A stretch of 64,000 nucleotides of DNA, from positions 5,120,001 to 5,184,000 of the forward strand of contig OY970067.1 in NCBI GenBank assembly GCA_963705305.1, read 5' to 3'. Source of the DNA: an uncultured Methylomirabilota bacterium. Lineage in GTDB: Bacteria > Methylomirabilota > Methylomirabilia > Methylomirabilales > 2-02-FULL-66-22. A model generated the notes under the pieces. That model saw nothing but the letters and a program-made list of their open reading frames with translations, had not been told where the DNA came from and did not search any database. Positions 1-64,000 of the stretch are shown here, piece after piece (within the stretch, counting starts at the first letter, position 1; each line of letters starts with the position of its first letter). The position numbers and the translations under genes are program-made.

Positions 1-113
1 TTGGATTACGCTGCTGGAGGGCGCAGCCGGACGGAGGTCAGTCTGCGAAGGCTGGCACAACTTGCACGGTCCCCGATTTTGTCCTCACCGTGAGAGGCCG
101 GCCGGGGTCGGCG

Positions 114-377
114 TCATTGCCTGGCCTTACACTGCTTGGTGGCCTCCCGGATCGTCAATTTCGCGTTGGCGGCATCCGCAAAGATCGTATCCAGACACTG
201 GACCAACTTATAGGGATCCATCCCCAGTTCCCGCGAAAGGACGTTCGCTACTTGGATCTTCTGTTTCGACAACGTCTGCACCCAGAGAGAGCCGGGATCG
301 GCATCGCTGAGGGCCCAGGCCGCTCCAGTGGTCAGAATTAGCCCAAGCATGACCGCTCCGAACACACGCTTTCCCAT
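114..377 (-). CDS. Small secreted hypothetical protein (signal peptide, two Cys)
   Basis: MGKRVFGAVMLGLILTTGAAWA is a typical Sec signal peptide; AGGGAGA RBS upstream; mature part is helical with two Cys. Confidence 0.7.
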   Translation of the reverse strand: MGKRVFGAVMLGLILTTGAAWALSDADPGSLWVQTLSKQKIQVANVLSRELGMDPYKLVQCLDTIFADAANAKLTIREATKQCKARQ

Positions 378-572
378 CTTGGCTCTCCCTGCGGGCAGCG
401 GATTCCGACGGATCCTCGCCAGGATTTCGCCGCTTGAGCCCGTGGCGGAAACCGACCCCCGCGCCGGCTGACCCTTTCTGCCTTTTCAGTCAAACCGACA
501 GGACTGCTCTTGTCTAGGCAATTCCACGCCGGCCCGAGTTTGACAACATTTGGACGCAGCCCCAGCGCAACC

Positions 573-3278
573 TCACCGCCGAATGCTCCGTTTTCCCGGT
601 CCGTCCGTCAATGACCGGGGCCCGTCGTTTCGAGCCTCGGGGGGAAAGGCCTGCGCGAACCGACTGCGCACGAAGCGCAGCTCGTCGTCCCGGCTCTGGA
701 CATGGCCGTCCAGCCTGGCGTACAGGAGGGAGTTCAGGATGTCCCGGTAGATGGGGCCGGGCCTGAGTCCCAGCGCGCGCAGGTCGTCCCCCGTCAAGAG
801 CGACCGCACCCGCTGCGTCGTGCCCAGGAATTCGCCCATAGGCTTCCTCAGATCCGGGCGTTCTTCGTGGGACATGAGGGCCAGGATGGCCTCCAGCGAC
901 GAGTCGGAGAGCCAGCGGTACACGCGGCTGGGCGGCAGCTCCCGCGCCCGATGGAAGTTGCGCGCCAGCCAGCGGAGGCGGGCCAGGTCCTGGCTCATGC
1001 GGTTGGCGAACCGCTGCGGAGGGGCCAGCCGCCGCAGGACGGATCGCGCCTCCGCCGGCCGCCGCTGCCACAAGAGCGTCAGGAAATAGACCAGCCAGAC
1101 GCTGGGCTGCTCCGGCTGATACAGCATCCCGTACCACGTGAGGACCTCCCCCACCCGCCGGAGGCCGGGGCCGACGGACGCCTCCAGGGCGAGGAGGGGG
1201 TGAATCGCCCCCAGGACCCTCAGCTTCTCCAGCCGCTCCAGGATCGGCACGGGCTGCGGTTCTTGCAGGATCAGCTGGAGCTCGCTGAACAGCCGAAGGC
1301 CGGCGACCTTGTCCAGCAGCCCCATCTGCACCGCATTGGCCGAGAGCTGTTCCGCATGCCGGCCCAGGGTGAATCCGAAGCGGATCTCGAAGCGCGCCGC
1401 CCGGAGGATCCGGGTGGGGTCCTCGACGAAGCTCAGGTTGTGGATGATCCTGAGCGTCCGGTCCCGCAGGTCCTGCTGGCCGCCGAAGAAGTCCAGGAGC
1501 TCGCCGTACCGCTCTGCGTTCAGGCAGACGGCCAACGCGTTCACGGTGAAATCCCGGCGGTACAGGTCCATCTTGATGGATCCGTGTTCCACCGTGGGCA
1601 GCGCCGCGGGATACTCGTAGTACTCGGTGCGGGCCGTGGCCACGTCCATCTTGAAGCCGTCCGGCAGGCTGAGCACCGCCGTGCCGAACTTCCGGTGGCT
1701 GGTGACCTTGGCCTGGAGGCGCCGCCCCAGCGCCTCGGCGAAGGCGATGCCATCTCCCTCCACGACCACGTCCACGTCCAGGTTCTGGTGCCGCAGCAGG
1801 AGGTCCCGCACGAATCCGCCCACGGCGTACACCCGCGCCCCGGCCGCGTCCCCCACCCCGCCCGCCAGCCGGAGCAGGGACTGGATGCGGGGCGGCAGGG
1901 AGTTGGCCAGCAGGTTGGCCACGTTGCGCGAGACCGCCTCGGTGGGCTCGCGGTCGTCCGCCGTCTGGAAGGTCGGGCGCTTCAGCAGATCCTCGTGGAC
2001 GTGGCGCAGCAGGTCGGCCCGCGTCACCGCCCCCCGCAGCCGCTGTCCTTCCACGACCGGCAGGAACCCCACGTTGCGCTCCACCATCAGCCGCTGCACC
2101 TGCGGCAGCGGGTCGCGGGGCGCCACCCGGGGAAACTCGCTGCTCATGTAGTCGTGGACCGGCGCTCCGGCCAGGCCGTGGAACATGGCCTTGTCCACGA
2201 CCTCGCGGGTGAGGAGGCCCACCATCTCGCCCCGGCGGATAACGGGCAGGTAGGCCAGGTTGAACCGGTTCATGAGCTCCGCCGCCCCCTGGATGGTGAA
2301 CCGCTCCGGGATGGCCTTGACCGGAGCCGTCATGATGTCCTGAGCCTGTCGCAGGGGACGGACCATGGTCTTCAGGGACTGGAGCAGCCGCTCTTTCACC
2401 TGGTAGAGAGTCAGGTCCTTGATGGTGGCCGCGGCCGCCGTCGCGTGCCCGCCCCCGCCAAAGACCTCCACGATCTGCCCCACGTCCACCGTCTCCAGCC
2501 GGCTGCGCGCCACCAGGTGCACCCGGTTGTCCATGCGGACTAGCGTGAACAGGACGTTGATGTTCTCCATGTCCCGTAGCTTGTGGGCCAGCACGGCCAG
2601 GTCGCCGACGTAGCGGTCCAGGGACGCCGTGCTGACGACGACGCGCACGCCGTTGACCGTGTACGTCTCGGCGGACCGGATGAGCTCGTTCAGGAGCCCC
2701 ACCTGCTCGGCCGACAGCTCGCGCCGGACGAACTCCGAGACCAGCGTCAGGTTGGCCCCCCGGGAGAGACAGTAGGCGGCGGCGTGCAGGTCGGCTTCGG
2801 TGGTGTTGCTGAAGGTGAGGAGGCCGGTCTCCTCGTAGATGCCCAGCGCCAGCAGGGAGGCCTCCTGCGGGGTCAGCGGGGCCTGCTGCTCGCGGAGCAG
2901 ATCCAGCAGGATGGTGGTGGTGGCCCCGACCTCCCGGAGCACCTCCAGGCTGCCGCCGATGTCCTTGGGGTGGGCCGGATGGTGGTCGTAGATGTGGACC
3001 TCGACCCCGGATCTCGCCGCCACCTCGCGCAGCACGCCGATCCGCGTCAGGCGCTTCACGTCCACCAGGACGAGGCGGGTGATCTCGTCCAGGGGGAATC
3101 CTCGCAGGCGCTCGGCTCGAAGCGGGAAGCGGGTCTCGCGCAGGAACTCGCGCACGTTCCGCTCCTGCGCGCCGGGAAAGAGCAGGCGGGCCTTCGGATA
3201 GAGTTTCGACGCGGCCACCATCGAGGCCAGCCCGTCGAAATCCGCCTGGATGTGCGTGCAGATGACTTCCACAGCCAT
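573..3278 (-). CDS. DHH-CBS-nucleotidyltransferase: tRNA nucleotidyltransferase, probably A-adding type
   Basis: C-terminal 901 aa of ORF 573..4253 starting MAVEVICTH; DHH motifs (HIQADFDG, YDHH, GGGGH), CBS pair, class II NTase motifs VGGFVRD, DVDVVV, DLYRRDFTVNA, EDPTRILRAARF. Confidence 0.9.
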   Translation of the reverse strand: MAVEVICTHIQADFDGLASMVAASKLYPKARLLFPGAQERNVREFLRETRFPLRAERLRGFPLDEITRLVLVDVKRLTRIGVLREVAARSGVEVHIYDHHPAHPKDIGGSLEVLREVGATTTILLDLLREQQAPLTPQEASLLALGIYEETGLLTFSNTTEADLHAAAYCLSRGANLTLVSEFVRRELSAEQVGLLNELIRSAETYTVNGVRVVVSTASLDRYVGDLAVLAHKLRDMENINVLFTLVRMDNRVHLVARSRLETVDVGQIVEVFGGGGHATAAAATIKDLTLYQVKERLLQSLKTMVRPLRQAQDIMTAPVKAIPERFTIQGAAELMNRFNLAYLPVIRRGEMVGLLTREVVDKAMFHGLAGAPVHDYMSSEFPRVAPRDPLPQVQRLMVERNVGFLPVVEGQRLRGAVTRADLLRHVHEDLLKRPTFQTADDREPTEAVSRNVANLLANSLPPRIQSLLRLAGGVGDAAGARVYAVGGFVRDLLLRHQNLDVDVVVEGDGIAFAEALGRRLQAKVTSHRKFGTAVLSLPDGFKMDVATARTEYYEYPAALPTVEHGSIKMDLYRRDFTVNALAVCLNAERYGELLDFFGGQQDLRDRTLRIIHNLSFVEDPTRILRAARFEIRFGFTLGRHAEQLSANAVQMGLLDKVAGLRLFSELQLILQEPQPVPILERLEKLRVLGAIHPLLALEASVGPGLRRVGEVLTWYGMLYQPEQPSVWLVYFLTLLWQRRPAEARSVLRRLAPPQRFANRMSQDLARLRWLARNFHRARELPPSRVYRWLSDSSLEAILALMSHEERPDLRKPMGEFLGTTQRVRSLLTGDDLRALGLRPGPIYRDILNSLLYARLDGHVQSRDDELRFVRSRFAQAFPPEARNDGPRSLTDGPGKRSIRR

Positions 3279-3390
3279 GCGTCCCCGGCAACCCGCGTTC
3301 CCCCCGGTCGAGGAGGGACATGCTCCTGGCCGGCCCCGACCGCCGGAGCGGCCCCGTGCGCCGCTTCCGGAGGCCGGCAGGTGCCCGCCC

Positions 3391-4241
3391 TCAGCCCGGC
3401 GGGGGCGGCCCCCCCGGTCCAGGATATCCGCCAGCATGCCCCCCAGGAGCATAATGATGGCGGTGTAGAAGATCCAGAGGATCACCCCGATGAAGCCGCC
3501 CAGGATTCCGTAGAAGAGGTTGTAGCGGGCGTAGTGGGTGAGGTACCAGTTGAAGGCCACCTTGGCCTGGTGCCAGAGGAGCGCGGCGACGGTCCCGCCG
3601 GCCATGGCGGCGGGCCAGCGGATCTCCCGCACCGGCGCGATCCGGTACATGATGGTGAGGAGGATGCCCATCAGGATCGAGGCCAGGTAGCGTGGGAAAT
3701 CCTGATGGGACAGGAACACGGGAAGGGCGACATGCGTCCCCAGCAGCTCCTGGATGTTGGACCAGGCCACCAGGACCCATCCTCCCATCAGCGCGACCAG
3801 CAGCAGAAAGCCGACGGTGCACATCAGGACCAGGGCCACCAGCTTCCGTCTGAAGAACGAGCGCGTATCGCGGCCGTCCGTCAGCTGTGTCAAGGAGGTG
3901 GCGATGATGTCGAAGACCCCCATGGCCACCCAAATGAGAAAGCCGATCCCCAGGACCCCCGTGACGTGCCGGCTGCGGATCAGGGTGGTGAGAAACCGCT
4001 CCACGTCCGGCCCGGTTCCGCGCGGGATGAACCGCCGGGCGGCCGACAGGATCTCCACGACCCCCCGGTCGGAGGATCCCAGCAGATAGCCGACGGCCGA
4101 CGTTCCCAGGAGCAGCAGGGGGATGAAGGCGAGCAGCCAGTAGAAAGAGATGGCGGCCGCCATCATCATCAGGTCGTGCGTCCGCAGGCGCCGGATGATC
4201 TCCCCGACGACCCGCCGCAGCCATCCCGGTCGCGCTGCCAT
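3391..4241 (-). CDS. YihY/virulence factor BrkB family membrane protein (apparent 1-nt deletion near 3' end)
   Basis: MAAAISFYWLLAFIP and YNLFYGILGGFIGVILWIFY motifs; multiple TM helices; one more G in the G7 run (3409-3415) would end it at TGA 3391-3393. Confidence 0.85.
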
Positions 4242-4297
4242 GCGCCCTCCCACCCGGACCAGCAGCCCAACAGCGAACCGAAAGGTTTGTCCCCCTG

Positions 4298-4441
4298 AGG
4301 CTGCTCAAAAAGGCCCAGATGCAAGGCGCCGTGCGATCCGAGGCGCGAGGCGTACTTTGCACGTACGTCGCAGCGCCGCGGGAGCGCGCGGGTACCCGGC
4401 CGTAGGCTGGGTGTCCGCAGATGGGACTTTTTCAGCAGCCT
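4298..4441. mobile_element. MITE-like element, copy 1 (144 bp)
   Basis: Imperfect terminal IRs AGGCTGCTCAAAAAGGCCCA / TGGGACTTTTTCAGCAGCCT; near-identical copy at 29954 and expanded copy at 46474. Confidence 0.8.
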
Positions 4442-4599
4442 ACTAAGCATAGTGCATCCCTTCGGCTAGCTGCAAGCGCTACTCGCTCGCCGCTCCGCCA
4501 ACCGCGAATGGGCGTCCAAGAGGTCGTCGGCCTGCTTGCGCCCCGGATGGCCATATGGTAGCGTACCACCAACCGACCATCGCTGCGGAGGAGGGTCCC

Positions 4600-4908
4600 A
4601 TGGGTCAAGCGGCGTTGATCTTCTCCCTGATCCTGGCCATCATCGTCGCAGTGTTCGCTATCCAGAACGCCGGCCCGGTGACGCTCCGCTTCGGCTTCTG
4701 GTCGATCGAGACGTTGCTCGTCGTCGTGATCCTGGTGGCCGCGGCCCTGGGGGCGGCCATGGCGTCGGTGCTGGGGCTCCCCGGCTGGATTCGCGACCGT
4801 CGCCGCCTCCGCGCGCAGACCCGAGAGCTGGAGCGCCTGCGCGCCGCCCGTTCGGGAGAACTGGCGGGGGCGTCGGAGTCCAAGCCCTCCGCTCCGCCTC
4901 CCGTCTGA
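4600..4908 (+). CDS. LapA (DUF1049) family membrane protein
   Basis: VFAIQNAGPVTLRFGFW motif, two TM helices, C-terminal coiled coil; GGAGGAGG RBS. Confidence 0.85.
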   Translation: MGQAALIFSLILAIIVAVFAIQNAGPVTLRFGFWSIETLLVVVILVAAALGAAMASVLGLPGWIRDRRRLRAQTRELERLRAARSGELAGASESKPSAPPPV

Positions 4909-4916
4909 GTCGCCGC

Positions 4917-6551
4917 ATGCGTATCGCCACCAAGCTGACGCTCCTCTTGCTGCTTGCCGTGGCCGTGGTCATGATCGGCTTCGGCTATCTCCGCACCCAG
5001 GAGGAGCGGCAGCGGCTGATCGCCGAATTCCAGCAGGAGGTCCTGATCTTGGGCAGCGCCCTCAAGCTGACCGCAGAGCACGCCTTGCGGGACCGCCAAC
5101 CCCAGGACATCCAGCAGCTGTTGACCGAGATGGTCGGGGAACCCAATCCGGTCGATCGCATCCTGATCCTGGACCGCCGCCTCCAGGACATCAGCAGCGC
5201 CGCCTCGCCCATCGCCCCCGCCCTGACCGTCCCGCGGGCCGAGCTGGAGCAGGTGCTCGCGACGGGCCGGCCGCTGGTCCGCTACGTGGATGCACAGCCG
5301 CGCCCGGCGGCGTACGCCATCCTGCCGCTCCATACCCGCCGCGGCTCGATCATCGGCCTCCTCGAGGTGGTGCGCGTGGCCACCCATGTTCAGCGACAGA
5401 TCGAAGCCGTCGTGTACGACCAGGTGCTGCGTCTGAGTCTGCTCAGCCTGACCATCGCCTTGGTCATCTGGCTGACCGTCCGCATCGGCATCCGGCGGCC
5501 GGTCGGGCAACTGGTGGCGCTCTCCCTCAGTTTCGGCCGGGGCGATCTCAGCCAGCGGATTCCGCTTCGGCGCCGCGACGAGATCGGCCGGCTGGCCTCG
5601 GCGTTCAACCGCATGGCGGAGGACCTGCAGGCGGCCCGCCACAAGCTGTTGGAGGAAGCGCAGGGGCGCCTGGATCTGGAGCGGCAGGTCCTGCAGGCCC
5701 AGAAGCTGGCCGCCGTGGGGCGGTTGGCCAGCGAGGTCGCCCACGAGATCGGCACCCCGCTGAACATCATCTCGGGCCGGGCCGAGAGCATCCAGAAGCG
5801 CCTGCCGGAGGAGCACCCGGCTTCGCGCCACGTCGCCATCATCCTCCGCCAAATCGAGCGGATCAGCGGCATCATCCGCCAGCTGCTCGAATACACCCGC
5901 CCGCGACGCCTGGAGCTGCGCCCCGTGGAGGTCGGCCCCATGCTGGACCGCACCGCCGACCTGCTGGAGCCGCTGGCCCGCCGCCGCCAGGTCCAGCTTG
6001 TGGTCCGGACGGCCGACAGGCTGCCCCCGATCCTGGCGGATCCCGATCAGCTCCAGCAGGTTCTGCTCAACCTGGTCACCAACGCCCTGGATGCCACGGC
6101 AGCGGGCGGCCAGGTGCGGCTGACGGCCGACGCGGAGACCTCCGAGCCGCCCCCGGCCGACGCCGACGGCCCCGCCCACATCGTCCGCGGCGGGACGAAC
6201 GGTCCGTGCGTGACCCTTCGCGTCGCCGACACGGGGTGCGGGATCGAGTCCGAGCAGCTCCAGCGGATCTTCGAGCCGTTCTTCTCGACCAAGGGACGGG
6301 AAGAAGGCACCGGCCTCGGCCTGCCCATCGTCGAGGACATCGTGCGCTCCCACCACGGCGCCATCCGGGTCCAGAGTCTGAAGGACCGGGGAACGACCGT
6401 CTCACTGTTCTGGCCCCTGGCGGCGGGAGCGCCGCCCGGCAGCGCCGAGGCGGCTGCCCCAATCCCGGGGGACCGGGGCTTGGACCACCCGGCGGACCGC
6501 CCCCCGGACCGGCGGCAACAACACTCCGGAGTCGTCAATGGCAGCAGGTGA
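4917..6551 (+). CDS. Sensor histidine kinase (2 TM, HAMP, HisKA, HATPase)
   Basis: Start MRIATKL; RRDEIGRLASAFNRM HAMP; VAHEIGTPLN H-box; NLVTNALDA, DTGCG, FEPFFSTK, GTGLGL. Confidence 0.93.
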   Translation: MRIATKLTLLLLLAVAVVMIGFGYLRTQEERQRLIAEFQQEVLILGSALKLTAEHALRDRQPQDIQQLLTEMVGEPNPVDRILILDRRLQDISSAASPIAPALTVPRAELEQVLATGRPLVRYVDAQPRPAAYAILPLHTRRGSIIGLLEVVRVATHVQRQIEAVVYDQVLRLSLLSLTIALVIWLTVRIGIRRPVGQLVALSLSFGRGDLSQRIPLRRRDEIGRLASAFNRMAEDLQAARHKLLEEAQGRLDLERQVLQAQKLAAVGRLASEVAHEIGTPLNIISGRAESIQKRLPEEHPASRHVAIILRQIERISGIIRQLLEYTRPRRLELRPVEVGPMLDRTADLLEPLARRRQVQLVVRTADRLPPILADPDQLQQVLLNLVTNALDATAAGGQVRLTADAETSEPPPADADGPAHIVRGGTNGPCVTLRVADTGCGIESEQLQRIFEPFFSTKGREEGTGLGLPIVEDIVRSHHGAIRVQSLKDRGTTVSLFWPLAAGAPPGSAEAAAPIPGDRGLDHPADRPPDRRQQHSGVVNGSR

Positions 6552-7929
6552 CCGCCCCCAGATACTGATCGTCGAGGACGACCCCGAGATGCTGGCCCTC
6601 GTTTCGGAGCACCTGGAGGATGAGGGACACGAAGTCGTCGGCAGCCGGCATGGCGCCGAGGCCATCGCCATCCTCCGCACCCGGCGGTTCGACTCGGTGC
6701 TGAGCGACCTGCGCATGCCCGGGGTGGATGGGATGGAGGTGCTCAAGGCCGCCCGCGAGCTCCAGCCTGACACCCCCGTCATCCTGATCACCGCGTTCGG
6801 CACCATCGAGACCGCCATCCAGGCCATCCGTCAAGGGGCCTTCGACTATGTGACCAAACCCTTCTCCCTGGACGAGATCGGCTTGCTGGTGGGCAAGGCC
6901 CTGGAGCACCGGCGCCTGCGCGAGGAGAATCGCCGGCTGCGCGAGGAGGTGGCGGGTCGATACCGCCTCCACAACCTGCTGGCCGTCAGCCCGATCATGC
7001 AGGGGGTCTTCGCGCTGATCCGCCAGGCCGCCCCGGGCGACGCCAACGTGCTGATCGCCGGAGAGAGCGGCACGGGAAAGGAGCTGGTCGCCAAGGCCAT
7101 CCATTATAACAGCCCCCGCGCCGAGCGGCCCTTCGTCCCGGTCAACTGCGCGGCGATGCCGGCGGGCCTGCTCGAGAGCGAGCTCTTCGGCCATGTGAAG
7201 GGGGCCTTCACCGGCGCCGTCGGAACCCGGCGAGGCCTCTTCCGCGAAGCCGCCGGGGGCACCCTCTTCCTGGACGAGATCGGGGACATGCCCCCCGAAC
7301 TGCAATCGAAGCTCCTGCGCGCCATCGAGGATCGCGCCGTGCGCCCGGTGGGAAGCGACGAGACGGTGCCGGTGGACCTCCGCCTGGTGGCGGCAAGCAA
7401 CAAGGATCTGGCCGCGCGAATCCGCGAGGGGCAGTTCCGGGAAGATCTCTACTACCGGCTGGCCGTCATTCCCGTCACCCTGCCCCCCCTGCGCGAGCGC
7501 CGCGAGGACATCCCGCTCTTGGCCGAGCATTTCCTGCGCCGCGCCTTGGAGAGTGCCGGGAAGCGGGGGATTGCGTTCACCCCCGAGGCCATGGCCGCTA
7601 TGCTTCGCCACCCCTGGCCCGGCAACGTCCGCGAGCTGGAGAACGTGGTGGAGCGGGCGGTCACCCTGACGGTCGGGGATCGAGTGTCGCCGCAGGCCCT
7701 GCTCCTGGATGCCTCGCCGGCGCCGGCCCCCGGCAGCCTGCTGGCGCACATGGCCGGCCGCCCCAGCCTGCAGCAGCTGGCGGATGAGTACACGACCCTG
7801 GTGCTGCGGGAGACCGGAGGGGACAAGGCCAAGGCGGCTGAGATCCTCAAGGTCAGCAAGCGCACCCTCTACCGATGGGAAAAGCACGCCCCCGAGGGAG
7901 ACGCCCCCTCGGAGGATCGGAGCATCTGA
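6538..7929 (+). CDS. Sigma54-dependent response regulator, NtrC family
   Basis: REC (EDD, DLRMP, KPF), AAA+ GESGTGKE, GAFTGA, LFLDEIG, WPGNVRELEN, Fis-type HTH. Confidence 0.95.
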   Translation: MAAGDRPQILIVEDDPEMLALVSEHLEDEGHEVVGSRHGAEAIAILRTRRFDSVLSDLRMPGVDGMEVLKAARELQPDTPVILITAFGTIETAIQAIRQGAFDYVTKPFSLDEIGLLVGKALEHRRLREENRRLREEVAGRYRLHNLLAVSPIMQGVFALIRQAAPGDANVLIAGESGTGKELVAKAIHYNSPRAERPFVPVNCAAMPAGLLESELFGHVKGAFTGAVGTRRGLFREAAGGTLFLDEIGDMPPELQSKLLRAIEDRAVRPVGSDETVPVDLRLVAASNKDLAARIREGQFREDLYYRLAVIPVTLPPLRERREDIPLLAEHFLRRALESAGKRGIAFTPEAMAAMLRHPWPGNVRELENVVERAVTLTVGDRVSPQALLLDASPAPAPGSLLAHMAGRPSLQQLADEYTTLVLRETGGDKAKAAEILKVSKRTLYRWEKHAPEGDAPSEDRSI

Positions 7930-8242
7930 CTCCCATTCTCGTGCGTTCGTCCTCGATGTTCGATCTGCCAGCCAGATCCTGGGTGGTCTCCAAGGCCAGG
8001 CAAACACCTCTTCGGCTCCCTCTCATCCCATGCCGTGACAGCGTGTCCCGGCTTAAGACACCATGACTTACCTTTATGTTTCTCGCTAGTTATCATTGGC
8101 TCTCCCGATGACAACCGGGCCATCTTTGCCAACTTTTCATCAAGTCACCTTGCGCGCCTGGCAGTGCCAGTACGAATCCAAGACCATCTAACTGATTGTC
8201 ACTCAACCGCTTGACGGCAATCCGGCCGGGCAAGGTGCCGGA

Positions 8243-8258
8243 CGGCACCGACATTGCT
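8243..8258 (+). promoter_or_regulatory. Sigma54 (-24/-12) promoter
   Basis: CGGCACCGACATTGCT: GG-N10-GC with GGCAC and TTGCT boxes, about 80 bp before the first gene of the cluster, downstream of an AT-richer segment and the NtrC-family gene. Confidence 0.75.
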
Positions 8259-8338
8259 GAAAAACTGGAAAGGGGAGGGAGTGTCGCTTCCGGCAGTTAG
8301 GAGGGAGGGACTGCTCGAGCGCGCCGTGGGAATGATCG

Positions 8339-8779
8339 ATGTGCAGTGCAGCATACAACCGTGGGAGTGAGGATCCTCCGCGGGCGCGCATCCTGGTGGT
8401 GGATGACGACGGGGAGATGCGGGACCTGCTCGCGGAGATCCTGGCGGATGAGGGGTATGGCGCCGAGCAGGCCGCCGACGGCGCCGAGGCGCTCAGCCGC
8501 CTGCGCCAGCAGCCATTCGCGGCCGTCATCATGGACAAGAATATGCCGGGAGTGAACGGCCTGGACTTGCTTCCGGGCCTGCGAGCGCTCTGCCCGCGCA
8601 CTCCTGTCATCCTGATCAGCGCGTTCGGCGATGCCGGCTCCTTTGTGGATGCTCTTCGCGAGGGGGCGTACGAATTCCTGTTCAAGCCGTTCCGGATCGA
8701 GGAGCTATTGCGTGTTGTGCGGCAGGCGCTGGCGTCGGTCGAGCCCGTGCCGCCGCCCCTCCCCCGTGAGGCCGCGTGA
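8339..8779 (+). CDS. Single-domain response regulator
   Basis: ILVVDDD, MDKNMPG, ISAFG, FKPF; paralogue of 17558..17950; start uncertain. Confidence 0.88.
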   Translation: MCSAAYNRGSEDPPRARILVVDDDGEMRDLLAEILADEGYGAEQAADGAEALSRLRQQPFAAVIMDKNMPGVNGLDLLPGLRALCPRTPVILISAFGDAGSFVDALREGAYEFLFKPFRIEELLRVVRQALASVEPVPPPLPREAA

Positions 8780-8849
8780 GCTTACGCTGATTCCGCCCTG
8801 CCGCCCGGTCGCGGGCAGCAGGCACTGCGTCCCATCCCAGGAGGATGCC

Positions 8850-9221
8850 ATGAACGCCACCACTCGGTCCCATCTCGAGCAGTTGGCCCAGGAGGCTCGT
8901 GAGGTCCAGCGGCAGGTCTCCGCCTTGCGCCGTCAGCGGCAGACCCGGGTGGCCGCCCCGGAGCTGCCTGAAGAGCGCTGGCCCAACTTCTACGACGCCG
9001 CGCTGACGGCATCCCTGGAGCAGCACAACGAGGCCGTGCGGGAGCGCCTGGCAGATAAGAGCCGCGCCCTGGCCGAGGTGGAGGAATGCGTCCGGGAGGG
9101 CACCTACGGCCTCTGCCGCGCCTGCGGGTGTCGCATCCCGAGCCGGCGGCTCCGCGCGATGCCCACGGCCGTCCTGTGCGTCTCCTGCCAGGAAAAACAG
9201 GAGGCCGGGCGCCGGCTGTGA
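8850..9221 (+). CDS. DksA/TraR C4 zinc-finger protein
   Basis: AGGAGG RBS; coiled coil then EGTYGLCRACG..IPSRRLRAMP..LCVSCQ. Confidence 0.88.
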   Translation: MNATTRSHLEQLAQEAREVQRQVSALRRQRQTRVAAPELPEERWPNFYDAALTASLEQHNEAVRERLADKSRALAEVEECVREGTYGLCRACGCRIPSRRLRAMPTAVLCVSCQEKQEAGRRL

Positions 9222-9232
9222 AAAACTCTTCA

Positions 9233-9314
9233 ACCGCCATGACGCCAAGGGCACCCCTTTCAATTTCGAAATTCGAATTTCGGAATTCGAATTGTTCCTT
9301 GGCGGCTTGGCGGT
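9233..9314. repeat. 82-bp palindromic element with internal AATTTCG-like heptamer repeats
   Basis: Arms ACCGCCATGACGCCAAGG / CCTTGGCGGCTTGGCGGT (16/18 complementary) enclosing AATTTCG-AAATTCG-AATTTCG-GAATTCG. Confidence 0.7.
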
Positions 9315-9354
9315 GAGATAATTTCGGAATGGGGGTGAGGAGGAAGGAAACAGG

Positions 9355-11232
9355 ATGCGGCTGTCGGCCGACGGCTACGGCGCCGCCTGCCTCCCCGGCG
9401 GCGGCGTCCGGTTTCGGGTGTGGGCGCCGCGCTGTCGGAGCGTGGCGGTCCGCCTGCTGAGCCCGGGCCTGCGCGAGCCTGTCCCCATGCGGCGCCTCCG
9501 GGACGGCTGGTTCCAGGCCATCCTGCCGGACCTGGGGGCGGGCACGCGCTACGTCTACCTGCTGGATGGGGAGCGCGAACGACCCGACCCGGCCTCGCGG
9601 GCCCTGCCGGAGGGGGTGCACGGCCCGTCCGAGGTCGTGGATCCCGCCGCCTTCCCCTGGACCGACACGGGCTGGCGGGGCATCTGCCTGCCCGAGATGG
9701 CGATCTACGAGCTGCACGTGGGCACCTTCACCCCCGAGGGCACTTTCGAGGCCGCGATCCCCCGCCTGGAGCGTCTGAAGGCGATGGGCGTCACGGCGAT
9801 CGAGCTCATGCCGGCGGCCAGCTTCCCCGGGAGCCGCAACTGGGGTTACGACGGCGTGGGCCTCTTCGCTCCCCAGCGAACGTACGGTGGACCCGAGGGA
9901 CTCCGCCGCCTGGTCGATGCCTGCCACGCCTGCGGCTTGGCGGTGGTGATGGATGTGGTGTACAACCACCTGGGCCCGGAGGGAAATTACCTGGCCGAGT
10001 TCGGCCCCTACTTCACCGATCGGTACCATATCCCCTGGGGCCAGGCCGTCAATTACGATGGGGAGGAATCCCGGGGCGTCCGGGACTTCGTCATCGCCAA
10101 CGCCCTGTTCTGGGTCCGGGAATACCACGTCGACAGCCTCCGGCTGGACGCCATCCACGGCATCTTCGACGCCAGTCCGGTTCACATCCTGCGCGAGCTG
10201 AATGCGGCGGTGCAGCGGCTGGCCCGCCGCCTGGGCCGGATCGTCCCGGTCGTGGCCGAGAGCGACCTGAACGATCGCCGGGTGATCGATCCGGTGCGGA
10301 AGGGCGGCTACGGTCTGGCGGGCCAGTGGAGTGACGACTTTCACCACTGTGTCCACACGCTGCTTACGGGGGAGCGCGTCGGCTACTACGCCGACTTCGG
10401 CTCTCTGCCCCAGCTGGCCAAGGCCTACACGCATGGGTTCGTATTCGACGGACAGCCCTCCGTCTTCCGCGGGCGGGCCCACGGGACGCCCACCCGCGAC
10501 ATCCCGGGCGAGCGATTCGTCGTCTGCACCCAGAACCACGACCAGATCGGCAACCGCGCCCAGGGAGAGCGGCTGTACTCCCTGGTCTGTTTCGACCGGG
10601 CCAAGCTGGCGGCGGCGGCGATGTTTCTGTCGCCATACGTCCCTCTCCTCTTCATGGGGCAGGAATACGCCGAGCGGGCCCCCTTCCTGTTCTTCACCGA
10701 TTTCGGGGATCCGGCCCTGCAGGCCGCCGTGACCCGGGGACGACGGGAAGAGTTCAAGACTTTTGGCTGGACGGATGACGTCCCGGACCCGCAGGACCCG
10801 GTGAGCTTCGCGCGATCCACGCTGACCTGGGACCTGCAGTGGCAAGAGCCGCATTCCTGGATGTGGCACTACTGCCAGACCCTCCTGGCCCTTCGGCGGA
10901 CGCATCCCGCGCTGGGCGTCGGAGGGAAGTCCCGGCTGAAAGCCGTGTGCATGGACGATCGGACTCTGCTACTATGGCGTAAGGGGGCAAATCGGTCGGC
11001 GGCCCTGATCGTCTTCCACTTCGGTCCGGAGGGGCGGACGCTGCACGTTGCGGTCCCGCCGGGCTCGTGGACTCGACTCCTCGACAGCGCCGAGGAGCAA
11101 TTCGGCGGTTTGGGGACCAATAGCCCGACCGAGCTCCGGCCGGGACGCGCAGACTGGGCGGAGATCCCGGTGGCCGGATACCAGGCGATGGTGTATCTCC
11201 GCGAAGCCGCGGCGACGGCCGGGAAAAGATGA
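9355..11232 (+). CDS. treZ: Malto-oligosyltrehalose trehalohydrolase (GH13)
   Basis: FRVWAP, YELHVGTFT, NWGYDGV, DVVYNHLGP, LRLDAIH, QNHDQIGNRA. Confidence 0.95.
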   Translation: MRLSADGYGAACLPGGGVRFRVWAPRCRSVAVRLLSPGLREPVPMRRLRDGWFQAILPDLGAGTRYVYLLDGERERPDPASRALPEGVHGPSEVVDPAAFPWTDTGWRGICLPEMAIYELHVGTFTPEGTFEAAIPRLERLKAMGVTAIELMPAASFPGSRNWGYDGVGLFAPQRTYGGPEGLRRLVDACHACGLAVVMDVVYNHLGPEGNYLAEFGPYFTDRYHIPWGQAVNYDGEESRGVRDFVIANALFWVREYHVDSLRLDAIHGIFDASPVHILRELNAAVQRLARRLGRIVPVVAESDLNDRRVIDPVRKGGYGLAGQWSDDFHHCVHTLLTGERVGYYADFGSLPQLAKAYTHGFVFDGQPSVFRGRAHGTPTRDIPGERFVVCTQNHDQIGNRAQGERLYSLVCFDRAKLAAAAMFLSPYVPLLFMGQEYAERAPFLFFTDFGDPALQAAVTRGRREEFKTFGWTDDVPDPQDPVSFARSTLTWDLQWQEPHSWMWHYCQTLLALRRTHPALGVGGKSRLKAVCMDDRTLLLWRKGANRSAALIVFHFGPEGRTLHVAVPPGSWTRLLDSAEEQFGGLGTNSPTELRPGRADWAEIPVAGYQAMVYLREAAATAGKR

Positions 11233-11666
11233 CCGTGGCGGGTGGTCGCCGGCTTCCAGCGGGATTCTGGACGTACATGCTCGTCCAGATGCCCGACATC
11301 CTGGCGGCGGGGGTCGTGTTCGTCCTGCTCCATCGCTGGGTGAACCTGCCCGCCGGATGGGCGGCGGGAGCGTTCCTCCTCTGGGTGGCCAAAGACGTGG
11401 CGATGTTTCCGCTGCTGCGGGAGGCCTTTGTCCCGCCCCGCGCGGGTCCGGAAACCCTGGAGGGAACGCGCGCCCTGGCCCGGGAGCGGCTGGCGCCCGA
11501 GGGCTACGTGACCCTCAACGGAGAGCTGTGGTGGGCCCGCAGCCTCCGGGAACAGGAGGTCATCTCACCGGGAACCCCCGTGGTGGTTCGCGCCTGCCGC
11601 GGCCTGACGCTCCTCGTCGAGCCCGATAGATCTCGCGGCGCCCCGCAGGAGAACGGAGGCCGGTGA
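11229..11666 (+). CDS. NfeD-like C-terminal (short NfeD) membrane protein
   Basis: N-terminal TM helices then LAPEGYVTLNGELWWA..GTPVVV..GLTLLVEP; ATGA overlap with treZ. Confidence 0.85.
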   Translation: MTVAGGRRLPAGFWTYMLVQMPDILAAGVVFVLLHRWVNLPAGWAAGAFLLWVAKDVAMFPLLREAFVPPRAGPETLEGTRALARERLAPEGYVTLNGELWWARSLREQEVISPGTPVVVRACRGLTLLVEPDRSRGAPQENGGR

Positions 11667-11679
11667 TCGGGATGTTCTG

Positions 11680-11880
11680 GTGTCCCGCCTGAAGGAGCTG
11701 GATCAGGCGGAGTTAAAGATCCGGGAGGGCACCTACGGCATCTGCGAGGGGTGCTGGGAGCCGATCCCGCTGCCCCGCTTGCGGGCCATGCCGGGTGCGG
11801 TCCGCTGCATCGCCTGCGCCGAAGAGGCGGCCGCACCCACCAAGCAGGAGGCTGGAAAACGTGACCGGACTCAAACCTGA
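11680..11880 (+). CDS. Short DksA/TraR-type C4 zinc-finger protein (possibly N-terminally truncated)
   Basis: [30 protein letters not shown]; only 66 aa, GTG start. Confidence 0.7.
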
Positions 11881-14076
11881 GGTCATCGAGGCGATCGTCC
11901 AGGGGACTCACCGCGACCCCTTCGGGGTCGTGGGCCCCCACATCGTCCCCAGACGCGGCGGAGGGCAATCGGTCGTCATCCGGGCGTTCGTGCCTGCCGC
12001 CGCAGAGGTCTCGGTGGTGGTACAGGGACCGGAGACATCCGCCCTGCCGATGAAGCAACGGCATCCGGCCGGCTTCTTCGAGCTCGAGTTCCCGGACCGT
12101 TCGACCCTCTTCCCCTACCTCCTGGAGGCGGCGGACGGCGCCGGGCACACCCGCCGGATGGAGGACCCGTACCGCTTCCCCTCCACGCTCAGCGACTACG
12201 ATCTGCACCTTCTGGGGGAAGGAACCCACTACCGGGCCTATGAGAAGCTGGGGGCCCACGCGGTCGTCCTAGATGGCGTCCCGGGCGTGCTGTTCGCCGT
12301 CTGGGCACCGAATGCCCGGCGCGTCAGCATCGTGGGGGACTTCAACCGCTGGGACGGCCGCGCGCATCCGATGCGGCTTCATCCCGGAAACGGGCTCTGG
12401 GAGATTTTCCTGCCGGGGCTCACCACAGGGACGCTCTACAAGTTCGAGGTGCTGCCCCGGACGGGCGGGCCGGTGGCCCTGAAGGCGGATCCCTACGCCT
12501 TCGAGTTCGAGCTGCCCCCCCGCACCGCCTCCCGGGTGGCCGACCTGGCCTACGTCTGGAGCGATCAGGACTGGATGGCCGAGCGGGGCCGCCGTCACGC
12601 CCTGGACGCCCCGCTGGCCGTGTACGAGGTCCACCTGGGGTCCTGGATGCGGGCTCCGGAGGAGGGAAACCGCTTCCTCACGTATCGTGAGCTGGCGGAG
12701 CGCCTCGGCCCGTACGTGCGGGACATGGGGTACACCCATGTGGAGCTCCTCCCCATCACGGAGCATCCCTACTATGCTTCCTGGGGGTACCAGACCCTGG
12801 GGTACTTCGCGCCCACCCGCCGCTACGGCGGCCCCCAGGATTTCATGGCCTTCGTGGACGCGCTGCACCAGCAGGGCATCGGTGTCATCCTGGACTGGGT
12901 GCCGGCCCACTTCCCCAACGACGCGTACGGCCTGGCCTACTTCGACGGGACGCACCTGTACGAGCACGAGGACCCCCGGCGGCGGGAGCACCCGGAGTGG
13001 GGCACCCGGATCTTCAACTACGGCCGGAACGAGGTGGCCAACTTCCTGATCGACAGCGCCCTCTTCTGGCTGGACCGCTACCACCTGGAGGGGCTCAGGA
13101 TCGACGCCGTGGCCTCCATGCTTTACCTGGACTACGGCCGGCGCAGCGGCGAATGGCTCCCCAACCAGTTCGGGGGGAACGAGAACCTGGAGGCCATCGC
13201 CTTCCTCAAGCGCCTCAACGAGGCCGTCTACCGATTCCACCCCGACGCGATGACCATCGCCGAGGAGTCCACCGCCTGGCCCATGGTTTCCCGCCCGACC
13301 TACGTGGGCGGGCTGGGTTTCGGCTACAAGTGGAACATGGGCTGGATGCACGATCTGCTCACGTACATGTCCAAGGAGCCCATCCACCGCAAGTACCATC
13401 ACAACAACCTGACCTTCGGCCTCCTCTACGCCTGGCACGAGAACTTCATCTTGCCCCTGTCTCACGACGAGGTCGTGCAGGGTAAGGGCTCGCTGCACCG
13501 CAAGATGCCCGGGGACGACTGGCAGAAGTTCGCCAACCTGCGTGCGTTCTACGGGTTCATGTACGGCCATCCCGGAAAGAAGCTGCTGTTCATGGGGGGC
13601 GAGTTCGGCCAGGTGAACGAGTGGTATCACGAGGTGGGCCTGGACTGGCACCTCCTCGGCATGGGGCCCTACCACGCCGGCCTGCAGCGGTTGGTGCAGG
13701 ACCTGAACCGGCTCTACCGCAGCCAGCCGGCCCTCCACCAGGTGGACTACCAGCCGGCCGGCTTCCAGTGGCTGGACTGCAACGACTGGGAGGCCAGCGC
13801 GGTCGCCTTCCTCCGGCGGGCTCGCGATCCCGAGGATGTCATCGTCTTCGCCTGCAATTTCACCCCCGTGGTCCGGCAGGGCTACCGGATCGGGGTGCCC
13901 CGCGGCGGCTGGTACCGGGAGGCCCTGAACACCGACGCGGCATGCTACAGCGGCAGCAACGTGGGGAACGGCGGAGGCGCCATGGCGGAGGCGGTGCCCG
14001 TCCACGGCCAGCCTTACTCTCTCAGCGTCACCCTCCCCCCGCTCGCCACGGTGATCTTCCAGCCAGAGGGGCGCTG

Positions 14077-14077
<1 letters not shown>
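11861..14077 (+). CDS. glgB: 1,4-alpha-glucan branching enzyme (GH13)
   Basis: AGGAGG before GTG 11861; [46 protein letters not shown]. Confidence 0.96.
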
Positions 14078-16204
<2,127 letters not shown>

Positions 16205-16208
<4 letters not shown>

Positions 16209-17482
16209 GCCAGGGGCCGCGGATCTACAACCTGTTCCCGCTCCTGGCCGGGCCGCTGCCGCGCTGGCCCCCCCACCTGGAGCGGGCGGCCGGCATGGGC
16301 TTCACCTGGCTCTTCGTCAACCCGTTTCACCAGGCCGGCTTCTCCGGCAGCCTCTACTCCGTGAAGGACTACTACGCCGTCGATCGGCGGCTGCTGGACG
16401 GGGACGCCCCCCCGGCGGACCAGCTCCGCGGGATGCTGGCAGACTGCCGGCGCCTGGGCCTCAGCGTGATGATGGATCTGGTGATCAACCACACGGCCTT
16501 CGACTCCCCCCTGGTGCAGGAGCACCCCGACTGGTTCCGGCGGGATGGGGACGGCCGGCCGGTCCACCCCGGGGCCAAGGACGGGAAGCGGGAGGTGGTC
16601 TGGTGGGACCTGGCCCAGGTGGACAATGCCGAGAGCCCGGACCGGCAGGCCCTCTGGGCCTACTGGCGGAACCTGGCCCTTTACTACGCCGACCTCGGGT
16701 TCCGCGGGTTCCGCTGCGACGCCGCCTATCAGGTGCCGACGGGGTTGTGGCGCGACCTGATCGGCGCGGTCAAGGAGCGCCACCCGGACGTCCTGTTCTT
16801 CGCCGAGACCCTGGGCTGCACTCCCGAGGAGACCCTGTCCACCGCCGCGGCCGGCTTCGACTTCATCTTCAACAGCAGCAAGTACTGGGACTACCGCGAG
16901 CCCTGGTGCCTGGAACAGTACGCGCTGACCGCGCCCGTCGTGCCGTCCGTGAGCTTTCCCGAATCCCACGATACCCCCCGGCTGGCCGCCGAGCTGGGCG
17001 GGCAGCGGGCCGCGGTCCTCCAGCGCTACGCCTTCGCCGCGGTCTTCTCCACGGGCGTCATGATGCCGATGGGGTTCGAATATGGATTCCGGAAGCCACT
17101 GCACGTGGTGCAGACCACCTCCCGGGACTGGGAGCAGCCGACCTGGGATCTGACCGGTCCGATCAGAGCCATCCACCGCACCAAGGCGGCCCATCCGGCG
17201 CTCAACGAGGAGGGGCCGATCGCCCGGGTGAACCTCGGCAGCGACCGGGCGCTGGGACTCCTCAAGCGGACGCGGGACGGCCGGGAGGCGGTGCTCGTCA
17301 TCGTAAACGCCGATCGGGAGGCGGGGGTGCGTGTTCGCATTCCGGCGGGGGTCCCGATGGGTTCGCCGCGCGTCTCGACCGAGCCCGCCACGGAGCGCTC
17401 CCGGCCGGTGCCGGCATCGGGCGAGGCCGTCCTCGGTCCCGCCGGCATCCTGATCATCCACTCCGGCGGGCCGCTCCCCTGA
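16205..17482 (+). CDS. Alpha-amylase family (GH13) protein, GlgE-associated type
   Basis: [31 protein letters not shown] catalytic regions. Confidence 0.9.
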
Positions 17483-17557
17483 TCGCGAGGGAGGCCGGTC
17501 CGCCGCGGGAGAGACAACGGCAACGACGGATCGCGCGACGCGAATTGAAAGGAGGCG

Positions 17558-17950
17558 GTGGTCGTGGCAAAGGCGCCCAGCGTCCTGGTGGTGGATGACG
17601 ATCCGGAGATGCGCGCCCTGCTCCTGGATGTGCTCAAAAACGAGGGCTACGAGGTGACCGAAGCCAAAGACGGCACCGAAGCGGTCCTGGCCCTGAGGGG
17701 ACACAGCTTCGACATCATCCTCATGGACAAGAACATGCCGGGCCCCAGCGGTCTGGACCTCTTGCCCGGATTCCGGCGCGTCTCGCCCGCCTCCAAGGTC
17801 ATCATGATGACGGCCTTTGGAGACGTCCCCTCGTACATGGAGGCGGTGGAGAAAGGAGCGGTGGAGTTCCTGTTCAAGCCCTTCCGGATGGAGGAGTTGA
17901 AGGTGGCCATCGCCAAGGCGCTGGAGCTGGGCCCGGGGCCGGGCGCCTGA
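17558..17950 (+). CDS. Single-domain response regulator
   Basis: VLVVDDD, MDKNMPG, MTAFG, FKPF; AAAGGAGG RBS. Confidence 0.92.
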   Translation: MVVAKAPSVLVVDDDPEMRALLLDVLKNEGYEVTEAKDGTEAVLALRGHSFDIILMDKNMPGPSGLDLLPGFRRVSPASKVIMMTAFGDVPSYMEAVEKGAVEFLFKPFRMEELKVAIAKALELGPGPGA

Positions 17951-17970
17951 GGGGCGGCGGGGGTGCGGGG

Positions 17971-19557
17971 GTGCGGCGACTGGGGGCCGGGTTGCGGCGA
18001 AATCTGACGACGCGGCTGGTCATCCTCACCATGCTGGTGCTGATGATCATCAGTGGCGTGTACGACTACATCCGGCTGGGGCAGGAGCGCGAGCGCCTGA
18101 TGGCCCAGTCCCAGGAAGACGTCCGCATCTTCGCCGAGACCCTGGCCCTGGCCGTCAGCCGCAACGTGCGGCGGGGCGGCACCACCGCCGACCTGAAAGA
18201 GCTCCTGGACGACATCCTGTCGCGCCCCGGCCTGATCGCCATGGCCATCTACGACCCCGAGGGGCAGATCGTGACGCAGACCGTCGCCCCGGGGACGCCG
18301 CCCCTGGTCCTGGACGAGACCGTTCGGCAGTCCCTGCGCCAGCGGGAGGCCATCTCGGTGGCGACGGGATCGGGCTCCAGCCAGCTCCTGCGCTACGTCC
18401 AGCCCTTCCGCTGGCCCGGGGGGCGCACCGCCGTCATCGAGGTCGAGCAGAGCCTGGGTCACATGGAGCGCGAGTACCGGGATGCCCTGCGGGAGAGCAT
18501 CCTGTCCCGCTCGGTGGTCCTGGCCCTCTTCGTGCTCTCCATCGTGGCCCTCACCCGCTGGAACATCGTCCGCCCCATCCGGGCGCTCATCTCCGGCGCG
18601 CAGGAGGTGGGCGGGGGCAACCTGTCCAAGCGGATCACGATCCGCCGGCACGACGAGATCGGGCAGCTGGCGGAGGAGTTCAACCGGATGGCCGGCAAGC
18701 TCCAGGCCGCCCACGACCAGCTAGTCCACGAGGCGGAGGAGCGGTTGCGCCTGGAGCAGGAGGTGCAGCAATCGCAGAAGCTGGCGGCCGTGGGCATGCT
18801 GGCGGCCGAGGTGGCGCACGAGATCGGGACGCCCCTCAACGTCATCTCGGGGCGGGCCGAGGTGCTGGAGCAGGGAATGCCCGGCGACCGTCCCGAGCGG
18901 CGCCATCTGGACGTCATCCTGAAGCAGAGCGAGCGGATCAAGGGCATCCTGCGGGCGCTGCTGGATTACTCGCGTCCCCGGCGCCCCACCCTGCGTCCCG
19001 AGCCCATCGTGCCCATCCTGGGGCGGGTGGCGGACTTCCTGCTGGAGCGCAGCCGGCGCCGCGACGTGCGCATCGCCCTGGATCTGCCCTTCAGCCTGCC
19101 GCGCGTCATGGGAGACCCCGATCATCTCCAGCAGCTCTTCGTGAACCTGCTGATGAACGCCCTGGATGCCTCGACGCCCGGCAGCACCGTGCAGGTTACC
19201 ACGGGGGAGGCCCCCACCCTGCCCGCGGACGGCCGCGCCGGGATCGTGCGGGGCAAGGTGGAAGGCCCCAATCTCGCCATCCACGTCGTGGATCACGGCA
19301 AGGGGTTGACCTCCGAACAGCTGAACCATGTGTTCGAGCCCTTCTTCTCCACCAAGGGCCGCGGGCATGGCACCGGCCTGGGCTTGCCCATCGTGGAGGA
19401 GATCATCCGCGGGCACCGGGGCGAGATTGAGATACTGACCATCCCCGACCGGGGCACCGAGGCGATCGTCCGCCTGCCGCTGGCGGCGGACGAGATCGCC
19501 GGCACGGAGCCCGACGCCACGGCAAACGATCCGAGGACGGAGACCCATGGACGCTAG
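17971..19557 (+). CDS. Sensor histidine kinase (2 TM, HAMP, HisKA, HATPase)
   Basis: HDEIGQLAEEFNRM, VAHEIGTPLN, NALDA, FEPFFSTK, GTGLGL; paralogue of 4917..6551. Confidence 0.93.
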   Translation: MRRLGAGLRRNLTTRLVILTMLVLMIISGVYDYIRLGQERERLMAQSQEDVRIFAETLALAVSRNVRRGGTTADLKELLDDILSRPGLIAMAIYDPEGQIVTQTVAPGTPPLVLDETVRQSLRQREAISVATGSGSSQLLRYVQPFRWPGGRTAVIEVEQSLGHMEREYRDALRESILSRSVVLALFVLSIVALTRWNIVRPIRALISGAQEVGGGNLSKRITIRRHDEIGQLAEEFNRMAGKLQAAHDQLVHEAEERLRLEQEVQQSQKLAAVGMLAAEVAHEIGTPLNVISGRAEVLEQGMPGDRPERRHLDVILKQSERIKGILRALLDYSRPRRPTLRPEPIVPILGRVADFLLERSRRRDVRIALDLPFSLPRVMGDPDHLQQLFVNLLMNALDASTPGSTVQVTTGEAPTLPADGRAGIVRGKVEGPNLAIHVVDHGKGLTSEQLNHVFEPFFSTKGRGHGTGLGLPIVEEIIRGHRGEIEILTIPDRGTEAIVRLPLAADEIAGTEPDATANDPRTETHGR

Positions 19558-22500
19558 CGGGACGGCGGCGTGGGTGACGGACCCGGCCCTCCAGCCGCGG
19601 GTCCCGGCGGCCACCTACCGGGTCCAGCTCAATCGCCTCTTCACGTTCGAGGACGCCCGGCGGATCGTGCCTTACCTGGCGCGCCTGGGTGTGAGCGACC
19701 TGTACGCCTCCCCCTATCTCGGCGCATGTCCGGGGAGCCTGCACGGCTACGACATCGTGGACCACAACACCCTCAATCCGGAGATCGGCAGCGACGAGGA
19801 ATACGGCCGCCTCTGCCGGGCCCTGCAGGCCGCGGGCATGGGCCAGATCCTGGACGTCGTGCCCAACCACATGGGGATTGCCGAGGCCCGCAACCGCTGG
19901 TGGTACGATGTACTGGAGAACGGCCCCAGTTCGCCGTATGCCGGCTTCTTCGACGTGGACTGGGACCCCGTGAATCGGGAGCTCGCCAACAAGGTGCTGC
20001 TGCCGATCCTGGGAGATCAGTACGGGCGCGTCCTGGAGAGCCAGGAGCTGATCCTGGAGTACCGGGACGGGGGGTTCCAGCTGCGCTACTTCGATCACCG
20101 GCTTCCCATCGAGCCCCGCTCGACCACCCGCATCCTGGCCCATCAGCTGGAGGCCCTGGCCGAGATCCGGGGGGAGCAGAGCCCCGAGCTGCAGGAGTAC
20201 CAGAGCATCCTCACGGCCCTCGCCAACCTTCCCACGCGCACGGAGACCGGGGCGGACCGGGTCCGCGAGCGCTTGCGGGAAAAAGAGGTCATCCGGCGGC
20301 GCCTGGCCCGTCTGGTGGAGCAGTGCGAGCCCGTGCGGGCGTCCCTGGAGGAGACGGTCCGGGTCTTCAACGGCATGCCGGGGGATCCCCGCAGCTTCGA
20401 CCTCTTGGACCAGCTCCTGGGCGATCAGGTCTACCGGCTGGCCTACTGGCGTGTCGCCGCGGAGGAGATCAACTACCGGCGCTTCTTCGACATCAATGAG
20501 CTGGCGGCCATCCGCATAGAGGATCCGGCGGTCTTCCGCGAGACCCACCGCCTGATCCTGCGGCTGGTGGAGCAGGAAAGGGTCACCGGACTGCGCATCG
20601 ACCATCCCGACGGGCTCTACGATCCCCGGAGCTATTTCCGCGCCCTCCAGCAGGAGCGCGTCGCCCAAACGGCCAGGCGCCGCCTCGTCGAGCAGGGACC
20701 ACGAGAGGATGCCGCGCGGGACGCCACGGTGGCCCGGGCCCTGGCCGACTTCGAGGAGGCCTGCCGGGAGGAGGCCGCCCGTCCGGGCTGCCGCCCCCTG
20801 TACATCGTGGCCGAGAAGATCCTGGCCAAGGGCGAGCGGCTGCCGGCGGAGTGGGCCATCCAGGGAACCACCGGCTACGAGCTCCTGAACCTGGTGGAAG
20901 GGCTCTTCGTGGACCGGACGAGCGAGAAGGCCATGACGGCCGCCTACGCCGTCTTCACCGGCTGGCGAACCCCCTTCGCCGATCTGGCCTACGAGTGCAA
21001 GCAGCTCATCATGCAGGTCTCGATGTCGAGCGAGCTGAACGTTCTGGGCCATACGCTGGACCGCCTGGCCGAGCGCAACCGGTACTCCCGCGACTTCACC
21101 CTCAACAGCCTCACCACGGCGCTGCGGGAGGTGATCGCCTGCTTCCCGGTCTACCGAACCTACATCACCGGCCGGGCCCCCGAGGTCTCCCTCCAGGATC
21201 GGGCCTGCGTGGAAGTGGCCGTGGCCTTCGCCAAGCGACGGAACCCCGCCACCAACGTCTCCGTCTTCGACTTCGTGCGGGATGTCCTGCTGCTACGCTA
21301 CCCCGAGAACGCCGACGAGGCCTATCGGGAGGACCAGCGCGTTTTCGTGCAGAAATTCCAGCAGGTGACGGCCCCCGTCATGGCCAAGGGGGTGGAGGAT
21401 ACCGCCTTCTACCGCTACCACCGGCTGGTCAGCCTGAACGAGGTGGGCGGCGAGCCTGACCGGTTCGGGATCGAGGTGGAGGAGTTCCACAAGCAGTGCC
21501 AGGCCCGCCAGGACAAATGGCCGGACGGCCTTTCCGCCAGCACCACCCACGACACCAAGCGAAGCGAGGACGTCCGGGCCCGCATCGCCGTCCTCTCCGA
21601 GTTTCCCCGGGAGTGGCGGGCGGCCGTGGGCCGCTGGCATCGCTGGAACCGGCGACACGCCACGGAGGTGGACGGGCGCCCCGCACCCGACAAGAACGAC
21701 GAGTACCTGCTCTACCAGACCCTCGTCGGCGCCTGGCCGCTCCTCCCCCCCTGGCCCGAGGACTCGGCCGGCTTCACTGCCCGCATACAGGATTACATGC
21801 TCAAGGCCGCCAAGGAGGCCAAGCTCAACACCAGCTGGATCAATCCCAATACGGCCTACGACGAGGCACTCAGGAGCTTCGTGGCCCGCGCCTTGGACCC
21901 CACCCCCGGCAACCGGTTTCTCGCCGACCTGGCCGTTTTTCACCCCCCGGTGGCGCTGCTGGGGATGATCTACAGCCTGGCCCGGACCCTGCTCAAGATC
22001 ACGGCCCCGGGTATCCCCGACTTCTACCAGGGCACCGAGCTGTGGGATTTCAGCCTGGTGGACCCGGACAACCGGCGCCCGGTGGACTACGACCTGCGGG
22101 TCCGATACCTGGACGAGCTGGAGCGGCGGATCGCCCGCGGCGAGCTCGCCGATCTGGCGCGCGACCTCGTCCGGCACTGGCAGGACGGCTGGATCAAGAT
22201 GTATTGTATCCATCGGGCCTTGACCTTCCGGCGGGCCGCGCCGGAGCTGTTCCGCGCCGGGGCGTACGTTCCGCTGTCGGTGGAAGGCGAGCACCCGGAA
22301 CGGCTGTGCGCCTTCGCCCGCCGGCACGGGGATGCGGCGGCCGTCATGGTCGTGCCGCGCCTGGTCGCCCGGCTGACCGGCGGCGGCGCCACGCTCCCCC
22401 CCGGCCGCGACGCGTGGGGGGCCACCTGGGTTCGGATCCCGGACGACTTCCCGGTGGGTCCGTATCTCAATCTGTTCACCGGCGCCAGCATCCCGGCGGA

Positions 22501-22615
22501 CGGCCCGCCGGCCGGCCGCAGGTGGGCCGCGGGGGATCTGCTGGCCGAGTTTCCCGTGGCCTGCCTGGCCCATCGCCTGCCGGGGCAGGCGCTCGAGCCG
22601 TCCGGAGCCCGCTGA
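19547..22615 (+). CDS. treY: Malto-oligosyltrehalose synthase
   Basis: ATYRVQL, GSLHGYD, DVVPNHM, INYRRFFDIN, GLRIDHPDGL, VAEKIL, THDTKRSED, PDFYQGTELWD.SLVDPDNRRPVD. Confidence 0.96.
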   Translation: MDASGTAAWVTDPALQPRVPAATYRVQLNRLFTFEDARRIVPYLARLGVSDLYASPYLGACPGSLHGYDIVDHNTLNPEIGSDEEYGRLCRALQAAGMGQILDVVPNHMGIAEARNRWWYDVLENGPSSPYAGFFDVDWDPVNRELANKVLLPILGDQYGRVLESQELILEYRDGGFQLRYFDHRLPIEPRSTTRILAHQLEALAEIRGEQSPELQEYQSILTALANLPTRTETGADRVRERLREKEVIRRRLARLVEQCEPVRASLEETVRVFNGMPGDPRSFDLLDQLLGDQVYRLAYWRVAAEEINYRRFFDINELAAIRIEDPAVFRETHRLILRLVEQERVTGLRIDHPDGLYDPRSYFRALQQERVAQTARRRLVEQGPREDAARDATVARALADFEEACREEAARPGCRPLYIVAEKILAKGERLPAEWAIQGTTGYELLNLVEGLFVDRTSEKAMTAAYAVFTGWRTPFADLAYECKQLIMQVSMSSELNVLGHTLDRLAERNRYSRDFTLNSLTTALREVIACFPVYRTYITGRAPEVSLQDRACVEVAVAFAKRRNPATNVSVFDFVRDVLLLRYPENADEAYREDQRVFVQKFQQVTAPVMAKGVEDTAFYRYHRLVSLNEVGGEPDRFGIEVEEFHKQCQARQDKWPDGLSASTTHDTKRSEDVRARIAVLSEFPREWRAAVGRWHRWNRRHATEVDGRPAPDKNDEYLLYQTLVGAWPLLPPWPEDSAGFTARIQDYMLKAAKEAKLNTSWINPNTAYDEALRSFVARALDPTPGNRFLADLAVFHPPVALLGMIYSLARTLLKITAPGIPDFYQGTELWDFSLVDPDNRRPVDYDLRVRYLDELERRIARGELADLARDLVRHWQDGWIKMYCIHRALTFRRAAPELFRAGAYVPLSVEGEHPERLCAFARRHGDAAAVMVVPRLVARLTGGGATLPPGRDAWGATWVRIPDDFPVGPYLNLFTGASIPADGPPAGRRWAAGDLLAEFPVACLAHRLPGQALEPSGAR

Positions 22616-24669
22616 TGGACATGCTCCGCTTCGTCCTGGTCTTCCACGACCACCAGCCGGTGGGCAACGATCCCCGGATCATCGAGGAGGTTGCCCGAGC
22701 CTCCTACCGGCCGCTGCTGGCCGTCCTGGATGCGGCCCCCTGGCTGCGGCATGCGCTGCACATCAGCGGCCCGTTGCTCGCCTGGATGGAGGCGTTCGAC
22801 CACGCCTACCTGGACCGGCTGGGGACCATGGTCGCGCGGGGGCAGGTGGAGCTCTTGACCGGCGGCCTTACCGAGCCGATCCTGGCCTCCATCCCCGGCC
22901 CCGACCGCGTCGCCCAGGTGGCGGCCCTGTCGGACAAGATCGAGCGGCGATTCGGCAGGCGGCCGCAGGGGCTCTGGCTGACGGAGCGGGCCTGGGAATC
23001 CGAGATCCTCCCAGACCTCGCGGCGGCGGGGGTGCGGTACGTCTTCATGGACGATCAGGCCTTCATCGCCGCGGGGATGTCGCCGGAGGATTTGACCGCC
23101 CACTTTCTCACCGAGGCGGGAGGGCACCGCCTGGCCGTCTTTCCCCTGGACCGGCGCCTGCGCGCCCTGGTGCCATGGGCCCCGCCGCAGGAGACGGAGG
23201 CCTACCTGGCCGCCCGGGCCGCGGCGGGGCAGCGGGTGGCCGTCTTCGGCGACGACGGGGAGAAGTTCGGCGCCTGGCCCGACACTCACGCCAAGGTCTA
23301 CGAGGGGGGGTGGCTGCGGGACTTCCTGGCCGGCCTCCAGCGCCTGGCTGACCGGGTGCGGATCTCCCTGCCCTCGGAGGTCATGGCGGAGACCCCGGCG
23401 GCCGGGCTCTGCTACCTGCCGACCTCCTCGTACAACGAGCTGGAGGACTGGGCCCTGCCCCCGGCCCGGGCGGCCGAGCTGGGCGCCCTCAAGGCGCGCC
23501 TGGGCCCGGAGGCGGAGCGCTTCTCCCCCTTCCTCCGGGGCAGCCATTGGAAGCACTTCCTGGTGCGCTACGCCGAGGCCAATCGGGCCCACAAGAAGAT
23601 GCTGGCCCTGCGGGCCCTTCTCACCCGGCGGCGCCGCGCGGACGCCGTCTGGCAGGACCTCTACGCCGCCCAGTGCAACGACGCCTACTGGCACGGCTGG
23701 TTCGGCGGCGTCTATCTCCCGCTGCTCCGGCATGTCACCTGGATGCACCTGGCCCGGGTCGAGCGCGCCCTGCGCCGGCGGGAGGCGCTGCAGGTGGAGC
23801 AGGTGGACCTGGACCTGGACGGCCGGCCCGAGGTGTGGATTCACTCGGCGGCCGTCTCCGCCCTGCTCCAGGCCCATCACGGAGGCACCCTGGTCGAGTG
23901 GACCGACCTGCGACGCGAGGTCAACCTGCTGAACGTCCTGACCCGGCGGCCGGAGTGGTACCACGCCCGGCTGCAGGGGCCGGACCCCGCCCAGCTGCTC
24001 CCAGGGCCGGACGGACAGCCGCCGGATGCACGGGAGGGCCTCGCCTACGACCCGTGGGACCGGGTGTCCTTCCGCGATCGCTTCCTGGATGCCCCTCCCT
24101 CGGCAGAGGCCCTGGCCTGCCGGGCGCTTGCAGAGCGGGGAGACTTCGCCAATCTCCCTTACGACTGCGAGCTGCTGCCGGCGGGGGCGGCCCTGAGCCG
24201 GCGCGGCACCGTCGGGACGGCCGCCGGATCGCACCGTGTCCTCCTCCGCAAGAGCTATGTCTTCACGGCCCGGGGGCAGCTCCGGGTGACCTACCGGCTC
24301 TCCATGGATGAGGGAGACGGGGGGGACGCCTGGTTCGCAACCGAGCTGAATCTGTTCCTCCCCGCCCTGGTGGACCGGCATGGGACGGTCCGGATCGGAC
24401 GACGGTCGGTGGACCCGGCCAGGCCTGCCAACGGCAGTGGATCCCGCGTGACGCTGCGGGAGGGGACGGCGGGTGGCCGCGCATTGGGCCTCGCCTGCTC
24501 GCAGCCGGCCGAGGTGGCGCTCTGCCCCATCCGGACACTGAGCCAGAGCGAGCGGGGGTTCGAGCTGACCTGCCAGGGGCACGGCCTGATCCTGGCATGG
24601 CCGCTCGTCCTCCGGCCCGGGGGCGCCTGGTCGGTCGAGATCACCGCAGCGGTCACGGGAAGGGGGTGA
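22615..24669 (+). CDS. GH57 alpha-amylase/4-alpha-glucanotransferase (DUF1925/DUF1926 type)
   Basis: HDHQPVGN, GLWLTERAWE, GDDGEKFG, AQCNDAYWHG.FGG, LSQSERGFE; starts at TGATG overlap with treY. Confidence 0.92.
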   Translation: MDMLRFVLVFHDHQPVGNDPRIIEEVARASYRPLLAVLDAAPWLRHALHISGPLLAWMEAFDHAYLDRLGTMVARGQVELLTGGLTEPILASIPGPDRVAQVAALSDKIERRFGRRPQGLWLTERAWESEILPDLAAAGVRYVFMDDQAFIAAGMSPEDLTAHFLTEAGGHRLAVFPLDRRLRALVPWAPPQETEAYLAARAAAGQRVAVFGDDGEKFGAWPDTHAKVYEGGWLRDFLAGLQRLADRVRISLPSEVMAETPAAGLCYLPTSSYNELEDWALPPARAAELGALKARLGPEAERFSPFLRGSHWKHFLVRYAEANRAHKKMLALRALLTRRRRADAVWQDLYAAQCNDAYWHGWFGGVYLPLLRHVTWMHLARVERALRRREALQVEQVDLDLDGRPEVWIHSAAVSALLQAHHGGTLVEWTDLRREVNLLNVLTRRPEWYHARLQGPDPAQLLPGPDGQPPDAREGLAYDPWDRVSFRDRFLDAPPSAEALACRALAERGDFANLPYDCELLPAGAALSRRGTVGTAAGSHRVLLRKSYVFTARGQLRVTYRLSMDEGDGGDAWFATELNLFLPALVDRHGTVRIGRRSVDPARPANGSGSRVTLREGTAGGRALGLACSQPAEVALCPIRTLSQSERGFELTCQGHGLILAWPLVLRPGGAWSVEITAAVTGRG

Positions 24670-24676
24670 GGCAGGC

Positions 24677-26848
24677 ATGGCAAGCGCGGCGGCGAATCGT
24701 GCCCTGCGGGGCGACATGCGGACCGTCTGGATCGGCAACGTCTGGCCGGAGCTGGACGGCGGACGGTTTCCCGTCAAGCGCGAGGTGGGCAACGTCCTGG
24801 AGGTGAGCGCCGATATCCTGCGGGAGGGCCACGAGGCGCTGGCCGCCGTGCTGAAGTACCGGGCGGTCAAGGATCCCGACTGGCGGGAGGTGCGCATGAC
24901 GCCGGCGGGGAACGATCGCTGGGTCGCGCGCTTCCCCCTGGAGGAGAACACCCGATACGCGTACACCATCCAGGCCTATCCCGACGCTTACCGGAGCTGG
25001 GCCGAGGACCTCAAGAAGCGGCTGGCGGCTGATATGGAGGTGACCAGCGAGCTCTTGGAGGGGGCGGAGCTTCTGCGCCGGACGCTGCCCCGGGCCCAGG
25101 GGGCGGACCGCAAGCGGCTGGAGGAGCGCCTGGCGGAGTTCGAGCGGTCCGAGACGTCGGCCGCCCGGGCCCGCATCCTGCTGGATGCGGAGACGGCCGA
25201 GCTGATGGAGCTGTACCCCGACCGCAGCGCCGCCACTTCGTACGACCGGGAGCTGGAGGTGGTGGCGGATCGGCCCTTGGCCCGGTTCGCCGCTTGGTAC
25301 GAGATGTTCCCCCGCTCGCAGGGAACGGTCCCCGGCCGCCACGGGACGTTCCAGGACTGCATCGCGCGCCTCCCCGCCATCGCGGCCATGGGCTTCGACG
25401 TGATCTATCTTCCCCCCATCCACCCCATCGGGAGGAGCTTCCGCAAGGGACGGAACAACAGCCTCTCGGCGGGCCCGGACGATCCCGGCTCGCCCTGGGC
25501 CATCGGCAACGAGCAGGGCGGGCACAAGGCCGTGGAGCCGTCCCTGGGCACCCTGGATGATTTCCGGGCTTTCGTCCGGGCGGCCCGCGAGTCGGGGATG
25601 GAGGTCGCGCTGGACTACGCCCTGCAGTGCTCGCCCGATCATCCCTACGTGCGCGAGCACCCCGAGTGGTTCTACGCCCGTCCCGACGGGACGATCAAGT
25701 ACGCCGAGAATCCTCCCAAGAAGTACCAGGACATCTATCCGCTCAATTTCTACTGCCGGGACCGGGAGGCGCTCTGGGAAGAGATGAAGAGCATCCTCCT
25801 GTTCTGGATCGAGCAGGGCGTGCGGATCTTCCGGGTGGACAATCCCCACACCAAGCCGATCTCCTTCTGGGCCTGGGTCATCGGCGAAATCAAGGCGGTC
25901 CACCCGGACGTGATCTTCCTGGCGGAGGCATTCACGCGCCCCAAGGTGATGCAGGCGCTGGCCAAGGTGGGGTTCACCCAGTCCTACACCTACTTCACCT
26001 GGCGGAACTTCAAGGCCGAGCTGATCGACTATTTCACCGAACTCACTCAGACGGCCGCCGCCGAGTTTTTCCGGGGGAACCTCTTCACCAACACCCCCGA
26101 CATCCTCCCGCCCATTCTCCAGCAGGGGGGACGCCCGGCCTTCAAGATGCGGCTCGTCCTGGCCGCCACGCTGTCCTCGGTCTACGGCATCTACAGCGGC
26201 TACGAGCTGTGCGAGAACGACGCCAACCCGGGGACGGAGGAGTACCTGAACGCGGAGAAGTACGAGATCAAGGTGCGCGACTGGCTGGCACCGGGCAACC
26301 TCGCCGACTACATCGCGCGGGTCAACCGCATCCGCCGGGAGAACCCCGCCCTGCACGAGTATCGGAACCTGCGCTTCTACGAGAGCGACGACGACAACAT
26401 CCTGTTCTACGGCAAGCGAAACTTCCACGGGACCAACGCCGTCCTGGTGGCGGTCAACCTGGATCCCTTCGAGAGTCACGAGGCCGCCATCCGCGTGCCG
26501 CTGGCGGAGCTGGGCATCCAACCCGACCAGCGCTACCAGGTGGAGGAGCTGTTGACCGGACGGCGGTACCTGTGGAAGGGGGCCGAGCAGTCGGTGCGGC
26601 TGGATCCGCGCCAGGAGCCGGCGGCGATCTTCCGCATCCACCCGTTCCCGCACCGGGATTACCCTAATCTCCGGCTAAGCGGTGGCCAGCCGGGCGATCT
26701 TGCGCCGCGCCCGGACGAGCAAGGCGTGCTGCAGGGCGCCCGAGAGCCGCAAGAGCGTCCGTCGGGCATGCGCGACGACCTTCCCGACGGTGTTGAACAG
26801 CAGGAACCGGAGACGCTTCGGCCGGGCGGTCCGGAGATCTCCGGGTAA
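24677..26848 (+). CDS. glgE: Alpha-1,4-glucan:maltose-1-phosphate maltosyltransferase; native last 5 codons displaced by IS1380
   Basis: WYEMFPRS, YLPPIHPIG, GSPWAIG, ENPPKKYQDIYP, FRVDNPHTKP, LAEAFT, NTPDIL; native end HRDY-GTPCF* resumes at 28187-28205. Confidence 0.95.
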   Translation: MASAAANRALRGDMRTVWIGNVWPELDGGRFPVKREVGNVLEVSADILREGHEALAAVLKYRAVKDPDWREVRMTPAGNDRWVARFPLEENTRYAYTIQAYPDAYRSWAEDLKKRLAADMEVTSELLEGAELLRRTLPRAQGADRKRLEERLAEFERSETSAARARILLDAETAELMELYPDRSAATSYDRELEVVADRPLARFAAWYEMFPRSQGTVPGRHGTFQDCIARLPAIAAMGFDVIYLPPIHPIGRSFRKGRNNSLSAGPDDPGSPWAIGNEQGGHKAVEPSLGTLDDFRAFVRAARESGMEVALDYALQCSPDHPYVREHPEWFYARPDGTIKYAENPPKKYQDIYPLNFYCRDREALWEEMKSILLFWIEQGVRIFRVDNPHTKPISFWAWVIGEIKAVHPDVIFLAEAFTRPKVMQALAKVGFTQSYTYFTWRNFKAELIDYFTELTQTAAAEFFRGNLFTNTPDILPPILQQGGRPAFKMRLVLAATLSSVYGIYSGYELCENDANPGTEEYLNAEKYEIKVRDWLAPGNLADYIARVNRIRRENPALHEYRNLRFYESDDDNILFYGKRNFHGTNAVLVAVNLDPFESHEAAIRVPLAELGIQPDQRYQVEELLTGRRYLWKGAEQSVRLDPRQEPAAIFRIHPFPHRDYPNLRLSGGQPGDLAPRPDEQGVLQGAREPQERPSGMRDDLPDGVEQQEPETLRPGGPEISG

Positions 26849-28181
26849 GGTCAACCGCTTGAGCGCGGTGAGCAGGTTGTAGGTGAGCACGTTCAGCCGG
26901 AACCAGGCGGCGTTCGCCCCGAACTTCCCACTGGGCAGCGCGGCGGCCGCCAGCTCGGTCTTGAGGACGTGATGGGTGTGCTCGATGGTCCCTGCTTTCT
27001 CCCGGTGCCACCGGAGGATCGTGAGCCCATCCTCCGGCCGATTGGTGACCACGGCGAAGTACTGCACGCTACTCCCGTCGGCGAAGAGGCTCCCCTGGCG
27101 TCGCTGGATACGCACCGCGAGGTAGCGGCGAACGCACGGCCGCGCCTTCCGGTGATCGCCATCCTCGGGGACGTAGGGGACTTCGGCCCAGGCCCGGATC
27201 GCCTCGGGCTCCTCCCGCTCGAGCTGCCAGGCGGCCGCGGGGAGGCGCCGGATCTCGGCCTGGAGCTGCGCGGACATATCGGCGCTAATCGCGTAGGCGA
27301 TTTTCTTCTCCTCGCACCAGCGGAGGACCTCCGTCTCGTAGAGGGCGCTGTCGGCCCGCAGGGAGATGCGGTCCACGCCCTGGGGCAAGTTGGCCACCGC
27401 CTGTTCGAGGACGCGCACGTTGCCGCACCCGGCGGGCACCTGGCCATCGCGGAACTGGTCGTGCACGATGACATCGTGCTCGGCCCAGAGGACCACGACG
27501 GGCTGGTAGCCCCGGGTCCCGTCGTAGGCCACGGTCGCCGCGTCCTTGTGGCTCTCGACGAGCGTCGCGTCCACATCCAGGGTGGCCGTCGCCGCCCGGG
27601 CCCCGCGCTGGACGCCCGCGACCAGCGTCCGGTTCGCCTGTCCGAGGCCCGCCAAGGGGGCGGACTCCAGGGGGACCGTGGCCGCGGGCCCGGCCACCCA
27701 GAGCGGCCCGTCCTCCACGTGGAAGGCCTCGAGGAAGTCCCGGACCGTGGTCGCGGCCGGCAGGGGGTAGCCGAGCAGCGTGGCCAGGGCCTGATCCTCC
27801 CGGAGCGTCGTGAGGTCCTGGCAGCGGTCCCCGCCGCTCGTCCACAACGCGACGAGACTCTCCACGAGCTGCGAGGGGGGTAATCCGCGCTGCCGCTGCT
27901 TGACCGCAACGTGGGTGTCGACGGCCTGGGCCACCCCGAGCTGGCGGAACAGCTCGATCACGAGCGGGACCCCGGCCCGGCCCGTGACCAGCGTGGGGTC
28001 GATCGCGTCATCGATCTCGAACGGCAACCGGGGCGAGGTGTCGGGCATCGCTCTCCTCCTTGTGGTGTTTGCACCCACTGGGTGAAACCAAGCAAGGCCG
28101 ATGCCAACCCCGCGGGCCGCGCGCACTGCGGGCCGCTGCGTGATTCGCGATCCCCCTCAACTTCTTAGCCGGAGATTAGGG
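26662..28181 (-). mobile_element. IS1380-family insertion sequence (1520 bp)
   Basis: Perfect 18-bp IRs CCCTAATCTCCGGCTAAG / CTTAGCCGGAGATTAGGG; GATTA duplicated at 26657-26661 and 28182-28186. Confidence 0.95.
26675..28048 (-). CDS. IS1380-family DDE transposase
   Basis: AGGAGGA RBS; TGRAG, TLDVDAT, GYQP, RADSA, IEH..LK.EL, PSGKFGANAAW; stop codon lies inside the IR. Confidence 0.92.
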   Translation of the reverse strand: MPDTSPRLPFEIDDAIDPTLVTGRAGVPLVIELFRQLGVAQAVDTHVAVKQRQRGLPPSQLVESLVALWTSGGDRCQDLTTLREDQALATLLGYPLPAATTVRDFLEAFHVEDGPLWVAGPAATVPLESAPLAGLGQANRTLVAGVQRGARAATATLDVDATLVESHKDAATVAYDGTRGYQPVVVLWAEHDVIVHDQFRDGQVPAGCGNVRVLEQAVANLPQGVDRISLRADSALYETEVLRWCEEKKIAYAISADMSAQLQAEIRRLPAAAWQLEREEPEAIRAWAEVPYVPEDGDHRKARPCVRRYLAVRIQRRQGSLFADGSSVQYFAVVTNRPEDGLTILRWHREKAGTIEHTHHVLKTELAAAALPSGKFGANAAWFRLNVLTYNLLTALKRLTLPGDLRTARPKRLRFLLFNTVGKVVAHARRTLLRLSGALQHALLVRARRKIARLATA

Positions 28182-28262
28182 GATTACGGGACGCCGTGCT
28201 TTTGATGTATTAGACTATCAATGTGGACCGGTCCGGGAGAGCAGGGAGCACGCGAGACGCGT

Positions 28263-29933
28263 ATGGACAACCTCTGGTACAAGGACGCGGTCTTCTACGA
28301 GCTGCACGTGAAGGCGTTCCAGGACGGGAACGACGACGGCGTGGGGGATTTCCGCGGCCTCCTCCAGCGCCTGGACTACCTCCAGGACCTGGGGGTGGAC
28401 TGCCTCTGGCTGCTCCCGTTCTACCCCTCCCCGCTCCGCGACGACGGCTACGACATCTCCGACTTCACCCGGGTGTCGCCCCTCTTCGGGACGATGGAGG
28501 ACTTCCAGGCCTTCCTCGACGCGGCCCATCATCGGGGCCTGCGGGTCATCGCCGACCTGGTGGTCAACCACACCTCGGACCAGCACGCCTGGTTCCAGGA
28601 GGCCCGGCGGAGCCCCGACTCGCCCAAGCGGGATTACTACGTCTGGAGCCCCGACGACAAGAAGTACGGGGATGCCCGGATCATCTTCGTGGACACCGAG
28701 AAATCCAACTGGACCTGGGATCCGGAGGCGAAGGCCTACTACTGGCACCGCTTCTTCAGCCACCAGCCGGACCTCAACTACGATAACCCGGCGGTCCAGC
28801 AGGAGATGCTGGACGTCATGCGGTTCTGGATGGACAAGGGGCTGGACGGCTTTCGCTGCGACGCGGTCCCGTACCTGTTCGAGCGGGAGGGGACCAACTG
28901 CGAGAACCTCCCGGAGACCCACGCGTTCCTGAAGCGGCTGCGCGCCGCTCTGGAGTCCCAGTACCCGGGCCGCGTCCTGCTGGCCGAGGCCAATCAGTGG
29001 CCCAGCGACGTGCGGCCCTACTTCGGGGAGGGGGACGAGTTCCACATGGCCTTTCACTTCCCCGTGATGCCGCGGCTCTTCATGGCCGTGCGCAGCGCCG
29101 ACCGGCGGCCCATCACCGACATGTTCCTGCACACGCCTCCCATCCCCGCCACCTGCCAGTGGTGCCTGTTCCTCCGAAACCACGACGAGCTGACGCTGGA
29201 GATGTGCACCGGTCCGGAGCGGGATTTCATGTACTACGCCTACGCCCAGGATCCGCTGATGAAGCTGAACATCGGCATCCGGCGGCGGCTGGCCCCGCTC
29301 CTGGAGAGCGACCGCACCAAGACCCAGCTCCTGACCAGCCTCCTGTTCACCCTGCCGGGCACCCCCATCATCTACTACGGGGACGAGATCGGCATGGGGG
29401 ACAACATCCACCTGGGGGACCGGAGCGGCGTCCGGACGCCCATGCAATGGTCGGCGGATCGCAATGCCGGCTTCTCCCACGCCGACGCCGCGCAGCTCTA
29501 CAGCCCGGTCATCAGCGATCCGATCTACGGCTACCAGACGATCAACGTGGAGGCCCAGCTCGGGACCCCGTCCTCGCTCCTGCACTGGATGCGGCGGCTG
29601 ATCGCCGTTCGCAAGAGCTCCCGCGTGTTCGGCCGCGGAAGCCTGCGCTTCCTCGGTCCGGCCAACACCCGGGTCCTGGCCCACCTGCGCGAGCACGAGA
29701 GGGAGACGATCCTGGCCGTCCACAATCTGTCGAACTCGGCGGAGCCGGCGGAGCTGAACCTGGCCGAATTCCGCGGGGCGGTGCCGGTGGAGATGCTGGG
29801 AGGCGCCCGGTTCCCCACGATCGGTGAGACCCCCTATTTTCTGAGCCTGGGCCCGTACGGATTCTACTGGCTCCGGCTGCACCGGCCGGCGCCCCAGGCG
29901 GAGCGGTACGGGATCGAGACTTCCTCGATATGA
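28263..29933 (+). CDS. treS: Trehalose synthase / maltose alpha-D-glucosyltransferase (GH13)
   Basis: [67 protein letters not shown]. Confidence 0.96.
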
Positions 29934-29953
29934 AGAGGGAGTCCTTCTTCATC

Positions 29954-30098
29954 AGGCTGCTCAAAAAGGCCCAGGTGCAAGGCGCCGTGCGATCCGAGGC
30001 GCGAGGCGTACTGTGCACGTACGTCGCAGCGCCGCGGGAGCGCGAGGGGCACCCGTCCGCAGGACGGGTCTCCGCAGATGGGACTTTTTCAGCAGCCT
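29954..30098. mobile_element. MITE-like element, copy 2 (145 bp)
   Basis: Same IRs and core as 4298..4441; lies between treS and glgA. Confidence 0.8.
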
Positions 30099-30134
30099 GG
30101 TAAGGCGGCGGGACGGCCGTCACGAGGACACCGT

Positions 30135-31394
30135 ATGAAAGCGCTGCTGCTGACCCGGGAGTATCCTCCAGACATCTACGGCGGGGCCGGGGTGCATGTG
30201 GATTACCTGTCGCGGGAGCTGGCCAAGCTGATTCGCGTGGAGGTCCGGACCTTCGGCGATCAGGATCTGTCGATCGGCGACCTCCGGATCCGGGGCTTTC
30301 GCGCGGCCGGGCAATCCGCGGGCTCGGAGGCCCCGGAGAAATTCGGGATGGCCCTGCGGGCCCTCCGGACCTGCGCGGGGTTCGCCGAGCAGGCGGTGGA
30401 CGCCGACGTGGTCCACTGCCACACCTGGTACGCCCACTTCGGCGGCGTGCTGGTCAAGATCCTGTACGGCATCCCCCTGGTGGTCACGGCCCATTCCCTG
30501 GAGCCGCTGCGCCCCTGGAAGCGGGAGCAGCTGGGTCGCGGCGCCGATCTCTCGGCCTGGATCGAGCGGACGGCCCTGGAGTCGGCCGACGCGGTGATCG
30601 CCGTCTCGCAAGAGATGCGCGAGGATATTCTGCGTCATTTCCGGGTGCCGGCCGACAGGGTGCACGTCATCCACAACGGCATCGACACCGCGGAGTACCG
30701 GCCGGTCGCCGGCCGCAGCCGCCTGGAGCGGTTCGGGATCGACCCGACGCGCCCGTACGTGCTGTTCGTCGGCCGCATCTCCCGCCAGAAAGGGATCCTC
30801 CATCTCGTCCGCGCCATCCCCCGGCTCCCGGCCGACACGCAGGTGGTCCTGTGCGCGGGGACGCCGGACACGCCGGACGTCGCCCGGGAGCTGGAGGGGG
30901 CGCTGGACCGCCTGGCGGCCGAGCGCACGGGGGTCCTGTGGATCCGCGAGATGGTGGACCGGCCGACGGCCATCGAGCTGTACTCCCACGCGGCCGTGTT
31001 CTGCTGCCCCTCCATCTACGAGCCCTTCGGGATCATCAACCTGGAGGCCATGGCCTGCGGAACGCCGGTCGTGGCCAGCGCCGTCGGCGGAATCAAGGAG
31101 GTCGTACTCCACGGGGAGACCGGCCTGCTGGTGCCCGTCACGCAAATGAGCGCCCCGCCCTTCGAGCCCGTCGATCCCGGCCGGTTTGCAGGCGACCTCG
31201 CCTCCGCCATCTCGGCCCTTCTGGCGGATGCGGACCTGCGGGGTCGCCTGGGACGCCAGGGACGCCGGCGGGCCGAGGAGCATTTCAGCTGGGCCGCCAT
31301 CGCCCGGCGGACCCGGGCGCTTTACGAAGAGGTGATAGCGGCGCCGGGCCGGGAGGAATCGAACCCGAGGTCTGAGAGGGGCGATGAGCCGTGA
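30135..31394 (+). CDS. glgA: GT4 glycogen synthase of the GlgM type (maltose-1-phosphate synthase-like)
   Basis: LTREYPPDIYGGAGVHV, HCHTWY, HSLEPLRPWK.EQLG, FVGRISRQKG, YEPFGIINLEAMA. Confidence 0.9.
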   Translation: MKALLLTREYPPDIYGGAGVHVDYLSRELAKLIRVEVRTFGDQDLSIGDLRIRGFRAAGQSAGSEAPEKFGMALRALRTCAGFAEQAVDADVVHCHTWYAHFGGVLVKILYGIPLVVTAHSLEPLRPWKREQLGRGADLSAWIERTALESADAVIAVSQEMREDILRHFRVPADRVHVIHNGIDTAEYRPVAGRSRLERFGIDPTRPYVLFVGRISRQKGILHLVRAIPRLPADTQVVLCAGTPDTPDVARELEGALDRLAAERTGVLWIREMVDRPTAIELYSHAAVFCCPSIYEPFGIINLEAMACGTPVVASAVGGIKEVVLHGETGLLVPVTQMSAPPFEPVDPGRFAGDLASAISALLADADLRGRLGRQGRRRAEEHFSWAAIARRTRALYEEVIAAPGREESNPRSERGDEP

Positions 31395-31464
31395 CATTCG
31401 CGCCCCGGTACACGTGTACCCCCGGCAGGAGACCCTCCACCCGGCGGCAGGATAAGGGACGCTC

Positions 31465-33685
31465 ATGAGCACTCGAAAACGCACGCGAACCCCTCGGCCG
31501 GGCCCGCCGCGACCCGAGGCGCTGGCGGCCAAGGCGGCCGAAGGGCTTCCCGCCTTCCTGCCCGCCCAGCGCTGGTTCGGCAGCAAGGCCCGGACAATTG
31601 CCGATGCCACCCTGCTCGACTGGGCGGCTGTACCGGGAACGGCCGGTATCCTGGCGCTTTTCGAGGTCGCCTACACGAGCGGCATGCGGGACGTTCTATC
31701 TCGTCCCGGTCAAGCCCGGCGAAGCGGGCGCGCCCATCGCCGATGCCATGGAGGACCCCGCCTTCTGTATCGCGCTCACCGAGCAGATCCGCCAGGGCGG
31801 CATCCTGGCCGGGCAACTGGGGACCTTCCACGCCACTCCTACGGAGGCCTTCACCGAGATCCTGCCCAGTCGCCCGCAGGAGTGCACCCGAATCCGCGGC
31901 GAGCAGAGCAACACCTCCGTGACCTACGACGGGCGGGCCATCCTGAAACTGTTTCGGCGATTCGAGGTGGGGCTCAATCCTGACTTCGAGATCACCGACT
32001 TCCTGACGCGGCTGACGGCCTTCCGCGGAACGCCGCGGCTGGCCGGCTCCCTGGCCTACGAGGCGCCGGGTCGCGAACGGGCGATCCTGGCCGTCCTCCA
32101 GGAATTCATCGCCAACGAGGGGGATGCCTGGACGGGCATGCAGCGCCGGCTGGCGGAGTACTACGCGGCGGCATCCAACGGCCACGGCGCGGACGAGGGG
32201 GGCGACCCCGTGTTCGCCCGAACCCTGGCAGCCGCGGATGCCCGGGAGATGGTGCGCCTGGGGGCGTTGACCGGCCAGCTCCACATGGCGCTGGCCTCCG
32301 CCCCCCCGGGCACGCCGCTGGCCCCCGAGCTTGTCGCGGAGGAGGATGTGGCGGCCTGGCTGGGGGCCATGGAGGCATTCGCCGACCGGGTGCTGGCCGC
32401 TCTCTCGGCCGCGCTCCCCACCCTTCCCGAGTCGCTGCGGGCGACGGCCCAAGGAATTGTCGAGGAGGCGCCGCGCCTGCGGGATGTCCTTGCGGATGTT
32501 CGGCTGCTCACGGCCGGGAGTGTCACCAAGATCCGGATTCACGGAGACTATCACCTGGGGCAGGTCCTCACGGCGGGGGAGGGGTTCGTCATCCTGGATT
32601 TCGAGGGCGAGCCCGTCCGGCCGCTGGCCGAGCGGCGCGCCAAGCAGTGCCCGCTGAAGGATGTGGCCGGCATGCTGCGCTCCTTTGCCTACGCAACCCA
32701 GGCCGCGCTCTTCCGCGCCGGCGAGGCCAGTCCGGAGGACGCCGGCCTGGCCGGGCGCCTGGCTCCCTGGGCCGAGAACTGGGAGGAGGGAGTTCGCCGG
32801 GCCTTCCTGGCGGGCTACCTGGCCGAGACCTGGGAGCGGGGGGCCTCCTTCCTCCCCCGCGACCGGGAGACGCTGGAGGCCGTCCTTCGCGCCTACGAGC
32901 TGGACAAGGCCGTCTACGAGCTGGAGTACGAGATGCAGAACCGCCCCGCCTGGGTTCGCATCCCGCTGGAGGGTCTGCGGCGGGCGGCGGCTGCAGCGCC
33001 GAAGCCCAAGGCGGCCCCGGCGGTGGCCGGCGCCGGCCCTTTTCACTTCGTGGCCTGCCTGGAGCTGCGCGAGTTCGTAGGCGTCCGGGCGGAGAATGAG
33101 CGCCAGCTGGCCGAGCTGATCGAGGAGGTGCCGCTGGATTCCATCTACCACCACACCCACGGGCTCTTCCTGCGGCACAAATTCGTGGCCGGGGCCTATC
33201 CCAACGACTTTGCTACCTGGGCCGCCATCCAGGTGCGGGATCGGGTGCTGGGAGAGCGACTGGCCATGGTGGATCCGTCCGAGTTTCCCAACCTCCAGGC
33301 CCTGCGGGAGGAGCTGGTGGCCGTCATCGACGATCACCTGCGCGGCCTCCAGTTCGCCCCGGGCGTCATCGCGGGCGAGCCGTTCGACTTCATCCAGTCC
33401 CGCACGGTCGAGATCCCCACGGGGATCCGGGTTCGCAGCCTGCAGGAGTTCCGGGACGCCCTGCTGGAGGTGGATGTCAGCGCCATCTACTTCCACCTGG
33501 TGGAGGCGCGCATGCGCCTGGGACGGGGCCAGAACGATTTCGCCGCCTGGCTGGACGAGCTGGGCGAGGCCGAGCTGGCGGCCAAGGTTCGGACCGTGGA
33601 TCCGTACGCGGGGAGCCTGGAGCGCACGCGGACCCGGCTGATTCAGCTCTGTGACGAGGCCCTGGCGGCCGGGGAGGGACGCTGA
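31465..33685 (+). CDS. mak: Maltokinase (Mak/Pep2) fused to a C-terminal DUF5752 (OrfY-like) domain; frameshift near 31690
   Basis: FLPAQRWFGSK (ORF 31465), then GEQSNTSV, KLFR, RIHGDYHLGQV, ILDFEGEP, DVAGMLRSF, LDKAVYE (ORF 31598); Ala/Pro linker; PFHF..SIYHHTH..NDFATW..YFHLVEAR..NDFAAWL. Confidence 0.88.
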
Positions 33686-34884
33686 TGCCGGCCCGCCTGG
33701 AGGATTACCGGGAGGTCGCGCCGCGGGGGACGATCGACCTCCTGGTCCGGCTGGCCGAACGGCTGCAGGGTCGACGGTTCCTGCACGTGAACGCCAGCCG
33801 CTACGGGGCCGGAACGCCCGAGATCCTCAACCGGCTGGTGCCGATGCTGCGGGAGCTGGGGATCGATGCCGCCTGGGAGGTCGTGGTCGGCGACCCGGAT
33901 TTCTATACCAGCGTGCGGACCCTCGAGTCGGCGCTGGAGGGGCAGCCCGAACCGATTGCGCCGTCCGTCGTGCAGGCTTACACGGCCCCCGCCGCCCGAA
34001 ACGCCGCCGAGCTTCCCCTCGAGGCCGATCTGGTCATGCTGCACGACTTGGCCCCCCTGCCCCTGGCCCGCCATCGTCCCTCCCACGGCCGCTGGATCTG
34101 GCGCTGCCACACGGATCTGTCCAGGGCGTACCGGCGCGCCTGGCACCTGATCCGGCGGGAGGCGGAGCGGTGCGACGCCGCCGTCTTCTCGCTGCCGCGC
34201 TTTGCCCAGCGCCTGGGCGTCCCGATGCTCCTCATCCACCCTTCGGTGGATCCCCTCAGCGAGAAGAATCGCGACCTCGGCCGCCGCGACATCCAGCAGG
34301 TCCTGGCCCGCTTCGGCATCCCGCAGGACAAGCCGCTGCTCCTCCAGGTGGCGCCCTACGCCAGGAACAAGGACCCCCTGGGCGTGATTCAGGCCTACCG
34401 GCTGGCCAAGAAGTACGTGGACTGCCGCCTGATCCTGGCGGGATGGGGGGCGGCCGACAATCCGGAGGGCACCGCCGTCCTGGCGGACGTGCAGCAGTTC
34501 GCCGCCCGGGATCCCGACATCCACCCCCTGCTGCTGCCTCCCGATGCGGCGCTGGAGATCAACGCGCTGCAGCGCGCGGCGGCCATCGTGGTGCACAAAC
34601 CCCTGCAGGAGGACTTCGGATTGGCGGCAGCCGAAGCAATGTGGAAGGGGAAGCCGGTCATCGGCAGCCCCGCCGGCGGCCTCCCGACCCAGGTGATTTT
34701 CGAGGTCACCGGCTACATCGTGAATTCGGTCGAGGGGGCCGCCTTCCGGATTCGCCAGCTCCTGCAGAATCCGGACCTCATGATCCGGCTGGGCGGGGCC
34801 GCGCGGGAGTACGTCCGGCGGAATTTCCTGATCACCAGGCATCTGGGCGACTACCTGGCGCTCCTGGCCAACCTCACCGGATAG
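33685..34884 (+). CDS. TreT-like GT4 glycosyltransferase, degenerate paralogue
   Basis: Colinear with 37572..38837 (WRCH.D, KDP.GV, EINALQR, EAMWK.KPVI) but with several active-site motifs altered. Confidence 0.85.
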   Translation: MPARLEDYREVAPRGTIDLLVRLAERLQGRRFLHVNASRYGAGTPEILNRLVPMLRELGIDAAWEVVVGDPDFYTSVRTLESALEGQPEPIAPSVVQAYTAPAARNAAELPLEADLVMLHDLAPLPLARHRPSHGRWIWRCHTDLSRAYRRAWHLIRREAERCDAAVFSLPRFAQRLGVPMLLIHPSVDPLSEKNRDLGRRDIQQVLARFGIPQDKPLLLQVAPYARNKDPLGVIQAYRLAKKYVDCRLILAGWGAADNPEGTAVLADVQQFAARDPDIHPLLLPPDAALEINALQRAAAIVVHKPLQEDFGLAAAEAMWKGKPVIGSPAGGLPTQVIFEVTGYIVNSVEGAAFRIRQLLQNPDLMIRLGGAAREYVRRNFLITRHLGDYLALLANLTG

Positions 34885-34892
34885 GGGTTTGC

Positions 34893-36140
34893 ATGACGGA
34901 TACCATGCGCGCCGAGGATCTGCTCGCGGCTTCGGACCTCGCGGCGGTCGACGCCGCCGGACCGGTGGAGATCCTCGCGGGCCTGCATGCGGTCAACCAG
35001 GCCCGCAGTTTGCCCCAGCTTCTGGCGGCGACCGCCGGCGCCCTGGAACAGTCCTTCTCGGATCGGAAGGGATTGATCCTGGTGGCGGATGGGGGATCCG
35101 GGGATGAGACGCCGGAGGTCATGCAGGCCTGGACAAGCGCGCATTCGGACGCGCCGGCGATCCGCTGGCTGCGCCTGCCGGGTCAGCCCAGTCGGGGCCG
35201 GGCCGTCCTGGCCGTCCTGACGGTCGCCCTCCGTCTCCAGGCGACGGCCGTCGCGGTGGTCGATGCCGGTCTGGTGAGCCTGACCCCCGCGGGGATTGCG
35301 GGGCTGCTCGAGCCCCCGCTGGCCGGATCGGCGGCGTACGTCTCCCCCGCGTACGCCCACGCGGTCTCCGAGGGAACGCTCACCACCAACCTCCTGGCCC
35401 CCATGGCCCGCGCGCTGTACGGGGCGGGGATCCAGCAGATCCTGGGCGGCTGTGCCGGGATCAGCCGCAGCTTTCTGGAGCAATTCCTCCAGGCCGTCGG
35501 CGCGGAGCGGGACGCCGCCGAGCGCGGGGCGGAGATCTGGCTGCCGGTCGAGGCAATAGCGTCCCGGGCCGCCATCCAGGAGTCGTTCCAGGGTCGCAAG
35601 CGGCTGGACCCGGGGCTGGCCCCGCCGGACCTCGCCACCATCCTGGCCCGGACGGCAGGACCGTTCTTCGCCCTGATGGAGCGGTACCAGGAGGTCTGGC
35701 GGGACAGCCCGCGCTTCGGGGCGGTGCCGCAGTCGGGGGGAGCCGCGACGGTGTCGACAGAGATCGGGGAGGCGAATCTGGATCGAATGGTCCGGGGATT
35801 CCGCATGGGCCTCAAAGATCTGCTCCCGGTCTGGGAGCAGGTCCTGGCCGAAGAGACCCTGTCACAGCTCTACCCCCTGAGCCTTCCCGCCCCCGAGGAT
35901 TTCCGGTTTCCGGCCCCCTTGTGGGCGCGGGTCGCCTGCGACTTCGCCCTGGCGCACCACGAGCGCCGCCTGTCCCGGGACCACTTGCTTCGCGCCCTCA
36001 CCCCGCTCTACCTCGGCCGGGTGGCGGGCTTCCTCGCGGAGGTCCAGGCGGGGCCTCCCGGGCGTCTCGCCCAGACTCTGGAGGAGATCGGTCGGACCTT
36101 CGAGAAGGAAGTGGACTCCTTGCGAGCGCGATGGAGGTGA
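34893..36140 (+). CDS. GT2-like protein of the glucosylglycerate/mannosylglycerate synthase-like family, degenerate
   Basis: ILVADGGSGDET, GTLTTNL..P..RALYG, LWARV..DF, LTPLYLGRVAGF family signatures; DxD reads DAG. Confidence 0.75.
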   Translation: MTDTMRAEDLLAASDLAAVDAAGPVEILAGLHAVNQARSLPQLLAATAGALEQSFSDRKGLILVADGGSGDETPEVMQAWTSAHSDAPAIRWLRLPGQPSRGRAVLAVLTVALRLQATAVAVVDAGLVSLTPAGIAGLLEPPLAGSAAYVSPAYAHAVSEGTLTTNLLAPMARALYGAGIQQILGGCAGISRSFLEQFLQAVGAERDAAERGAEIWLPVEAIASRAAIQESFQGRKRLDPGLAPPDLATILARTAGPFFALMERYQEVWRDSPRFGAVPQSGGAATVSTEIGEANLDRMVRGFRMGLKDLLPVWEQVLAEETLSQLYPLSLPAPEDFRFPAPLWARVACDFALAHHERRLSRDHLLRALTPLYLGRVAGFLAEVQAGPPGRLAQTLEEIGRTFEKEVDSLRARWR

Positions 36141-36143
36141 GCG

Positions 36144-36845
36144 ATGCACGACACATGGACGGACATCCTGGTCACCTCGTTCCAGGAGGTGATGCACCGA
36201 CTGGCCCGGGTGGCGCCCCGCATCCTGGCCCTGGCGACCTTGATCCTCATCGGCTGGATCGCGGCCTCCCTCGTCCGCCGCCTCGTGATCCGCATCCTCG
36301 CCGCGGTCGACTTCGACCGCCGGTGCGCCCGCGGCGGCCTCACCGCCCCCCTGGAACGGGCGGGGATGCGGCAGCCTCCCACGGTCCTGGTCGGCCGCAT
36401 CATCTACTGGCTGATCTTTTTGATTGCGCTCCTGATGGGTGTCGAGGCGCTGGAGATGCCGGCCACCACCGGGCTGGTCAGCATGGTGCTCCGCTTCCTG
36501 CCGAACCTCATCGTCGCGAGCCTGGTCATGGTCACGGGATGGCTGCTGGCCAATTTCCTGGCCCAGGCCGTCCTGATCGGCGCCGTCAACGCCCAGATAA
36601 CCGGCGCGCCCCTCATCGCTGCGGGTGCCCGCTGGCTGGTCCTGGTCTTCGCCGGGGCGGCGGCCCTGACGCAGCTGGGGATCGCCCGCGAGATGGTCCT
36701 GCTGGCATTCGGGATCGCCTTCGGCGGAACCGTGCTGGCCCTGGCCCTGGCCTTCGGTCTGGGCGGAAAGGACCTGGCGCGCGAGATCCTGGAGAGCCGG
36801 CTGCGCAAGCGGGAGGAGGACCACGACCGGATGACGCACGTCTGA
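36144..36845 (+). CDS. Small-conductance mechanosensitive channel-related (CmpX/TM_helix-type) membrane protein
   Basis: APRILA..LIGW, FLPNLIVA, ALTQLGIA, LALAFGLGGKDLA; all-TM, no large cytoplasmic cage. Confidence 0.8.
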   Translation: MHDTWTDILVTSFQEVMHRLARVAPRILALATLILIGWIAASLVRRLVIRILAAVDFDRRCARGGLTAPLERAGMRQPPTVLVGRIIYWLIFLIALLMGVEALEMPATTGLVSMVLRFLPNLIVASLVMVTGWLLANFLAQAVLIGAVNAQITGAPLIAAGARWLVLVFAGAAALTQLGIAREMVLLAFGIAFGGTVLALALAFGLGGKDLAREILESRLRKREEDHDRMTHV

Positions 36846-36859
36846 GCCGGCATCCGGCC

Positions 36860-36883
36860 TTGGTCATTGGTCATTGGTCATTG
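36860..36883. repeat. Heptamer tandem repeat (TTGGTCA)x3
   Basis: TTGGTCATTGGTCATTGGTCATTG in the spacer before the DUF5752 gene. Confidence 0.8.
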
Positions 36884-36924
36884 ATTGATTGGGGTTCGGT
36901 CATTCGCAGTAAGGAGGGGAACCT

Positions 36925-37575
36925 GTGCGAGTTGTGGCCAACCAGCCCTTCACGTTTTACAGCGCCGCCCACATCGTGGAGCTGACCGGGCGGGAGGCCG
37001 CCAGCCTGCCGGAGCTGCGGGACGGCATCCGCGAGGTCACCGGCTCTAGCATCTTTCACCACACCTTCGGCGCCCTCCGCGATCGGCCCTTCGCCGCGCA
37101 GCGCTACACCAGCGACTTCGCCCGCTGGACGGCGGAGGTTCTCCAGGATTGGCCCGTCGCCGAGCGCCTGGCCTTCATGGACCCGACCGAATTCCCCTCC
37201 ATCCGCGCGTTGCGCGAGCGCATTCTCCAGGTGATCGATGACCGTCTGGCCGAGGGGCCGGAGGTTGCGCACGCGCCGCCGGGCCGGGAATTTCACTTCA
37301 CCCAATCCATCAGCATCATCTATCCGGTCGGCCGCCAGGCCCAGACGCTCTCGGAGCTTCGGGAGGGCATCCGGACGGCCGGCGCCCGCAGTCTTTTCTT
37401 CCACCTGGTGGAAGCGCGCCTCCGGATCGGACGCTGCACCAACGACCTGTCCACCTGGCTGGGCGACAGCCTGGAGGCCCCCGTCCTGGCCGGGCGCCTG
37501 GACAAGCTCGATCTCCTGGTCACCTCGCCGGAGGAGATCCGGCAGCAGGTGCTGGCGGCGCTGGAGGCGGCATGA
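36925..37575 (+). CDS. DUF5752 (OrfY-like) protein
   Basis: PFTF..SIFHHT..SDFARW..AERLA..FFHLVEARLR..NDLSTWL with internal duplication; TAAGGAGG RBS; ATGA overlap with treT. Confidence 0.85.
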   Translation: MRVVANQPFTFYSAAHIVELTGREAASLPELRDGIREVTGSSIFHHTFGALRDRPFAAQRYTSDFARWTAEVLQDWPVAERLAFMDPTEFPSIRALRERILQVIDDRLAEGPEVAHAPPGREFHFTQSISIIYPVGRQAQTLSELREGIRTAGARSLFFHLVEARLRIGRCTNDLSTWLGDSLEAPVLAGRLDKLDLLVTSPEEIRQQVLAALEAA

Positions 37576-38837
37576 GCTCACCCCACGTTCGGCTGGATGA
37601 TTATGTCCCGGTGATCGGATCCGCGGCCGTCGAGGAGATCCGCGCCCTGGCGCGATTCCTCGGGGGTCGCCGCGTCGTGATGGTGAACTCGACCGCGGTG
37701 GGCGGCGGTGTGGCGGAGCTCTTGAATCGCCTGATCCCCCTGCTGGACGATCTGGGCATTCCCACCCGCTGGGAGGTCCTGCAAGGGAACGAGGACTTCT
37801 TCGCCGCGACCAAGGCCATTCACAATGCCCTCCACGGCGCCCCGGCGGAGCTGACGGAGGCCATGCGGGAGACATTCCGCCGGGTCAATGCCGACAACGC
37901 GGCGCGACTGGACCTCGGCGCCGATCTCGTCGTGATCCACGACCCCCAGCCGGCAGCCCTGATCCTCTCCCGCCGGGAAGGCGCGGGACACTGGGTCTGG
38001 CGCTGCCATGTCGACGTGTCGCGCCCCCATCCGGCGGTCTGGGAATTCCTGCACCAGTACATGATCCGGTACGACGCCTCGGTCTTCTCCGCGCCGGAGT
38101 TCTCCCAGGTCCTGCCCATCACCCAGTACATGATCCATCCGGCCATCGATCCGCTGGCCGAGAAGAACCGGGACCTGGCGCCGGCCGAGATCGAGGCGGT
38201 CCTGGCGCGTTTCGGCATCCGGGACGACCGGCCCATCGTGACCCAGATCTCCCGTTTCGACCGCCTCAAGGATCCGGTCGGGGTCATCCAGGCCTACCGG
38301 CTGGCCCGGCGGACCGTGGAGTGCCAGCTGGTGCTGGCGGGGGGCGGGGCCACGGACGACCCGGAGGGCGCGGCCGTCCTGGAGAAGGTACGCCGGGCGG
38401 CCGATGGCGACCCGCTGATCCACATCCTGGAGCTCCCCCCGTTCAGCGACCGGGAGATCAACGCGCTGCAGCGGGCCTCGGCGGTGGTGATCCAGAAGTC
38501 GTTGCGCGAGGGCTTCGGCCTCACCGTCACCGAGGCCCTCTGGAAGAAGCGGCCGGTCATCGCCTCGGCCGTGGGCGGGATCCCCCTGCAGGTGGTCCAC
38601 AACCTCACCGGCCTCCTGGTCCACTCGGTGGAGGGGACGGCCCATCGCATCCGCTCGCTGCTCCGCGATCCGCAGTTCGCGCGGCGGCTGGGGGAGACCG
38701 GCCACGCATACGTCAAGACCCGCTTCCTGACCACCAGCAACCTGCGCAGCTGGCTGTGTCTGGGGATCTCGCTGCTCCACCCCGGAGAGCGCATCATCCA
38801 GCTTGCATCTCCTCCGGTGCGGGTCAGCCGGCGCTGA
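37572..38837 (+). CDS. treT: Trehalose glycosyltransferring synthase (GT4)
   Basis: VNSTAVGGGVAE, TKAIHNAL, IHDPQP, WRCHVD, QISRFDRLKDP, QKSLREGFGLTVTEA. Confidence 0.88.
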   Translation: MSSPHVRLDDYVPVIGSAAVEEIRALARFLGGRRVVMVNSTAVGGGVAELLNRLIPLLDDLGIPTRWEVLQGNEDFFAATKAIHNALHGAPAELTEAMRETFRRVNADNAARLDLGADLVVIHDPQPAALILSRREGAGHWVWRCHVDVSRPHPAVWEFLHQYMIRYDASVFSAPEFSQVLPITQYMIHPAIDPLAEKNRDLAPAEIEAVLARFGIRDDRPIVTQISRFDRLKDPVGVIQAYRLARRTVECQLVLAGGGATDDPEGAAVLEKVRRAADGDPLIHILELPPFSDREINALQRASAVVIQKSLREGFGLTVTEALWKKRPVIASAVGGIPLQVVHNLTGLLVHSVEGTAHRIRSLLRDPQFARRLGETGHAYVKTRFLTTSNLRSWLCLGISLLHPGERIIQLASPPVRVSRR

Positions 38838-38964
38838 GCCCGGGACCACGTGTGCGCCGTGGCGGCGTCTTGACTTCTTTCAACGCCGTCCCGGAATCAC
38901 CCGGCGCCGATCCAGCTTCGCATTGCACCTGGAGACTCCCTGAATTAGGATACATATCTTCACC

Positions 38965-41900
38965 ATGAACACACTCCCTGCGGACGCCCGACATCGCCCC
39001 CCCACAGGCCGCCGCTGGCGGCTTGCCGTCTTGGCCGGGATCCTCATCCTGGCCGGAATTGCGATCGCCTTCTGGCTGGCCGTCCGCGCGTACGCCCCCG
39101 CCCTGACGCGCGAGCGCATCCAGGCCGCACTCGGCGAGGCCCTGGGGCGCCCAGTCCGCATCCAGCGGGTTGTCCTCCAGCCCTGGCGCAGACGGGTCGT
39201 CCTGATGGATGTCAGCGTGGCCTCTGGCCCGAGCCGGACCGGGGCCCCGATGCTGCGCCTGGCCCGGGCCGAGGTGACCGCGGGGATCCGCAGTCTCTGG
39301 GAGCTCCAGGTAGTCCTGTCCAGGATCCGCCTGACCGATCTCGACCTGGCCCTCACGGCGGGACCATCCGAGAGCACGCCGCCGCCTCTCGTGCTTTCGA
39401 ATCATTTCCAGGCCGGACCGATCAGCCTCCGGATCGAGGAGATCGTTCTCCAGCACGGGCGCATCTCCTACAGCGATTCACAGAACCGCCGCAATCTTCT
39501 CGTCCAGGACCTGGAGGCCCGTCTGCGCCTGAGCCCTCGGGAGACCGGCGTGTCCGCCCAGGCCGGCGCGATTCGGTTCATCGCACCGGGCGTGGATGAG
39601 CGCCTGGACCGGCTGCAGCTGGACGGTCGGACCCTCCCGGACCGGATCGCCATCCAAAGCCTGTCGGCCCGCTGGCAGGGCCGCGAGCTTTCCCTGCGCG
39701 GCGAGGTCCGCCACCCGCTGTCGGCGCCGGACCTCTCCCTGCGCCTCCAGGCGACGGTGGACCTCGCCGACCTGGGGCGCCGGACAGGCCTCCATGTCGG
39801 GCTCGCCGGGATCGCCACCCTGCAAGCCGACCTACAGGGCGCCTTGGCTTCCCCGCGGGCGGCCGTACGAGTTGCCGTGCCGGATCTTGGCGTCGGACCG
39901 GTGGCGGCGCGAGGAGTCCAGGTCACCGGCGAGGTGCGGGGCCCCGTTGCCGCTCCAGATATCAGGCTGGCCGCCCGCGGGGAGGTGGACCTCGCCCGCC
40001 TCGGGCGAGCCCTCCAGCTTCCCCTCCCGCTGGGCGGGACGGCCACGGCGGATCTCACCCTGCGTGGAGCGCTCGAGGCTCCGGAACTCGGCGGCCAGAT
40101 CACCATCCCGGACCTGACGGCCGGACCCGTCAAGGCACAACGGGTCTCCGTCCGCGGCCTCTGGGCCGGGGGGACCTTGCAGGTCGAGCGGATCACCGCC
40201 AACCTTTTCGGTGGGAGTTTGGATGGATCGCTCCGGATGCGGCCGGACCGGCTTCAGGAGACATCCCTCCGCGTGGCCTTCCGCCAAATCGCTCTGCCCG
40301 CCCTGAAGACGCTGATTCCGAGGGCCCCGCGATTCGGGGGGACGCTCGACCTGCAGGCCGAGGTTGCCGGCGACCCGCGGGATCCTGCGAGTCTCCGCGG
40401 CCGCCTCAGCCTGGAGGGCGCGGGGCTCCGGCTCCCCGGGGGGCTGGACAGGGCCGGCGCCGGCAGCCTGTCCGCCCAGGCCACCCTGCGCGACCAGTTG
40501 CTCGAGATCCATCGACTCACGGCCGTTTGGCCAGGGCTGCACGGGCAGGCCAGCGGCGGGGTTGGGCTGAGCGGGCCTGCCACCCTCCGTCTTCAGGCGC
40601 AGGGCGACCTCGGAGTCCTGGGGCCGATCTGGGGGCTCCCGGATGTGGCCGGAACGGTCCTCCTCACCGCCGGGGCCGACGGCCGCTGGCCGGCGCCACA
40701 GATCACCGGCCGGCTGCTCGCCCCCAGCCTCAACGCGGCCGGCACGCGGGTGGATCGCATCTCCATCCCCTTCCAACTGCGCGATCGCCGCCTGGAGGTC
40801 ACCGGCGCGGAGCTGACGCTGGGCCAAAGCCCCGTGACCGCCACAGGGGCGCTGTCCTGGACGCACCCGGGACTCCTCCCGCTGGACGACTGGCCACGGT
40901 CGGTCCAGGGCCGCCTGGGCCTCCGCGCCCCCGCGGTCCGCCTGGAGGATCTCGACCGCTGGATCCCGCCCGCGTGGCGGGGCACCGGCCAGCTGGCGGT
41001 CACGCTCCACCTGGCGGGCTCCCCCGCGGCGTGGGACGGATCGGGCAGCCTGGCCGCCGACCGCCTGCTGGGACCCGACCGGATCCCCATCCAAGACCTG
41101 CGAGCCGCTGTCAAGGCTGACTCCAGCCGGCTCGAGGTCACAGCCCTCCGGGCTAAGCTGCGCGGGGTGCCGGTGGACGGACACGGCACCTGGGAGTGGG
41201 CCGGGGCGGGGCGGGCGGAGGCGGATCTGGGACCGCTGGACCTGGCCGCGATCCCCGAGGCGCCCGAGCGGCTGGCGCTCCGCGGCGAGGCGAGAGGCCG
41301 CCTCCAAGCCACGTACCGGAACGGCGCGGTCAGCGCCGGCGGGACGTTCCACCTGGCGGCGGCATCGGCCCTCGGCCTGCCCCCGGGCAACGGCGAACTG
41401 ACCCTTTCACTGCAGCGAGGGGAGCTTCGCGCCATGCTCAGCCTGCCGGCCGCGCGCCTGGCGGGGCAGCTCGAGGGGAGGCTGGGCGCCCGGCCGGTCC
41501 TGACGGCCCATCTGACAGTCCAGGACCTGGCTCTGGGGCCGATCATTCGTCGGAGCGTACCGGGCCAGACGGTGCCCCTCGACGGTCAGCTGTCGCTCAC
41601 GGCCGCGGCCACGATCCCAACCGACCGCCCTTCAGCCACGCGGGCCACGCTGGAGCTGTACCCCGTTCGACTCCTGGTCGTCGAGGAGCGCTGGGAGAGC
41701 CCCGACCCCGTTCTCCTCCGCTGGGAAGGCGGTGCAGTCCACGTGGACCGCCTGCGTCTCACCAGTCGGCTGGGAACCCTCGCCGTGTCCGGAAGCGCCG
41801 ACCCCGCCGGAAAGCTGAGCCTCGCGCTTCGCGGCGCGTTCCCCCTGGGAATCCTGCCCGCCCTCTTGCCCCAGGTCCATGAGGCCGGGGGGACCCTGGA

Positions 41901-43047
41901 GGCGACGCTGGATGCGACCGGGATGACCGCCGCTCCCCAGCTGAGCGGGGAGGCAACCGTCCGCCAGGGACGCATCCAGATCCAGGGCTATCCGGATGCG
42001 CTCCGCGAGGTCCAGGCGCGATTCCTCCTCTCCTCCACCGGCATCCGCCTCGTCGAGGCGACCGGCGCGCTGGGTCGAGGGCGCCTCCAGGCCAGCGGGG
42101 AGGCGACACTCCAGGGCTGGCAGGTCCGCTTTTATCGGCTTTCCGTCGCCGGGCGGAACATCTCGCTGCCGCCGACCGACCAGCTCGAGACGACGTGGGA
42201 CGTTGATTTGGAGCTGGCCGGACTCGGCCCGCGTGCACAGCTCAGCGGGACGGCGCATCTCGTCCGGGGACGCTATGCAGGCCAGCTCTCCCTGCGCTCC
42301 CTGCTGTTTGGAAAGGAGAAGGCGCAGTCCGGCGGGGCGGCGTTCGCCCTCCCGATCAAGATCCTCCTGCAGCTCGACAACAACCTGATGCTGGAGACCG
42401 AGCTGGCCCGCATGCGCGTGGGAGGCACCCTCAGCGTCGAGGGGACCACGGCCTCGCCGGCCCTGTTCGGCAGCCTGGAGGTCCGCGAGGGAAGCATCCT
42501 CTTTCGCAAGCACCAATTCACGGTGACGTCGGCCTCGGCCCAGTTCAGCGATCCGCGCCGGGTCGACCCCACCCTGAACGTCCAGGCCACGACCCAGATA
42601 CAAGACTACCAAGTGACCATGAGTCTCAGCGGGCGGGCCGATAATCTGACCGTCCACCTTTCTTCTTCCCCGCCGCTGTCCCAGGAGGATTTGCTGACCC
42701 TGGTGACATTCGGGGTGACGCGGGAAGAGTTCGGCCGGTCGGCGGCGGGCATCGTCGCCGGCGAGGCCGCACAGCTCCTGGTCCAGGAGTTCCTGGGCCT
42801 CAATACCACGAGCGCCGGCCTGGATGTCTTCGAGGTCGAGAGCACCGCGTCCGGCGGACACACCTTGCGTGTGGGAAAGACCGTCGCCAAGGGAACGCTG
42901 CTCATTTTCGAACAGCCCCTGAGCGGGACCGGGACCCAGAAGCTGCGGGTCGAGTACCAGGTGCTGGGTCCGCTCCTCATCACCGGAGAGCAGAGTTTTC
43001 AGGGGGGGTACGGGGCGGATCTCCTGCTCCGCCTCAGTTTTCGATAA
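38965..43047 (+). CDS. tamB: Translocation and assembly module TamB / AsmA-like protein
   Basis: N-terminal TM anchor, long amphipathic beta repeats, C-terminal LSSSPPLSQEDLLTLVTFG signature; adjacent to an Omp85 gene. Confidence 0.88.
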   Translation: MNTLPADARHRPPTGRRWRLAVLAGILILAGIAIAFWLAVRAYAPALTRERIQAALGEALGRPVRIQRVVLQPWRRRVVLMDVSVASGPSRTGAPMLRLARAEVTAGIRSLWELQVVLSRIRLTDLDLALTAGPSESTPPPLVLSNHFQAGPISLRIEEIVLQHGRISYSDSQNRRNLLVQDLEARLRLSPRETGVSAQAGAIRFIAPGVDERLDRLQLDGRTLPDRIAIQSLSARWQGRELSLRGEVRHPLSAPDLSLRLQATVDLADLGRRTGLHVGLAGIATLQADLQGALASPRAAVRVAVPDLGVGPVAARGVQVTGEVRGPVAAPDIRLAARGEVDLARLGRALQLPLPLGGTATADLTLRGALEAPELGGQITIPDLTAGPVKAQRVSVRGLWAGGTLQVERITANLFGGSLDGSLRMRPDRLQETSLRVAFRQIALPALKTLIPRAPRFGGTLDLQAEVAGDPRDPASLRGRLSLEGAGLRLPGGLDRAGAGSLSAQATLRDQLLEIHRLTAVWPGLHGQASGGVGLSGPATLRLQAQGDLGVLGPIWGLPDVAGTVLLTAGADGRWPAPQITGRLLAPSLNAAGTRVDRISIPFQLRDRRLEVTGAELTLGQSPVTATGALSWTHPGLLPLDDWPRSVQGRLGLRAPAVRLEDLDRWIPPAWRGTGQLAVTLHLAGSPAAWDGSGSLAADRLLGPDRIPIQDLRAAVKADSSRLEVTALRAKLRGVPVDGHGTWEWAGAGRAEADLGPLDLAAIPEAPERLALRGEARGRLQATYRNGAVSAGGTFHLAAASALGLPPGNGELTLSLQRGELRAMLSLPAARLAGQLEGRLGARPVLTAHLTVQDLALGPIIRRSVPGQTVPLDGQLSLTAAATIPTDRPSATRATLELYPVRLLVVEERWESPDPVLLRWEGGAVHVDRLRLTSRLGTLAVSGSADPAGKLSLALRGAFPLGILPALLPQVHEAGGTLEATLDATGMTAAPQLSGEATVRQGRIQIQGYPDALREVQARFLLSSTGIRLVEATGALGRGRLQASGEATLQGWQVRFYRLSVAGRNISLPPTDQLETTWDVDLELAGLGPRAQLSGTAHLVRGRYAGQLSLRSLLFGKEKAQSGGAAFALPIKILLQLDNNLMLETELARMRVGGTLSVEGTTASPALFGSLEVREGSILFRKHQFTVTSASAQFSDPRRVDPTLNVQATTQIQDYQVTMSLSGRADNLTVHLSSSPPLSQEDLLTLVTFGVTREEFGRSAAGIVAGEAAQLLVQEFLGLNTTSAGLDVFEVESTASGGHTLRVGKTVAKGTLLIFEQPLSGTGTQKLRVEYQVLGPLLITGEQSFQGGYGADLLLRLSFR

Positions 43048-45786
43048 TGAGACGTTCGAGCCCCCGCCATCCTCTGTTCGTTACTGGGCCTCTGGCTCGT
43101 CGGTGCGGCCGGCGCGGCCGGGGGCCAGGAATCCCCCGTCCCAATCGTCACGGGGATCCAGCTGGTCGCCCCGTACCGCATCCCCGAGTCACTGGTGCGT
43201 GAGGCCATCGGATCGCTGGCCAGCCGGCCCCGCTCCCGCTCCGCCATCCGCGAAAGTCTGGATCGCCTCTGGGCGCTGGGCCTTTTCGCGGAGGTATGGG
43301 TGGACGAGGCGATCCAGGGAGACGGGGTCCGGCTTGACTTCCACCTTCTCCGCCGTCCCTTCGTCCAGAGCCTGGTGTGGACGGGAGAGGCGGGGCTGAG
43401 CGACGCCGAGGCGGCAGATGCCGCCGGGCTCGAGCTAGGCGGCGACGCCGTCCCCTCCCGCCTGGACGAGGCCCGGCAGCGGCTTCTGGAATGGTACCGC
43501 ACTCAGGGGTTCTTTGCGGCCGATGTGCGCTTCGAGGTCTCCGCGGATTCCGACACCAATGGTCGGGATATCACCATGATCCTCCGAGCGGGCGAGCAGG
43601 CGCGGGTGGGATCGGTGCGAATCCAGGGGGGCGACGGAATCCCGACCACGGAGCTGGCGAAAAGCTTCGGCATGACCCGCGGAGACCGCTACACCGAGGC
43701 CGCGGCCAAGAAAGGGCTTCAAGCCGTTGAGGAGCGGCTGCAGGAGGCGGACTACTTCGAATCCCGGGTCACGATGAAACCGGTCGAGTGGGACCGCCAG
43801 ACCAACCGGACCAGCCTGGAGCTGGAGGTGGCCGCAGGCCCCAAGTTCCGCGTCGAGTTCAGCGGAAACCGCCATCTCGCCGCCTCGGCGCTTCGAAAGC
43901 GCCTGACCTTTTCTTCCCTCGGCATCGTCGACGAGGGGGAGATTCGTACCAGCGCGCGCACCTTGGAGGCGGCCTATCAGGAAGAGGGCTATCATTTTGT
44001 CCAGGTCACGGGCAGCCTCCGCCGCGAGGGAGAGGCTGGCGTGATCAGGTTCCAGATCACCGAAGGACCGCGCGTGAAGGTCGAGTCGGTCGCCGTCCGG
44101 GGCAACCGGGCCTTTCCCGCCGGCCGCCTGCAAGCGCTCATAGGGACGCAGCCCTCCGGACTCATCGGCTCGGGCTACTTCCGGCAGGATGTCCTCGAGC
44201 AGGACATGCAGCTTCTGGTCGCGTTCTACCGCTCCCAGGGATTCTCCCGCGCCGCGGCGGGACCGCCCGAGGTGCAGTTTACATCCCGCGATACCCGCGC
44301 CCGCGTCGTCATTCCCATCGCGGAGGGCCCGCGCCTCGTCGTGGGAAACATCCGCATCCAGAGCGGGACTCGGATCCCTGCCGAGGCCCTCCGGATCGCC
44401 CTTGCCCTCACGCCCGGATCGCCGTGGGATCCGGCCAAGGCCGAGCAGGGCCGCCGGGAGGTGGAGCACCGCTACGCCACGCAGGGCTACCTGGCCGCCG
44501 GCGTGGCCCTGGAGACGAGCCGGCGGGACGGACGTGTCGATGTTCTCCTGCGCGTTCAGGAGGGGCCGCAGACGCGGATCGGCCGCATCCTCATCAGCGG
44601 CCTGGTCCTGACCCAGGAACCGATCGTGCGCCGCGAGCTCCCCTTTGGCCCGGGCGACCCCTTCGACCCCGCCAAGCTGCTGGAGGCGGAGCGGCGCCTG
44701 TCGAGCCTGGGGATCTTCGATCGGGTCCGGGTCGGACCGCTCCAGCCTCCGCCGGCTCCATTCGCCGATGTGGACATCACCGTCCTGGAGGGCAAGCCAT
44801 GGCGGGCGCAGTTCGGCCTCGGCTACAGCACCGAGGAGGGCGCGCGGGGCTCGGCGCAGGTGGGGCACAACAACCTGTTCGGAACGGATCGGAGCCTCCG
44901 CCTCGAGGAAAAGGTGAGTCAGATGCTGGAGCAAACCAGCCTCACCTATGTCGAGCCCCGGCTGCTGGGAACGGACTGGAAAGGCGAGGCCACCGCCTCG
45001 CGGGAACGGCAGAAGGAGATCGGCTATCGGCTCGAGCAGGCCGGGGAGACGCTGGGGATTCGGCGCGATCTCTTCCCGGAGAGCATCTCAGGACTGAGCA
45101 CCGCGCTGCGCTACCGATTGGACCAGGTCCGGCGGTTTGATGTGGACACCTCCCTGGCCGCTGCCGATGTGGTGGCGGGCAGTCAGCTGGTGGCCAGCCT
45201 CACCCCCTCGCTGGTCCTGGACCGGCGGGACAGTCCCATCAACCCCACCCGGGGGAGTCTCAACCTGCTGTCGCTGGAAGGAGGCGGCAACCCGCTGGGC
45301 AGCGAGGTGAATTTCCTCAAGTCCGTCATGGAGACCCACTGGTTCCTGGACCCGCTTCCCCCCACCGTGCTGGCCCTGTCGGGCCGGCTGGGGCTGGCGA
45401 CCCCGCTGGGAAACACTCCGGACCTAGCCGTCGAAGATCGGTTCCTTGCCGGCGGCAGCACCACGATCCGCGGCTACCGGTTGAACAGGGTGGGCCCCCA
45501 CGATTCCTCTGGCAACCCGACGGGTGGCGACGCGCTGGTGCTGCTCAACGCCGAGTGGCGATTCCCCATCTGGCGCTTTCTGGGCGGGGCCCTGTTCGTG
45601 GATTCGGGAGCGGTCACGCCGAGTGTCGGCGATCTGGGGCAGGCCGCCTTCAAGACGGGGGTCGGCGCGGGCCTGCGACTGGCCACGCCCGTCGGGCCCG
45701 TGCGATTCGACGCGGGGTACGGTTTGAACCGCATCCCCGGTGAGGATCAATGGCAACTCTACTTCAGCGTCGGCTATCCGTTCTGA
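43047..45786 (+). CDS. Omp85 family (BamA/TamA-like) outer-membrane protein; apparent frameshift in C5 run at 43061-43065
   Basis: Multiple POTRA repeats, RFLAGGSTTIRGY, GVGAGLRLATPVGPVRFD, terminal YFSVGYPF; signal peptide AILCSLLGLWLVGAAGA is in frame upstream of 43195 but the ATG at 43047 is out of frame. Confidence 0.9.
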
Positions 45787-46445
45787 GAGGCCTCGGGCTG
45801 GCGCTCACGCTCGTCGGCCTGTGTCTCCCGGCGGCGCGCGCTGCGGACACCGACTTTATGGATGCGGTGGTGGCCGAGCTGGACGGTGCGGCCGTCACCG
45901 CCAGCGACATCGCCCTGGCCAGGGCGCTCGGCCTGTTCGACCTCCGTCCGTCCTCCGCACCCATCGACGCCGCCGAGGCAAATCGGTATCTGGATGCCCG
46001 GCTGGTCGAGGGGGAGGCCGTGCGCCTGGGCATCCAGGGATCGCCCGATGAGATGGCGGCAGCCTGGAAGGCCGCCGCCGCGCGGGTGGGCGGAATGGCC
46101 GCGCTGACCGCCTGGCTCGACCGGAACGGCATCGATGCCGCCTGGGCTCGCCGCCTGATCGCCGAGGACCTGCGCCGCGAGCGCTACATCGAGCTCCGCT
46201 TCCGGACCTTCGCCTTCGTGTCCGAGGCGGATGTGGACGCGGCCCTCGGATCCGGCCCGCACGCCCCCGAGGAGCGGCTGCGCACCCGCCGGAAACTCAC
46301 CGATGAGGCGATGCAGCGCAGCCTCTCGCAGTGGCTGAGCGCGGCCCGCCGCGAGGCCCGGATCCGTCTCGTCCCTCAGGCGATCCCCTCGCCGCTTCCC
46401 TTCCCCATGCCCGGCGGCCCGGCAACCCCATCGGCACACGATTAG
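45750..46445 (+). CDS. Periplasmic protein, SurA N-terminal-like chaperone
   Basis: Signal peptide; DAVVAELDG..VTASDI start and WL..ARREARIR end resemble SurA-N folds; follows the Omp85 gene. Confidence 0.6.
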   Translation: MATLLQRRLSVLRGLGLALTLVGLCLPAARAADTDFMDAVVAELDGAAVTASDIALARALGLFDLRPSSAPIDAAEANRYLDARLVEGEAVRLGIQGSPDEMAAAWKAAAARVGGMAALTAWLDRNGIDAAWARRLIAEDLRRERYIELRFRTFAFVSEADVDAALGSGPHAPEERLRTRRKLTDEAMQRSLSQWLSAARREARIRLVPQAIPSPLPFPMPGGPATPSAHD

Positions 46446-46473
46446 CACAATGCTCAAATGCCCGCTTTCGCCC

Positions 46474-46742
46474 AGACTGATCAAAAAGGCCCAGATGTCC
46501 CTCGACCTGGCTCGGGACCATGAGCCTGTCGAATGGCAAGGCGCCGTCACCCATCCCTCGGGATGGGTACCCGCCGCGGGGTACCCACCGGAGGTGGGTC
46601 GGAGGCGTACTTACCTGAACGTCGCAGCGCCGCGGGAGCGCGGGGGGTACCCGTCCGAAGGATGGGCACCCATCAGATGGGCACCCATCAGATGGGCACC
46701 CATCAGATGGGTACCCGGCAGACGGGCCTTTTTCAGCAGCCT
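46474..46742. mobile_element. MITE-like element, copy 3, expanded (269 bp)
   Basis: IRs AGACTGATCAAAAAGGCCCA / CGGGCCTTTTTCAGCAGCCT; shares GCAAGGCGCCGT, GAGGCGTAC and ACGTCGCAGCGCCGCGGGAGCGCG with copies 1-2; extra hairpins inserted. Confidence 0.8.
46661..46711. repeat. Tandem palindromic 15-mer (GATGGGCACCCATCA)x3 plus partial copy
   Basis: Direct reading; each unit contains GATGGG/CCCATC. Confidence 0.9.
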
Positions 46743-46743
46743 G

Positions 46744-47752
46744 CTAGGCCTGCAGGCCGTACCGCGAGAGCGCGGCCCCGACGATCTCGCAGATCGTCTC
46801 GGGGTGGGTGCGGCCCGAGGCGCGGGCCCCGCGGATGAAATCGGCCGTCGTGTGCAGGTACGGGTTCGGATTGGCCTCGATCAGATAGACCTTGTGGTCC
46901 TCGGTGATGCGGAAGTCGAAGCGGGCATAGTCCCGCAACTGGAGCGCCTGGAAGCTGGTGACGGCGGCGTTCTGCGCCGCCTCCACGATATCGGCGGGCA
47001 GATCCTCGGGGATCCGGTACTTGCTCCCCCGATAGGCGCGCGTCCCCTCATACCACTTCACCTCGGTCCCGGCGATCCGGGGGGTGCCTTCGGGGAGGTG
47101 GGACAGATCCAGCTCGACCAGGGGAAAAGCTTTGGCGTCGGCGTTGCCCAGGACCCCGATGTAAACTTCCCGCCCATCGATGTACTGCTCGATCAGCACC
47201 GGATTGTCGAAATCGGCGTGCAGCTGATCGATCCGCTCCATGAGAATCCTTGATGCTCTCCACCAGCGCGCTGAAGCCGATCCCGATTGAGCCGTCCTCC
47301 CGCCCCGGCTTGACGATCACCGGAAAGTCGATGTCGTGCGCCCAGTCCAGCCGGCCCCGGAAGACGGTGACGAACTTCGGCGTCAGGATGCCGTGGAACT
47401 GCAGGACCTTCTTGGTCAGGGCCTTGTCCATGGCCAGGGACAGGCCGCGCGGTCCCGACCCCGTGTACCGCAGCCCCAGCAACTCGTAGTAGGCGGCCAC
47501 GTACGGTTCCTTGGTGTCGTCGTCCCCGAAGGATTCCACCAGGTTGAACAGGATGTCCGCCTGCACGTCCCGCATCCGGGCGAGACAGTCCTTGGTTCCG
47601 TCCACGACTACCGAGAACACCTCGTGGCCGGCGCGCTCCAGGACCTCGCGAATCTGCTGGACATCCGTCCGCCGGCGCCGCCGCCGCCCGGTCGCCTCGG
47701 CGGCGGGAGCCTCTTCAGGGGTGTGGGCGATCCCGATTCGCAGCGTCGCCAT
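46744..47752 (-). CDS. D-Ala-D-Ala ligase-like ATP-grasp protein; frameshift near 47245
   Basis: LLGLRYTGSGP, AMDKALTK, VIVKP..EDGSIGI (ORF 47048); EQYIDGRE, DYARFDFR, IEANPNP (ORF 46744); removing one T (GATTCTC to GATCTC) joins them. Confidence 0.88.
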
Positions 47753-48824
47753 GACTCTCCTCTCCCGCGGGGCGGGGGGAAGGTTTCGGAGGCCGGCGCA
47801 TGGGCGTCCGGGCCCGCGGGACGAAGCTCCCCCGCGTCAGGTAATTCATGGTCAGGGTCGTGGTGTACGCGGTCAATTCCAGGAGGACGGTGCACTCTCT
47901 GCGGATCTCCACGTGCAGCTGCATCCGCTCCGCCGCCTGCTCGATGCTGTCCACAAGGGCCCGGACCGCGCTCCGGCGGACGCCGGTCCAGTACTCCACC
48001 TTGCCGATGAGCTCCATCCGGTAATCCCGGACCATCTCCCAGGCGGGGCGGATGCCGCGCTTCCGGCGGCCCTTTCGAATGAAGAAATCCGGCAGGTCGT
48101 TCTCCAGGGCCACGTCCACCGGGGTCACCTCCCCCTGGTTGGCCCGGAAGAACTCCTCCACGGTCATGTCCATCTCCGCCACCGTGATGTCGGTGGAGGC
48201 GAGCCGGACCGGCGGCTCCTGGTCGGCCACCGCCCGGGCGATCCGGTGCACGTAGCGCAGCTTGCGCAGCGCCGGCCAGCCCCGGTAGCGCACGCGCCAG
48301 CGCGAACCGGGTGTGAGCCAGACGGCGAACGTCTCGGCGAAGTCGTCGTCCGGATGCTTCTGGGCATACCACCCCTCGATATGCCGGACGAAGTTCCGAT
48401 CGAAGGGGACGGGCCGATAGCGGTCGCGGTAGGGGCGGTTGAAGGGGCCGAACAGCTCGCGCCATTCCGGCGTCTCGTAGATCTTGTAGGCGTAATTGAA
48501 GGCGTGGCCGGCCTCGTGGCGCAGGTACATGCGGATCTCCCGCTCATCCTCGAGGTCGTCGATCTCCTTCTCCAGGCGGGCCAGATCGGCGTCTGCCAAG
48601 TAGAACGGGATCCCGATGATCGGCTCCCCTGACGGACAGCCCCACTCGTCCGTCAGGTAGCACGGCGGCCGAAAATGCTTGAGGCCCTTCCGCTCGATCT
48701 CGCGGTAGAGCTTCTGCACGTACCGCTCGACTGGCGACCCTTCAAGCTTGAGTCCGAGCTGGCTGATACGCTGGGAGAGGAGAGGCCGCAGGCTTGGCAA
48801 GGTGCTCTCAAATGTCCGCATCAT
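47715..48824 (-). CDS. Putative zinc-binding metallopeptidase (Peptidase_Mx-like)
   Basis: IPFYL, RHEAGH (HExxH), YAQKHPDDDFAETFAVWL. Confidence 0.85.
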   Translation of the reverse strand: MMRTFESTLPSLRPLLSQRISQLGLKLEGSPVERYVQKLYREIERKGLKHFRPPCYLTDEWGCPSGEPIIGIPFYLADADLARLEKEIDDLEDEREIRMYLRHEAGHAFNYAYKIYETPEWRELFGPFNRPYRDRYRPVPFDRNFVRHIEGWYAQKHPDDDFAETFAVWLTPGSRWRVRYRGWPALRKLRYVHRIARAVADQEPPVRLASTDITVAEMDMTVEEFFRANQGEVTPVDVALENDLPDFFIRKGRRKRGIRPAWEMVRDYRMELIGKVEYWTGVRRSAVRALVDSIEQAAERMQLHVEIRRECTVLLELTAYTTTLTMNYLTRGSFVPRARTPMRRPPKPSPRPAGEESHGDAANRDRPHP

Positions 48825-49120
48825 CTCTATAATGCCATGCCCGCGCCGTCATTTCAATGCCTGCATCCATTTGTTCCGATCACGACCCGGGGGTCGCGAC
48901 GATTCGGCCGAAAAGCCGGCTCTTGCACCTGCGCGGGCCTGGTCTTTCGTCGCAGCGGAGCTGCCAGGACTCGGCCCTTCTTGGTGCGATCCATGTCCGG
49001 TGCCGGGTACCGAGTCGTGCGTCTCCGCATCGTTAGGTTTCGAAACATGTCGCGATGCATCCTCTGCGGTCGGATTTGAGTGTTTTCCGAAATAGCTGTG
49101 CTCACAATAAGTTGCCGCGC

Positions 49121-49148
49121 TTGCAAAAGGGAATAAGCGATATATATT
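49121..49148 (+). promoter_or_regulatory. Putative sigma70 promoter
   Basis: TTGCAA-16nt-TATATT in an AT-rich patch ending just before the riboswitch. Confidence 0.55.
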
Positions 49149-49156
49149 AGTAGGTG

Positions 49157-49270
49157 AGAGGGGAGTAGATCTTTCCTCACTGGTCTGGTGGGTTCGTCAG
49201 CACGACCGTCATTGAAGCTGCGGTCCGGCTCACCAGACGCGGGGCGGAAGGCCCCAAGATCGAGACCTCT
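49157..49270 (+). ncRNA. yybP-ykoY (Mn2+) riboswitch aptamer
   Basis: AGAGG-GGAGTA-GATCTT ... TCGTCAGCACGA ... CCGG ... AAGATC-GAGA-CCTCT: P1/L1 and L3 signatures with pairing stems; TerC gene downstream. Confidence 0.88.
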
Positions 49271-49301
49271 TGCGTGGAGTGGCACGCAAGAGGTTTTTTT
49301 T
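49266..49301 (+). terminator. Intrinsic terminator overlapping riboswitch P1 (expression platform)
   Basis: CCTCTTGCGTG-GAGTGG-CACGCAAGAGG followed by T8. Confidence 0.9.
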
Positions 49302-49386
49302 ATCCCCCGATGCCATGACGACCTCCGGCAGGCCCACGGGAGACTCGCAGCCCCACGCCGCTACCCCACGCGGAGAGGAGGGAAAG

Positions 49387-49803
49387 ATGCCCGTCCTTGA
49401 CAGTGTGGGAGAGATTTCCGGCCGCTTGCAGGGCAATGCCTGCAGCCATACCAGGGGCCAGATCGAGGCTGAGATCAGCAAGGCCATTATCCGATTTGAC
49501 TGCCAGCACCTGGGACGGGGCCCGGCGGACGTCCGGACGCGGATCGTGCAGGACATGATCATCGTCCGCTCCATCGACGTCCTGACCCCCTCCGAGCACG
49601 CCCTGATCAAGGTGGGGAGCGTGGAGCTGGTGAAGCAGGTGCGGTCGAAGCTCTACGAGAGTCACCGGGAGGAGCTGATCCGAACTCTCCGCAACCTGAC
49701 CGGATGCGAGATCATCAGCATGCACCGCGACCTCAGCACGCGGACGGGGGAGCGGTTGATTGTGTTCGTCACGCGTGAGAATGTGGAGGCGCTATTCCGG
49801 TGA
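49387..49803 (+). CDS. DUF2294 / MpsC-family protein, copy 1
   Basis: TRGQIEAEISKAIIRF..LGRGP..VLTPSE..LVKQVR..LTGCEIISMH.DLSTRTGER.IVF; GAGGAGG RBS. Confidence 0.88.
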   Translation: MPVLDSVGEISGRLQGNACSHTRGQIEAEISKAIIRFDCQHLGRGPADVRTRIVQDMIIVRSIDVLTPSEHALIKVGSVELVKQVRSKLYESHREELIRTLRNLTGCEIISMHRDLSTRTGERLIVFVTRENVEALFR

Positions 49804-49848
49804 GAGGCGAACGACCCACGGGCGATCTTCTTTCCTGGCCGTTTCCGC

Positions 49849-49877
49849 TTGACAGGAAGGCAGGTCTGCCTGATTCT
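49849..49877 (+). promoter_or_regulatory. Possible internal sigma70 promoter
   Basis: Perfect TTGACA, 17 nt, weak -10 GATTCT, about 35 nt before the repeated leader. Confidence 0.4.
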
Positions 49878-49913
49878 TAAGTTGAGTGGGCTAGCTAGCT
49901 GGCTACCAAAGAC

Positions 49914-50011
49914 CGGCGGACGAGACGAAGGGTAGCCCTCGCGGGGCGACCAGCAGTAGCGTAGGCCGGCACGGGGATATGAAGGAATCCCTGTGCCGGC
50001 CTATGTTTTTT
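49914..50011 (+). ncRNA. Unrecognised structured leader plus terminator, copy A (riboswitch candidate)
   Basis: CGGCGGACGAGACGAAGGGTA-hairpin-GGGCGACCAGCAGTAGCGTAGGCCGGCA running into a 17-bp stem and T tract. Confidence 0.7.
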
Positions 50012-50192
50012 CTCGGGCCCGCATGTTTCGGCAAGGTGGAGGCGACCCAGGTACACTACGGCTCGAATCCGGACGGGGACGGAAGGGCGGAGAGGACAAG
50101 CATCGACTTTTCCCGGGGAGCGAAACAGGAGCGAACTGGAGCATCACGGGGATCCGCGTTTCAGCACGAGACCTGGAAAGGGGGTGGCAGAG

Positions 50193-50606
50193 ATGCCCGC
50201 TCTTGGCAGCGTGGGAGAGGTGACCGGTCGAGTGAAAGGCGCCGTGTCTTCCCGAACGAAGGGGCAGATCGAGGCCGAGGTCAGCAAGGCGATCATCCGG
50301 TTTGACCGCGAGCACTGGGGACGGGGCCCGGCGGACGTTCGGACGCGGATCGTGCAGGACATGGTCATCGTCCGCTCCATCGACGTCCTGACCCCCTCCG
50401 AGCACACGCTGGTCAAGACCGGGAGCGTGGATCTGGTGAAACAGGTCCGATCTAAACTGTACGAGAGCCACCAAGCGGAGCTTTACCGGATGCTTCGCGG
50501 GCTGACCGGCTGCGAGGTCATCAGCATGCATAGCGACCTCAGCACGCGGACCGGGGAGCGCTTCATCGTGTTCATCCTGGGCGAGAATCTGGAGCAGCGC
50601 ATGTAG
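50193..50606 (+). CDS. DUF2294 / MpsC-family protein, copy 2
   Basis: Roughly three-quarters identical by eye to 49387..49803. Confidence 0.88.
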   Translation: MPALGSVGEVTGRVKGAVSSRTKGQIEAEVSKAIIRFDREHWGRGPADVRTRIVQDMVIVRSIDVLTPSEHTLVKTGSVDLVKQVRSKLYESHQAELYRMLRGLTGCEVISMHSDLSTRTGERFIVFILGENLEQRM

Positions 50607-50639
50607 CGGCGCGCGAGCAGCGACACGGTCCGGACGACA

Positions 50640-50738
50640 CGGCGGACGAGACGAAGGGTAACCCCGGCGGGCGACCAGCAGTAGCGTAGGCCGGCAGAGG
50701 GATCACACTGGGATTCCTGTGCCGGCCTTTCGTTTCTT
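50640..50738 (+). ncRNA. Unrecognised structured leader plus terminator, copy B (riboswitch candidate)
   Basis: Same 21-nt and 28-nt blocks as copy A, different hairpin loops, stem followed by TTTCGTTTCTT; directly upstream of terC. Confidence 0.7.
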
Positions 50739-50794
50739 GGGATCCACAGACGCGGGGGCAATGGTGATGGGAATCTGATCCGAGGAGGTGAGAC

Positions 50795-51832
50795 GTGGAC
50801 GCGCACTGGTTGTGGCTGGTGTTCGGCGTCGTTGTGCTGGCCATGCTGACGTTCGACATCGTGGTGTTCTGCCGAAGACCGCGCGTCCTGCCCCTCCGCC
50901 AGGCATTTCTCTGGAGCATGGCCTGGGTCTCCTTGGCCCTCATCTTCGCCGGGTCCGTATACGTCGTGGAGGGGCCCAATAAGGGACTGGAGTTCGTCAC
51001 CGGCTACCTGATCGAGTGGTCCCTGAGCATGGACAATCTGTTCGTGTTCCTGGTGATCTTCACCTATTTTGCCGTTCCCCAGATGTACATGCACCGCGTA
51101 CTCTTCTGGGGGATCATGCTGGCGGTGATCCTGCGGGGGTGCTTCATCGCCGCCGGGCTGACGCTCCTCGCCTACTTCCACTGGATCATGTACGTCTTCG
51201 GGGCTTTCCTGATCTTCACAGGCCTCAAGCTCTTGCGGCAGGGGGACGAGCACGTGGAGCCGGCGAGGAATCCGGTCCTCCGTCTGTTTCGCCGGTTCTT
51301 TGCGGTGACGCCCGACTATCACCAGCAGAATTTCTTCGTCAAGCTCAACGGGCACTGGCTGGCGACCCCCCTGACCCCGGTGTTCATCGTGATCGGCACC
51401 ACGGATATCATGTTCGCGGTGGACTCCATCCCGGCCATCTTCGCCATCACGCGGGACCCGTTCATTGTGTACACCTCCAACGTGTTTGCCGTCCTCGGCC
51501 TGCGGGGGCTGTTCTTCCTGCTGTCGGGGATCATGGGGCTCTTCCGCTTCTTCAAATACGGCCTTTCGGTCGTGTTGATGTTCGTCGGCGTCAAGATGCT
51601 GGTGGCGGACTACTATCACATCACCTCCGGGGTGTCCCTGGCGGCCGTTGTTTCGATTCTGGGCGCGTCGATCCTGATCTCCATCATCTTTCCCGAGCGT
51701 CCGGAGCCGGCACCTGCGCCCCTCGCCTGCTCGGAGGCCGATGCTTCCGTCGAAGAGACGGGCGAGGGTCGCGGCTGGACCGAGGCGAAGGACCGGGGTG
51801 CGGTCGGCGCGCGATCGCACACGGCCCGATGA
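50795..51832 (+). CDS. terC: TerC/Alx family membrane protein
   Basis: FVTGYLIEWSLSMDNLFVF, HRVLFWGI, ATPL, DIMFAVDSIPAIFAIT.DPFIVYTSNVFAVLGLR; GAGGAGG RBS. Confidence 0.93.
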   Translation: MDAHWLWLVFGVVVLAMLTFDIVVFCRRPRVLPLRQAFLWSMAWVSLALIFAGSVYVVEGPNKGLEFVTGYLIEWSLSMDNLFVFLVIFTYFAVPQMYMHRVLFWGIMLAVILRGCFIAAGLTLLAYFHWIMYVFGAFLIFTGLKLLRQGDEHVEPARNPVLRLFRRFFAVTPDYHQQNFFVKLNGHWLATPLTPVFIVIGTTDIMFAVDSIPAIFAITRDPFIVYTSNVFAVLGLRGLFFLLSGIMGLFRFFKYGLSVVLMFVGVKMLVADYYHITSGVSLAAVVSILGASILISIIFPERPEPAPAPLACSEADASVEETGEGRGWTEAKDRGAVGARSHTAR

Positions 51833-51894
51833 GGTGGGCGGAATGACGAGCTATCGACGCGGGAGAAACATCAGGCCAAAGGAAGGAGACGGTC

Positions 51895-52797
51895 ATGCGT
51901 ATCGTGCTGGGTGTTGACGGATCGGAGGGGGCGCGCTGGGCGACGGAGGTCATCCTCGCGCTGCCTCTCCCGCCGCCGGTGGATGTGACTGCCGTCTCGG
52001 TGATCGATGTCCCGGAGCCGCCCTTCACTTCCCTGACGGGGCCGGCCCGCAAGGCTTATGCCGGGGCCGTTGCAACGATGCGGCGCGAGGCGGCGGAGGC
52101 GGCGGCGGCGGCGCTGGGAAAGACCAGGGATCATTTGCACGGGCGTGTCTCCAGCCTCACGACCCAGGTCAAGACAGGCCGCCCCGCAACCGTCCTCTGC
52201 GATACGGCCAAGACGCTGGCAGCCGACCTCTTGGTGGTGGGCTCGCGCGGGTTGGGCCCGGTAAAGGGGATGCTGCTGGGCAGCGTCTCGCACGAGGCTG
52301 TTCGCTCTGCCCCCTGCTCCGTCCTGGTGGCCCGCGGCCCGGTGATCGATGTGCAGCGGGTGCTGCTGGGCGTGGACGGCTCCGTCCACAGCGAGGCGGG
52401 GGCGAAGTTCCTGGCGGGCCTGTCTTTTTCCCCGCAGGCCACCATTCATCTCTGCGCGGTGGCGGAGCAGCCCATCTTTGGCCCCGGGCACACGCCGAAG
52501 ACCCCGGAGGAACTGGCAGAAGCGCTGCGGACGATCGAGAAGGTGGCACGGGCGGGGGCTGAGCGGGTGCTGGCGGACACGCAGGCGCTGCTGGGCACCA
52601 ATGGTTGCAGCATCGTCCCTTCTCTGCGCTCCGGCCACCCGGTGGATCACCTGCTGGCGGCCATCCGGGAGTCCCGCCCTGATATCGCCGTCGTCGGCGC
52701 CAAGGGGCGCACGGCCGGAAAGGAGCATCCGTTGGGGAGTGTGACGCTCATGGTCCTCAAGTACGCCTCGTGCTCCGTGCTTGTGGTCCGATCGTAA
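51895..52797 (+). CDS. Universal stress protein, tandem Usp domains
   Basis: IVLGVDGS..DLLVVGSRG..LLGSVS..APCSVLV repeated twice. Confidence 0.93.
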   Translation: MRIVLGVDGSEGARWATEVILALPLPPPVDVTAVSVIDVPEPPFTSLTGPARKAYAGAVATMRREAAEAAAAALGKTRDHLHGRVSSLTTQVKTGRPATVLCDTAKTLAADLLVVGSRGLGPVKGMLLGSVSHEAVRSAPCSVLVARGPVIDVQRVLLGVDGSVHSEAGAKFLAGLSFSPQATIHLCAVAEQPIFGPGHTPKTPEELAEALRTIEKVARAGAERVLADTQALLGTNGCSIVPSLRSGHPVDHLLAAIRESRPDIAVVGAKGRTAGKEHPLGSVTLMVLKYASCSVLVVRS

Positions 52798-52891
52798 GGG
52801 CGGCCATCGCCAATGCAGCGCCGTACTCCCGCGGGCTGTCGCAGAGCCTTAAGGGGCCAGGAGGACACGTGGGATCTGAAAGGAGAGCACG

Positions 52892-53179
52892 ATGATGTTC
52901 GTCACGCGCGCCGAAAAGGAAAGGCCGCCTGCCAGCTTTCAGCTCGGCTGGTTTCGATGCGAGGCCTGCAACAAGGTGAAGCCATTGTCGCAGCGACAAT
53001 GGCGCTCGCCCTTCGAGCGGGGGTTCGGCGTGTGCCGCGGGTGCTACGAGACCTGGGAGCGGCTCGGCCGCCGCTGTCCACGCTGCTGGAGGCAAGTCGG
53101 CCGCGACGAGGCACTGGCCTTCCATATCGATCGGAGCACGTTCGGCCACTTCCTGTGCGGCGGCGCCCTGCTCGCCTGA
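52892..53179 (+). CDS. Small Cys-rich putative zinc-binding protein
   Basis: AAAGGAGA RBS; CEAC, CRGC, CPRC, HFLC. Confidence 0.65.
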   Translation: MMFVTRAEKERPPASFQLGWFRCEACNKVKPLSQRQWRSPFERGFGVCRGCYETWERLGRRCPRCWRQVGRDEALAFHIDRSTFGHFLCGGALLA

Positions 53180-53297
53180 CGACGAGGAGGCCTTTCTGGT
53201 CCGGCCGGCAGCACCGGGATCTCCTGGCGGCATGCCGCTGCGGAATACGCCGGGCGGCCCGGACGACCAGCCTCTGGGACGCTGAACGGCAATACAA

Positions 53298-54059
53298 TTA
53301 CGGCGCGGGGAGGATCTGGCTGCGGTCGAGCTCTTCCACCCGGGGGAGGAGCGCCTGCCGTGCGAGGGCAAGGTCTTCTTCCAGGTCGATCCGGATCCAG
53401 GGCAGGTCCCCCACCTCGACGACCCCGATGGGAACCTCCGCGGCCAGCTCGCGGAAGGCACTTTCGTATTCGTATTCCAGCGCGTCCTTGCCGGTCCTGA
53501 CAAGCTCCTCGAGAATACCCCGGAGAACCAGGGCGGCATCGGCAGAAAGGCGCAGGAAGCCGACGGCCTCGCCTCGAATCCGCGGATCGTCGCGGGCCTC
53601 CCGGCTGACCTCGACCACCCATTCATCCTCGCAGATCACCTTCGGCGCCTCGCCCGCGTCCCGGAATCCCTCGTCCACGGCAATGGCATTCGGATCGGCG
53701 GAGGCCAGCAGGCGCGCCAGCAGCTCCTGGGGACAGAACACATCGCCGTCCATGAGGAGGATATCGTCGTCCAGCTCCTCTCGGGCCGTCCACAGCGAAA
53801 GGATGTTGCCGCGGCCGGGCGGGGTATTCTCGATCAACCGCACCACCACATCGGCGGGACCGCCGGCGGTCTCGGCCGCGATCTTCTCCTTCGGGTGGCC
53901 CACGATCAGAACGGCTTCCGGTATCCCCAAGGCCCGCAAGGCCTCGATATGACGGCGCAGGAGGGACTGTGCCCCGATCTGCAGGAGGCACTTGGGGGTC
54001 CCCCCCGTCTCCGGTTTGAGCCGTCCACCGACGCCGGCGGCCAGGATGATGGCGCGCAT
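53298..54059 (-). CDS. NTP transferase, phosphocholine cytidylyltransferase (LicC-like) family
   Basis: MRAIILAAGVGGRL..PKCLL, GNILSL, LMDGD, GEAVG, EYE, PWIRID..EDL. Confidence 0.85.
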   Translation of the reverse strand: MRAIILAAGVGGRLKPETGGTPKCLLQIGAQSLLRRHIEALRALGIPEAVLIVGHPKEKIAAETAGGPADVVVRLIENTPPGRGNILSLWTAREELDDDILLMDGDVFCPQELLARLLASADPNAIAVDEGFRDAGEAPKVICEDEWVVEVSREARDDPRIRGEAVGFLRLSADAALVLRGILEELVRTGKDALEYEYESAFRELAAEVPIGVVEVGDLPWIRIDLEEDLALARQALLPRVEELDRSQILPAP

Positions 54060-54269
54060 GGGAGGACTCCGCGATCCGAATGGGGGAGAAGACAAGAAAG
54101 CAGGACCGATGCTAAGCGAGCACAAACCGGGGTGTCAAGCCCATTTCGGACTGTTTCGGCCGGAACCGATCTTTCCTGCCCCCGGCCGATGTGGTACAGT
54201 ACCGCCACCATCGGCGGCGGCGCCGGCGAGGGCCCGCCCAGCCCTGGCGGTGCACAGCGGGAGATCAGC

Positions 54270-55715
54270 ATGGCCTATTCCGACCTGCGGGAATTCATTG
54301 CCGCCCTGGAGCGGGCCGGCGAGCTTCGCCGCATCACGGCGGAGGTCAACCCGGTCCTCGAGATCACCGAGATCACCGATCGCGTGAGCAAGCAGGGCGG
54401 CCCCGCTCTGCTGTTCGAGCGCGTCCAAGGATCCCGCATGCCCCTGCTGATCAATGCTTTCGGCAGCCCGGCGCGGATGCGGCTGGCTCTGGATGTCCCA
54501 TCCCTGGACACTCTGGCGGCCGAACTCCAGGAAGTCCTGGATCTCAAGGCTCCGCAGGGACTCCTGGACAAGCTGCGCATGCTCCCCAGGCTGCACGAGC
54601 TGACCAGCGCCTTCCCCAAGGTGGTCAAGGACGGCCCCTGCAAGGAGGTCGTCGTGCGGGACGCGCCGTCGCTGGCAGGGCTCCCCATCCTGCAGTGCTG
54701 GCCGCAGGACGCCGGCCGCTACATCACCTTCCCGCTGGTCTTCACCAAGGATCCGGAGACGGGCGTTCGCAACTGCGGCGCGTACCGGATGCAGCTCTTC
54801 GACGAGCGAACCACCGGCATGCACTGGCATGTGCAGAAGGGGGCCGCGGTCCACTACCGCAAGGCCAAACGCCGGGGCCAGCGGATCGAGGTGGGGGTTG
54901 CCATTGGTGCGGATCCTGCCGTCTGCTTCGCCGCAACCCTCCCCCTGCCCGAGGGGGTTGACGAGATGCTGGTGGCCGGGTTCATCCGGAAGAAATCCGT
55001 CGAAATGATCAGATGCGAAACCGTGGACGTCGAGGTGCCGGCCCAGGCCGAGATCGTCCTGGAAGGCTACGTGGATACGGAGGAGCTGCGCACCGAAGGC
55101 CCCTTCGGCGATCATACCGGGTATTATTCGCTGGCCGACGAGTATCCGGTTTTCCATCTGACCTGCCTCACCCACCGTCGCGATCCCATCTACCACACCA
55201 CCGTGGTGGGGCGGCCGCCCATGGAGGATTGCCACATGGCCGCCGCCATCGAGCTCCTCTTCCTTCCCGTCCTGCGCAAGCAGCTGCCCGAGATTGTGGA
55301 CCTCCACCTGCCCTTCGAGGGGGTCTTCCATAACCTGGTGCTCGTCAGCATCGACAAGCAGTATCCCGGCCATGCCCGCAAGGTCATGCACGCTCTGTGG
55401 GGCCTGGGTCAGGCCATGGTCAGTAAGGTGATCGTCGTGGTGGATCGAGACGTGGATGTGCGCGACTACTCCGAGGTGACCTGGAAGGCCCTGAACCACA
55501 TCGACCCGCAGCGGGACATCGAGTTCGTCCTGGGGCCCGTCGAGACCCTGGATCACGCCAGCCGGCTGCCGAAGTTCGGCTCCAAGATGGGGGTGGATGC
55601 CACCCGCAAGTGGCCGGAGGAAGGTTTCACCCGTCCCTGGCCGGACGAGATCGTGATGGACGAGGCGACGCGGCGGCTGGTGGACGGCCGCTGGAAGGAC
55701 TACGGATTGGGGTGA
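54270..55715 (+). CDS. ubiD: UbiD-family decarboxylase, menaquinone (futalosine pathway, MqnL-like) type
   Basis: AYSDLREFI, WPQDAGRYITFP, EGPFGDHTGYY, VVGRPPMED, KQYPGHARKVM..WGLGQ, DATRKWPEEG. Confidence 0.92.
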   Translation: MAYSDLREFIAALERAGELRRITAEVNPVLEITEITDRVSKQGGPALLFERVQGSRMPLLINAFGSPARMRLALDVPSLDTLAAELQEVLDLKAPQGLLDKLRMLPRLHELTSAFPKVVKDGPCKEVVVRDAPSLAGLPILQCWPQDAGRYITFPLVFTKDPETGVRNCGAYRMQLFDERTTGMHWHVQKGAAVHYRKAKRRGQRIEVGVAIGADPAVCFAATLPLPEGVDEMLVAGFIRKKSVEMIRCETVDVEVPAQAEIVLEGYVDTEELRTEGPFGDHTGYYSLADEYPVFHLTCLTHRRDPIYHTTVVGRPPMEDCHMAAAIELLFLPVLRKQLPEIVDLHLPFEGVFHNLVLVSIDKQYPGHARKVMHALWGLGQAMVSKVIVVVDRDVDVRDYSEVTWKALNHIDPQRDIEFVLGPVETLDHASRLPKFGSKMGVDATRKWPEEGFTRPWPDEIVMDEATRRLVDGRWKDYGLG

Positions 55716-55771
55716 CCCGATAGTTTCTTGCGGCGCCGCCCCCCGGGGAGTGCCCGCCTGCCCGCTCCCCG

Positions 55772-56737
55772 TCACCCCTTCGGCGACTTGAGCACTTCCG
55801 GATTCACCGGGTACTTGGGCCGCTCCCCGCGCAGCACGCGCAGCACATCCTCCGCCGCGCTCTGGGCCATCCGCATCATGGCCTCTTCCGTGACGCCGGC
55901 CATGTGGGGGGTGAGGATGATGTTCGGCAACCCGGCCAGCGGGTGGCCCGCCTTGAGCGGCTCATCCACCACCACGTCGAGGCCGGCCCCGCCCAGCTTC
56001 CCCGCCCGGACAGCCTCACCGACCGCCGCCTCGTCGACGATCCCTCCCCGTGCGGTATTGACCAGGATCGCGGTCGGCTTCATGCGCCCCAGGGCTGCGG
56101 TGCCGATCAGGTTCCGCGTCTCCTTTGTCAGCGGCACGTGGATCGAGAGGAAGTCGGCCTGAGCCAGGAGGGGGTCGAGATCCGTCACTCGCTCAATCTC
56201 TTCCGGCCATGGCTCCTTGTAGGGGTCATATCCGATCACGCGCATTTCCAGAGCGCTGCTCGTCATGCGCGCCAGGCGCAGCCCCGCGGCCCCCAAGCCG
56301 ACGATGCCCATGACCTTGCCGGACAGCTCCAGCCCCTGGTAGCTCTTCTGGGGGCGCAGCGCCTTCAGGGTCAGGTCCCGCTGGCACTCGCCGATGCGCC
56401 GGGCCACCGCCAGCATCATGGTCAGGGCGTGCTCGGCGACCGAGATCGAGTTGGCGGTGGGGGTGTTCGTCACAACCACGCCGCAGGCCGTCGCCGCGGC
56501 GACCTCGACATTATCGTACCCCACCCCGTGCTTGGCGATGATCTTGAGCTGGGGTGCCCCCCGGATGATCGCGCCCGGCATCGGCGCCACGCGGACGATG
56601 ACTCCCTGCACCGACTCCAGTGCCTTCTCCAGCGGCTCCTTGTCCTTCCCGCCCCACGCCACGGCCTCGGTCTCGTTTGCCAACAAGCCCCACCCCGCCT
56701 GATGAATAGGCTCGGTCACCAGCACCTTCGGTTTCAT
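55772..56737 (-). CDS. D-2-hydroxyacid (phosphoglycerate dehydrogenase-like) dehydrogenase
   Basis: KHGVGYDN, SVAEH, GIVGLGAAG, HVPLT, NTARG, LDV..EP, TPHMAG. Confidence 0.92.
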   Translation of the reverse strand: MKPKVLVTEPIHQAGWGLLANETEAVAWGGKDKEPLEKALESVQGVIVRVAPMPGAIIRGAPQLKIIAKHGVGYDNVEVAAATACGVVVTNTPTANSISVAEHALTMMLAVARRIGECQRDLTLKALRPQKSYQGLELSGKVMGIVGLGAAGLRLARMTSSALEMRVIGYDPYKEPWPEEIERVTDLDPLLAQADFLSIHVPLTKETRNLIGTAALGRMKPTAILVNTARGGIVDEAAVGEAVRAGKLGGAGLDVVVDEPLKAGHPLAGLPNIILTPHMAGVTEEAMMRMAQSAAEDVLRVLRGERPKYPVNPEVLKSPKG

Positions 56738-57057
56738 TGCTTGCCTCATCCTCCGTCCACGCCCGACCGGTTCACAGCTCGACGGCACCCGGGGCCCCCG
56801 GCGTGCGGCCGCAATCCCGGATGTCGAAAGGAATCTCCCCGCGAGAGTCCCCGCTCGCAAAGATGCCGCTTCCGGGCGCGGCCGCCCGGGCCTTAGCCGA
56901 TCCTACCGCCGCGTCCCCAGCGGGACCCGCACCCATCCGCGCCCCCCTTGAATACACGGGCTCCGCCGTCCAGGCAAGCCCAATAGAGCGAGGAATCGGA
57001 AAGGACAGGAAGGGCGCACCTTCCCGCCGCCGGTCTCGGCTGACTGGCCGCTGCCGT

Positions 57058-57456
57058 CTAGGGTCGCGGAGCCTTCCCGGGCGGCGCCTCCGCCCCCCAC
57101 TGGTGAGCCGCCATGTCCACGCGGCCATCCGGTAGGAAACGGACACCCTCGCGGGCAAGTAGCCGGCGCTGGCGGTCCGGATCCCCGACGCAGTAGTTGG
57201 GGCTCAGGGAGCCGCCCTGCTGCACCACCCGGTGGCAGGGCACCCGTCCCCCGTGGGGATTCCCATGCATCGCCCAGCCCACCACGCGGGCCGATCGCGG
57301 CGCGCCGAGCATCTTGGCGACCTGCCCGTACGTCACGACCCGCCCTCGCGGGACGCGGGCCACCAGGGCGTAGACCCGATCGAAAAACCCTGGCGAAGCA
57401 GGCCGCCGGCCTCCCCATCTCGACCCGCCCACGGCGCTCCGGCGCGGGCCCGCCAT
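57058..57456 (-). CDS. MGMT/Ogt C-terminal family DNA-alkylation repair protein
   Basis: C-terminus of ORF 57058..57948: VPRGRVVTYGQVA, ARVVGWAM, PCHRVV, QRRLL..EGV; GGGAGG RBS. Confidence 0.88.
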   Translation of the reverse strand: MAGPRRSAVGGSRWGGRRPASPGFFDRVYALVARVPRGRVVTYGQVAKMLGAPRSARVVGWAMHGNPHGGRVPCHRVVQQGGSLSPNYCVGDPDRQRRLLAREGVRFLPDGRVDMAAHQWGAEAPPGKAPRP

Positions 57457-57491
57457 GCTGTGCCCCTCCCGGGAAGCGACCACCGGACCCT

Positions 57492-58463
57492 CTACCTGGC
57501 CAGCACGTCCGCCAGCTCGAGCAGTGGGAGATCGAGGGGCTTCTGCTTTCCGACCACCTCGGCCAGCGGCGTGGTCGCCACCTCCCCTTTGATCACACCG
57601 ACCAGGACGCCGTGCTCTCCGCGGGCCAGCGCGTCGGTCGCGCCGCACCCCAGCCGGGTTGCCAGGATCCGATCGAACGCGCCCGGATTTCCGCCGCGCT
57701 GGACGTGCCCGAGGATCGTGACCCGCAGATCGAACCCCAGCTCTTCCCGGCGATCCTTGAAGTAGGCGGCCATAGCCTCTGCGTTGTATTTCGCCCCCTC
57801 GGCCACCACCACCAGGGCGTGGGGCTTGCCGCGCTCGTACCCGGCGCGGAGCGCCGCAGCCACGCGATCCGGGTCGGTGTCGATCTCCGGAAGCACGACG
57901 GCCTCCGCTCCGCCGGCGATGGCCGCCATCATGGCCAGGTATCCGCAATGCCGCCCCATGACCTCGACCAGGAAGGCCCGCTGGTGGGAGGAGGCGGTCG
58001 TCTTCAGTCGATCGATGGCCTCCAGCGCAATGTTCAGGGCGGTGTCCACGCCGAGGGTGACGTCGGATCCGGCAAGGTCGTTGTCGATGGTCGAGGCCAC
58101 CCCCACCACGGGAAAGTCCATCCGCGACAGGGCGTACGCCCCAGTCTGGGAGCCATTTCCGCCGATCACGACCAGCGCATCCACACCCCGCTCTCTCAGG
58201 TGGGCCAGGGCCTTCTCGCGCCCCGCCGACGTCTCGAACTCCAGGCTGCGTGCGCTACCGAGGATCGTGCCCCCCTGCTGCAGAATCCCTCCCACACCGC
58301 GGGCCCCCAGGACCTCCATATTCCCGGCAATCAGCCCTGCATAGCCATGTCGGACGCCCAGCACCTCCCATCCGCGGCCGATACCCGTACGCACCACGGC
58401 ACGGATGGCCCCGTTCATTCCGGGGGCATCTCCGCCGCTCGTCAGGACGGCAATCCGCTTCAT
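57492..58463 (-). CDS. pfkA: ATP-dependent 6-phosphofructokinase
   Basis: LTSGGDAPGMN, GGTILGSAR, IGGNGS, TIDND, EVMGR, VAEG, LGHVQRGG. Confidence 0.95.
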   Translation of the reverse strand: MKRIAVLTSGGDAPGMNGAIRAVVRTGIGRGWEVLGVRHGYAGLIAGNMEVLGARGVGGILQQGGTILGSARSLEFETSAGREKALAHLRERGVDALVVIGGNGSQTGAYALSRMDFPVVGVASTIDNDLAGSDVTLGVDTALNIALEAIDRLKTTASSHQRAFLVEVMGRHCGYLAMMAAIAGGAEAVVLPEIDTDPDRVAAALRAGYERGKPHALVVVAEGAKYNAEAMAAYFKDRREELGFDLRVTILGHVQRGGNPGAFDRILATRLGCGATDALARGEHGVLVGVIKGEVATTPLAEVVGKQKPLDLPLLELADVLAR

Positions 58464-58804
58464 GTCACCCTCCGTGATCGGCCAGAAGATGGAGCGAGAT
58501 GAGCTCGCGCCTGTCTGCGGCTGGTCCGCCGGCCGAAGGCCAAGAGCAGGCCCGGCCGATGGATCCCGGCATCTCGCGGGGAATGTCCTGCGGATCAGGG
58601 GAAGCGGCTAAGGACCGGCGAACATGCCGCGCGCCCGACTTCCAAAGGTTCTGTGTGGAAGATCTTACCAAGGGCCTTGCGGGGGCGCAACCCCCCTCGG
58701 CCAACCCGATATCGCGTCGCGGCCGGCGAGATAACCGACGCGCACGTCTTGGCTGTCCGGCTGGCATCCGTGGCCCCCCCGGGGGGGAGAGACGGAAGGG
58801 CGGG

Positions 58805-58850
58805 AAAAAGTGCGGGCACCGCCCTTGGAAATCAACTGCGCGGTGCCCGC
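58805..58850 (-). terminator. Possible intrinsic terminator
   Basis: GCGGGCACCGC / GCGGTGCCCGC 11-bp stem with T5 on the minus strand, downstream of the gene ending at 58898; loop is large (17 nt). Confidence 0.45.
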
Positions 58851-58897
58851 CGTCATCAACACCGGCCAGGGGATGAAACGCCGCGATCATCCAGCAT

Positions 58898-59356
58898 TCA
58901 TAGCGCCACCGGCTTGGAGGATGCCTCCGCAGCGATGTCTTCGTGGAGCCAGTGGCCGGTCGCCCGGCCGACGGCCGTGGAAACGAGGGTGGCATGAATG
59001 ACGTCGGTGAGGTTCGCAGAGCCGAAGGGCTTGTGAAAGGCCCGCGTGGCCCCCGCCTGTATGCCCTTCACCGCCAGGTCAGGGTCATCAACCGGCATCA
59101 TCATGATGATGGGAACCTGGCGGAGATTCTCCTCGGTCCGCAGGCGGCGGCACACCTCCAGACCGTCCATTCGGGACAGCGCGATGTCCAGAAGGATCAG
59201 GTCGGGAATCTCGGCTTTGGCCATCTCGATCCCGGACGGGCCGTCGCTGGCCATGAGGACCTGGAAGTCGTGATCCAGAAGGACCTCGGCAATCGTCGCC
59301 AGGAGCAGCGCATCGCTGTTCACACAGAGAATCTTGGGTCGATCGAGGATGGACAC
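58898..59356 (-). CDS. Single-domain response regulator (atypical acidic pocket)
   Basis: KILCVNSD, PDLILLDI, MDGLEVCRRL, KPF; GTG start with GGAGG inferred. Confidence 0.8.
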   Translation of the reverse strand: MSILDRPKILCVNSDALLLATIAEVLLDHDFQVLMASDGPSGIEMAKAEIPDLILLDIALSRMDGLEVCRRLRTEENLRQVPIIMMMPVDDPDLAVKGIQAGATRAFHKPFGSANLTDVIHATLVSTAVGRATGHWLHEDIAAEASSKPVAL

Positions 59357-59969
59357 GCCTCGCCTCCACTGGCTTTCTTTGGCCAGATAGCCGCACGTCT
59401 TGCCCAGATCCGCTCGGGGCGCCTGCGAGCCCTGCTCGCTCGCCGTGCCGTGCGATCCTCCGAAAGGATCAAGGTATGCGCTGGACATGGCCGACCTCCT
59501 GCGACGAATCTCGCCAACGTATCTCAGCGGCAGCGGACCCTCTTGCGAGTTTTCAAGATTCCCCTGGCCCCCGGGTTGGTCGATTTCGGCTGTGCAAGAA
59601 CAGCGTTTGCAGGCCGCTCGCCGCCTCTTCCAGAAGCACAGCAAACCGCGTGCCGAAAGAGATTGTTGTGCCTTCTCAGGCTCCTCACGGCGCTGATCGT
59701 GGATAGGGGAAGACGCGAAGCTGAGCCTTTCAGGCTCGGAGACGACCACGCCAGAAATATATACAATGTTAGTATTTTCAAATAGATACAGCGATGCTAT
59801 CCCGGGGAAGTGGCTCAGCAGAGGACCCGTTCAATCCTGTCCGGCATGGCGCGTCATTCTGAGCCTCTGGAGAGGCTTGGCCATTCCATGATGGCCGGTG
59901 TCTCTTACCCGTTGGCAATCAAATACTAACACTCGGTGACAAAAAATGACACCAGACACCAAAGCCCGG

Positions 59970-60224
59970 CTATCCACTTCCGCACCACCAGCAACGTAGA
60001 AGTCCACCGAGATACTGCCCGGAAAAGAACGCGCCCGCCAAGACCGGGAAGACCGAGAGCTTCCACCCTAGTCCCGCCGCAATACGCAATCCGACGATCA
60101 GCGGCACGGGGGCGTGAACCGCTACGAACCACGGCAGGCTAAGCTTCCGCAGGCCCGCTCTCCAGAAGCCGAAGGGCAGGTTCAAGATCAGAACGGCAAC
60201 CGCGACAACTTCAAGGGTCCGCAT
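59970..60224 (-). CDS. Small hypothetical membrane protein
   Basis: Three hydrophobic segments; NLPFGFWRA..WFVAVHAPVP pattern. Confidence 0.7.
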   Translation of the reverse strand: MRTLEVVAVAVLILNLPFGFWRAGLRKLSLPWFVAVHAPVPLIVGLRIAAGLGWKLSVFPVLAGAFFSGQYLGGLLRCWWCGSG

Positions 60225-60639
60225 TTACCGGACCCGCGGCCATTCGGTGTATCCGGCGCCCATGCGCGTTCGACTCCCCCTCCGTATCCGCCTCGTCTCC
60301 CGATGCTTCGAAATGTTGCCTGGTCCGCATGGGACATGGCTCCGGCCGCCATTTCTTCCAACATCGAAAAGTATAGACTATTAGCGACCAGAGCGATACG
60401 GTTCGGTCACGGCGCTCCCGCGAGTGCGCACGCGGGAGGAAGACGCAAGCGGGATCCATTCGGCAGGCGGGATCCAAATGCACTGTCGCGTGGGCCTGGC
60501 ACCGGCGGGACGTTCTTCTCGTGTCGGGGATGAGGGACTCGGGATGGGGGCAGAGACCAGGATGCCACACGGTCGATCCGGTCGGCCTCTGCCCCCCTTC
60601 CGCCGAGACTCCCTTCAATCTCGGTCGCAAATGCATGGG

Positions 60640-61074
60640 CTATCGGCGATCCATGCTCTGCCCACAATCCCACATCCCTGCGTAGTCGCTCCGCCGCCCA
60701 TCCCGATCCCGATACGCCGGGATCGCCGGACTCCGGTATCCCTCCACACGGCCCGGCACATAAACCACCCGCGAAGGAGCGCGATAGATCGTAATCGGAG
60801 GAGCAGGGACCACGGGGGGCTGCGTGTAGATCACCGGAGGCGGAGTGTAGACGACCGGAGGCGGGGGACTATAGATCGTAGGAGGCGCCGGGTACGCCGC
60901 GACCGGGGCTTGAAGCGCGTTCAAGAGGATGCTGCCGGCTATGAGCACACCCGCTCCGATGACGGCTCCTGCCCATCTGTTGCTGACGGCGTGACTATCG
61001 CCGGCCAGTGCCGCAGTGGGGACCATCGCGAGCATCAAGCCAATAACCAGAGTGATCGCCAATATCTTTCGCAT
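60640..61074 (-). CDS. Secreted Pro/Tyr-rich hypothetical protein
   Basis: AAGGAGG RBS, signal peptide MRKILAITL..AALA, Gly-zipper-like helix, PPPVVY repeats. Confidence 0.8.
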   Translation of the reverse strand: MRKILAITLVIGLMLAMVPTAALAGDSHAVSNRWAGAVIGAGVLIAGSILLNALQAPVAAYPAPPTIYSPPPPVVYTPPPVIYTQPPVVPAPPITIYRAPSRVVYVPGRVEGYRSPAIPAYRDRDGRRSDYAGMWDCGQSMDRR

Positions 61075-61527
61075 CTCACTTCCTCCTTTTTCGGGAAGGT
61101 GTCGCTTTCTGTTTTCTTCCAGTGAACAAAATATAAATGAGTGAGTGCTCACTTATTATTACAATTCATGATGCCTCGTTGTTTCATTCGAGCAAACAAG
61201 GAATGGATGACATGTATCGCTAATTGTTCGATGTGATACCATATACCATACAGGTGTATAGTTTATAAGGAGACGAATTCCCGTTGGAGGTCGCTGACGG
61301 AACTGCCGCCGCGATTATCTCGACTCCTGTTCCCACTTGACACTCGATGCCGCCGAGCGTACCGTTTCCCCGGTCATCCGGAGACAATGCCCGTCGGTCG
61401 GAGGAGACTCGAAGGTGGAAGGCCGGCTTCCCGGCCATTCCGCAGGCGGTGCCGGGCAGGAGAATTCTCAGGACGGAGCGCCGAAGGGCCGAAGAGAATC
61501 GAGAGAAACCGACTGGAGAGCGCGGCT

Positions 61528-62055
61528 ATGGATCGGACGGTTACCTGTCCACATTGTCAATCGACCCAGGCGATTGACGCCCAAGACGTGGATCGTTCCG
61601 ATGTTTGGTGCGAGCGGTGCGGATACCTGATCAAGGCGGGGTTCGATGCTGCGGCGCTTTCCCGGGGGGCCAAGATCCTCTGGATCGACGATGACCGCCT
61701 CCTGCTCAGCTTCGGGAAGGACACCCTTGAACGGCACGGCTACCGAACCGTCACCGCAACCGACGGCCCTTCTGGAATCGCCGCGGCAAAGAAGGAGGCG
61801 CCGGACCTGATCATCGTCGACATCATCCTGCCCAACAATATGGACGGATACGAGGTCTGCCGCCGCCTGCGGACCGAGCCCGCACTGAAGGAAACGCCGA
61901 TCATCCTCCTCACTGCCCTGGAGAACCCCAAGGCGGGTTTGCCCGGGGGCGGCGTTGGCGCCACCTTCATGATGAGCAAGCCCTCCCGGCCCGAACGCAT
62001 TCTGGGCCTCATCGAGTCGCTCTTGAGCCGGAAGCCCGACCTGCCGAAGCTGTGA
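61528..62055 (+). CDS. Response regulator with N-terminal zinc ribbon
   Basis: CPHC..CERC then ILWIDDD, PDLIIVDI, LTA, KP. Confidence 0.85.
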   Translation: MDRTVTCPHCQSTQAIDAQDVDRSDVWCERCGYLIKAGFDAAALSRGAKILWIDDDRLLLSFGKDTLERHGYRTVTATDGPSGIAAAKKEAPDLIIVDIILPNNMDGYEVCRRLRTEPALKETPIILLTALENPKAGLPGGGVGATFMMSKPSRPERILGLIESLLSRKPDLPKL

Positions 62056-62235
62056 GGGTCAACCGGCAGCGCGACCCGTTCTCCGCCGCAGCCGCCATGC
62101 GGCCTTCTGCGGCACCGTCCGCCGTATCCCCTGCCGGTGAATGCGTACCGCCGCATCGCGCGATGGTCCTCGCAGCGCTCCCGACGCTGGTGCAGCGGGC
62201 GCGCGTCGGCCCCCCACGCCCATCCCGTGTTCCGA

Positions 62236-62484
62236 TCATCGGCCACCGCCGGGGGTCCGCCGCGGCGGGGCGCAATCGGCGGCGTATCGGCGCCAGGCGC
62301 GGCGCGCGGTCTCCAACGTGGCGTGGGAGCACCCCGCCCCCTGAAGCTGGCTCTCCAGGGCGCCGAGACTGGACGGATCCTGCCATTCCGGATCCTGCAC
62401 CACGGCCCGTGCGAACTCGCCGAAGGCGGTCTCCTCGCCTCGGTACTGCATCAACCACCTGGTGAACGTGGCGCCATCCGTCAT
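62236..62484 (-). CDS. Small helical protein, YozE SAM-like
   Basis: C-terminus of ORF 62236..63903: TFTRWLMQYRG..FGEFARAVVQDPEW..ARRAWRRY. Confidence 0.6.
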   Translation of the reverse strand: MTDGATFTRWLMQYRGEETAFGEFARAVVQDPEWQDPSSLGALESQLQGAGCSHATLETARRAWRRYAADCAPPRRTPGGGR

Positions 62485-62573
62485 GCCGTCCCCGCCGGAA
62501 GCAGCGGAAATCCGCCAGCGCGTCCGCCCTTCCCCGAAAGTGACCGGCCGATCCCTCCCCGGACCGCCTCTCC

Positions 62574-63641
62574 CTATCGCCCGTAGAACAGCCTGGGCGG
62601 ATGAAGCATGTGCCACACTTCGTCGCAGGCATCCAGCGCTTCTTGGGACAGGCGCATCCCAACCGCCCCCATGTTCTCCTCCAGCTGCTCGACCGAAGTG
62701 GCCCCGCAGACGATCGACGTGATCCCCTGCTTGTTCAAAACCCAGGCGAGGGCGAATTGGGCCAGGCTCTTGCCGTGATCGCCGGCGATCCGCTTCAGCC
62801 GCTCCACCGCGGCGAAGTCCAGCTCCGTCCAATACTTCTCGTTGTACCGGAATCCCTGGGAGGACAGGCTGAACCGCCGCCCATCGAGAGGGGGTTTCCC
62901 CTGCTCGTACTTCCCCGCCAGGAAGCCGGCCGCCAGCGGACTGAACACTGCCACCCCGATCCCCTCTTCGAGACAGAGCGGGAGGAGCTCGTACTCGATA
63001 TCCCGCGCCAGGAGGTTGAAGGGGGGCTGAAGGATATCCCACCGCGCCAGGTTGTGCTTGTCGCTGATCCAGAGGGCCTTGCAGACCTGGAAGGCCCGGA
63101 AGTTGGAGGAGCCCAGGTACCGCACCTTGCCCTGGCGCACGAGATCGTCCATGGCGCGCAGCGTCTCGTCCAGCGGCGTGTCGTAATCGGGCATGTGGGC
63201 GTAATAGATGTCGAGGTAGTCCGTCCCCAGCCGCGTGAGGCTTCCCTCGACGGCCTGCATGATGTGCTTCCGGGAAAGCCCCATATCGTTGGGCCCCACC
63301 TGGTCGCCCGCAGGCCAAGAGTGGAACGGCCGGGGCCGTGCCAGGTCGAGCGGCCCGGCGACCTTCTGCTCGCCGTATTTCGCCGCCAGGCGGCGCAGAT
63401 GTCCCGCCTTGGATGCAAGGACGAGCGAGTCCCGCACTCCCCTGATGGCCTTGCCGAGGATCTCCTCCGTCACCCCGTTGGCATACATGTCCGCGGTGTC
63501 GATGAACGTGACCCCGCCGTCGAGCGCCCGGCGGATGATCCGCAGGGACGCCGGCTCGTCCACCTGCCGGCCGAACATCATCGTGCCGAGACAAAAGGCC
63601 GATACCTTCAGCCCGGTGCGCCCCACCTTCCTGTACTCCAT
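62574..63641 (-). CDS. Aldo/keto reductase
   Basis: GRTGLKVS..LGTMMFG, DTADMY, SK, SLTRLGTDYLDIYYAH, GKVRYLGSSN, SPLAAGFL. Confidence 0.94.
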   Translation of the reverse strand: MEYRKVGRTGLKVSAFCLGTMMFGRQVDEPASLRIIRRALDGGVTFIDTADMYANGVTEEILGKAIRGVRDSLVLASKAGHLRRLAAKYGEQKVAGPLDLARPRPFHSWPAGDQVGPNDMGLSRKHIMQAVEGSLTRLGTDYLDIYYAHMPDYDTPLDETLRAMDDLVRQGKVRYLGSSNFRAFQVCKALWISDKHNLARWDILQPPFNLLARDIEYELLPLCLEEGIGVAVFSPLAAGFLAGKYEQGKPPLDGRRFSLSSQGFRYNEKYWTELDFAAVERLKRIAGDHGKSLAQFALAWVLNKQGITSIVCGATSVEQLEENMGAVGMRLSQEALDACDEVWHMLHPPRLFYGR

Positions 63642-64000
63642 CCGACGCCTCCTCTTCCCCCTCCGATTTTTCCCTGGCCAGTCGGACCTGGACGCTACCA
63701 GTCGCGACGGATCGGGTCAAGCCCCTTCCCCTTGCGCCGTCTCGCGGCTTGACAGGTGACAGCGCGGGAGCTAGGCTCCTGCCAGAGCCTCCCGGAGCCA
63801 CCGCGGTCTTTCGGGAGAGCTCGCCCACCCCGGAACCACCGCGCACGACGGGCCAAGCTGGCCCTTGCCTCTCTTGCGTACACAACCGGCGTCCTCGGGG
63901 CATCCGTTCCTCCCGGCTCCCCCACCCCCCGAGACGTGCCTCCCGCCCCCGCCGGGAGCGGCAAACGAAACGGCTGCCCTGTGCTCGGTTGGTGCCGGGA

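What the first reader, a model, noticed from the sequence alone, without database searches (positions are those of the whole stretch)
49914..50738. Twice-repeated unrecognised leader RNA overlapping terminators: candidate new ion-sensing riboswitch
Seen: copies at 49914 and 50640 share two perfectly identical blocks, CGGCGGACGAGACGAAGGGTA (21 nt) and GGGCGACCAGCAGTAGCGTAGGCCGGCA (28 nt). The apical hairpin, terminator loop and flanks all differ, and the neighbouring DUF2294 paralogues have diverged by about a quarter of residues. A fold by eye gives CGGC/GCCG, ACG/CGT, GGT/ACC and CCC/GGG stems separated by purine-rich internal loops. The closing GCCG is also the 5' arm of a long terminator stem with a U tract, so the two structures are mutually exclusive, as in the adjacent yybP switch. 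Downstream genes are DUF2294 and terC. Inferred: an ON-type riboswitch for Na+, another cation, bicarbonate or pH. I cannot match it to a class I know; it could be a variant of the Rfam terC motif.
Basis: partly seen in the sequence, partly recalled or inferred. Interest (0 to 1): 0.85.

Follow-up and report, generated by a model that had tools for sequence, protein, structure and literature searches.

The report
MpsC-linked terminator switch RNA
The two look-alike leaders are copies of an uncatalogued RNA hairpin that competes with a transcription stop signal and always lies beside a gene for a small protein of unknown function (DUF2294/MpsC), so it is probably a new gene switch, worked either by that protein or by a small ligand.

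Summary
Both identical blocks are at the stated coordinates, and the 5.6-Mb genome has only these two copies. Each is a rod-shaped hairpin whose closing helix shares its 3' strand with a strong intrinsic terminator.

It is not a local oddity. A covariance model finds the hairpin beside every canonical mpsC (DUF2294) gene in the phylum: 13 of 13 genomes, 22 copies, plus 6 copies on metagenome contigs. Of 20 modelled pairs, 14 show compensatory changes, and 26 of 28 copies carry the overlapping terminator.

No Rfam family matches. That includes yybP-ykoY, the Na+ and Li+ classes and terC.

Genes behind the switch include mpsC paralogues, terC/alx, CaCA exchangers, dabA and zinc-ribbon proteins. 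The same layout follows DUF2294 genes in two Bacillota records, one of them ahead of a bicarbonate permease.

I read it as an ON-type antiterminator/terminator switch. The strict linkage to DUF2294, which often has its own promoter, makes that protein the likeliest effector (about 0.5). A direct ion, bicarbonate or pH riboswitch remains a live rival (about 0.3).

Earlier unchecked notes of this scan describe the same DUF2294-linked leader in other phyla.

The parts
49121..49148 (+). Promoter-like site of the first transcription unit (TTGCAA-16-TATATT)
   Evidence: Consensus scan. A consensus match only.
49155..49301 (+). Leader 1, a different conserved structured leader with its own terminator (49262-49297), ahead of mpsC1. 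It is not part of the motif family.
   Evidence: Conserved in 5 of 5 tandem-type loci. Consensus fold is a three-way junction with 6 of 31 pairs showing double changes. No RF00080 hit.
49387..49803 (+). mpsC1 (DUF2294, 138 aa)
   Evidence: PF10057, E 9.4e-35.
49849..49877 (+). Promoter-like site of the second unit: TTGACA (49849-49854), 17 nt, GATTCT (49872-49877)
   Evidence: Read from the sequence. The TTGACA-N17 box with TATCGT or TATGGT at -10 is conserved at the same place in the 4 other tandem-type loci and in the 3 single-copy loci. The scan did not list it, because only 3 of 6 bases match in the -10.
49913..49969 (+). Motif copy 1, a rod hairpin. P1 49913-17/49965-69; loop GG/AG; P1b 49920-22/49960-62; loop AG/AG; P2 49925-28/49954-57 (2 Watson-Crick pairs here); loop AG/AG; P3 49931-33/49949-51 and 49935-38/49944-47
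   Evidence: Fold; model hits of 78.4 and 72.9 bits; covariation.
49959..50012 (+). Intrinsic terminator 1 (20-bp stem, loop of 8, T run 50007-50012). Its 5' arm contains the 3' strands of P1b and P1.
50193..50606 (+). mpsC2 (DUF2294, 137 aa from the ATG; the ORF list starts it at GTG 50184)
   Evidence: PF10057, E 1.5e-36. P0001 is 137 aa.
50640..50693 (+). Motif copy 2 (P1 is 4 bp, 50640-43/50690-93). It is intercistronic, with no promoter box in the 33-nt spacer after mpsC2.
50689..50738 (+). Terminator 2 (stem 50689-50727, then TTTCGTTTCTT). It overlaps the 3' strand of P1 of copy 2.
   Evidence: The strict scan did not list it, because the T tract is interrupted.
50795..51832 (+). terC/alx-type membrane protein, the gene behind copy 2
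   Evidence: PF03741, E 2e-47. TIGR03718 TerC/Alx, 389 bits against a cut-off of 246.
51895..53179 (+). Same-strand followers: a double Usp protein (51895-52797) and a small Cys-rich zinc-ribbon-like ORF (52892-53179)
   Evidence: PF00582. The small ORF is 44% identical (E 4e-21) to the ORF that directly follows the motif in G144.

Best explanation
Each copy is a cis-acting transcription switch of an uncatalogued leader-RNA family. A rod-shaped hairpin of about 60-80 nt acts as the antiterminator. It has four short helices separated by purine-purine 2x2 loops of the AG/AG type. It forms first. Its basal helix P1 uses the same strand as the foot of a strong intrinsic terminator.

Unaided, the terminator wins and transcription stops before mpsC2 (copy 1) and before terC (copy 2). 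When the rod is locked, the terminator cannot form next to its U tract, and RNA polymerase reads through. This makes it an ON switch.

Shown: the two structures, their overlap, the covariation, the promoter boxes and the exclusive linkage to DUF2294 genes.

Inferred: the locking factor is the DUF2294 (MpsC) protein encoded alongside. It would act like a RAT/BglG-type or HutP-type antiterminator, perhaps itself responding to an inorganic-carbon, pH or cation signal. In this window a separate leader would gate mpsC1. MpsC1/MpsC2 would then open two successive gates, giving feed-forward expression of mpsC2 and then terC-usp.
For: Structure and switch:
- 28 copies were aligned. 91.2% of cells are paired, against 24-47% when partners are slid. 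14 of 20 pairs show double changes, and 0 of 500 shuffles reach the observed values.
- G-U pairs occur only in the gene-strand reading.
- 26 of 28 copies are followed by a hairpin plus U run whose 5' arm contains the 3' strand of P1. The 2 exceptions are one cut by a contig end and one directly followed by a second copy.
- Full-length folds choose the terminator and break P1/P1b.
- 20 of 28 copies have a TTGAC-type -35 box within 90 nt upstream. The 8 without are 5 intercistronic second copies and 3 second-in-tandem copies.

Linkage to DUF2294:
- Canonical mpsC occurs in 13 of 251 phylum genomes. PF10057 occurs in 14 of 251.
- The motif is present in all 13.
- Whole-genome model searches of the 10 other mpsC genomes gave 16 hits, all on contigs that carry an mpsC gene or an mpsC gene end (the G144 C55 gene end is).
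- The own genome has exactly 2 DUF2294 genes and 2 motif copies.
- All 22 genome copies lie 8-260 nt from a DUF2294 gene.
- In at least 9 loci mpsC lies upstream of the motif's own promoter, or divergent from it. It is then outside the controlled unit, as a regulator gene would be.

Other support:
- First genes behind the motif are heterogeneous: mpsC2, terC, Na_Ca_ex, DabA, a distant DUF2294 paralogue, DksA/TraR and a zinc-ribbon protein.
- Two Bacillota records have a rod hairpin with purine loops plus an overlapping terminator straight after DUF2294. Their loop sequences differ and model R3 does not score them. Conserved shape with drifting sequence fits a co-evolving protein site.
Against: No binding or termination data exist. 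The MpsC model is confident (pLDDT 87.5) but gives no clear fold match. The best Foldseek E-value is 0.0095, to TRAPP Bet3-like and H-NOX chains. The best VIA Z-score is 7.2, which the tool calls background. No PDB sequence relative was found. So nothing marks MpsC as an RNA binder.

The invariant unpaired purines could equally be a ligand or metal pocket (G15 28/28, G9 27/28, A83 26/28). Rod-like riboswitch aptamers exist (recalled).

Transporter-rich gene associations (TerC, CaCA, DabA, SbtA) are what ion riboswitches show. In 5 loci a canonical mpsC is itself behind the switch.

Model R3 was run on only 153 of the 251 phylum genomes. My one scan of all species genomes was spoilt by a mistyped pattern. 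'Never without DUF2294' is therefore tested in one phylum only.
Confidence: 0.5

Rival explanations
1. A true riboswitch. The rod hairpin itself binds a small ligand or ion (Na+, Li+, Ca2+, Mn2+, bicarbonate/CO2, or a pH-dependent fold). Binding stabilises P1 and prevents termination. DUF2294 would be merely a habitual member of the regulon.
For: The conserved, covarying hairpin has near-invariant unpaired purines. An expression platform overlaps P1 in 26 of 28 copies. Tandem copies sit in one leader in G049 and G035, and there are two serial gates in the window; known ion riboswitches show such arrangements (PMC9646797, passages read). Genes behind it include TerC/Alx, three Na_Ca_ex exchangers, DabA and, in Anoxybacillus, an annotated sodium-dependent bicarbonate permease.
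Against: A riboswitch has no reason to lie next to the gene upstream of its own promoter, yet all 22 genome copies do. Other controlled genes are not transporters: DksA/TraR, a zinc-ribbon protein and DUF2294 paralogues. The loop sequences are not kept in the two Bacillota examples, where one loop is replaced by a continuous 8-bp helix. Ligand pockets are usually the most conserved part across phyla (established knowledge). No junction or pseudoknot partner is conserved in the flanks.
Confidence: 0.3
2. A small RNA gene. Promoter, hairpin and terminator make a stand-alone transcript of about 110-130 nt that acts in trans, for example by titrating MpsC or pairing with mRNAs.
For: 20 of 28 copies have their own promoter box and all of those have a terminator. 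The OFF state necessarily releases such a short RNA.
Against: Eight copies have no promoter and lie inside longer leaders or between cistrons, including copy 2 of the window. The conserved overlap of P1 with the terminator foot is pointless for a stable two-hairpin sRNA. A gene always follows on the same strand wherever the contig continues.
Confidence: 0.06
3. No switch at all. It would be a duplicated gene-end terminator kept alike by gene conversion within the tandem mpsC repeat.
For: Within-genome MpsC paralogues are closer to each other (78, 71 and 79%) than to orthologues (58-72%) in 3 of 5 tandem-type loci. This points to gene conversion or repeated duplication.
Against: The hairpin blocks are 100% identical while the adjacent coding DNA is 80.6% and the spacer about 22% identical. 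The hairpin is conserved with compensatory changes across 8 genera and on single-copy loci. Terminators alone do not need a conserved upstream competitor.
Confidence: 0.05
4. A diverged member of a known class (yybP-ykoY Mn2+, Na+-I, Li+-I/II or the Rfam terC motif).
For: terC/alx is a classic yybP-ykoY target: the NCBIfam model is named R_switched_Alx. The AGUAG and GAGAC strings of the window copies recall that riboswitch (recalled, not tested).
Against: No Rfam family scores in the window, in 131 nt around copy 1 at E <= 10 or in 7 related loci at E <= 0.1. The architecture is a single rod, not a four-way junction or two stems (PMC9337991 and PMC9646797, passages read). The AGUAG/GAGAC strings are replaced in other subtypes, where that segment is a plain 4-bp helix.
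Confidence: 0.03

Closest known systems
RAT hairpins with BglG/SacY/LicT/GlcT antiterminator proteins (recalled knowledge)
   Same: Both are imperfect hairpins with internal loops whose 3' side overlaps the 5' arm of an intrinsic terminator. Stabilising the hairpin gives read-through. The effector gene lies at the locus. Serial gates occur within one operon.
   Different: No CAT_RBD domain is found in the genome (0 hits for PF03123, while the control rang in 4 of 14 genomes). The hairpin is about twice as long, with three or four periodic purine loops. The candidate protein is DUF2294, which has no PRD domains.
HutP and the hut terminator; TRAP (recalled knowledge)
   Same: A small ligand-activated protein is encoded just upstream of the terminator region it acts on. 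The 3' strand carries three AG dinucleotides 5-6 nt apart (columns 77-78, 83-84 and 88-89).
   Different: No HutP is found in the genome (PF09021, 0 hits). Here the AG-bearing strand is part of a covarying helix, not single-stranded repeats. HutP is not among the listed fold matches.
Transcriptional ON riboswitches for ions: Na+-I (DUF1646 motif), Li+-I/II (nhaA-I/II) and Mn2+ (yybP-ykoY)
   Same: A leader aptamer's P1 competes with a terminator. Tandem arrangements occur. The genes controlled are cation transporters, including TerC/Alx.
   Different: No model hit. Na+-I and Li+-I have two stems, P1 and P2, with conserved nucleotides at the base of P1 and in the loop of P2 (PMC9337991, PMC9646797, passages read). 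Those classes are not tied to one neighbouring protein gene.
DUF2294-linked leader RNA noted earlier by this scan in other phyla (unchecked AI notes)
   Same: A rod hairpin plus built-in terminator lies beside DUF2294/MpsC genes. It is uncatalogued, sometimes present in several copies, and sits ahead of CO2/bicarbonate-related or stress genes.
   Different: I could not see those sequences, so homology to this consensus is untested. Here the controlled genes are terC/alx, CaCA exchangers, dabA and DUF2294 paralogues.

Membership tests
yybP-ykoY Mn2+ riboswitch (RF00080) | Covariance-model score at or above 45 bits | tested here: not met
   No RF00080 row for either motif copy at gathering or at E <= 10. 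The whole-genome search gave one unrelated 13.6-bit hit elsewhere.
yybP-ykoY Mn2+ riboswitch (RF00080) | Four-way junction with two docked internal loops (recalled) | tested here: not met
   The motif is a single unbranched hairpin: model R3 has 20 pairs and 0 branch points.
Na+-I (DUF1646 motif) and Li+-I (nhaA-I) riboswitches | Two stems, P1 and P2, with conserved nucleotides at the base of P1 and in the P2 loop; an Rfam model hit | tested here: not met
   Architecture taken from passages of PMC9337991 and PMC9646797. No Rfam hit.
Rfam terC motif and Li+-II (nhaA-II) | Model hit in Rfam 15 | tested here: not met
   All 4227 families were scanned. There were 0 hits at gathering in the window and 0 at E <= 0.1 in 7 related loci. 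I did not look up their accession numbers.
Riboswitch (general) | Conserved structured RNA with covariation in a 5' leader | tested here: met
   14 of 20 pairs with double changes.
Riboswitch (general) | Expression platform mutually exclusive with the sensor helix | tested here: met
   26 of 28 copies.
Riboswitch (general) | Direct, protein-free binding of a small ligand | not testable with these tools
   Needs in-line probing or termination assays.
RAT / BglG-LicT antitermination | Antiterminator hairpin overlapping the terminator's 5' arm | tested here: met
RAT / BglG-LicT antitermination | CAT_RBD-PRD effector protein | tested here: not met
   PF03123: 0 hits in the own genome (98.9% complete), while the control rang in 4 of 14 genomes.
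HutP-type antitermination | HutP protein (PF09021) | tested here: not met
   0 hits in the own genome; the control rang in B. subtilis.
ANTAR antitermination | ANTAR-domain protein (PF03861) | tested here: inconclusive
   0 hits, but the control rang in none of 14 genomes.
DUF2294-linked rod-hairpin/terminator leader (uncatalogued) | Rod hairpin with purine 2x2 loops, P1 shared with a terminator, within a few hundred nt of a PF10057 gene | tested here: met
   All 22 copies in 13 genomes. 2 of 2 Bacillota loci in which a gene follows DUF2294.

The most novel reading that the evidence does not exclude
DUF2294/MpsC proteins are a new family of signal-responsive RNA-binding antiterminators, and this rod hairpin is their dedicated RNA operator. 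The pair would be conserved from Methylomirabilota to Bacillota (and, by unchecked scan notes, Planctomycetota and others). It would couple expression of TerC/Alx, CaCA exchangers, DabA/SbtA-type inorganic-carbon transporters and stress genes to an inorganic-carbon, pH or cation signal. That would give a function to a domain which the S. aureus work found dispensable for MpsAB.
Probability: 0.4. Interest if true: 0.85.

Novelty: new variant of a known kind. Interest (0 to 1): 0.75.

Why it matters
If the reading holds, a Pfam family named after a sodium pump it does not serve would gain a function. Delta-mpsC had no growth phenotype and mpsC was dispensable for complementation in S. aureus (PMC6689103, passages read). 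A new antiterminator/RNA pair, or else a new riboswitch class, would be added to the short list of terminator-based switches.

Either way it points to an unstudied control circuit for TerC/Alx, Ca2+/cation exchangers and DabA/SbtA inorganic-carbon uptake. The circuit occurs in uncultured Methylomirabilota-type bacteria and also in cultivable Bacillota. The Anoxybacillus and Acetoanaerobium loci could serve directly as experimental systems.

The element is short (about 110 nt with its terminator). The decisive experiments are ordinary ones.

Tried and rejected
Rfam. The whole window at gathering gave 0 hits. Four local scans at E <= 10 gave only microRNA, snoRNA and sRNA hairpin noise on the terminators. 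Seven related loci at E <= 0.1 gave 0 hits.

All-species scan. 

Metagenome scan. Of 9 loci, 3 are chance matches inside a long opposite-strand ORF with multihaem-cytochrome-like CxxCH motifs, and I dropped them (L042, L045, L050).

Weak model hits. I rejected L039, L040 and G020 (33 bits). All lie in coding-like sequence with no promoter box or terminator.

First model. R1, built on 6 near-identical copies and run with default filters, missed the diverged copies. Phylum search 19 found only G144. They appeared only with filters off.

MpsC structure and names. Foldseek against the PDB gave no match at E <= 0.001. VIA wide gave a best Z of 7.2, which is background. phmmer and profile searches against PDB sequences found nothing. 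NCBIfam names none of the MpsC, CaCA, DabA-like or small proteins.

Expression. The look-up of sequencing runs listed no RNA holder.

Literature. 'DUF2294' occurs in 1 unrelated paper. No paper holds two of MpsC, YbcI, 'riboswitch candidate' and Methylomirabilota. One search was a badly framed search. The supplements of the Na+ and Li+ papers were not opened.

Other. Complex prediction was not used, because no protein-protein claim is made. The Staphylococcus plasmid locus is uninformative, because an annotated IS6 family transposase gene follows DUF2294.
Full report
OBSERVATION

The 21-mer lies at 49914 and 50640, and the 28-mer at 49944 and 50669. Each has 2 matches in the window and none in 100 shuffles. 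The genome is one 5.65-Mb contig and holds no further copy. BLAST lists 7 places, of which 2 are full-length and 5 are short fragments with E >= 0.17. The final covariance model gives 2 hits.

Between the copies the hairpin blocks are 100% identical. The apical part is 6/10, the terminator loop side 13/20, the spacer 24/110 and the mpsC coding DNA 336/417.

With 40 more bases, the minimum-energy fold is a 20-bp terminator that takes over the 3' strands of the two basal helices.

LOCAL ANATOMY

The elements run in this order on the + strand:
- a promoter-like site at 49121-49148;
- a different structured leader with its own terminator at 49155-49301;
- mpsC1 at 49387-49803;
- a TTGACA-N17-GATTCT box at 49849-49877;
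- motif copy 1 (49913-49969) with its terminator (49959-50012);
- mpsC2 at 50193-50606;
- motif copy 2 (50640-50693) with its terminator (50689-50738), only 33 nt after the stop codon and without a promoter box;
- terC at 50795-51832, which matches TIGR03718 TerC/Alx at 389 bits;
- a double Usp gene and a small zinc-ribbon-like ORF.

KNOWN FAMILIES

Rfam 15 gives nothing. There are 0 matches at gathering in the 64-kb window. Scans at E <= 10 over 48800-51000 and over 131 nt around copy 1 give only microRNA, snoRNA and sRNA noise on the terminator hairpins. Seven related loci give 0 matches at E <= 0.1.

The Na+-I and Li+-I classes have two stems, P1 and P2 (passages of PMC9337991 and PMC9646797). 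This RNA is one unbranched rod.

The neighbouring leader carries strings that I recall from yybP-ykoY. RF00080 does not score it in the window, in a relative or in the whole genome.

RELATIVES

BLAST in 61 related genomes found the same tandem arrangement in G006 and G014. A degenerate pattern found it in 4 of 251 genomes of the phylum, with 0 matches to the reversed control. The fourth genome, G144, holds a single diverged copy with compensatory changes.

A metagenome scan added two tandem loci and two single-copy loci. Three further matches were chance hits inside an ORF.

All five tandem loci have the order leader 1, mpsC, promoter, motif, mpsC, motif, terC.

THE LINK TO mpsC

Searching the phylum with the MpsC protein found it in only 13 of 251 genomes. 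PF10057 is found in 14 of 251. The extra genome, G003, has one distant 46.6-bit match in a 345-aa frame.

Running the model with filters off on the 10 new mpsC loci revealed diverged motif copies at every one. A rebuilt model gave 28 copies from 18 loci.

On that model-fitted alignment:
- 91.2% of cells pair, against 24-47% for slid partners.
- 14 of 20 pairs have double changes. For example, pair 24-74 is C-G 14 times and U-A 14 times, and pair 16-82 is G-C 9, A-U 8 and C-G 6.
- No shuffle of 500 reaches the observed values.

The alignment was fitted to the model and the sequences are related, so these figures are generous. The slid-partner controls and the many pair types still make the helices secure.

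The consensus runs: P1 (GGC/GCC), loop RG/AG, a 3-bp helix, loop NG/AR, a 4-bp helix with an invariant C-G, loop AG/AG, GGY/RCC, an A/G mismatch, and a variable tip. The unpaired purines are nearly invariant: G15 28/28, G9 27/28, A83 26/28 and G69 26/28. In the window copies the 4-bp helix is degenerate, with only 2 Watson-Crick pairs.

SWITCH ANATOMY IS UNIVERSAL

26 of 28 copies are followed by a hairpin plus U run whose 5' arm starts at the AGGCC of P1. The exceptions are one copy cut by a contig end and one followed directly by a second copy.

20 of 28 copies have a TTGAC-type box within 90 nt upstream. The 8 without are the 5 intercistronic second copies and 3 second-in-tandem copies.

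UNBIASED SEARCHES

With model R3, the 66 genomes of the order gave hits only in the 6 mpsC genomes, plus one 33-bit hit in G020. That hit sits in coding-like sequence without promoter or terminator.

A 151-genome sample of the class gave the 11 mpsC genomes it contained, plus the same G020 hit.

Whole-genome searches of the 10 other mpsC genomes gave 16 hits, all on contigs that carry an mpsC gene or an mpsC gene end.

R3 was thus run on 153 of the 251 genomes. The other 98 were covered only by the strict pattern. G028, flagged unpublished, enters only as one negative.

POSITION AND CARGO

18 of the 22 genome copies start 8-217 nt after an mpsC stop codon on the same strand. The other 4 lie 209-256 nt upstream of mpsC on the other strand.

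First genes behind the motif are:
- canonical mpsC2 (5);
- terC/alx (5);
- Na_Ca_ex exchangers (3 scanned; a fourth copy is cut by a contig end);
- DabA (G035, behind two tandem copies);
- a distant DUF2294 paralogue (G049, G217 and G083 scanned; G047 by likeness; truncated in G129);
- a zinc-ribbon ORF (G215, G104, G144 and two metagenome contigs, by eye);
- a DksA/TraR zinc finger (G109).

In the non-tandem loci mpsC has no such leader of its own.

OUTSIDE THE PHYLUM

tblastn of MpsC against the plasmid collection gave 3 records.

In Anoxybacillus amylolyticus, DUF2294 is followed after 135 nt by an annotated sodium-dependent bicarbonate permease. In Acetoanaerobium noterae it is followed by a membrane-protein ORF.

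In both, the spacer folds into a rod hairpin with purine 2x2 or 3x3 loops. Its basal helix is taken over by a strong terminator in the longer fold, with z-scores of -8.0 and -5.5. R3 does not score either, so likeness there is one of architecture, not sequence.

The third record is interrupted by an annotated IS6 family transposase gene.

MECHANISM

The switch logic is well supported: hairpin against terminator, with OFF as the default. What locks the hairpin is not shown.

I favour the DUF2294 protein for four reasons. The RNA is found only beside that gene. The gene is often outside the controlled unit. The cargo is heterogeneous. The shape is kept while loop sequences drift between phyla.

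Against this, the MpsC model (pLDDT 87.5) resembles nothing convincingly. The transporter-rich cargo also suits an ion or bicarbonate riboswitch.

In S. aureus, delta-mpsC had no growth phenotype and mpsC was dispensable for complementation (PMC6689103, passages). The Pfam name therefore says little about function.

No CAT_RBD or HutP protein is encoded in the genome. The ANTAR search was uninformative.

CONCERTED EVOLUTION

In the window, G006 and G014 the two MpsC paralogues of one genome are more alike (78, 71 and 79%) than orthologues are (58-72%). In the two metagenome loci orthologues pair instead: c1-c1 80% and c2-c2 87%.

Gene conversion may therefore contribute to the perfect identity of the blocks here. 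It does not explain why the blocks are conserved far above the adjacent coding DNA, nor why they are conserved across genera.

EARLIER NOTES OF THIS SCAN

These notes describe a DUF2294-linked rod-hairpin/terminator leader in other genomes, with Planctomycetota and Kiritimatiellia named. They suggest DUF2294 as the effector.

I had written that rival down beforehand. The notes prompted me to look outside the phylum. They are unchecked and I could not see their sequences.

Noticed in passing
window 49155-49301: A second, different conserved leader with its own terminator lies ahead of mpsC1. It is present in 5 of 5 tandem-type loci. Its consensus fold is a three-way junction with a purine-rich internal loop. 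It carries strings that I recall from yybP-ykoY, yet RF00080 does not score it at all. It may be an uncatalogued variant or a separate class.
   Followed up: partly
window 49387-49803 and 50193-50606, and loci L008, L057, L046, L049: The tandem mpsC paralogues are more alike within a genome than between genomes in 3 of 5 loci. This suggests gene conversion or repeated duplication of the mpsC-plus-switch unit.
   Followed up: partly
window 52892-53179: A small Cys-rich zinc-ribbon-like ORF (95 aa) is 44% identical (E 4e-21) to the ORF that directly follows the motif in G144. Pfam gives only a weak DUF6510 hint (E 0.0087, below cut-off). Here it lies at the end of the terC-usp run.
   Followed up: partly
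L067 (G049) 1164-1227 and 1341-1400, minus strand; L072 (G035) 1104-1166 and 1205-1271: Two motif copies sit in one leader ahead of a single gene: a DUF2294 paralogue in G049 and DabA in G035. In G035 the first copy lacks its own terminator and has a degenerate 3' strand.
   Followed up: partly
L097 4382-4516 (Anoxybacillus amylolyticus plasmid) and L098 4365-4480 (Acetoanaerobium noterae): AT-rich look-alikes of the switch follow DUF2294 genes in Bacillota, one ahead of an annotated sodium-dependent bicarbonate permease. These are possible experimental systems.
   Followed up: partly
window 46744-47752, minus strand: Two overlapping ORFs (47048-47752 and 46744-47241) look by eye like the two halves of one ATP-grasp-type enzyme in different frames. 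This may be a frameshift or sequencing error. I saw it only in the ORF list.
   Followed up: no
L066 2-853 and L070 (ORFs downstream of the DUF2294 paralogue): UPF0182 membrane-protein genes follow the switch-controlled genes on the same strand in G217 and G104, and sigma-factor-like ORFs do so in G083, G129 and G215. Only the G217 UPF0182 ORF was scanned against Pfam; the others are by eye. The controlled units may be longer than the first gene.
   Followed up: no
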